Origin: a virus
Lineage: Duplodnaviria; Caudoviricetes
Direction: 5' to 3' (one strand)
IMG/VR virus record: IMGVR_UViG_3300032320_002072
Span: 1-35,643 of that record
Length of the DNA stretch: 35,643 bases
The position numbers and the translations under genes are program-made. The notes under the pieces were generated by a model. The model made no database searches and was not told where the DNA came from. It saw only the letters and a program-made list of their open reading frames with translations. Shown in pieces: positions 1 through 35,643 of this stretch (positions are counted from its first letter, which is position 1; each line of letters begins with the position of its first letter).

Positions 1-1902
1 GCATTTGATGATAATATATTATTTGATTATGTAGGAGGACCTGACTCAACATATGGAGATGGTAACACAACTATTTTTAGAGTAGTTAATACTAATTCTA
101 ATTTATCTACCCCAGATAAGGGTACTATAAATTATTTAGAAACTTTAGGATTAACTGATTATATAAAAGTTAATCAAATTGGAGGATTAGTAGATGGTTT
201 ATATAAATTAAAAAAAGCACCAAAACCCGATTTTGCAAGTATGGGGGCTAATGTATCCCCAACTTTAAATCTAAATTCTACAATAAATACAAGTAACGGT
301 TTTGGAAACACTAATGATAATCCCTTTGCTTCTAGTAATAATTTTTCACTACCTCCATTTACCCCACAAAAAATAGATTTATCAGGTGGTAAAGAAAATA
401 TTGATTTTATTGATAATCCTTTTAGTAATAATAAATACCCTAAAAATTCATACCAACAATCTTCTAAAGATTTTATACGACCCGAACAAACTCCAACCGA
501 ATTTGAAGGTACTATAAACCAGTTTAATAACACTATGGGTTATAGTGCTTTATTAGCCGCTAAAGGTAATGATCTTGCAGTATTTGGAAAAACCCAAGAT
601 TTTAGAGCTCAAACTAATGATCCAACTGTTCAAGCATTAGCGAATAGTGTTAGTTATAACACATTTGGTCCTAATGGAGACGGTTTTAAAATGGAATCTA
701 GAATTGGAATTGGTAACCCTGGAGCTAGGCCTAGTGATAAAAGAAATAGTTTTTATAATCCTTTTCCTGATGGGCAAGATAAAATTAATATGTCTCCTAT
801 CTATAGAAGAAGTATTGATACTCCTGTTGAACAAGATGATCCTGCGGTTAGAGATTTAATTAAATTTTGTATAGAAGCTATAGATAATGGTTACCCTAAT
901 GAAACTAACAGAATGCACTTTAGAGCATATATTACTAATTTTTCTGATAATATAGGAGCTGAATGGGATGCTAAAAAATATATGGGTAGAGGTGAAAACT
1001 TTTATACTTACCAAGGATTTACAAGAGACGTTGGGTTTACTTTTATAGTAGCTGCTCAATCCGTTCAAGAAATGGAAAAAATTTACCAAAAAGTAAATTA
1101 TTTAGCATCTACTCTTCACCCAGATTATGAAGTTGGAACCGGATTTATGAGAGGTAGTCTTCATAAATTAACTATAGGAGAATATTTCTATAGAACTACG
1201 GGTGTTATTACTTCTATGAATATAAGTGTAGATGATAATTATCCTTGGGAAATTAAAATGAGACAGCCTGAAGATGAAATTTTAAATATTGTAAATATTA
1301 TTCTTAAAAATAATGATACTAATCTTTCTGATCCTACTAAAAATGATAGAGGACAAATGGAAGTACCACAAATATTAAAAATTCAAATGAATTTTAAACC
1401 TATAGCTCAACATTCTAAAGAAGGTGGATCTTTACCACAAAGAGGTTTAAAACAACCAATCATAGTTTCTGAAGCAGTAGCTAATAATTATTTACAAAGA
1501 AAAGATTTTGAATTTGCTGAACGTGGGAAAAAAGCAACAGCCGCCCCTACTCCTGCTTCAACTACTCCAACATCAACTCCACCATTAACTAATACTGATA
1601 CAACTACTCCTGCAGTTACTACAGCTACTAATGATATAAATACTGCACCTGCTGTTACTACTACAACAACCCAAGCGCCACCATCAAATTCTTGGATACC
1701 TGGAGTTCTTTATGTTGGTGATAATATTACAGGCCCCGCAGGAACTGCTCGTTGGGAAGTAAGATACGCTCTACAAGAAGGTTTCTTTTATTGGGATGTT
1801 ATTGCTCCTGATGGAACAGTATCATCTGGCTCACCATCTTCATTATTATTGGACGTTATTATAGCTGCAAAAGCTGAAGCAACCACAGAAGCGGGTTTAT
1901 AA
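1..1902 (+). CDS. Baseplate/tail-tube initiator-like structural protein, 5' partial
   Basis: Frame 1 is open from base 1 through the ATG at 241, so the gene starts upstream of the window. The segment FRAYITNFSDN..W...YMGRGENFYTYQGFTRDVGFTF resembles tube-initiator domains. It precedes a LysM-like gene and a hub-like gene, and has a Thr/Pro-rich C-terminal linker. Confidence 0.6.
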   Translation, partial: AFDDNILFDYVGGPDSTYGDGNTTIFRVVNTNSNLSTPDKGTINYLETLGLTDYIKVNQIGGLVDGLYKLKKAPKPDFASMGANVSPTLNLNSTINTSNGFGNTNDNPFASSNNFSLPPFTPQKIDLSGGKENIDFIDNPFSNNKYPKNSYQQSSKDFIRPEQTPTEFEGTINQFNNTMGYSALLAAKGNDLAVFGKTQDFRAQTNDPTVQALANSVSYNTFGPNGDGFKMESRIGIGNPGARPSDKRNSFYNPFPDGQDKINMSPIYRRSIDTPVEQDDPAVRDLIKFCIEAIDNGYPNETNRMHFRAYITNFSDNIGAEWDAKKYMGRGENFYTYQGFTRDVGFTFIVAAQSVQEMEKIYQKVNYLASTLHPDYEVGTGFMRGSLHKLTIGEYFYRTTGVITSMNISVDDNYPWEIKMRQPEDEILNIVNIILKNNDTNLSDPTKNDRGQMEVPQILKIQMNFKPIAQHSKEGGSLPQRGLKQPIIVSEAVANNYLQRKDFEFAERGKKATAAPTPASTTPTSTPPLTNTDTTTPAVTTATNDINTAPAVTTTTTQAPPSNSWIPGVLYVGDNITGPAGTARWEVRYALQEGFFYWDVIAPDGTVSSGSPSSLLLDVIIAAKAEATTEAGL

Positions 1903-1952
1903 TTTAAATTGAAATTTTTTGTACATTACATATTTATATTAAAATATAAATT

Positions 1953-2273
1953 ATGCCAAGTAGATATCAAACTATCTCCACTACTAAAAATGATACTGGA
2001 ATAACTTCAACCTCAGGTAAAACAATGTATGTACCAACATACTATCCTGACATTGAAGCCCAACCAGATGATAATTATATCTTAACCGGAGTAACAGATA
2101 GATTAGATAATATAGCATTTGATTTTTATGGAGATGCTACTTTATGGTGGGTTGTAGCTATGGCTAATAATTTAGCAGGGGATTCAGTTTATCCACCAAC
2201 AGGAGTATATTTAAGAATACCTAAAGATTTATCAGGTCTTTTATCAAAATTTGACCAATCAAACAATATATAA
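1953..2273 (+). CDS. LysM-like baseplate wedge protein (gp53/tail X-like)
   Basis: DRLDNIAFDFYGDATLWWVVAMANNL...LRIP motif; baseplate gene context. Confidence 0.75.
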   Translation: MPSRYQTISTTKNDTGITSTSGKTMYVPTYYPDIEAQPDDNYILTGVTDRLDNIAFDFYGDATLWWVVAMANNLAGDSVYPPTGVYLRIPKDLSGLLSKFDQSNNI

Positions 2274-2279
2274 TAAGTT

Positions 2280-4799
2280 ATGGCTAATTTAGATTATACT
2301 AATATTGCTGGTTCTGCCTTTCAACCTTATGTAGCTACTCAAATAGAAAAACGTAAAGCTTTAGTTAATAAAGACTATAGATCTTCTTCAGAACTAAACT
2401 GGTTATCAAATAGAAATGTTTGGATTAGAATTAGTTCAGGTGCTAATGTTTCTCCTGGAAATAAAAGATATCAAGGATTAGAAGGAAACGAATTATCTAA
2501 AAAATACATTCTACAAGGAGGAGTATTAAATCATTTAGGAGGAGCAGATTCTTATACTTTACGTTCAGGAGTAGGTCCTGATGGGGCTTATGGTATAGGA
2601 GGAACTGATTTTGGTTTAGTTCCGATGCCTGGTTTAATTGATATTTCTATTAAAACTGGTGGTAAATTAGGTACCTTAAAAGAAACTACATTTAATTTTG
2701 TATGTCATAATATGGAGCAACTCAATATTATGGAGGCACTTTATATGAAATTAGGATTTGGAGTTTTAGTTGAATGGGGTCATACAAATTATATTAATAA
2801 TGATACTGGAACTATAGAAACTACTCCATTACCACTTCCTTTTTATGGTATTGATACCAAAGAAGAATTAATGGAAAAAATAGCAGCTAATAGAAAAAAC
2901 CATAGCGGAAATTACGATGCTTCTTGGGGAACAGTTAAAAATTTTTCTTATACTCTTGATGGAAACGGAAGATTTAAATGTCAAGTACAATTAGTAGGAG
3001 CAGGAGATATTCTAGAATCATTAAAAGTAAACCTCTCAGGTGAATTTAAAAGTGAAAATCCACCAAATGTAGCATCTGATAATGCTAATACTTCTTCAAT
3101 GTACCCGGTAGTATCAGATAAAAATTTATCTTTATTAAATAGTGCATTATTTAATATTTACCAAAATAATGTTATTAATCAAAATAATATAGCAGGTTCT
3201 TACATAGACTTTAATGACACATATAAAGGCTGGCTAGATTATATATTTGGTGTAGATAACATAAGTATATCTAACTGGTTCAAAAACCCAGAATTAATAA
3301 AAAAAGGCTATAATTTTCGTTTAATTAATACTCCTGGTATGGATGCACCCCATACTAGTAATATAGATTCTATAGTTCCTGAAATTATACCTGAAAAATT
3401 CTTTTCTAGACTTGTTGCAGGGTATGAAATTGATGGGGCAGGTTTGAATAATAATGATGATACAAAACCCGGATTAGAACAAGTTTATATTACATTAGGT
3501 CATTTATTATTACTAATAAATAAATTAGGAATGATATATGAACGAAAAAAAGATGTTACAAGCTCAACTAACCAAAAACCCTATAACTACATAGATGTAA
3601 ACCCTGATACTAATAGATGTTATACATTCCCAGGACATTGTTCTTTAGATCCTACAATATGTTTAATGGGATCACAACAATTACCATTTGGGATAACTTC
3701 TAAGTATTTTGATAATATTAAAAACTATTTTCCTTTTTATGGAAATAATTCTAAAGCTCCTGGAATTGGAGATGCAGACTTAGGAGGAAAATTTATGTAT
3801 ACTTTAGTAAATATAAATTGGGTAACAAGTTTAATGAAAAAATGGAGAACTACTAATACTAAAGGAGATATTTATTTTGTAGATCTAGTTAAAGATATAT
3901 TAGATGGAATCTCTAAAGCTACTGGTGGCTACAATGAGTTTAGAATAGTTCCAGACGATGATACTCAATGCATTAGAATACTAGATGGTAGAAGAACAGT
4001 AGGGCCCGGTCAAACTGTTCCAACTTATACTGAAATACCTATTTTAGGTAAAAAAAGTATAGTATATAATTTTGATTATACTTCTAAAATAGCACCTAAT
4101 ACTGCCGCTATGATTGTAGTAGCGGCTCAAGCTCAACCTTATGGGGTACAAGGAGCAGAAAATGCATTAGCTTTTTCTCACTTAAATAAAGGATTATATA
4201 ATAGACTAGGTACAGTTAGAGTAGATTCAGCTAATGATTCAAATCAAAATGCTAGTACTAATGATAATACTGTACAAAGATATGTAGAATTAAGAGATTT
4301 TATAGAAAAAATATATGATGCTGTAGGAACCGGAGCTAGATCAAGTACTGCTGCTGAAAGTGCTGAAAAAGAAAAAGAATTAGGATTAGAACAAACTGCA
4401 GATGCTAGATTACAATCTGTCCCAAAAGAAAACATAAAAAAATTAGCTTTAGAAAGATTATTAAAAATTAAAGAGGATTTAGTAGATGCAGCTAGATCTC
4501 TAGAAGATAAAGGAGAAAACAATGCTTTACTAAAAGCCTATGAGGATGCTTATAAAGAAATTTCCGACGCAGACATTAATACAATAGCAAGGCAAATATC
4601 TAAATATTCAACGGGTGAATTTCATGAAAGTAGACCTAATGTTGAACTTACAGATTTAGCCTTTAACACTTATATACATGATAAATTAGAAGATTATTAT
4701 GAAGCAGTTAATGGGGAATTTTCTAAAGATACAGTTATTGAAGCAGCTTGGACTGCTTTTGCTTATAAACAAACTGGTAGAAATAAAACTTGGTACTAA
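2280..4799 (+). CDS. Putative baseplate hub protein, N-terminal part
   Basis: 839 aa; PMPGLIDISIK...VEWG...NYDASWGTVKNFSY...GDILESLK pattern; follows the LysM-like gene. Confidence 0.55.
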   Translation: MANLDYTNIAGSAFQPYVATQIEKRKALVNKDYRSSSELNWLSNRNVWIRISSGANVSPGNKRYQGLEGNELSKKYILQGGVLNHLGGADSYTLRSGVGPDGAYGIGGTDFGLVPMPGLIDISIKTGGKLGTLKETTFNFVCHNMEQLNIMEALYMKLGFGVLVEWGHTNYINNDTGTIETTPLPLPFYGIDTKEELMEKIAANRKNHSGNYDASWGTVKNFSYTLDGNGRFKCQVQLVGAGDILESLKVNLSGEFKSENPPNVASDNANTSSMYPVVSDKNLSLLNSALFNIYQNNVINQNNIAGSYIDFNDTYKGWLDYIFGVDNISISNWFKNPELIKKGYNFRLINTPGMDAPHTSNIDSIVPEIIPEKFFSRLVAGYEIDGAGLNNNDDTKPGLEQVYITLGHLLLLINKLGMIYERKKDVTSSTNQKPYNYIDVNPDTNRCYTFPGHCSLDPTICLMGSQQLPFGITSKYFDNIKNYFPFYGNNSKAPGIGDADLGGKFMYTLVNINWVTSLMKKWRTTNTKGDIYFVDLVKDILDGISKATGGYNEFRIVPDDDTQCIRILDGRRTVGPGQTVPTYTEIPILGKKSIVYNFDYTSKIAPNTAAMIVVAAQAQPYGVQGAENALAFSHLNKGLYNRLGTVRVDSANDSNQNASTNDNTVQRYVELRDFIEKIYDAVGTGARSSTAAESAEKEKELGLEQTADARLQSVPKENIKKLALERLLKIKEDLVDAARSLEDKGENNALLKAYEDAYKEISDADINTIARQISKYSTGEFHESRPNVELTDLAFNTYIHDKLEDYYEAVNGEFSKDTVIEAAWTAFAYKQTGRNKTWY

Positions 4800-4815
4800 A
4801 TAAATTAAATAATTT

Positions 4816-5898
4816 ATGGCAGATGTAAAAAAACTTACCACAGATAAAATAGATTCCTGTCTAAATTCATTTAGAGAAGTATTTTCTGATCCTTATAAAT
4901 CAGGAGATGATAATTCTTTTAATTCAGGAGTTATATTACCATTAGATTTTAGTTTAGAAATGGATGGGTTAAGTGGAATAATCCCTCACTCAGCCTTTAC
5001 TATACCAGCAGATTCATTACCCAAATCATACTTAATACAATCAGGTTCTGATCAAGGAAAACAAAAAATTGCTTTTATTTTACACACCATAGAACAAAAT
5101 TTTGGTAGTAATAAATGGACTACTAAAATAACAGGACAAACCCTTAATATTAGATTTGAACCATTAACTGAAGCAGAGAAAGCAGCAATTAAAGCAGCTA
5201 AAGATAAACAAAAATCTTTATCTGATTATAAAGGTGCTGGAAATAAAGTAGATAAAAACCCTCCAGATCCTCCTATTAAAGTAACTAAAGAAATGCGTAC
5301 TTTCGCTGAAGTTACTAAAGCAGTTATTGTTAATCTTGAAGGGGGCTATTACAAAGGTTCAGGTAGTAAAGATAGTAGATATGGTGCTAGTGGTGAAACT
5401 ATGTTTGGTATTGATAGAAAAGCAGGTGGTAGTATAAACACAACTACTGCTGGTAAAAAATTCTGGAAAATTATGGATGATAATAATGCTAGAACTACAT
5501 GGCCTTGGTTATATGTTCCTAAAGACCCAATAAAAAGTGAATTATATAAGTTAGCAATTGAAATAATGAAACCCGAATATGAGCGTTTAATTAATAAATA
5601 TGCAAAAGCTCCAGTAAAAACTTTAGTGGAGTCAGATGGAAGATTATATTATAATATGGTTTACGCTACTTGGAATGGGGAAGGATGGTTTAAAGGATTT
5701 GCAATTATACTTAATAATGCCTACAAAGCAGGATCAACAACATCCGACCAATTATTAACTGTAATAACTAAAGAAAGAATAAGTGGAGGTTATGAAGCTT
5801 ATCAATTAGGAACAGGAGATGGGTTAGGAGAAGATGGTGCTTCTTTAATCCAACAATCAGCATATAAAATAGCAAAAGCTACAGGAGTAGTATTATAA
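4816..5898 (+). CDS. Hub C-terminal-like domain fused to a lysozyme-like (GH108-like) domain; virion-associated peptidoglycan hydrolase
   Basis: N-terminal LPLDFSLEMDGLSGI...WTTKITG segment; C-terminal NLEGGY...SGETMFGID resembles the GH108 EGGY...GET.xGI motif. Confidence 0.6.
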   Translation: MADVKKLTTDKIDSCLNSFREVFSDPYKSGDDNSFNSGVILPLDFSLEMDGLSGIIPHSAFTIPADSLPKSYLIQSGSDQGKQKIAFILHTIEQNFGSNKWTTKITGQTLNIRFEPLTEAEKAAIKAAKDKQKSLSDYKGAGNKVDKNPPDPPIKVTKEMRTFAEVTKAVIVNLEGGYYKGSGSKDSRYGASGETMFGIDRKAGGSINTTTAGKKFWKIMDDNNARTTWPWLYVPKDPIKSELYKLAIEIMKPEYERLINKYAKAPVKTLVESDGRLYYNMVYATWNGEGWFKGFAIILNNAYKAGSTTSDQLLTVITKERISGGYEAYQLGTGDGLGEDGASLIQQSAYKIAKATGVVL

Positions 5899-5903
5899 TA
5901 AAA

Positions 5904-6512
5904 ATGAAATATTTCCCAAAATCACGAATAATAACAAACCAAACCGCTAATCCGGGGCAATTTGAAACTCCTAGTGGCGAAGATTATACTGGTCCTTATT
6001 ATACTACTTTTACAGGAGAATCATTTACAGGAATTGATCCTAGTAAAGGATCTTCAATCCCTTTAACACCAACCCTTTTAAGAAAGGATAATATAAATTT
6101 AGATATTGATACCCTTAAAAAAATTCCATATAATAATTTAAATTCATCTCTAGATGCTAATTTAATAGATCCTACCCCATTTACTCCTCGCCCAACAGAA
6201 GCAGATTATAGAGCAGGCAAAATTACAAGATATATTGCAAGACAAAAAGGTGGTACTCAATTTAGAGTAATGGAAATAGATAAAACCACTTACGATAATT
6301 TAACTAAACAACGAGGTGATCTTAATTACTCGGTTTGGAGAGCAATTTCCATTCAATGGCAAATTTCAGGTCCTCTACACGATGAATTAGTAAACGGAAT
6401 TAAAGTAAGACCCGGTATAATTGATACCAATGAAAAAATATTAAATCAAGCAGAAAAAAATTTTATAGGTATAAAACAATATCTAAGTAATCCAACTCAG
6501 TTTGCTATATAA
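5904..6512 (+). CDS. Hypothetical protein, probably structural
   Basis: 202-aa ORF closely following the baseplate genes. Confidence 0.6.
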   Translation: MKYFPKSRIITNQTANPGQFETPSGEDYTGPYYTTFTGESFTGIDPSKGSSIPLTPTLLRKDNINLDIDTLKKIPYNNLNSSLDANLIDPTPFTPRPTEADYRAGKITRYIARQKGGTQFRVMEIDKTTYDNLTKQRGDLNYSVWRAISIQWQISGPLHDELVNGIKVRPGIIDTNEKILNQAEKNFIGIKQYLSNPTQFAI

Positions 6513-6531
6513 AATCTTTTTCGTATATTTA
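6501..6531 (+). promoter_or_regulatory. Bacteroidota-type -33/-7 promoter
   Basis: TTTG(6501)-N19-TATATTTA(6524). Confidence 0.5.
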
Positions 6532-6553
6532 TTATAAAACAGTTTATAAAGAA

Positions 6554-6628
6554 ATGGGCTACGGTCTTATGGTTGGAATTACAATCTTTGGTTGCATTTT
6601 AGCAATCATAGAATTTAACCGAAAATAA
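6554..6628 (+). CDS. Possible 24-aa hydrophobic peptide
   Basis: MGYGLMVGITIFGCILAIIEFNRK, translated by hand; lies between a promoter motif and the next gene. Confidence 0.3.
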   Translation: MGYGLMVGITIFGCILAIIEFNRK

Positions 6629-6637
6629 AAATTAAAT

Positions 6638-7438
6638 ATGAGCAATATTAAATTAAACGATATCTTAAAAGATATCCTGACAGAATCTACTGAAGAGAAA
6701 ACATATGAAGTTGAATATTGGTATCGTTATGGTGATGATGAAAAAGACTATGATAGCATTGAAGTAAAAGCAGTTTCTGAAGCTGAAGCAATTAAAAAAG
6801 CTAAAGAAAAAGCAAGAAGATTATCAATCCAATCTTCATTTAAAGCAAAACTTAAACCTATAAAAGAAGATTTTAAACGTTTTGACTTTCAAAATACTCA
6901 AGGTGGGGGTGGTAGAAGATTTATTCCTAATCAGGGAATAATTCCTTCATCTATGTTTAATGATAAAGATTTTATGTTAAGTAATGATGGTACTAAACTT
7001 TATATGAATCCTCTTTTAGTTAATGCTATTGTAAATAGTAAAACTTTAACTAATAGAGCAGCTCAAGTTAGATATCAAGAATTTAAAGAAAAAATGGGCC
7101 CTCATTTCCAACAATTTAAAAAAGGATTAGAAGGTAGATTATCTAAAGTTGTAAAAAGTGGAAAACCTTTTGAAGTATGGAATGGAATCGTAATGACTAA
7201 TAAAAAAGGACAAGTTGTTTTTCCTTATAGTGATATAGGAACTATAGCTGAAAATACCTTTAATCCTCGTGAATATCTAATTCAAAAAGCAGGTAAAGCT
7301 GAAGCTGAAAAGATAGAAGCCCAAATAAAAAACGGAAGAGGAAAATACTGGAGTGAGGATTTATGGAACATGTACATTAATTTCAAAACACCAGAAGAAG
7401 TATTTCAAATGATAAAAAAATATTTTACACAAAACTAA
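6638..7438 (+). CDS. Hypothetical protein, possible internal head protein
   Basis: 266 aa; N-terminus IKLNDILKDILTE with L/I-x-E sites. Confidence 0.55.
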   Translation: MSNIKLNDILKDILTESTEEKTYEVEYWYRYGDDEKDYDSIEVKAVSEAEAIKKAKEKARRLSIQSSFKAKLKPIKEDFKRFDFQNTQGGGGRRFIPNQGIIPSSMFNDKDFMLSNDGTKLYMNPLLVNAIVNSKTLTNRAAQVRYQEFKEKMGPHFQQFKKGLEGRLSKVVKSGKPFEVWNGIVMTNKKGQVVFPYSDIGTIAENTFNPREYLIQKAGKAEAEKIEAQIKNGRGKYWSEDLWNMYINFKTPEEVFQMIKKYFTQN

Positions 7439-7449
7439 AATAAATAAAA

Positions 7450-7962
7450 ATGGAAAACACATTTAATTTAAAAAAATTCCTTGCTGAAGGAAAATTATTA
7501 AAAGAAAACAATATTGATACCTTTGAGGAAGCCGGATTTGATTTTGGTGATGGAATACTTGGAGGAGTAGGTTCAGGAGGAGCAGGTTATTATGACTTTG
7601 ATTCTGATAATATTAGTGGGTACAATCTAGATAAATTTGATGAAAAAGCATTTGAAGATTGGTATAATAATTTTACAAAAGATAGCTTTAACAATAGTAT
7701 TTATGCTAAAGAAGATATGGAAGATAATGATATAGATTTTTCAATGCTTCCTAAAGGTATTCACCAACTAGAAGATTTAGATGGAGCAGCAGAAGTAACT
7801 GGAGATGAAGTAATATTATATGCTTATCCTACTCTTAGTGATATGGAAGGTGAAGAAAGACTTCCAATTTTTGGATTAGATAATAATGGTGAAGTAGTAG
7901 TAAAACTTCCAAAAGAAGAAGTAAAAGCCAAATTATTAAATAATGAATTTTCTATATTGTAA
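7450..7962 (+). CDS. Acidic hypothetical protein, possible internal head protein
   Basis: 170 aa; N-terminus FNLKKFLAEGKLLKE. Confidence 0.55.
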   Translation: MENTFNLKKFLAEGKLLKENNIDTFEEAGFDFGDGILGGVGSGGAGYYDFDSDNISGYNLDKFDEKAFEDWYNNFTKDSFNNSIYAKEDMEDNDIDFSMLPKGIHQLEDLDGAAEVTGDEVILYAYPTLSDMEGEERLPIFGLDNNGEVVVKLPKEEVKAKLLNNEFSIL

Positions 7963-7985
7963 AATACAAAATAAATAAAAATAAA

Positions 7986-8017
7986 TTTGGCTCCCGTAGG
8001 GAGCCTTATTATATTAT
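7986..8017 (+). promoter_or_regulatory. -33/-7 promoter with a GC hairpin in the spacer
   Basis: TTTG(7986)-N20-TATATTAT(8010); the spacer holds GGCTCCC-GTA-GGGAGCC. Confidence 0.6.
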
Positions 8018-8032
8018 ACAAAAATAAAGGTT

Positions 8033-9373
8033 ATGTCATTTTGGATAGTAGAAACACAAGATCAATTATCACAACTCCATTCACAAGAGAGTTGTTATAT
8101 TAATGTTATTCCACTGTCATCCAACTACCACCCAATATTAACTAAAGTATCATTAATTTACTATAAACCAAAACATGGTAAAGGATTAATACTAACTATA
8201 AATCATAGTGAAGGATTTTATTTAAGCTTAGAAAAAGTAAAAGAATTTCTTCTAAAACACAAATCAATCTACGTTTTAGATAAAAAAACAACTGCTCATT
8301 TAATAGGGGAAGAATTTTTAGGTGAACATGTTTTAGATGTAAATTTGCTTTCACTATCCACCACCCACACCCCTCCGTATATACAAGATTGCCAAACAAG
8401 CATTCACACTCATTTTGAACGGCTTTATGAAGATAAACCTTATTTAAATTCGATTATCCCAATTTCCAAACACTATGAGACCCAAGAAAAGATATATGAA
8501 AAGATAGTAGATTTTTTAAGTTTAAAAAACTATAACAGCTATTATAACCATGAATATGTTAGGGTGTTCCATGATATCGAGAAACAAGGTATCGCGTTGA
8601 ATATGCCTGTTTTTAGCGAGAATTTCAAGCCTAAAAACGCCAAATTCAACATAAAAGATGATAAAATTTATACTCAATATAACTTGTACAATTTTACCTC
8701 AAGACCTACAAACTCATTTAACGGAATTAACTTTGCGGCCTTAAGTAAAAACAACGGTCAACGAGCTGCTTTTGTATCTCAAAACGATGTTTTATTTGAA
8801 TTTGATTATGATTCGTATCATCCACGTATTTTAGCAAAATTGATTGAATACGAGTTTAATGAGGCCTCTGTTCACACTCACTTGGGAAAAATGTATTTTA
8901 AAACGGAGGAACTAACAGCGGAACAATATCAAACATCTAAAGAATTAACATTTAAACAACTATATGGAGGAGTGTTTGAACAATACAAAGACATACCGTT
9001 TTTTGCTAAAGTGAAAGAATATACAGATAAAATATATCAAGATTTTAATTCCCTGGGATATATAGAGTTGGTTGGAGGGAGAAAATTGTTTGCGCAGGGT
9101 ATTGAAAACGTTACACCTCAAAAACTATTGAATTATATTATACAATCAGGGGAGACTTTTTATAATGTAAACTCGATAAGAAATGTGTTAAGGTATTTGG
9201 AAGGTAAACAAAGTAATATTATATTATACACGTATGATTCGATTTTAGTGGATTATAGTAGAGAAGATGGGAAGGAGGTATTAAAAGAAATAAAGAATTT
9301 ACTAGAGAATGAATTCGGATTTAAAGTAAATGCGAGTTATGGAACAGATTACAATAATTTAAATAAATTATAA
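8033..9373 (+). CDS. Compact family A DNA polymerase-like protein
   Basis: Motif A-like FDYDSYHPRIL, motif B-like SKELTFKQLYGG, motif C-like YTYDSILVD. Confidence 0.75.
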   Translation: MSFWIVETQDQLSQLHSQESCYINVIPLSSNYHPILTKVSLIYYKPKHGKGLILTINHSEGFYLSLEKVKEFLLKHKSIYVLDKKTTAHLIGEEFLGEHVLDVNLLSLSTTHTPPYIQDCQTSIHTHFERLYEDKPYLNSIIPISKHYETQEKIYEKIVDFLSLKNYNSYYNHEYVRVFHDIEKQGIALNMPVFSENFKPKNAKFNIKDDKIYTQYNLYNFTSRPTNSFNGINFAALSKNNGQRAAFVSQNDVLFEFDYDSYHPRILAKLIEYEFNEASVHTHLGKMYFKTEELTAEQYQTSKELTFKQLYGGVFEQYKDIPFFAKVKEYTDKIYQDFNSLGYIELVGGRKLFAQGIENVTPQKLLNYIIQSGETFYNVNSIRNVLRYLEGKQSNIILYTYDSILVDYSREDGKEVLKEIKNLLENEFGFKVNASYGTDYNNLNKL

Positions 9374-9382
9374 ATAAAAGTT

Positions 9383-9850
9383 ATGATTAATACACAGGTT
9401 ATAGACCCTTCATATATTTATTTCCAGTATGACATAGATGTCACTTACCCAGATTTAAAAGATATGAACAAATTATTTTGTACATTTTCAAGTAAGAATG
9501 ACTTGGAAAGTACTTTATCCCTTATACAATCCCAATACAAAATCCTATTTAATAAGATATTTGTCCTATATATTGCCTCTACAGAGGAATACGTTTGCAC
9601 CTATAACATAGATCATAACAACATGACTAATGGGCTGTTAAGTAATACAATTTTACTACACAGAAAAAAGGAATCAAATACCCTTTATACTATAAATGCT
9701 TTAAATGATTTAATCAAATCATTAAATGGAGGAGTATTGGATACTTCCTATACAATCAATTGGATTGATTATAAAAATTGCATATTATTGACACACGCAG
9801 GTGAGTTAAGAAAATTAGATACAAAAATTTACAAGATAATTACTTTGTAA
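9383..9850 (+). CDS. Hypothetical protein in the replication block
   Basis: 155-aa ORF with a GTTATG start context, between the PolA-like and SSB genes. Confidence 0.65.
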   Translation: MINTQVIDPSYIYFQYDIDVTYPDLKDMNKLFCTFSSKNDLESTLSLIQSQYKILFNKIFVLYIASTEEYVCTYNIDHNNMTNGLLSNTILLHRKKESNTLYTINALNDLIKSLNGGVLDTSYTINWIDYKNCILLTHAGELRKLDTKIYKIITL

Positions 9851-9855
9851 AAATA

Positions 9856-9887
9856 TTTGGCTGTCTGAGATATTTTTATTATATTTA
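9856..9887 (+). promoter_or_regulatory. -33/-7 promoter
   Basis: TTTG(9856)-N20-TATATTTA(9880), intergenic. Confidence 0.65.
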
Positions 9888-9928
9888 CGATCACATAAAT
9901 TAGTTTTAACATTTAAATTTAAAAAGTT

Positions 9929-10777
9929 ATGAATTTAGACTTGATTCAAAACAAGTTGAATGCCCTATCCGCACCTAAAGGAGGTGGCACAAAAAACAAT
10001 GAAAGAGCATTAAGCTTTTGGAAACCAACAGTTGGAAAAGCCTTAGTAAGGTTTGTTCCTTCAAAGTACAATCCCGAAAATCCATTTAGAGAATTATATT
10101 TCCATTATGGAATCGGAAAAAGAACAATTATTTCACCTTCAAACTTTGGTGAAAAAGACCCAATCATCGAATTTTCTAAAGAACTTCGTAAAACTAAAGA
10201 ACCTGAAAACTGGAAATTAGCTAAAAAACTTGAACCAAAAATGAGAGTTTTTGCTCCTGTTATCGTTAGAGGTGAAGAAGACAAAGGAGTACGTTTATGG
10301 GAATTTGGTAAGGAAATTTATCAATCATTACTATCATTAGCTGCTGATGAGGATATCGGAGATTTTACCGATATCATGGAAGGTAGAGATATGAAAATTG
10401 AAACAGTAGGACCTGAAACTACAGGAACTGAGTACAATAAATCTCGTATTATGCCTGCTTTAAAAACTTCACCATTATGTAATGATAATGATGAGTTAAA
10501 CAAATGGTTAGAAACACAACCAGACCCAACTTCATTCTCAAAACGTTATACTTTTGAAGAAATTAAACAATTCTTAGCTGAATGGTTAAACCCAGAAGAA
10601 GAAGTTAAAGAAGAAGGTAGTATAATGGATGGTCCTGCTACGGATTTTGAACCATCAACACCATCAGCATCTAAATTTGAATTAGATACTAAAAAACCAG
10701 TTGCGAATAAAGCATTCCCAGCTAAAAAAGAAATCCCAACCGCTGATGAGTTTGATGACTTATTTGGTGATAATTAA
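9929..10777 (+). CDS. Single-stranded DNA-binding protein (T4 gp32-like)
   Basis: FWKPT.G...VRFVP, GVRLWEFGKEIY, DFTDIMEGRD; acidic tail DEFDDLFGDN. Confidence 0.8.
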   Translation: MNLDLIQNKLNALSAPKGGGTKNNERALSFWKPTVGKALVRFVPSKYNPENPFRELYFHYGIGKRTIISPSNFGEKDPIIEFSKELRKTKEPENWKLAKKLEPKMRVFAPVIVRGEEDKGVRLWEFGKEIYQSLLSLAADEDIGDFTDIMEGRDMKIETVGPETTGTEYNKSRIMPALKTSPLCNDNDELNKWLETQPDPTSFSKRYTFEEIKQFLAEWLNPEEEVKEEGSIMDGPATDFEPSTPSASKFELDTKKPVANKAFPAKKEIPTADEFDDLFGDN

Positions 10778-10784
10778 TTAATTT

Positions 10785-11855
10785 ATGGCCGGTAAAAAAA
10801 CAGAAAGCCTTTCCGGTAATATCGGAAAGGCAGTTACTGGGACTTTCTCACTTGATAAGTTCAAAAAAGGTAAAAATCTAGGACAAAGTTCATCTAATTT
10901 TAAACCACAAGCGTGGATTAAATTTTCTGATCCTGTTTCTGAAATGTTAGAAATGCCTGGTATTCCTAAAGGACATATCACTTTAGTTAGAGGTCACAGT
11001 AATACAGGTAAAACTACATTATTGATTGAAGCTGCAATCGAAGCACAAAAAACTAATGTACTACCAGTTATTATCATCACTGAGATGAAACACAGTTGGG
11101 AACATTGGTCTGCAATGGGATTTGATTTGGGTGAAACAGTTGATGAAGATGGAAATAAAGATTATAAAGGTTTCTTTATTTATGCAGATAGAGAATCATT
11201 ACAATCTATTGAAGATGTAGCTGCATTTATTGCTGATTTATTAGATGAGCAAAAGAAAGGTAATTTACCTTATGATTTATTATTCTTATGGGATTCAATT
11301 GGATCTATTCCATGTCAGATGTCTATCGATAAGAATACTAATTCACCAATGTGGAATGCAGGTGCTATGTCTCAACAATTTGCTAACTTTATCAATCAAA
11401 GATTGATTATGTCTCGTAAAGAATCTCAAACATACACTAACACAATGCTTTGTGTAAACAAAGTATGGGTTGAACCAGCACTTATGCCAATGGCTCAGCC
11501 AAAATTACGGAATAAAGGCGGTGATAGTATGTTTTTTGATGCCTCATTCATTATTACCTTTGGTAACGTAACTAGTCCTGGTACTCAAAAAGTAAAAGCT
11601 ACTAAAAACGGTAAAGAAATTGAATTTGCTTTAAAAACCAAAGTATCTTGTGATAAAAATCACGTAACAGGTGTAACAGCCAAAGGTACTATTGTAAGTA
11701 CTGCTCACGGGTTTATTAAGAATTCACCTAATGAGATAAACAAATATAAAAAAGAACACTCTAAAAATTGGGCTAGTATCTTAGGAAGCGATGATTTTGA
11801 TATCGTTGAAGAAGAAAACCTTGATTTCTTAGGAGTAGACACATCTGAAATTTAA
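10785..11855 (+). CDS. uvsX: RecA/UvsX-like recombinase
   Basis: Walker A GHSNTGKT; Walker B-like FLWDSIGS; KGG motif; adjacent to the SSB gene. Confidence 0.8.
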   Translation: MAGKKTESLSGNIGKAVTGTFSLDKFKKGKNLGQSSSNFKPQAWIKFSDPVSEMLEMPGIPKGHITLVRGHSNTGKTTLLIEAAIEAQKTNVLPVIIITEMKHSWEHWSAMGFDLGETVDEDGNKDYKGFFIYADRESLQSIEDVAAFIADLLDEQKKGNLPYDLLFLWDSIGSIPCQMSIDKNTNSPMWNAGAMSQQFANFINQRLIMSRKESQTYTNTMLCVNKVWVEPALMPMAQPKLRNKGGDSMFFDASFIITFGNVTSPGTQKVKATKNGKEIEFALKTKVSCDKNHVTGVTAKGTIVSTAHGFIKNSPNEINKYKKEHSKNWASILGSDDFDIVEEENLDFLGVDTSEI

Positions 11856-11857
11856 TT

Positions 11858-12886
11858 ATGGATTATAAAGATCTTTTAAACAACATAAAAGAAGATTCAC
11901 AAAGTGAGGCCCTACATTTAAATAGTAGGGTCTTATTGGTGGATAGTATGAATACTTTCCTAAGATCATTCGCTGTTATAAACAGCACAAACACACAAGG
12001 AACACACGTTGGGGGTATGATTGGGTTTTTAAGATCATTAGCTTATGTAGTTAATTTAGTACAACCTACTAGAGTAATTTGTGTTTTTGATGGTGAAGGG
12101 AATACTACAAATAGAAAACATTTGTATGCTGATTACAAAGGTAATCGTAAATTAAAAAGAGTAACAAATTGGTCTTCATTTGATAATTTAGAAGAAGAAT
12201 CTGCTTCATTATCACAACAAATGTTAAGATTAATTGATTATTTAAAAACATTACCTATTAGCATTATAACTAGAGATAAATTAGAAGCAGATGACTTAAT
12301 TGGTTATCTAGCCCCTAGATTTGATTCATCAATTATAATGTCAGCCGATCAGGATTTCTTACAATTGTGTAGTGATACTGTACAAGTATACTCTCCTATT
12401 AAGAAGAAATTTTATGGTCCTAAAGAAGTATTTGATGAATATGGATTATGGCCTCAAAACTTTATTAACTATAAAGTACTAATGGGTGATAGTTCTGATA
12501 ATTTACCTGGAGTAAAAGGATTAGGTCCTAAAAAATTATTTAAATTATTTCCTGAACTTACTGAAGATACTAAAGTAACTCTTCAAGAAATTATTCAAAA
12601 AGGACATGATAAGCATGAAGAAAATGGAATTTATGGTAATGTTTATTTATTTAGAAAACAACTAGAAATAAATGAGCAATTAATGTCATTAGAAAATCCT
12701 AATATTCCTGATTATGATACTGAAGTATTAGAAAATCTATTATTAGAAGATCCTTATACTTTAAACCAAGCAAGATTCTTACAATTACATAAATCAGATT
12801 TGTTAGAAAGACAAATATCTCCCAACATAGAATTTTGGATCCAGAATAATTTTTCGTATCTTACAAATTACAAACATAAAAAATAA
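11858..12886 (+). CDS. 5'-3' exonuclease / RNase H (FEN-like)
   Basis: LLVDSMN, VFDG, YKGNR, LEADD, SADQD and GDSSDNLPGVKGLGPK motifs. Confidence 0.9.
   Translation: MDYKDLLNNIKEDSQSEALHLNSRVLLVDSMNTFLRSFAVINSTNTQGTHVGGMIGFLRSLAYVVNLVQPTRVICVFDGEGNTTNRKHLYADYKGNRKLKRVTNWSSFDNLEEESASLSQQMLRLIDYLKTLPISIITRDKLEADDLIGYLAPRFDSSIIMSADQDFLQLCSDTVQVYSPIKKKFYGPKEVFDEYGLWPQNFINYKVLMGDSSDNLPGVKGLGPKKLFKLFPELTEDTKVTLQEIIQKGHDKHEENGIYGNVYLFRKQLEINEQLMSLENPNIPDYDTEVLENLLLEDPYTLNQARFLQLHKSDLLERQISPNIEFWIQNNFSYLTNYKHKK
12834..12864 (+). promoter_or_regulatory. Possible -33/-7 promoter upstream of the helicase gene
   Basis: TTTG(12834)-N19-TATCTTAC, preceded by TTCG as in other copies. Confidence 0.35.
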
Positions 12887-12897
12887 AAGTTATATAA

Positions 12898-14283
12898 ATG
12901 GTTGCATTCGCTAGTTTAAAGGATTACGGTCCTAATTTTCAAATAAAAGTAATCAATTCTTTACTAAAAAATAAAGCATTTTTACTTAATGTCAGAGACA
13001 TTATTGATGATAGCCATTTCGAACACCCTGGTCATAAGTGGGTTTTAACTGAAACCTTAAAATATTTTGACAAATATCATACAACTCCAACCTTAGATAC
13101 TTTAAAGATTGAGGTTAAAAAAATTGATAATGATATTTTACAAACAGCTGTAAAAGAACAGTTAAAATTAGTTTACACTACTCAATATGATGATCAAGAG
13201 TATGTTGAAGAAGAATTTTCTAATTTTTGTAAAAATCAATTATTAAAAAACGCTCTAATGGATTCAGTAGACTTACTAAAAAGTGGTCATTACGATGATA
13301 TCAGATTACTAATTGATAATGCTTTAAAAGCAGGTGCTGATAAAAATCTAGGTCATGAGTATAAAAAAGATATTGAATCTCGTTATAGAGAATCAAGTAG
13401 AAAAGTAGTACCTACACCTTGGGCGGTATTAAATACATTGCTACAAGGTGGTTTAGGTGGTGGTGACTATGGTTTAATTTATGGTGGTCCTGGTGGTGGT
13501 AAATCATGGGATTTAGTAGCATTAGGTGCATTTGCTGGTTCATTAGGTTATAAAGTAATTCATTATACTTTAGAATTAGGTGAGGATTATGTTGGTAAAA
13601 GATATGATGCTTATTACACAGGTATTTCTGTAAGTGATGTTCACAATTACCAAGATAAAATTAAAGAAATGTTAGAAGAATATGATGATAATATTATCAT
13701 TAAAGAATACCCTTCTAAAGGAGCATCATTAACCACAATTAAATCACATATTCAGAAAACAATGGATTTAGGTTTTACACCTGATTTGATTTTAATTGAT
13801 TATGTAGATTTATTAAAACCACCTTCACGACGTAAGGAAAAGAAGGAAGAAATTGATGATTTACATTATGGAACTAAAGGTTTAGCCAAAGAATTAAATT
13901 TACCTATTTGGTCAGTTTCACAAGTAAATAGAGCAGGTGCTAAAGATGAAATTGTTGAAGGTGATAAATCAGCAGGTTCATATGAAAAACAAGCTATTGT
14001 AGATTTTGGTATGTCTCAATCAAGATTGAAAAAAGATAAAACAGAAGGTACAGGAAGATGGCACATTCAAAAGAATCGTTACGGACCAGATGGTATGACT
14101 TATAATGTCAATATTGATACTTCTTGTGGTCATATTGAAGTGTTAGGAGAGTATGATGATACTGAAGATTACAAAAATCAACCACAAGCTCCTGCATCTA
14201 AATTTGGAGGAATTACCTCTAATGAGAAGAATGCAATGAGTGATCTATTCAAAAACTTTAGTTTAAGCAATGGATCTGAATAA
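12898..14283 (+). CDS. Replicative helicase, DnaB/T4 gp41-like
   Basis: Walker A GGPGGGKS; TLEL, ILIDYVDLL, SQVNR and KNRYG motifs. Confidence 0.9.
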   Translation: MVAFASLKDYGPNFQIKVINSLLKNKAFLLNVRDIIDDSHFEHPGHKWVLTETLKYFDKYHTTPTLDTLKIEVKKIDNDILQTAVKEQLKLVYTTQYDDQEYVEEEFSNFCKNQLLKNALMDSVDLLKSGHYDDIRLLIDNALKAGADKNLGHEYKKDIESRYRESSRKVVPTPWAVLNTLLQGGLGGGDYGLIYGGPGGGKSWDLVALGAFAGSLGYKVIHYTLELGEDYVGKRYDAYYTGISVSDVHNYQDKIKEMLEEYDDNIIIKEYPSKGASLTTIKSHIQKTMDLGFTPDLILIDYVDLLKPPSRRKEKKEEIDDLHYGTKGLAKELNLPIWSVSQVNRAGAKDEIVEGDKSAGSYEKQAIVDFGMSQSRLKKDKTEGTGRWHIQKNRYGPDGMTYNVNIDTSCGHIEVLGEYDDTEDYKNQPQAPASKFGGITSNEKNAMSDLFKNFSLSNGSE

Positions 14284-14316
14284 TATTTATAACCACGTTT
14301 TTAAAAATTAAAAAAT

Positions 14317-15270
14317 ATGTCATTAATCGATAGAAGAGATTTCTACAAACCATTCGAATACCAAGAAGCATTCGATTTTTATTTAGACCAACAACGTTCA
14401 CACTGGCTAGCAGATGAAGTACCTCTAGCATCAGATCTAAACGATTGGAAACAAAAACTTACAGAATCCGAAAAAAACTTAATCGGTAATATTTTAAAAT
14501 CCTTTGCACAAACAGAAGTGCATGTAAATGATTACTGGTCTTCTAAAGTTTCACAATGGTTTCCTAAACCTGAAATTGTAGCTATGACTTCTACTTTTGG
14601 TTCATTTGAAGCAATTCATGCCCAAGCATATGCTCGTTTAAATGAAGCTTTAGATTTAGAAGATTTTAAAGCATTTTTAGAAGATGAAGCTGCTTTAAGT
14701 AAAATTGAGCGATTAACTGAAACTCCAATGGGAACTCTAAGTGAAAAAGCGCAGTCACTCGCTATATTTTCTGCATTCACGGAGGGTGTTAATTTATTTT
14801 CTTCATTCGCAATTTTAATGTCTTTTCAACTGAGAAATTTAATGAAAGGTACAGGACAAATAATTGAGTGGAGTGTAAGAGATGAATCATTACATTCAAA
14901 AGCTGGATGTTGGTTATTTAGAACTTTATTAGATGAAATGCCCGAACTTAATACTGAAGAATTAAGAAATAAAGTAACAGAAGCTTGCCATTTATCAGTA
15001 CAGTTAGAATTTGATTTTATTGAAAAAGCATTTGAAATGGGTGAAGTAGAAGGTTTAAACAGAGCTCAATTACAAAACTTTATTAAAGCAAGAGCTAATG
15101 AAAAAATGATTGAATTAGGTTATAATGCAGTTTATAATGATATTGATCCTAACCTATTAAAACAAATGGAATGGTTTGGTCATTTAACATCAGGTAAAAC
15201 TCACCAAGATTTCTTCGCAGGAAGAGTAACAGATTATGCCAAATCAACTTCAGATTGGTCAGACCTATAA
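14317..15270 (+). CDS. nrdB: Class I ribonucleotide reductase beta subunit
   Basis: EAIHAQAY, EGVNLFSSF and DESLH dimetal motifs; C-terminal DFF. Confidence 0.92.
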   Translation: MSLIDRRDFYKPFEYQEAFDFYLDQQRSHWLADEVPLASDLNDWKQKLTESEKNLIGNILKSFAQTEVHVNDYWSSKVSQWFPKPEIVAMTSTFGSFEAIHAQAYARLNEALDLEDFKAFLEDEAALSKIERLTETPMGTLSEKAQSLAIFSAFTEGVNLFSSFAILMSFQLRNLMKGTGQIIEWSVRDESLHSKAGCWLFRTLLDEMPELNTEELRNKVTEACHLSVQLEFDFIEKAFEMGEVEGLNRAQLQNFIKARANEKMIELGYNAVYNDIDPNLLKQMEWFGHLTSGKTHQDFFAGRVTDYAKSTSDWSDL

Positions 15271-15285
15271 AAATTAATTAACAAC

Positions 15286-17013
15286 ATGAGCGTACACGTA
15301 GACACAACCCAATGGGTTAAGGGTAAAAATTACCCAAATTGGATGGATCAAATAGGATTAGATATAGTTTCAAATGGGTATCTTTTACCTGAAGAAGATG
15401 TGTTTAAAGCTTTTTTAAGAGTAAGTAGAGCATCAGCTCGTAGATTAAAACGTAAGGATTTACAACCTTTATTTTACGAAGCATTAACAAAGAACTGGTT
15501 GTGTTTAGCATCTCCTGTATTATCAAATATGGGTACAGAAAGAGGAATGCCTATTTCATGTTTTGGAATTGATGTTGAAGATTCAATTGAAGGAATTGCA
15601 GGATCTAATTCAGAATTAATGAGATTAACTTCACAAGGTGGTGGAGTAGGTATTGGTTTATCTCGTATTAGAGGTAGAGGTAAACTTATTAAAGATAATG
15701 GAACATCTGAAGGAATTGTACCTTGGGCTAAAATGTTTGATTCAACTATCTTAGCTACAAATCAAGGATCAGTAAGAAGAGGAGCAGCATCAGTAAACTT
15801 ATCAATTAATCATCCAGATATTGAAGAATTTTTAGGAATTAGAAGACCAAAAGGTGATGTTAATAGACAATGTTTAAATTTACACCAATGTGTTTCTATT
15901 GATGATGCTTTTATGAATAGACTTGAGGAAAGAGAGCCAAAAGCTTTAAAACTATGGGGTGAAATTTTAAAAACACGTTTAGAGACAGGTGAACCTTATA
16001 TCATGTATGAAGATAACGTTAATAACGCTAATCCTCAAGCATATAAAAACAATAACCTTAAAGTAACAATGACAAACATTTGTTCTGAAATTGCACTTTA
16101 TACAGATGAGTTACATTCATTTATTTGTTGTTTATCTTCATTAAATCTTGCAAGATGGGATGAATGGAAAGATTACAAATTTGAAAATGGAATGAATTTA
16201 CCTGAATTATCTACATGGTTTTTAGAAGGAGCATTACAAGAGTTCATTGATCGTGCTAAAAACATTAAATTCTTTGAAAATACTGTAAGATCTGCAACAA
16301 AAGGTAGAGCAATTGGTTTAGGTGTATTAGGATGGCATACATTTTTACAATCTAAAGGATTACCATTTACTGGAATACCAGCTGATACTTACACTAGATT
16401 AATGTTTGATTTTATTGAGCAAGGAGCATTAAAAGCTTCCAAAGAACAAGCAGAATTATACGGAGAACCAGAATGGTGCCGAGGAACAGGATTAAGACAT
16501 TCACATCATTTAGCTATTGCACCAACAGTATCAAATGCTCATATTTCAGGTGGTGTTTCACCATCAACAGAACCAATTCCTGCTAATGTTTATAACTTAA
16601 AAACAGCTAAAGGTGTATTCATTAAGAAAAACAGAATATTAGAAAAAGTATTAGAAGCTAAAGGATATAATATTGATAGTATTTGGGAACAAATTCTAAA
16701 AGATAAAGGATCTGTATTAGGTTTACCTGATTATATCTTATCTCCAGAAGAAAAAGAAATATTCTTAACATTTAAAGAAATTAATCAATTAGAGTTAGTA
16801 AGACAAAACGGAATTAGACAAAAATATGTTGATCAAGCAATATCTTTAAATCTTTCATTTGATCCTAATGATACTCCTAAATTTATTAGTTTAGTACACA
16901 AAGAAGCTCATAAATTAGGTATAAAAACATTGTATTATCTTCGTACTGAATCAGTATTACGTGGAGATAATTTACAAAGAACTAATGAAAGTTGTGTATC
17001 ATGTGAAGGATAA
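15286..17013 (+). CDS. nrdA: Class I ribonucleotide reductase alpha subunit (short, no obvious ATP cone)
   Basis: ISCF, GGGVG, TNICSEI, APTVS and KTLYY motifs; C-terminal CVSCEG. Confidence 0.95.
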   Translation: MSVHVDTTQWVKGKNYPNWMDQIGLDIVSNGYLLPEEDVFKAFLRVSRASARRLKRKDLQPLFYEALTKNWLCLASPVLSNMGTERGMPISCFGIDVEDSIEGIAGSNSELMRLTSQGGGVGIGLSRIRGRGKLIKDNGTSEGIVPWAKMFDSTILATNQGSVRRGAASVNLSINHPDIEEFLGIRRPKGDVNRQCLNLHQCVSIDDAFMNRLEEREPKALKLWGEILKTRLETGEPYIMYEDNVNNANPQAYKNNNLKVTMTNICSEIALYTDELHSFICCLSSLNLARWDEWKDYKFENGMNLPELSTWFLEGALQEFIDRAKNIKFFENTVRSATKGRAIGLGVLGWHTFLQSKGLPFTGIPADTYTRLMFDFIEQGALKASKEQAELYGEPEWCRGTGLRHSHHLAIAPTVSNAHISGGVSPSTEPIPANVYNLKTAKGVFIKKNRILEKVLEAKGYNIDSIWEQILKDKGSVLGLPDYILSPEEKEIFLTFKEINQLELVRQNGIRQKYVDQAISLNLSFDPNDTPKFISLVHKEAHKLGIKTLYYLRTESVLRGDNLQRTNESCVSCEG

Positions 17014-17037
17014 AAACTGATAAAATTACTTAAAAAG

Positions 17038-17062
17038 AAGCCCTGGATAACCCAGGGCTTTT
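17038..17062 (+). terminator. Intrinsic terminator
   Basis: AAGCCCTGG-ATAAC-CCAGGGCTT followed by T, after nrdA. Confidence 0.7.
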
Positions 17063-17144
17063 CATATTTATTATAAATTACGTTCTTAGAAATAGTTGTC
17101 GTTAATAGGTTTTAAGTTTTATTAACTTAATTAAATATTTACGT

Positions 17145-17393
17145 ATGGGATTTTTTAGTATTTTCAAAAAATCAAATGATTATAACGAAAAAGTTATCAT
17201 TGGTTTTTTATCGTTTGCAGTAATGGTTGCTGCAATTGTAGTTGACCTAGTTACAGGTTACATGGGTAAAGCACTAGAGTTAAATGAATACATCTTCGAT
17301 GCATTTATGTATATAACTTTAGGTAGTTTTCTTCCTGATGTAATTGAAAAGTTTGCTGGTTTTAGAGGAGGAAACAAGTCTAGCAACGAGTAA
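17145..17393 (+). CDS. Small 2-TM membrane protein (holin/antiholin candidate)
   Basis: Two hydrophobic stretches; first gene of the lysis cassette. Confidence 0.55.
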   Translation: MGFFSIFKKSNDYNEKVIIGFLSFAVMVAAIVVDLVTGYMGKALELNEYIFDAFMYITLGSFLPDVIEKFAGFRGGNKSSNE

Positions 17394-17394
17394 A

Positions 17395-18501
17395 ATGAAA
17401 AACTTATCGAAAGAAGAGTTATTAAGTAGACTTGAAGCAATTAATAGAAGTAACGCTATTATATACTTTGATCTTAGTGGTATAATACTGGGAGTTAATG
17501 ACATTTTCTTGGAAGCTATGGGGTATGGTGCAGGCAACCATGAAGAACTTATTGGTAAACATCATAGCACTTTTATATGTGAGGAGTATGCAAGATCACT
17601 TGAATACGAAAAATTCTGGGACATATTAAGAAGCGGCAAATACTACCAGGGAGAATTTGAAAGAAGACGAAAGGATGGAAGTCTTATTAATCTTCAAGCA
17701 ACCTACAATCCTATCTTTGATGATAGTGGTAAGATTACTAAAATAATGAAAATTGCTACTGACATTAGTACTATTGTTAGTAGTAAAAAACAGATAGATG
17801 CTATTAATAGAAGTACAGCTCTTATTAGTTTTAACATTGATGGATTTATAACAGATGCAAATCCTATATTTTTAGAAACTATGGGGTATAAATCCAATGA
17901 AAAAGATAAAGTCATTGGAAAACATCATAGTATTTTTGTAAGCTATGAATATTCAAAGTCTGATGAATATGCTAAATTTTGGGAAAATTTAAGAAAAGGT
18001 ACAATCTTTGATGGAATATTTGAAAGAAGAAAAGTAGATAACTCTATTGTTTATTTACAAGCAACTTATAATCCTGTACTTGATAGTAAAGGAAATATTA
18101 CTGATGTAGTTAAAATCGCTACTGATGTTACTGAAGCGGTAAATAGTAAAAAGAAAATAGATGAGCTTACAGAGAATTTAACAATTGAATTAGAAAACTC
18201 TGAAAAACTTAAAAAATCAATAGAATTAGAAAAGGATACTGCTTTAAATGATTTAGACGTAGTACTAAAAAAGAGTCAAAATGAGTTAATAAAAGTAATT
18301 GTTAAATGTGCTTTAGCAGTTATAGTTGGAGTAGGTGTTGTAACAACTATATTATATTGGTTAGCAATGCTTACAGGTAAGGACACGCAAATTATTGGCT
18401 CAACTTGGTCAAATATGTTTAGTGTTTTATTGACAAATGCATTTTCAATAGTTGGTACAATTATGGGTATTAAATATGCCACACAAGAAAAAACTAATTA
18501 A
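17395..18501 (+). CDS. Tandem PAS-domain protein with a coiled coil and a C-terminal 2-TM hairpin
   Basis: Two repeats AINRS..I.F...G.I...N..FL..MGY...IGKHHS.F...EY..FW..LR.G...G.FER...LQATYNP..D..G.IT...KIATD. The ATG at 17395, right after the upstream stop, is the likely start. Confidence 0.85.
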   Translation: MKNLSKEELLSRLEAINRSNAIIYFDLSGIILGVNDIFLEAMGYGAGNHEELIGKHHSTFICEEYARSLEYEKFWDILRSGKYYQGEFERRRKDGSLINLQATYNPIFDDSGKITKIMKIATDISTIVSSKKQIDAINRSTALISFNIDGFITDANPIFLETMGYKSNEKDKVIGKHHSIFVSYEYSKSDEYAKFWENLRKGTIFDGIFERRKVDNSIVYLQATYNPVLDSKGNITDVVKIATDVTEAVNSKKKIDELTENLTIELENSEKLKKSIELEKDTALNDLDVVLKKSQNELIKVIVKCALAVIVGVGVVTTILYWLAMLTGKDTQIIGSTWSNMFSVLLTNAFSIVGTIMGIKYATQEKTN

Positions 18502-18513
18502 ACTAGGTATAAT

Positions 18514-18834
18514 ATGTTTAGTGAAGGAGGATGGATAATGGTACTAGGAATAGTACTAGGATTAGGGGTAATATGTGGTGCAGTATACTCTGTACACAGG
18601 ATGTTTGCTAATGCTACTCAAGAGATCTTAGTTAAGTTTATCCTTCTTATATTTACAGCATTAGTTGCCCTATTTATAGTAGATAAGATCATTGCCTGGA
18701 AAGTTGAGTTGATATCGGACGAACAGAATGACCAACTATTCGATTTAATAAAAACCTTAGTACTCATGATATTTTCATATTACTTTGGAACAAAAGGAAG
18801 TCAAAACGAAGACAGTAACAGAAATAAAAATTAA
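18514..18834 (+). CDS. 3-TM membrane protein (holin-like)
   Basis: Three hydrophobic segments ending in SYYFG; directly upstream of the endolysin. Confidence 0.55.
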   Translation: MFSEGGWIMVLGIVLGLGVICGAVYSVHRMFANATQEILVKFILLIFTALVALFIVDKIIAWKVELISDEQNDQLFDLIKTLVLMIFSYYFGTKGSQNEDSNRNKN

Positions 18835-18837
18835 GAT

Positions 18838-19449
18838 ATGAGTTTAAAGAGTTTACAAGAAAAAATAGGAACAACACCTGATGGAGTATTTGGTCCTGGT
18901 ACAATAAAAAAAGCAATGGAGTTTTATAAATTAACTCCAGTCAGAGCAGCACACTTCTTTGCTCAAACAGCACACGAAACAGGAGGTTTCAAATTATTTA
19001 CAGAAAATTTAAACTATTCAGCAGATGGTCTTCAAAAGATCTTCGGAAAATACTTTCCAGGCACTTTAGAAGAATCCTACTCAAGAAACCCTGAAAAGAT
19101 TGCAAATAGAGTTTATGCTTCAAGAATGGGTAACGGTAATGAAGCAAGTGGTGATGGATGGAAATTCAGAGGAAGAGGAGCTCTTCAATTAACAGGTAAA
19201 GACAACTATACGGCATTTGCTCAATATTTACAAAAGCCAGAGATCATGACTACTCCGGATCTAGTAGCAACAACTTACTCTTTTGAGTCAGCAATGTTCT
19301 TCTTTGATAAAAACAAATTGTGGTCAATTTGTGATCAAGGAGTTAATGATGCAGCTATATTAGCTCTTACAAAAAGAATTAATGGTGGTACTCATGGATT
19401 AGAAGATAGAAATCAAAAAACTAAAAAGTATTACGAATACGTAAAATAG
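18838..19449 (+). CDS. Endolysin, glycoside hydrolase family 19, with a short PG-binding-like N-terminus
   Basis: FFAQTAHETGGF, ENLNYS, FRGRGALQLTG, TKRINGG; N-terminal LQ.KIG..PDGVFGPGT. Confidence 0.9.
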   Translation: MSLKSLQEKIGTTPDGVFGPGTIKKAMEFYKLTPVRAAHFFAQTAHETGGFKLFTENLNYSADGLQKIFGKYFPGTLEESYSRNPEKIANRVYASRMGNGNEASGDGWKFRGRGALQLTGKDNYTAFAQYLQKPEIMTTPDLVATTYSFESAMFFFDKNKLWSICDQGVNDAAILALTKRINGGTHGLEDRNQKTKKYYEYVK

Positions 19450-19454
19450 TTACT

Positions 19455-19874
19455 ATGAAAACAGGCTTAACTATTACACTATCAATGTCAACACTACTAG
19501 CCTTTATAGGTACTTATTTCTTTAATCTAACAGCAGATAACATCGAACAATTCCTAGCAGTAGGATTGATTATCTTTGTTGATGGATTCTTCGGGGTGTG
19601 GGCAGGGATGAAAAGAGAAGGATTTCAAACATTTAAAGCATTAAAGGTATTAAAGACATTTGGATTTTGGATGGTAATGCTTGCTTGTATTCTTTCAATT
19701 GAAAAAGGATTTATAGGAATGGGATGGTTAAGTGAAACTATTGTAGCACCATTTATGGTATTTCAATTAATCTCTATACTAAAAAATGCATCAATGGTAG
19801 GTATTGTAAAGAATGAACTACTTACTCAAATATTAGATAAATTAGATAAACATAAAGGAGAAAGAGATGTTTAA
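19455..19874 (+). CDS. Phage holin (holin family 4-like)
   Basis: Multiple TM segments; D.FFG and SILKNA...G motifs; follows the endolysin. Confidence 0.7.
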   Translation: MKTGLTITLSMSTLLAFIGTYFFNLTADNIEQFLAVGLIIFVDGFFGVWAGMKREGFQTFKALKVLKTFGFWMVMLACILSIEKGFIGMGWLSETIVAPFMVFQLISILKNASMVGIVKNELLTQILDKLDKHKGERDV

Positions 19875-20226
19875 AGATAAACAGAATGTCTTATTATTAA
19901 TCATCGTTATATTAGCAGGTTGGAATATACTTACAACCAGTAGAATTAAAACTGATATAAACGGTTATAAAGATAAGATCGAATCTATACAAACCAAAAT
20001 AGATTCAGCAAAGACAATAAATGCAAGTATTGACACAAAGATCGATTCAGTTAAAGAAAAAGTTATAACTATTAATAACGAAGTACACCATATAGATAAA
20101 ACAATAACAGTTGTAAAACAAAAAACAAATGAAAAAATTAATACTATTAACAAGTTTTCTAATCCTGAGTTGGAATACTTTTTCACAAACCGCTACAACC
20201 CAAACCTTAACGGTAGTAAAAACTGA
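19867..20226 (+). CDS. Putative inner-membrane spanin-like protein
   Basis: N-terminal TM segment plus coiled coil; overlaps the next gene. Confidence 0.5.
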   Translation: MFKDKQNVLLLIIVILAGWNILTTSRIKTDINGYKDKIESIQTKIDSAKTINASIDTKIDSVKEKVITINNEVHHIDKTITVVKQKTNEKINTINKFSNPELEYFFTNRYNPNLNGSKN

Positions 20227-20563
20227 TACAACACAGGTTTGTTTACCAACACCAGTAGCCAGACAAGTGGCTAAAGATTTATTACGCTATGATGGATGTA
20301 TAGAAGAAATAAAACTTCTTGAATCTAAAATTGATAAATTACAAGATATCTCAAAAGTAAAAGATGTTATGCTAGAGATGCATGAAGAAAAGGATACTAA
20401 TAATCAATATATTATTAAGCAACTAGAACTTCAAGTACAACAGTATGATAAACTTTCTGACGATTTGCATAAAGAATTAAAACAACAGAGGACAAAATCA
20501 TTCTTATGGAAGGTTGGTACTTTTCTTGGAGTAGTCACCTCTTCATATCTTCTTATAAAATAA
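20129..20563 (+). CDS. Putative second spanin-like component
   Basis: Signal peptide, coiled coil and hydrophobic C-terminus; overlaps the previous gene by 98 nt. Confidence 0.45.
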   Translation: MKKLILLTSFLILSWNTFSQTATTQTLTVVKTDTTQVCLPTPVARQVAKDLLRYDGCIEEIKLLESKIDKLQDISKVKDVMLEMHEEKDTNNQYIIKQLELQVQQYDKLSDDLHKELKQQRTKSFLWKVGTFLGVVTSSYLLIK

Positions 20564-20564
20564 G

Positions 20565-20596
20565 TTTGGCTCCCTAAGGGAGCCTTCGTACATTTA
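20565..20596 (+). promoter_or_regulatory. -33/-7 promoter with a GC hairpin in the spacer
   Basis: TTTG(20565)-N20-TACATTTA(20589); the spacer holds GGCTCCC-TAA-GGGAGCC. Confidence 0.65.
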
Positions 20597-20614
20597 AGTA
20601 TTAAAATAAAAGTT

Positions 20615-21130
20615 ATGATATACAATCCTTCTTGCTCACAAGAACAATTAGAAAAAAAATTTAAAAAGTTACGTAAACTAAATTACAATGCTTTTAGATG
20701 GTGGAGAATGTATGATGATCCTAAACCATTATTACCTAAGCAATCTCCTTTATTAGACAAAATTAAAAACGGTGATTTTGATTATTCTCACTATAATTAT
20801 CAAGCTATGTGGTGTGAACATGAAATGAATAAAGTTCACGATAAGTTTGGATTTGAGGATATGGGACGTTATGTAGCAGAAACTTCATTACTTCGTTCAC
20901 GTAGAAAACGTTTATTAGAAGATCATTATAAGGAAGAAGATAATAGATTAGAATCAATTACTACTGAATTATCAAAAGCCTTTAGAATCACTAAAGATGA
21001 AGTAAAAACTCTGATGGAGGAATTTGATGGTACGCTAGAAGAGTTGTACATTCACTTACAACAAAAATACCCTTTCAATAAATTTTATTTACCAAAATCA
21101 TTAAAACATTTACAATCACGTTATGATTAA
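20615..21130 (+). CDS. Hypothetical protein
   Basis: 171-aa ORF after a promoter motif, with a GTTATG start. Confidence 0.7.
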   Translation: MIYNPSCSQEQLEKKFKKLRKLNYNAFRWWRMYDDPKPLLPKQSPLLDKIKNGDFDYSHYNYQAMWCEHEMNKVHDKFGFEDMGRYVAETSLLRSRRKRLLEDHYKEEDNRLESITTELSKAFRITKDEVKTLMEEFDGTLEELYIHLQQKYPFNKFYLPKSLKHLQSRYD

Positions 21131-21911
21131 AATTTCACACGAATTACCACTTAGCCTACTAGAATATAGTATGGATTGGAATGATTATGAGTATTGTTTA
21201 CCACATCTACTAGACAAACACTCAGATTACAGACAATATTTTTTAGATTCAAGAGAAAGAGACAGATTTATTATTATGGATAATGGCCTTTTTGAGGGAG
21301 TAACTCACACTACCCAAGATCTACTTGAAAAAATCGATTTAATTAAACCCGATATTTTTATTGTTCCTGACGAATGGAATGATTCAGCAATTACTGCTAG
21401 AAATGCTAAACATTGGTTACAATATAAGATGCCAATGCGTACTAAATTAATGATAGTATTGCAAGGAAAAACCGTGAGTGATATACATTTATTGTACCAA
21501 CAATGTGTGGATTTAGGTTATACTCATTTTGCTTTTAATCATTCCTCTATTGTTTACCAAGAATTAGGTGGATCTGAAAATGCCTTAGCTAATCAATCTG
21601 TTGGAAGAGTACTATTAATTCAATACTTATTACAGCAAAAAGTAATTAAAGATCATCATTATATTCACTTATTATGAGCTTCAACACCACAAGAATTTAC
21701 ATTCTACAGAGATGCAGTACCTAATTTAATTAATTCAGTTGATACTTCAAATCCAATTATTTGTGGTGCTTTAGGTATTAAATACACTGAATTTGGTTTA
21801 TTAGAAAAACCTAAAGAAAAAATTGAAGAATTTATGGAAGAAAATTTGGATTCTAAATTAGAAGATATTATATTTAATGTAAATAAATTTAAAGAATTTT
21901 GTAACAAATGA
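21123..21911 (+). pseudogene. TGT/DpdA-like TIM-barrel gene interrupted by an in-frame TGA at 21675-21677
   Basis: IMDNG, VPD, VLQG, IHLL[TGA]AS and SVDTS motifs; the frame stays open for 77 codons after the TGA, to a stop at 21909-21911. Confidence 0.65.
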
Positions 21912-22048
21912 TAAAGTTTTATTTAATACAATTAATAAATTATCCACTTAAATGGTTTGGTTATAGATATCAAAGAATGGTCGAAATAGATTATGAAACA
22001 TTTGAAATGATTTATCACCCTTGGGAATTAAAAAAATTAAAAAAATGA
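21908..22048 (+). CDS. Small hypothetical protein (46 aa)
   Basis: ATGA overlaps at both ends; translated by hand. Confidence 0.45.
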   Translation: MIKFYLIQLINYPLKWFGYRYQRMVEIDYETFEMIYHPWELKKLKK

Positions 22049-22197
22049 GTGAAGTTATAAATCATATTTGTGGGGCTTGTGGGGAAAATCATCCCCATAT
22101 TTTCAACTTTTCTGCTTTTTTAGTTGGAGTAGCAGGATATTTTTCGTATATTAAATTTACAATAAAAAATAAATTAAAGTTATGGACAAAAAATTAG
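22045..22197 (+). CDS. Small membrane protein with a His/Cys motif (50 aa)
   Basis: MSEVINHICGACGENHPHIFNFSAFLVGVAGYFSYIKF...; ATGA overlap with the previous ORF. Confidence 0.5.
   Translation: MSEVINHICGACGENHPHIFNFSAFLVGVAGYFSYIKFTIKNKLKLWTKN
22123..22154 (+). promoter_or_regulatory. -33/-7 promoter
   Basis: GTTG(22123)-N20-TATATTAA(22147). Confidence 0.5.
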
Positions 22198-22517
22198 TAT
22201 CACTATTAGTAAAATCATCCCCTAGTTCGATTTTTACAAAACAAAACGTATTAGAAATTATTAATTTAATTACAGAACCAGTTATGGAAAAAACAGTAGA
22301 ACAAAAACCTTATATGATGTCATTGTATGACTATTTAGGTAGAGCAGCAGGAAAACAATTAGGATTAGAAGTAGCTGCTACTGCTGCTGCATTAAGAGAA
22401 GTTATTGAAGAAAGATATGTTGAAAATCCTGCTTATAGAGGGAATGTACATTTATATCGTAGAGAATTTTTAGATGAGTATTTTGGAAAAAAAGTATATG
22501 AAGGAGAACAAAAATAA
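22182..22517 (+). CDS. Hypothetical protein
   Basis: 111-aa ORF; alternative GTTATG start at 22284. Confidence 0.6.
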   Translation: MDKKLVSLLVKSSPSSIFTKQNVLEIINLITEPVMEKTVEQKPYMMSLYDYLGRAAGKQLGLEVAATAAALREVIEERYVENPAYRGNVHLYRREFLDEYFGKKVYEGEQK

Positions 22518-23394
22518 GAAACATGTAGTCCTTTCACTGAGTGGGGGCATGGATAGCAGCACTTTATTACTTAGATGTCTAAAAGAGTATGATAGTGTAA
22601 CAGCTATCTCATTTGACTATGGTCAAAAACACAGAGTAGAGCTAGAGAGAGCTCAATCATTAATAAATTATATTAAAGAGGAAACTCCATCACAAACAGA
22701 ATTACGTTATCATCAAATTAAACTAGACGGATTAGTTGATCTACTAGATTCAGCTTTGGTAACAGGAGGTGAAGATGTGCCTGAAGGTCACTATGCAGAA
22801 GATAATATGAAAGCAACAGTTGTTCCTAACAGAAACAAAATATTTGCTTCTATTACTCAAGCAGTAGCTTTATCAGTTGCAAATCGTACAGGAGAGACTT
22901 GTGATATTGCTTTAGGTATTCACGCTGGAGATCATGCAATTTATCCTGATTGTAGACAAGAATTTAGAGATGCAGATGATGCAGCCTTTAGAATTGGGAA
23001 TTGGGAAGCAGAAAAAGTAGGTTATTTTACACCTTACTTGGAAGGAGATAAATTTACTATCTTGCAAGATGGAGAAGTATTATGTAAAGAGTTACTATTA
23101 GATTTTGATGAAGTTTATTCAAGAACTAATACTTCATATAAGCCAATCTTATGGAAATGGACAGGAACAGATAATACCTTATATGAAAAATGGTACTCTG
23201 ATTATAAATCAGCATCTTCAGTAGAACGTATTGAAGCATTTATTAAATTAGGAAGAAAAGATCCAGTTGATTATGCAGACGAAACAGGACCAGTAACATG
23301 GGAGGTAGCAAGAAATGCAGTTCAAAAAGTATTAACAGAACATAGTAAACCAACTGGGGTAAATTCAATGTGGGTTGAAACAAGAACTTTTTAA
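22498..23394 (+). CDS. queC: 7-cyano-7-deazaguanine (preQ0) synthase
   Basis: SLSGGMDS, FDYGQKH, VPNRN and YPDCR motifs; ATG at 22498 preferred as start. Confidence 0.92.
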   Translation: MKENKNKKHVVLSLSGGMDSSTLLLRCLKEYDSVTAISFDYGQKHRVELERAQSLINYIKEETPSQTELRYHQIKLDGLVDLLDSALVTGGEDVPEGHYAEDNMKATVVPNRNKIFASITQAVALSVANRTGETCDIALGIHAGDHAIYPDCRQEFRDADDAAFRIGNWEAEKVGYFTPYLEGDKFTILQDGEVLCKELLLDFDEVYSRTNTSYKPILWKWTGTDNTLYEKWYSDYKSASSVERIEAFIKLGRKDPVDYADETGPVTWEVARNAVQKVLTEHSKPTGVNSMWVETRTF

Positions 23395-23414
23395 TAGGAT
23401 TAACAAAACATATT

Positions 23415-23543
23415 ATGAAAAAAATATTAGACAATATCAGTAAATATGTCACTAAGTGGTGGCAAGGAGTAGATAAACAAATGCTATTTTGGCAAGTATT
23501 AGCAGCAATATTAGTAATTTGGTCCATTTACAGTAATACATAA
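23415..23543 (+). CDS. Small membrane peptide (42 aa)
   Basis: MKKILDNISKYVTKWWQGVDKQMLFWQVLAAILVIWSIYSNT; fills the intergenic gap. Confidence 0.45.
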   Translation: MKKILDNISKYVTKWWQGVDKQMLFWQVLAAILVIWSIYSNT

Positions 23544-23547
23544 AAAA

Positions 23548-23579
23548 GTTGGATAAGTAAAATAAATTTCGTATATTTA
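23548..23579 (+). promoter_or_regulatory. -33/-7 promoter
   Basis: GTTG(23548)-N20-TATATTTA(23572). Confidence 0.65.
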
Positions 23580-23609
23580 AGTATAATAATAATAATAATA
23601 AAAACAAAC

Positions 23610-23768
23610 ATGAAAAAAGTATTTTTAGCATTAGCCATTATGGCTTTAGTAACAGTAAGTTGTAAAAAAGTAGAAACAACTGCTACAACAACAGTAGATT
23701 CAACAACAGTAAAAGTTGATACTGTAAAAGTAGATACTACAGCAGTAGACACTACAGCTGTAAAGTAA
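23610..23768 (+). CDS. Small Bacteroidota-type lipoprotein (52 aa), not in the ORF track
   Basis: MKKVFLALAIMALVTVS-CKKVETTATTTVDSTTVKVDTVKVDTTAVDTTAVK; lipobox Cys. Confidence 0.8.
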   Translation: MKKVFLALAIMALVTVSCKKVETTATTTVDSTTVKVDTVKVDTTAVDTTAVK

Positions 23769-23776
23769 TTTACAAT

Positions 23777-23924
23777 AGTCAGGTGGCGGAAATAGGTGCT
23801 GATGTACTATTAATAGACGAGGCTTAATATCCTAATGGTAGACGCTCGCAGTCAGATATGTGAATTTGTGCTGACCTCTCAACCATGAGATGACAAAATA
23901 CAGGTTCGAATCCTGTCCTGATTT
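23777..23924 (+). ncRNA. tRNA-like RNA with an expanded D-loop and a non-canonical anticodon region
   Basis: Acceptor stem AGTCAGG/CCTGATT; TGGCGGAA...GGTAGACGC D-arm; perfect T-arm ACAGG-TTCGAAT-CCTGT; 148 nt in total. Confidence 0.75.
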
Positions 23925-23935
23925 CAAATTTTATG

Positions 23936-24267
23936 ATTACCGTTCTTTGAATTTAAAAAATAAAACTATGGAACAAATTTTAGCATTTGTTTTAGGGGTT
24001 AGTGCAGTTGCCTTTGTATGGGTAGTTGTGGTAGCGTTTAGAACAGCAAAGTTAGCAAAACAAAATGAAACCAGTATTCGAAATCTAGAAGAATGGATTT
24101 CTAGAAACGATGAATCAATAAATCGTAGAATTGATCAAGAAATTGATCGAGTAAATGATTTACACACAGACAGCATTAGACACACTGATTCCAGAGTAGA
24201 TAAACTGGAATTAAAGATTACAACAAAAGAAACTTTATACGGATAAATTAACCCAAAGAACGGTAAT
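23936..24267. repeat. 14-bp perfect inverted repeat flanking one ORF
   Basis: ATTACCGTTCTTTG (23936-23949) / CAAAGAACGGTAAT (24254-24267). Confidence 0.85.
23968..24246 (+). CDS. Membrane-anchored coiled-coil protein (92 aa)
   Basis: MEQILAFVLGVSAVAFVWVVVVAF TM segment followed by a charged helix; the track's start at 23890 lies inside the tRNA-like element. Confidence 0.7.
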   Translation: MEQILAFVLGVSAVAFVWVVVVAFRTAKLAKQNETSIRNLEEWISRNDESINRRIDQEIDRVNDLHTDSIRHTDSRVDKLELKITTKETLYG

Positions 24268-24268
24268 T

Positions 24269-24760
24269 ATGAAAAAACTATTATACATATTATATTTTAT
24301 TCCACTACTATGCCATTCTCAGAATATCATAATAGGAGATTCACAAACACCATACATTGATAAAAATTCAAATAAGGTAGAAAAAGTGAGATCCTTATGG
24401 AAAGGAGGAATCGCAGTTGATAAATTGACCTCAATGGTTTCAAATTATCAAACATCTCCTAAAGTAAAGAATATAGTTTTATGTATAGGAACAAATAACA
24501 ATTTCCGAACAGGAAATATTAAACAGTTATTTAAAGCAGTAAAGAAAATTTTTCCAAATGCTACCATTTATGTAATAAAAGGATCATGGGGTTGGGGAGG
24601 AAATAAAGGAATAACAGAAGAAAGAGTAAACAAGTATTATAAACAATATGAACAAGAAGGAGGAATCATAATAAATCCAGCAATAGGAAGAAATGAACCT
24701 CATCAAAATTTAACAGTTTATAAAACAATAGGACAGCAGTTAGATAATATTTTAAAATAA
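24269..24760 (+). CDS. Secreted SGNH/GDSL-like hydrolase
   Basis: Signal peptide; IIGDSQ, CIGTNN and a C-terminal EPH. Confidence 0.7.
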   Translation: MKKLLYILYFIPLLCHSQNIIIGDSQTPYIDKNSNKVEKVRSLWKGGIAVDKLTSMVSNYQTSPKVKNIVLCIGTNNNFRTGNIKQLFKAVKKIFPNATIYVIKGSWGWGGNKGITEERVNKYYKQYEQEGGIIINPAIGRNEPHQNLTVYKTIGQQLDNILK

Positions 24761-24818
24761 ATTAAAAAAAGTTCGTATATTAAATAAAAATAAAAGTTAT
24801 TAATTTTAAATCATAGTT

Positions 24819-25730
24819 ATGAAGAATTCGTTATCGTCAAAAGGGTTATCAATGTCTCAAGCACAATCAATCTCTAATTTGTGCAATCAAAGAGCAAAAG
24901 AGATTTCTACTAAGTTAGACAATATCAACAACGTAGAGAAGACTTTATCAATAGGTACTGAAACCTATATTGAAACACAAGGAAATCCTATTCCAGATAA
25001 CGTAGTATACTTACTACAAGAAAAAGCTAGCTTATCTGCTACTCAAGCATTCTTGATGGAAAATATCAAGGCTAAGGATGAACTAATCAATGAGATTAGA
25101 TTTGAGGTATTCGATTATGGTGTAGAAGAGCCACTAAGACCAAAAGAGGTAAGTGAAGTACTTCCAAGTGAAGTAGGAGAAGAATTTGGATGGGATCAAT
25201 TAACTACAGCCGAGTATAACGAATACTTAGAGGCAGAAGCATACGCTTCACATATTGGCCAGTTCATCCATAAGAGAGGAACTCTAGATCGATTAAGAGC
25301 TGAACTTCCAAACATTAAAACTTTGGAGTTTATGGAGATTGAAGTAGGAAAGAAAACTCCACTAAAGGTAACTATTCACCATACTTCGGAGCAATTGCTT
25401 ACTATCCATGAAGAATTAGCTGCCCTACATAGAGGGTATGAGCAAAGAGTAAATTACTTTAAAGCTAAAGTAAAAAATGCTGTAACTTCTGAGAATGCAA
25501 GAATTCAAAGAGAACGAGCTGAAATCCAATCTACAGCAAATGCTGAGAATGAAAAACTACGTAGAGAGTATGCTGATGCTTGTAGCAAATTCTATGAGGA
25601 GAGAAAAAAAGCTTCTCAAGAATTCGAAGCTAAAAGACAGGAAAGAATCCAAGAAGCTGCAAATCTAAAGATTAATGTAGCTGAGAGATTCCAGGGTGTT
25701 ATTGATACGTTCTTGGATCAATTAAAATAA
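24819..25730 (+). CDS. Alpha-helical/coiled-coil hypothetical protein (303 aa)
   Basis: E/K/R/A-rich helical pattern; upstream TTCGTATATTAA motif; GTTATG start. Confidence 0.8.
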   Translation: MKNSLSSKGLSMSQAQSISNLCNQRAKEISTKLDNINNVEKTLSIGTETYIETQGNPIPDNVVYLLQEKASLSATQAFLMENIKAKDELINEIRFEVFDYGVEEPLRPKEVSEVLPSEVGEEFGWDQLTTAEYNEYLEAEAYASHIGQFIHKRGTLDRLRAELPNIKTLEFMEIEVGKKTPLKVTIHHTSEQLLTIHEELAALHRGYEQRVNYFKAKVKNAVTSENARIQRERAEIQSTANAENEKLRREYADACSKFYEERKKASQEFEAKRQERIQEAANLKINVAERFQGVIDTFLDQLK

Positions 25731-25734
25731 TTTG

Positions 25735-26043
25735 GTGCTAAGGAGGTAAGCACAAGCCGATCCTCCAAAGCTTTATGCTGGGATAGTGGAGTCTTTAAAT
25801 ATAAACTATTTGATATCAAATCAATCATATAAAAGACAGAATGGCCCCGTGCCATTTGTAAACTCGCTTCCTTACAAACTTCCAAAACTGAGATAGAACT
25901 CAACCGCTAGACATGTTACTCCTGAGGGAGACTAAAAGTGGCTAACAACTTTGAGACTTAGTTTTTGTCCTTGCCTTTGTGGTAAGGAAGGTCTTTGACC
26001 TTGATTTAGATTTTGGCATAGTCTATATGCTTTACATCCCAGC
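25735..26043 (+). ncRNA. Large structured non-coding RNA candidate
   Basis: Nested helices GCTGGGAT/ATCCCAGC, CTTCCTTAC/GTAAGGAAG, AAAACTGAG/CTTAGTTTT and CTCAA/TTGAG, plus local hairpins; 5' pseudoknot; no sense ORF of note. Confidence 0.75.
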
Positions 26044-26060
26044 GACAAAATCATTAACAA

Positions 26061-26086
26061 AAGGCTTGCTTAGGCAAGCTTTTTTT
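26061..26086 (+). terminator. Intrinsic terminator overlapping the next promoter
   Basis: AAGGCTTGC-TTAG-GCAAGCTTT followed by a T run. Confidence 0.75.
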
Positions 26087-26096
26087 CGTATATTTA
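26065..26096 (+). promoter_or_regulatory. -33/-7 promoter
   Basis: CTTG(26065)-N20-TATATTTA(26089). Confidence 0.6.
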
Positions 26097-26116
26097 AGTA
26101 TTAAAATAAATAAGTT

Positions 26117-26287
26117 ATGAGAGGAAAAAGAACATGGTGTGAAGATATATCACCCACTCTAAAATCAATTAGAACGTCTAAGAAACACGGAAAAACAGTG
26201 GAGATAAACGGTCTACAGTATGAGTATGTGGGAGATGATATGTTATTTTGTTTAAAAACTTTTCGCATAAAAAAGTTGGATACTTAA
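26117..26287 (+). CDS. Small hypothetical protein (56 aa)
   Basis: MRGKRTWCEDISPTLKS...; follows a promoter motif, GTTATG start. Confidence 0.55.
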   Translation: MRGKRTWCEDISPTLKSIRTSKKHGKTVEINGLQYEYVGDDMLFCLKTFRIKKLDT

Positions 26288-26306
26288 AATATTCTTCGTA
26301 TATTTA
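26275..26306 (+). promoter_or_regulatory. -33/-7 promoter
   Basis: GTTG(26275)-N20-TATATTTA(26299). Confidence 0.65.
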
Positions 26307-26332
26307 AGTATAGAAATTTATAAATAAAGGTT

Positions 26333-26518
26333 ATGAAAACCACAGACTATTTTATTAAACAACTCCGAGCAATCGGTAACGGATTTATACCTCCAAATAT
26401 ACAACAAGCTGTTGTAAATGCTATTGATACAAATCAATACGAAACATGTTCAGAATATCATTACTTCAGAATAGTAGAAGGAAAATATAAAGAGTGGTTA
26501 ATCAGATTAAAAAATTAA
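26333..26518 (+). CDS. Hypothetical protein
   Basis: 61-aa ORF after a promoter motif. Confidence 0.6.
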   Translation: MKTTDYFIKQLRAIGNGFIPPNIQQAVVNAIDTNQYETCSEYHYFRIVEGKYKEWLIRLKN

Positions 26519-26529
26519 AAATAAAAGTT

Positions 26530-26874
26530 ATGTTTAAAAAATTATTCAAGTACAAACCAACACATCAAGAACAACAATTTATAGATATTGTTTCTAAATT
26601 ATTAGAACATCCTAAAACATCTTTAAAAATGACACCGCTTACAGATAAGTACTTCCTTATCAATGAGCAGAAACACTACTATATCTTACTTCAGAATAGC
26701 GGAATTCAGCTAACAAATACTAAATTCTCTTTTTGTAAATCAATTCATCCAAAAGCATATGATATGGTTATAAAAAATATTCATACACATATGGAAGTAA
26801 ACAGACAGATTTTAGAGGATAAGCTATTTAAGAATGAAACAACTATGCTGGATACAGTTTTAAATAATTTATAA
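26530..26874 (+). CDS. Hypothetical protein
   Basis: GTTATG start at 26530 preferred over the track start. Confidence 0.65.
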   Translation: MFKKLFKYKPTHQEQQFIDIVSKLLEHPKTSLKMTPLTDKYFLINEQKHYYILLQNSGIQLTNTKFSFCKSIHPKAYDMVIKNIHTHMEVNRQILEDKLFKNETTMLDTVLNNL

Positions 26875-26881
26875 AATATTT

Positions 26882-27079
26882 ATGGCAACAGGTGAAAATA
26901 AAGACGATACTTGGTTTTGGATTTTAAAAATAATTGCATCTTGTAAAGATATACATCACATAAATGCTTGTGAAAGACTTATAGAAAACTATAGAACAAT
27001 GTATAATGATCAACTTCTTACAAGTAAGTTAAATGCTGAATTAGAAGATAAAATACAAGAACTAATAGAACTAAAATAA
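26882..27079 (+). CDS. Hypothetical protein
   Basis: 65-aa ORF in a tightly packed operon. Confidence 0.6.
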   Translation: MATGENKDDTWFWILKIIASCKDIHHINACERLIENYRTMYNDQLLTSKLNAELEDKIQELIELK

Positions 27080-27084
27080 AGATT

Positions 27085-27336
27085 ATGGCCAAAGCAATAC
27101 TTAAATACGATATTTCAGACCCAGAAGACAGTCAGGACTTTAAAAGAGCAGTTAAATCCTTTGATATGGCTATGGCTTTATGGGACATTATTCAATTGAG
27201 AAAGAAAATGGAAAATAGATTTGAAGCTCAAGATAATACCAACAACGATGTATTTGATGGAATAGATGCAATGGCTGAAGGTATAGGAGATATTTTAGAT
27301 CAGCATGGTATAATTGTAGATGAATTATTAAATTAA
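27085..27336 (+). CDS. Hypothetical protein
   Basis: 83-aa ORF in a tightly packed operon. Confidence 0.65.
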   Translation: MAKAILKYDISDPEDSQDFKRAVKSFDMAMALWDIIQLRKKMENRFEAQDNTNNDVFDGIDAMAEGIGDILDQHGIIVDELLN

Positions 27337-27346
27337 TATACTACAA

Positions 27347-27676
27347 ATGGAGGACATAAAAATAATTCACCTAAAAAGCAATGCCCAACAACTGGAGACT
27401 TGGATTGCAATGATAAATGGAGAGATTGTAGGCCATATCTATATGGAGAGAGAAAAGGATCAAAAGATTAAATTCTTAGATGCTTGGGTGCATGAAGAGC
27501 ATAGAAGAAAAGGAATCTTCAGAAAACTATGGGATGCAAGATGGGAATATGTACAGGGTAAGTATGTAGGATGGCTTGTATATGCTTGGTGTAAACCAGC
27601 CTCTTTACCTCTATTATTAGAAAAAGGATTTGATCTAGGAGAGATATGTACTTATGTAGAAAAAATAATAGAATAA
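27347..27676 (+). CDS. GNAT family N-acetyltransferase
   Basis: WVHEEHRRKGIFRKL acetyl-CoA-binding motif; LLEKGF. Confidence 0.8.
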   Translation: MEDIKIIHLKSNAQQLETWIAMINGEIVGHIYMEREKDQKIKFLDAWVHEEHRRKGIFRKLWDARWEYVQGKYVGWLVYAWCKPASLPLLLEKGFDLGEICTYVEKIIE

Positions 27677-27688
27677 TAAAAAACAGTT

Positions 27689-28027
27689 ATGAATTTTGTA
27701 CTAGGATTACTTTATGGCCTAATGGCACAAATACTTACCTTTTTTCAATTGCAAGGTCAGTTTAAATACGAATGGGCAAAAGAAAATCCATTTTATATGT
27801 CTTTACTAGGCATTCCTTTATCTCTACTTTATATACAATCAGTAAAATATTTAGTAGTCCATTTTGATGGACAATTATGGCCTTCACGTCTATTGGGATT
27901 TGCAATAGGGGCAATTGTATTTACAGGAATGTCATGGGCTTGGTTTAGAGAGCCTTTATCTTTAAAAACTTTAATTTGTCTAGGACTAGCAGTTTGTATA
28001 ATGTTAATTCAATTATTTTGGAAATGA
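27689..28027 (+). CDS. 4-TM small membrane protein, SMR/DMT-like
   Basis: 112 aa, four hydrophobic segments; FREPLSLKTLICLGL resembles SMR/DMT C-termini. Confidence 0.6.
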   Translation: MNFVLGLLYGLMAQILTFFQLQGQFKYEWAKENPFYMSLLGIPLSLLYIQSVKYLVVHFDGQLWPSRLLGFAIGAIVFTGMSWAWFREPLSLKTLICLGLAVCIMLIQLFWK

Positions 28028-28326
28028 AAAAACTAGAAACATGTCATCACTGCGGTGAAGAAAAACAAGATTGTTATCACGGATTTATTTCCATGACTTT
28101 ACCAATCCCTGAGGCAGAAGCTCAAATTGATAAGTGGGGAAGAGGTACTTGGTTTGAAAATTTAGAAAGAACAGATCTTACTGAAGATGAAATGAAAGAG
28201 CTTGATAGCCTTTCGTACTACGATCAACTACTAAACACAGTTGGAAGAGGAGTTCAATGTGATGACTGTGCTCTAAAAGAAGCAGAGCTATATGAAAAAT
28301 ACTATCCAAAAAGTTTGGAATCTTAA
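28024..28326 (+). CDS. Hypothetical protein with two CxxC pairs (Zn-binding candidate)
   Basis: CHHC ... CDDC; ATGA overlap start at 28024. Confidence 0.6.
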   Translation: MKKLETCHHCGEEKQDCYHGFISMTLPIPEAEAQIDKWGRGTWFENLERTDLTEDEMKELDSLSYYDQLLNTVGRGVQCDDCALKEAELYEKYYPKSLES

Positions 28327-28345
28327 AATATTTTACGTATATTAA
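28314..28345 (+). promoter_or_regulatory. -33/-7 promoter
   Basis: TTTG(28314)-N20-TATATTAA(28338). Confidence 0.6.
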
Positions 28346-28382
28346 TTTTATGAGACAATTAAATAATCATATCAAATCAGTT

Positions 28383-28562
28383 ATGGAAAAAGAAAATAAA
28401 GAAGTAAAACAACCTGATGCTAAAAAGCATTTAGAATTATCAATAGCCAAATCCTTAATTAGAATATTAGCTTGTGGAGCAGGTATTTTTGGGATGTACG
28501 ATGTAGCCTTTATAGGTTTGCTTTTAGCAGAGATAGTAGGAATCAAAGAAGAACTAGTATAA
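28383..28562 (+). CDS. Small membrane protein
   Basis: KSLIRILACGAG...LLLAEIVGIKEELV; GTTATG start at 28383. Confidence 0.6.
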   Translation: MEKENKEVKQPDAKKHLELSIAKSLIRILACGAGIFGMYDVAFIGLLLAEIVGIKEELV

Positions 28563-28654
28563 TGAAAAAAGATTACACTAAAGCAATTCTTTGGACTAGC
28601 ATGATAGCAATTACTATAGCAATTTGGACAATAATTTACAACTTAATATTTTAA
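28562..28654 (+). CDS. 30-aa membrane peptide
   Basis: MKKDYTKAILWTSMIAITIAIWTIIYNLIF; TAATG overlap with the previous gene. Confidence 0.5.
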   Translation: MKKDYTKAILWTSMIAITIAIWTIIYNLIF

Positions 28655-28655
28655 T

Positions 28656-29117
28656 ATGAAATTTCAATCAACAAAAATATTTGATGGATACTCTACAGTA
28701 TTTCGTCAATGGAGAGCAAAAGATACTCATTGCAGTTTTCTTCATGGTTACGGTATTTCTTTCAAAATTATCTTTGAAGGAGAACTAGATGAAAGAAACT
28801 GGGTATGGGACTTTGGAGGAATGAAAAGAGCTAAGAATAAGATTGATGGTATGAATCCTAAAGCATGGATGGATCATATGTTCGACCATACTTATATCAT
28901 TGCAAAAGATGATCCATTCTTACCAAAAGCATTAGAGATGCACAACGAAGAAATAATCCAACTAAGAATAGTTCCTGCTACAGGAGCAGAACAGTTTGCA
29001 AAATACATTTACGATAAAGTATCTGAATTTATTAAAATAGAAACAGAAGGAAGAGTGAGAGTGGTAAGTGTAGAATTTAAAGAACATAATAAGAATTCAG
29101 CTATATATGGAGAATAA
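28656..29117 (+). CDS. queD: 6-carboxy-5,6,7,8-tetrahydropterin synthase
   Basis: HCSFLHGY, WVWDFG, FDH and TGAE motifs; adjacent to queE. Confidence 0.88.
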   Translation: MKFQSTKIFDGYSTVFRQWRAKDTHCSFLHGYGISFKIIFEGELDERNWVWDFGGMKRAKNKIDGMNPKAWMDHMFDHTYIIAKDDPFLPKALEMHNEEIIQLRIVPATGAEQFAKYIYDKVSEFIKIETEGRVRVVSVEFKEHNKNSAIYGE

Positions 29118-29892
29118 ATTAAAAAGAATTGAAAATTATAACAAAACACTACCAATTGTAGAGCTATACACAGCAGTACAATCAGAAGGAAGTAGAGCAG
29201 GTTATCCAACCGTAGTAGTAAGAACAACAGGATGTACACACCGTTGTTGGTTCGGTGAAGGAGGTTGGTGCGATTCTTGGTACACTTCTATACATCCTGA
29301 AAAAGGACATATCAGTTTCCAAGACATCATAAACATGTATGATGCAAATCCTCACATCACAGAGATGATGTTAACAGGAGGATCACCTACAATGCACCCA
29401 GCATTAGTAAATGAATTAACACATTTTGCACATGATAGAGGAATATTTATTACTATTGAAACCGAAGGGAGTCACTTTTTGGAGACTGATTACCCTATTA
29501 ACTTACTTAGCATTAGTCCTAAATTTAGTAATTCTGTTCCTAAAGTTGGTATATCGACGCCTCAAGGGGACATCGTTGATGAGAAAATGGTTAAGCAACA
29601 TAACAAATTAAGACTTAATTTTGATGCAATATCTAAATCAATTGCTTATCATTCTGATTACCATTTAAAACCAGTATGGGATGGAGAAGACGAAGATACA
29701 TTAGCAGAAATTTTAGGATTAATTAAAGTGCTTGATATACCTCAAGACAAAGTCTGGTTCATGCCATCAGGAGATTCAAGAGAAGCTTTATTTAAATCAT
29801 ATCCTAAAATGTTTGATTGGGTAAGAGATAATGGATATAGATTGACCTGGAGACCACACATCATTGCATTTGAAGATAAAAGAGAAGTATAA
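29107..29892 (+). CDS. queE: 7-carboxy-7-deazaguanine synthase (radical SAM)
   Basis: VQSEG..AG.P.V.VR..GC...C...WCDS, LTGGSP, IETEG and SISPK motifs. Confidence 0.9.
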   Translation: MENKLKRIENYNKTLPIVELYTAVQSEGSRAGYPTVVVRTTGCTHRCWFGEGGWCDSWYTSIHPEKGHISFQDIINMYDANPHITEMMLTGGSPTMHPALVNELTHFAHDRGIFITIETEGSHFLETDYPINLLSISPKFSNSVPKVGISTPQGDIVDEKMVKQHNKLRLNFDAISKSIAYHSDYHLKPVWDGEDEDTLAEILGLIKVLDIPQDKVWFMPSGDSREALFKSYPKMFDWVRDNGYRLTWRPHIIAFEDKREV

Positions 29893-30107
29893 TGAGATTA
29901 AAAGAAGCATATTTAATAGAATTTGATTTACTAAACACTGTATGGTGGTTATGGTGTAATCAAAAAATTAGTATAGGTGATATAAAATTTTATGTAGAGG
30001 ATTTGGATCTCGAATTAGATTTTATTACATTAGACGGATATAAATTTACAAGCAAAGATAAAAAAACAACTTATTCTTATGACAGAAAACAGAAAAAAGA
30101 TTCATAA
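29892..30107 (+). CDS. Hypothetical protein
   Basis: 71-aa ORF with a TAATG overlap with queE. Confidence 0.5.
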   Translation: MRLKEAYLIEFDLLNTVWWLWCNQKISIGDIKFYVEDLDLELDFITLDGYKFTSKDKKTTYSYDRKQKKDS

Positions 30108-30774
30108 CGATTTAGAAATCGTTCCTGTAGGTTATGCAAACGGTGTTGCACCAGGTTTTCCATTTACCGAAAAAGAAAAACAATCTATGATTGAAGATGC
30201 TGCCGAAGCCTATGGTCAATTTTTAGATGCATTAGGTTGCGATTGGAGAAATGACCCAAATTCAGCTGATACTCCAAGACGTGTAGCTAAAGCTTATGTA
30301 AATGATTTATGGAAAGGTAGATATACTCCAATGTCTGAAATTACTTCATTCCCTTCTGATGGTTATGATGGTATTGTAATTGAAAGAAACATTCCGTTAA
30401 CTTCAATGTGTTCACATCACCACCAAACAATTGGAGGAGTAGTTCACGTTGGTTATGTAGTAGGTGAAAATGGTAGAGTAATTGGTTTATCTAAATTAAA
30501 TCGAATTGTAGAACACTTTGGAAGAAGAGGTGCTATCCAAGAACAATTAACTTCAGCTATTCATCAAGCAGTAGATAAAATTTGTGAGAATAATAGAGGT
30601 GTAATTGTTTCTATTGTTGGTACTCACAACTGTGTATCTTGCAGAGGTGTAAAACATCAAGGTGCTTCAATGGTTACTACTAAAGCATCAGGTGTATTTA
30701 TGGAAAATGGAAATTTAGCTCGTGAAGAATTCTTTGATTCAATTAAAATTAATAACGGAACACACCCAGTATAA
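30079..30774 (+). CDS. folE: GTP cyclohydrolase I
   Basis: DTPRRVAK, SMCSHH, IGLSKLNR, IQEQLT and HNCVSCRGV motifs. Confidence 0.95.
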   Translation: MTENRKKIHNDLEIVPVGYANGVAPGFPFTEKEKQSMIEDAAEAYGQFLDALGCDWRNDPNSADTPRRVAKAYVNDLWKGRYTPMSEITSFPSDGYDGIVIERNIPLTSMCSHHHQTIGGVVHVGYVVGENGRVIGLSKLNRIVEHFGRRGAIQEQLTSAIHQAVDKICENNRGVIVSIVGTHNCVSCRGVKHQGASMVTTKASGVFMENGNLAREEFFDSIKINNGTHPV

Positions 30775-31178
30775 TGGCTTTAAGAATAAATAATAAAATT
30801 TATTTAGGTTGGGATGATATTAATGATTTAGTTAATATTTTATGTGAAAAAATTATCACAGAACAACCTAATATTGATTCAGTATTTGGACTAAAACGCG
30901 GTGGGCTTATACCTGCCGTGTTAGTATCACATAAATTAGGTTTACCGTGGTCTGACGTGATGTTACCTAATACTTTGGTAATAGATGATATTTGTGATAC
31001 TGGAGTAACATTAAAAAACACAGTTGGTATTTATACAGCAGTATTGCATTATAAACCCCATACTTCTTGTTATAAACCAAATATTTATGCTCACGAGCAT
31101 AAAGGAGATGAATGGATTATATATCCTTGGGAGAAGAAAGACTCAGAACCTATACAAGATTATTTAAACAAAAAATAG
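30774..31178 (+). CDS. Type I phosphoribosyltransferase (purine PRT-like)
   Basis: RGGLIPA; PRPP-binding LVIDDICDTGVT; WIIYPWE. Confidence 0.88.
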   Translation: MALRINNKIYLGWDDINDLVNILCEKIITEQPNIDSVFGLKRGGLIPAVLVSHKLGLPWSDVMLPNTLVIDDICDTGVTLKNTVGIYTAVLHYKPHTSCYKPNIYAHEHKGDEWIIYPWEKKDSEPIQDYLNKK

Positions 31179-31181
31179 AAC

Positions 31182-31376
31182 ATGACATCAGCAGAACAAT
31201 TAATCCAATTTTCAGAAATCATTTCAAATTTAGGAAAAGACATTTCAAATATAGAAGAATCTAAAAAAACAGCATCTTCTAAAGAATTACCTGAATTAGA
31301 ACAAACCCTACAACATCTTGAAAATACTTTACAAGAATTAAAGTCTCAACTCCAAAACCTTGTTTCTGAAAAATAA
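31182..31376 (+). CDS. Small coiled-coil protein
   Basis: 64 aa with heptad leucines. Confidence 0.55.
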   Translation: MTSAEQLIQFSEIISNLGKDISNIEESKKTASSKELPELEQTLQHLENTLQELKSQLQNLVSEK

Positions 31377-31766
31377 ATGATAGAAGATTTCGATCCAAAT
31401 GCTCCTTCAAGAGGATTAGGTGATACAATTGCAAAAATCACTTATGCAACTGGTATATCTAAGGCTGTAGAAGTTATAACTGAAGCTTTGGGTATAGAAG
31501 ATTGTGGTTGTAATGGTAGACAAGAATGGTTAAATGGAGCTGTACCATATAATGTAGAAGCTAATTCACCTCAAATTTATGATCGTTCTGCAGCAACACC
31601 TGCTGAAGAAGGTATTTATGAAGTCTTACATGAAATTCATGCTTCAAAAGCAGGTCAAAAAATTGATTACAAAATAGGCGAAAAAATTTTGATAAACGAA
31701 AATCATTTATTATATTCGGATTGGCCTTATTACCTAATAATAGGAGCAGTTAAAAAAATAAACTAA
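31377..31766 (+). CDS. Hypothetical protein
   Basis: SRGLGDTIAKIT...DCGC..RQEWLN motif. Confidence 0.65.
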   Translation: MIEDFDPNAPSRGLGDTIAKITYATGISKAVEVITEALGIEDCGCNGRQEWLNGAVPYNVEANSPQIYDRSAATPAEEGIYEVLHEIHASKAGQKIDYKIGEKILINENHLLYSDWPYYLIIGAVKKIN

Positions 31767-31776
31767 AAACAAAGTT

Positions 31777-32301
31777 ATGATTATAAATCCAAAAGTACCT
31801 TTTATTGACGAGGTAGAAGAATTTAACGCCGTAATGGGCAAACCTAACAATTATGAAGCAAACATCCCCGAAAGAAAAGAATGGGAATTTGTATACAATT
31901 TCATCCTTGAAGAACTTGAAGAATATAAAGAGGCTTGCGAGAAAGGAGACATCGTTGAGGTTCTGGATGCTTTGTGTGATATTACTTATGTTGCCACTGG
32001 GAACGGTACTATGCTACATGGCCTTAAGGATAAGATATGGCCGGCATATCAAGAGGTACAAGCTTCAAATTTATCTAAAGCTTGTGGAACTGAAGACGAA
32101 GCTAAAGCAACTGTCATTCAAAGATCGGGTGAACAAGGTGAAGAATGTCATTACGAAAAAGTTGGAGACTATTTTATCGTATATAGATCAAGAGACAGAA
32201 AAGTAATGAAGAATGTAAATTACTTCAAACCAAACTTAAAACAATTCTTTACAGATAAAGAAATCCAGAAATCATACTTAAAACAAATAACAGGAAATTA
32301 A
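31777..32301 (+). CDS. MazG-like/all-alpha NTP pyrophosphohydrolase
   Basis: ILEELEEY...EVLDALCDITYV..G...EVQASNLSK. Confidence 0.85.
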   Translation: MIINPKVPFIDEVEEFNAVMGKPNNYEANIPERKEWEFVYNFILEELEEYKEACEKGDIVEVLDALCDITYVATGNGTMLHGLKDKIWPAYQEVQASNLSKACGTEDEAKATVIQRSGEQGEECHYEKVGDYFIVYRSRDRKVMKNVNYFKPNLKQFFTDKEIQKSYLKQITGN

Positions 32302-32318
32302 TTTAAAAACCAAAAAAC

Positions 32319-32660
32319 ATGATAACAGCAGTATTAATTTTAGCAGCAGCACTAATAGTTGCAGCCTACCTAACCTACACCTTTCACAAAAAAGATGATG
32401 ATCTTCCATTTACTACTCCAACATACACTAAAGAGGAATTGGAAAATATCAAACTTGCAGAGGAATTGTATAACAAGGATCTAAGACCAGTAGTTGCTAA
32501 GAAAGCTAAGACAAAACCAGCATCAGAACTTGAAGTAATTGAACCAGAGTTTGTAGAAAAAGTATTTTCAGGTGATTCAGTTCTTAATCAAGAAGAAGTA
32601 GTAGAAACACCAAAACCTGCTAAGAAAAAAAGAAAATATTATCCTAAAAAGAAAAAATAA
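32319..32660 (+). CDS. Membrane-anchored protein with a Lys-rich tail
   Basis: N-terminal TM segment; C-terminus KKKRKYYPKKKK. Confidence 0.65.
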   Translation: MITAVLILAAALIVAAYLTYTFHKKDDDLPFTTPTYTKEELENIKLAEELYNKDLRPVVAKKAKTKPASELEVIEPEFVEKVFSGDSVLNQEEVVETPKPAKKKRKYYPKKKK

Positions 32661-32679
32661 TATTAAATAAAGGTTATAA

Positions 32680-34410
32680 ATGAGTTATAAAAACATAGTT
32701 ACTACTTCATTAGGTAAAAATAGATACAATGTTACCTTATGGACCGATGATGGAGTAGAACAACATGAATTCCAAAATTATGCTTATGAAGTGTGTAGCC
32801 AAAACCAGGCTACACATTTTGGTCTAAACGGAGAACCTTTAAAGAAAACTACATATTGGGAAGGAAGTAATCCATTTATTCATTATCATGATATGCCTAT
32901 TCATCAAAAATTTCTAATTGATAAGTATGGTATAAATGATGAACCTTCTACTACCCACCAAGAAATATTTTTTGATATTGAGATTGAAATGGGTGGTGCA
33001 CTTACACCTGAATATATTAGAAAAGCACCTAAACCAGTTACCTCAATTGCTTGGTGGCACAAACAAGAAGATAAGTGGTACATCTTAATTTTAGACAAAG
33101 ATAATAAAATTGAAAAAACTACTGTAGGAAATAAACATATTATTCCTGTACCTAATGAAAGAGAACTATTAAATAAATGGTTAAATTATTTAACTAAAGT
33201 TAGTCCTGATATTTTAATTGGTTATAATAGTGATTATTTCGATATACCTTACCTTTATTATAGAATTTTAAATCAATTAGGTGAACGTAGAGCTAATAAT
33301 TTATCTCCAATAGGTAAAGTTAAAGAACAAAAATTCACCAATGAATCAGGAATGACTTTTTGGAATGAAGATCAACCTGTAAGAATTGAAGGTGTATATT
33401 CTTTAGATTATCTTCGTTTACATAAAAAATATTCGTTTGCAGATGAACCCTCTTATAAGTTAGATGCATTAGGAGAAAGATACTGTAAATTATCTAAAAT
33501 TGAATATGAAGGTAGCTTAGACAGATTATTTGAAACTGATAAAGAAAAATTTATTGAGTATAACTTTCGAGATGTTGAAATCTTAAAAGCATTAGACAAC
33601 AAATTTAATTATATTAGTTTAACTAAAAATCTAGCACATAAAGGTAAAATTCACTATGATGATGTTTACCAATCATCTAAAATTCATGATGGTGCTATTT
33701 CAGCCTTCTTATTATCAGAGGGTATAATTCCACCATCTAGAGATAGAAATCCTATTAAAAAGGCTAACTATGCAGGTGGTTATTTATTTTGTCCTAAAGC
33801 TGGTTTATACCGTTACATGTTTGATGAGGATTTAACTTCACTATATCCTTCAATTATTATGTCTCTTAATATTGGTAAAGAAACATTAGTAGGTAGAATT
33901 ATTGATTTTAATGATAGAAATAATCGTTTAGGTTTAATTGATTTAATCAATGATACTGAAGATAAACCTCGTACTACTGAATGGTTTACTAATAAAGATA
34001 AATTTAATAAAATTGATTGGACTTCTTCTAAAATAGTTAAACTACTTCAGCAATATAATTTGGCTATCTCAGCAAATGGTGTTATATTCCGTACGGATAA
34101 AGAGTCCGTATTATCAATTATCTTAAATAAATGGTTTGATGAAAGGGTTTTATATAAAGGTAAAATGAAAAAAGCTTATAAAGCAGGTGATACTGTAGGA
34201 GGTGAAAAATATCATTTATTACAATACACAATGAAAATCTTACTTAATTCACTTTATGGTGCTACAGCATTACCTACATTTAGATATGGAAATGTAATAT
34301 TATCAGAAGCAATTACATTAAGTGGTCAACGTATTATCCAAGAATCAGCACTTTGTGCTAACCGACATATGAACAAAGTAATTAGAGGTGAAATTAAATT
34401 AGAAATATAA
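32680..34410 (+). CDS. Family B DNA polymerase, N-terminal part (exonuclease plus motifs A and B)
   Basis: FFDIE, GYNSDYFDIPY, YNFRD, DLTSLYPSII, KILLNSLYG. Confidence 0.93.
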   Translation: MSYKNIVTTSLGKNRYNVTLWTDDGVEQHEFQNYAYEVCSQNQATHFGLNGEPLKKTTYWEGSNPFIHYHDMPIHQKFLIDKYGINDEPSTTHQEIFFDIEIEMGGALTPEYIRKAPKPVTSIAWWHKQEDKWYILILDKDNKIEKTTVGNKHIIPVPNERELLNKWLNYLTKVSPDILIGYNSDYFDIPYLYYRILNQLGERRANNLSPIGKVKEQKFTNESGMTFWNEDQPVRIEGVYSLDYLRLHKKYSFADEPSYKLDALGERYCKLSKIEYEGSLDRLFETDKEKFIEYNFRDVEILKALDNKFNYISLTKNLAHKGKIHYDDVYQSSKIHDGAISAFLLSEGIIPPSRDRNPIKKANYAGGYLFCPKAGLYRYMFDEDLTSLYPSIIMSLNIGKETLVGRIIDFNDRNNRLGLIDLINDTEDKPRTTEWFTNKDKFNKIDWTSSKIVKLLQQYNLAISANGVIFRTDKESVLSIILNKWFDERVLYKGKMKKAYKAGDTVGGEKYHLLQYTMKILLNSLYGATALPTFRYGNVILSEAITLSGQRIIQESALCANRHMNKVIRGEIKLEI

Positions 34411-34673
34411 TGGCATTAAAAGGACAATCAATTAGAAATGGAGTTACCATTTATGTTAATGGTACTAAAGCTGAAAAACAATTAGTTATTGAGTTATCTG
34501 AAAGTTGGGAAGCTTCACAAGAAAAATTCTTTAAGAAAATGTTACAACAAGGAGGTAAATGTAAAATTAATGGAAACTCATTTGAAATTATTCTTAAAGA
34601 AAGATCTGATATAGACTCAAAAGGTAATAGACCAGTTAATTTACCACCAGTACCAGGAGAAAGAACATTTTAA
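34410..34673 (+). CDS. 87-aa hypothetical protein inserted between the polymerase halves
   Basis: TAATG overlap upstream and a 1-nt gap downstream. Confidence 0.65.
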   Translation: MALKGQSIRNGVTIYVNGTKAEKQLVIELSESWEASQEKFFKKMLQQGGKCKINGNSFEIILKERSDIDSKGNRPVNLPPVPGERTF

Positions 34674-34674
34674 T

Positions 34675-35610
34675 ATGAAGCATTTAGAAGATACTCCATG
34701 GTGGATATGTGATGAAGGTGATTTTAACTTTTGCGCCTATGTGGATACAGACTCTAATTACTTTAATGCTGAACCACTTTTAAAATACCTATACCCTGAT
34801 TTTGATGAAAAATCTGATCAGGAAAAAGATGATTTATTAGAGAAAGTAGCTCTTAAGTATCAAGACATTATAACAGAACATTATAATACACTTGCTAGGG
34901 AAGCCTTTAATATTAATACACACCGTCTAGAAATGAAAACTGAGTGTGTTATTCGTTCTGCTTATTTTAGAGCTACAAGACGTTATGCTCAATGGATTAC
35001 TAAAAAAGAGGGTATATCAAAGGAAGAACTTGATATTAAAGGATTAGAGTTTAAAAAAGCTAATTTTCCTAAATACTTTGGTAAGTTTTATCAAGAAATT
35101 CTTGAATTAATTATTAAAGGTACTCCACAAAATATTGTAGATAAAAAAATTCATGAATTTAGACAAGAAGCAACTTCATCTGATGTTGATTTTACTTTAA
35201 TTGGTAATCCAACCTCAGTTAAAACATTAAATGAATATGTTGCATCACATCCTAAACCTGGTAAGATATTATCTGAAATAAAGCCTGGAGCAGGTGCATC
35301 TGTTAAAGCATCTATTAAACACAATGATTTATTAAGATTTTGGCAGTTAGATTCTAAACATAGTCAAATTGTACAAGGCGACAAAGTAAAATGGGTTTAT
35401 CTAAAAAACAATCCTTATAATATAGAAGCAATTGCTTTTTTAGAATTTGATCTTTCAGACAAAATTAGAGATTTTATCAATGAGTACATTGATAGAGGTA
35501 AAAGTTTTGAAACTATATTACAAAATAAATTACAAGGTTTCTATGATGACTTAGAATGGTCATTACCACCTGCAAACCCATTAATACATAAATTCTTTAC
35601 ATTCTCATAA
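34675..35610 (+). CDS. Family B DNA polymerase, C-terminal part (motif C and thumb)
   Basis: YVDTDS, RRYA and IKGLE motifs. Confidence 0.92.
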   Translation: MKHLEDTPWWICDEGDFNFCAYVDTDSNYFNAEPLLKYLYPDFDEKSDQEKDDLLEKVALKYQDIITEHYNTLAREAFNINTHRLEMKTECVIRSAYFRATRRYAQWITKKEGISKEELDIKGLEFKKANFPKYFGKFYQEILELIIKGTPQNIVDKKIHEFRQEATSSDVDFTLIGNPTSVKTLNEYVASHPKPGKILSEIKPGAGASVKASIKHNDLLRFWQLDSKHSQIVQGDKVKWVYLKNNPYNIEAIAFLEFDLSDKIRDFINEYIDRGKSFETILQNKLQGFYDDLEWSLPPANPLIHKFFTFS

Positions 35611-35611
35611 A

Positions 35612-35643
35612 ATGGATAAAAAAATATTAGCACAAATAATTGA
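35612..35643 (+). CDS. 5' end of the next gene (partial)
   Basis: ATG 1 nt after the polymerase stop; open to the window end (MDKKILAQII). Confidence 0.45.
   Translation, partial: MDKKILAQII

What the first reader, a model, noticed from the sequence alone, without database searches (positions are those of the whole stretch)
24819..26086. Helical protein gene followed by a ~310-nt multi-helix RNA: candidate ribonucleoprotein system
Seen: a 303-aa helical ORF, then ~330 nt with no credible sense ORF in an otherwise tightly packed genome, then a terminator. The region is GC-richer than its surroundings and pairs in nested fashion. The closing stem is GCTGGGAT 25777-84/ATCCCAGC 26036-43, extended by GTGGAG/CTTTAC with G-U pairs. 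Inner helices are CTTCCTTAC 25867-75/GTAAGGAAG 25982-90, AAAACTGAG 25884-92/CTTAGTTTT 25957-65, CTCAA/TTGAG and CCGCT/AGTGG. Local hairpins include GTCTTT..AAAGAC (with an ATTTGATATCAAAT palindrome), AATGGC/GCCATT and CTCC-TGAG-GGAG. The G-U pairs point to RNA on the + strand. Inference: protein and RNA are co-transcribed and may act together. I do not recognise the RNA family.
Basis: partly seen in the sequence, partly recalled or inferred. Interest (0 to 1): 0.85.

Follow-up and report, generated by a model that had tools for sequence, protein, structure and literature searches.

The report
New phage RNA–protein pair, possibly circular
A folded RNA of about 325 bases, absent from the RNA family catalogue, follows one unknown protein gene in every complete phage or bacterial locus examined; environmental RNA assemblies hold it as a separate piece, twice joined end to end, and it likely docks several copies of the protein on two rows of six-base repeats, possibly to keep protein synthesis running during infection.

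Summary
Confirmed and extended. The region 25727-26050 is a conserved, covarying noncoding RNA: the ten best-covarying pairs in 57 homologues are all canonical. It matches no Rfam family, and the 303-aa protein has no family or clear fold match. They co-occur both ways: RNA in 77 of 80 protein loci, protein in 75 of 77 RNA loci, all misses truncated. The scan noted this pair and its rows on other genomes before (4 notes); no paper was found. Found here: the same plan in gut ~97-kb phages and in Capnocytophaga chromosomes. Metatranscriptome contigs start at the predicted 5' end in 3 of 8 runs, with a head-to-tail junction in 2 of 8. Neighbours are often tRNA arrays and RNA end-repair genes, and one lineage carries a YrlA-like tRNA mimic inside the RNA. 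Best reading: a processed, stable RNA coated by protein copies along the rows, acting as scaffold or decoy for translation. Binding, circularity and function are untested.

The parts
24773..24783 (+). Promoter-like motif TCGTATATTAA before the ORF; resembles the Bacteroidota -7 element (recalled)
   Evidence: 6 copies in the window, all on +, against 0.5 expected; none between ORF and RNA
24819..25730 (+). 303-aa protein: helical bundle with two beta-hairpins and a 93-residue helix; no family
   Evidence: AlphaFold pLDDT 94, pTM 0.87; no clear fold match (62-64)
25727..26050 (+). The noncoding RNA, about 325 nt; in this clade its 5' end overlaps the stop codon
   Evidence: covariation; contigs of relatives start at 25727-25728 in runs X1, X3, X19
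25731..26049 (+). P1: outer stem joining both ends (25731-36 with 26045-49), bulged G34, followed by a U/A-rich tail
   Evidence: 25733:26047 paired 57/57, score 80.4 against null maximum 65.0 (28); tail composition
25737..25771 (+). P2: 5' hairpin capped by a GC-ANAA-GC mini-hairpin
   Evidence: 146/171 and 238/285 cells paired, all 8 pairs with two-sided change
25777..26043 (+). P3: long closing stem (25777-91 with 26030-43)
   Evidence: 14 of 14 pairs with two-sided change
25840..25856 (+). P4: variable hairpin; in L299/L300 a permuted tRNA-like (YrlA-like) module sits at about this place
25867..25990 (+). P5: inner stem (25867-75 with 25982-90) separating the two rows
25884..25965 (+). P6: 25884-92 with 25957-65; conserved, little covariation, alternative local hairpin 25889-25902
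25906..25946 (+). P7: covarying stem with a variable apical hairpin
   Evidence: four of the eight best pairs; 442/511 (96)
25964..25981 (+). Row 1: three hexamers nUUGnY
25994..26023 (+). Row 2: five hexamers nUUGnY, then near-invariant UAU
26060..26096 (+). Terminator-like hairpin with U run, abutting the next gene's promoter-like motif; outside the mature RNA

Best explanation
The gene encodes a helical protein of no known family and is followed by a conserved folded RNA that is likely cut out of the same transcript at the base of its terminal stem, probably accumulates as a stable and possibly ligated molecule, and is predicted to bind several copies of the protein, one per hexamer along its 3+5 rows, forming a particle that would act as a scaffold or decoy protecting translation during infection. 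Shown: structure by covariation, two-way co-occurrence, conserved 3+5 rows, non-coding pattern of the rows, contigs that match the predicted unit, a head-to-tail junction in two runs, frequent tRNA and RNA-repair neighbours. Inferred: processing from the mRNA, protein binding to the rows, stoichiometry near eight, ligation by the phage Rnl-type ligase, and the role (working like Ro60 with Y RNA: a protein holds the RNA while variable arms engage nucleases or repair enzymes). My odds by step: real discrete RNA partnered with this gene 0.9; protein copies bind the rows 0.65; true circular form 0.4; translation-protecting scaffold or decoy 0.3.
For: Covariation: ten best pairs all canonical, four above the largest of 40 tree-based null maxima, eight at E about 0.12 or less. 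Co-occurrence: 77 of 80, 75 of 77, and 33 of 35 distinct further loci (most of them distant) have the rows within 450 nt, above the best of 20 shuffles; the other two have them about 590 nt on. Rows are conserved in sequence (U 97% at position 2, G 91% at position 4) but have no covarying partner, as protein-read sites would. The RNA stays when extra genes come between it and the ORF (12 of 56). Single contigs of 360, 311 and 358 nt cover 25727-26048, 25728-26036 and 25728-26048 in runs X1, X3, X19, at depth 320, 96 and 103; gene contigs are at 8.2 or less in X1 and 4.3 or less in X3, none in X19 (contig depth is a poor measure of expression). Junction from 26048 back to 25727/25728 in X1 and X19. 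tRNA or tmRNA genes in 48 of 60 loci; phosphoesterase, kinase, ligase, cREC, HAD or Ro60 genes within 3 kb in 33 of 56; PF09414 ligase in 4 of 4 genomes of the window's clade; YrlA-like module inside the RNA of L300.
Against: No binding, knock-out or raw-read data. No junction in 6 of 8 runs; X3 carries the same variant letters as X1 and shows none; in X12 one contig runs straight through the RNA into both flanks at gene-like depth. X1 and X19 share year and habitat and may be one campaign or protocol, so template switching across the paired ends is open. Runs were chosen for sharing words with this stretch, which favours the conserved RNA. Single-sequence folding pairs the rows loosely with the A-rich 5' linkers (mean unpaired probability 0.2-0.7). 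The protein is net acidic (-9). Context is not universal: repair genes in only 15 of 34 more distant loci and none in the window; tRNA genes in 2 of 18 very distant loci with short flanks (Rfam adds two); no PF09414 or PF09511 ligase or RtcB in the one gut phage genome searched; the Capnocytophaga copies sit among metabolic genes. No background rate for these neighbours was computed and many loci are close kin.
Confidence: 0.5

Rival explanations
1. Cis-acting 3' element: protein copies wrap the rows in their own mRNA, as TRAP does on its repeat array (recalled), and control termination, stability or translation of the operon.
For: The stop codon lies 3-16 nt before P1 in 44 of 56 loci; P6 has two exclusive pairings that could switch; a U-rich tail follows P1.
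Against: Extra genes separate ORF and RNA in 12 of 56 loci; downstream genes differ; RNA-library contigs hold the RNA as its own deep piece.
Confidence: 0.15
2. Toxin held by an RNA antidote, as in type III toxin-antitoxin pairs (recalled): the protein is a host-takeover or abortive-infection effector and each hexamer silences one subunit.
For: Strict two-way co-occurrence; RNA contigs far deeper than gene contigs; chromosomal copies in Capnocytophaga; conserved polar residues N20, K86, H151, R160, H204, E208, N212, K215 (67) could be an active site.
Against: No toxin or nuclease family hit; one RNA copy downstream, not a repeat array upstream; kept by large, apparently lytic phages.
Confidence: 0.12
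3. RNA-led particle like ROOL or GOLLD: the rows mediate RNA-RNA assembly and the protein is only a chaperone or maturase.
For: Phage-borne, near tRNA islands like ROOL and GOLLD (passages); rows conserved without a canonical partner.
Against: Much smaller, no Rfam match, never found without the protein.
Confidence: 0.1
4. Programmable guide with a noncontiguous code like VIPR: UUG is held by the protein and the other three bases read a target.
For: Fixed triplet alternating with variable bases; 50 different row-2 strings among 57 RNAs.
Against: The variable positions are constrained (position 6 pyrimidine 83%, position 1 U 75%) and position-specific; one RNA per locus; rows nearly constant within the gut clade; the model has no RRM core.
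Confidence: 0.07
5. The rows encode a peptide (tmRNA-like tag or small ORF), since six bases are two codons.
For: Each row reads as alternating hydrophobic and small or acidic residues.
Against: Row spacing is 37, 38 or 39 nt (24/32/1 of 57), so no shared frame; the would-be wobble base is an invariant U in four columns while first positions vary; no conserved start; no tmRNA call.
Confidence: 0.03

Closest known systems
Ro60 with Y RNA / YrlA (PMC4201824, passages read)
   Same: RNA closed by a 5'/3' stem with large internal loops, encoded beside its protein, in phages and bacteria; Ro60 is a neighbour in 5 of 56 loci; one lineage holds a YrlA-like module (123).
   Different: 255-400 nt against 80-130; protein is not a TROVE/vWA ring; hexamer rows; no tRNA-like domain or YrlA match in the window.
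VIPR systems (bioRxiv 10.64898/2026.04.26.720920, first sixth of the text read)
   Same: Phage gene with an adjacent RNA whose fixed triplet recurs in phase; protein copies along the RNA are predicted here, shown there.
   Different: Period 6 (UUG) against 5 (GGY/NN); constrained not hypervariable spacers; single RNA with rows inside a multi-helix fold; helical protein, not a RAMP.
ROOL and GOLLD RNAs (bioRxiv 10.1101/2024.12.08.627333, passages read)
   Same: Large phage RNAs of unknown function near tRNA islands.
   Different: No Rfam match, smaller, obligately linked to one protein gene.
DucS and circular omega-RNAs (PMC10504365 passages; PMC12558985 abstract)
   Same: Prokaryotic noncoding RNAs with linear and circular forms, first seen as permuted reads with variable junctions.
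   Different: Unrelated sequence and partner; circularity here rests on two assembled contigs only.
TRAP on (G/U)AG repeats (recalled; named in earlier scan notes)
   Same: Oligomer reading a phased triplet array.
   Different: TRAP is a small beta protein acting on a 5' leader; here a 300-aa helical protein and a downstream discrete RNA.

Membership tests
Any Rfam 15 family | Match at gathering score | tested here: not met
   window, gut homologue, 14 distant loci: none over the RNA except a sub-threshold YrlA match in L300
Y RNA / YrlA | 80-130 nt | tested here: not met
   about 325 nt (28, 69); size from PMC4201824 passage
Y RNA / YrlA | tRNA-like domain | tested here: not met
   none in the window RNA; present in L299/L300 only, 30.3 bits against 69
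Y RNA / YrlA | Encoded next to Ro60 | tested here: not met
   5 of 56 loci, not the window
Y RNA / YrlA | Bound by Ro60 | not testable with these tools
   needs pull-down
VIPR | RAMP protein with RRM core | tested here: not met
   confident model is helices plus two beta-hairpins, no RRM order of elements
VIPR | 9-16 GGY/NN pentamers with hypervariable NN | tested here: not met
   3+5 nUUGnY hexamers, constrained; definition
VIPR | RNA-guided DNA binding | not testable with these tools
   needs biochemistry
ROOL / GOLLD | Near phage tRNA islands | tested here: met
   48 of 60 loci; weaker in distant loci
ROOL / GOLLD | Family model match and size | tested here: not met
   GOLLD often over 800 nt (100)
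tmRNA | tRNA-like ends and conserved tag frame | tested here: not met
   ARAGORN none; frame not kept
Type III toxin-antitoxin (recalled) | ToxN/CptN/TenpN-type toxin and upstream tandem RNA repeats | tested here: not met
   no Pfam or NCBIfam hit; single downstream RNA
Type III toxin-antitoxin (recalled) | Toxicity relieved by the RNA | not testable with these tools
   needs expression
Any solved protein fold | Structural match | tested here: inconclusive
   Foldseek none at E 0.001 (62); best VIA Z 7.2, rmsd 8.3, 139 aligned

The most novel reading that the evidence does not exclude
A widespread phage and Bacteroidota system in which an RNA is excised from its partner's mRNA, sealed into a covalent circle by an RNA ligase and loaded with about eight copies of a new-fold protein in a six-base register: an end-less, nuclease-resistant particle with swappable arms (a tRNA mimic in one lineage) that counters host RNA-cleaving defences.
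Probability: 0.2. Interest if true: 0.93.

Novelty: categorically new. Interest (0 to 1): 0.83.

Why it matters
Few large bacterial or phage RNAs have a dedicated protein partner, and few circular RNAs are known in bacteria. This pair has thousands of protein homologues, spans aquatic large phages, gut ~97-kb phages and Capnocytophaga chromosomes, keeps a 3+5 hexamer design at about 25% protein identity, and shows as a deep, discrete contig in natural RNA data. An identical protein in Capnocytophaga sputigena genome records makes it testable in a cultured bacterium. A six-base protein-RNA register on a new fold could also serve as an RNA-packaging or tethering tool.

Tried and rejected
Complex prediction with three copies gave no verdict (score 0.20, mark 0.42); it counts neither way. 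No match in PHROGs, Pfam, NCBIfam, PDB sequences, Foldseek PDB or VIA; BFVD gave one uncharacterised homologue; the Atlas gave unnamed clusters only. The two helix/hairpin/helix halves do not align as profiles (probability 0.3%); halves were not folded separately. My first idea of a 5' H-type pseudoknot and readthrough signal fell: the segment is a hairpin plus the P1 strand, and the RNA is kept when other genes intervene. Row-to-row pairing: GCCTT/AAGGT can pair (268/285) but has 1 of 5 two-sided changes and competes with covarying P5. No run of four strict hexamers elsewhere in the window or in four 20-kb regions; that strict pattern also missed the RNAs' own rows in those regions, so it is a weak test. 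A genomic tandem duplication as source of the junction is unlikely: one copy per locus and junctions differing by 2 nt. No GenBank phage record hit by the window protein; two records through distant homologues. The species-genome scan gave 5 MAG contigs and missed Capnocytophaga, so it is not a census. One helix was mis-indexed (CTCAA/TTGAG) and redone. Parts of the outputs were cut from view. Literature: searches found no description. In PMC8040213 supplement 2, none of 21 'Aldose_epim' places was a Capnocytophaga row; its files 7 and 8 were not searched, some cells were cut, and bioRxiv supplements are closed, so a fragment may be listed there. PMC12513839 (passages) was irrelevant.

Full report
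Setting. The window is a 22%-complete linear virus record with T4-like replication, lysis and 7-deazaguanine genes. A motif TCGTATATTWA occurs six times on + against 0.5 expected; it resembles the Bacteroidota promoter element (recalled). One copy lies before the 303-aa ORF, none between ORF and RNA.

Observation. ORF, gap, raised GC and folding are real. Rfam has nothing over the region. The protein has 2565 homologues among 3691 candidates and 500 representatives at 50% identity, but no family. AlphaFold on 148 sequences gives pLDDT 94: helix, beta-hairpin, helix twice, then a 93-residue helix. Fold searches show only generic bundles and one uncharacterised phage homologue.

Conservation. 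Of 155 viral loci the best 80 were kept. The RNA was found once, on +, in 77 of 80; the three misses end inside the gene. Three truncated RNAs were dropped and the rest thinned at 95% to 57 sequences with the window, mean identity 61%. A G-test with average-product correction and a tree-based null of my own (40 replicates; not R-scape) put canonical pairs in the first ten ranks, four above the largest null value. They define P1 (ends paired, bulged G), P2, P3 and P7; P5 is nearly fully paired with changes. Searching from the RNA side, 75 of 77 loci have the gene upstream on the same strand; the other two hold 12 and 47 nt upstream (many loci overlap the first set). The stop codon is 3-16 nt before P1 in 44 of 56 loci; in 12 other genes intervene.

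The rows. On the 3' strand, either side of P5, lie three and five hexamers: position 2 U 97%, position 3 U 83%, position 4 G 91%, position 6 pyrimidine 83%. Earlier scan notes pointed me to them. They are not coding: spacing 37/38/39 nt in 24/32/1 RNAs and an invariant U at the would-be wobble base in four columns. They have no covarying partner, though single sequences fold them loosely against A-rich linkers.

Reach. A homologue in GenBank PQ006092 and 33 full-length gut-type loci, mostly from 50-100 kb phage contigs (27% identical to the window protein), carry a ~255-nt RNA with the same plan. Of 46 further loci, 4 were too short and 7 duplicates; 33 of the remaining 35 have the 3+5 rows within 450 nt above the best of 20 shuffles, and two have them about 590 nt on. 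In L312 and L317 the pair lies between an aldose epimerase-like gene and, in L317, a peptidase-like gene (names by my reading). The L312 protein is identical to Capnocytophaga sputigena records such as ATA69570.1 and matches the family profile at 99.9%. Its RNA folds at z -3.5; in 11 sequences of this clade 315 of 327 cells pair, 12 of 30 pairs with two-sided change. In L299/L300 the RNA contains a permuted tRNA-like module (YrlA model 30.3 bits, gathering score 69).

RNA libraries. Twenty runs held 5-15% of a 2.2-kb stretch; eight were laid, all as assembled contigs of relatives. X1 has one 360-nt contig on 25727-26048 at depth 320 that returns to its start with six T between; a gene contig at depth 8.2 ends 30 nt inside the RNA. 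X19 has a 358-nt contig at depth 103 with the joint 26048 to 25728, five T between and 82 letters on the short side. The implied circles are 330 and 328 nt; a T run follows P1 in the DNA of similar loci (L003, L005, L006). X3 has a linear contig 25728-26036 at depth 96. X2, X4, X8 and X16 hold the RNA in pieces deeper than gene pieces. X12 runs through it into both flanks at depth 5. Contigs show neither strand nor level, X1 and X19 may be one campaign, and template switching is not excluded; RNase R and junction probes are the accepted tests (PMC10504365, PMC11888127, passages).

Neighbourhood. tRNA or tmRNA genes lie in 48 of 60 loci, usually as an array just upstream, but in only 2 of 18 distant loci with short flanks. 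Phosphoesterase, AAA_33 kinase, RNA ligase, cREC, HAD_SAK or Ro60 genes lie within 3 kb in 33 of 56 loci, 15 of 34 below 66% identity, none in the window. A PF09414 ligase is in 4 of 5 genomes searched, all but the gut phage; RtcB in 0 of 5. No background was computed.

Mechanism. I infer one transcript, cut at the base of P1, leaving a stable RNA whose ends are held together and may be ligated. Protein copies would read one UUG unit each, about eight in all, with conserved Asn, Gln, His, Lys and Arg on the helices as candidates. The variable arms would do the work; the tRNA mimic in one lineage and the neighbours suggest a scaffold or decoy in the fight over tRNA and translation. This last step is the weakest (0.3). 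Rivals are a cis element, a toxin-antidote pair, an RNA-led particle, a guide and a peptide template.

Novelty. It works in outline like Ro60 with Y RNA and, in register, like VIPR or TRAP, but fails the defining features of each that I could test. Eight searches found no description; subscription journals and some supplements were out of reach. The scan had noted the pair on four other genomes; I saw only their summaries, which do not mention the junction, the Capnocytophaga copy or the YrlA-like insert. Verdict: categorically new, interest 0.83.

Noticed in passing
window 23779-23922 (+): tRNA-like element with a 7-bp acceptor-like stem, D-arm and T-arm motifs and large insertions, missed by ARAGORN and Rfam; cloverleaf-like fold but z 0.08 (106). 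It sits where relatives have tRNA arrays; the ORF called at 23890 probably starts later.
   Followed up: partly
window 25727-25730: The RNA's apparent 5' end overlaps the ORF's stop codon, so excision would leave a non-stop mRNA in this clade; in most other loci the stop lies just outside P1.
   Followed up: partly
L299/L300, L300 2458-2558: Permuted tRNA-like (YrlA-like) module inside the RNA, joined through its anticodon-like stem.
   Followed up: partly
L049, L060, L066, L070, L083 (after the RNA), L057 (upstream): Phage Ro60/TROVE gene next to the pair; no Y RNA search was run there.
   Followed up: partly
L088 1175-1560, L111 1204-1586: Phage tmRNA genes upstream of the pair in the gut clade (84).
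   Followed up: no
L053, L059, L060: tRNAs with anticodon TTA (ochre suppressor-like calls) upstream of the gene (84).
   Followed up: no
window 22474-23394, 28656-30774: QueC, QueD, QueE-like and FolE genes: 7-deazaguanine pathway, likely DNA modification.
   Followed up: no
window 17344-18501: PAS-domain protein beside the endolysin and holin genes, unusual in a phage.
   Followed up: no
window 8033-9373, 32680-35610: Both a family A polymerase-like ORF and a family B polymerase apparently split over two or three ORFs.
   Followed up: no
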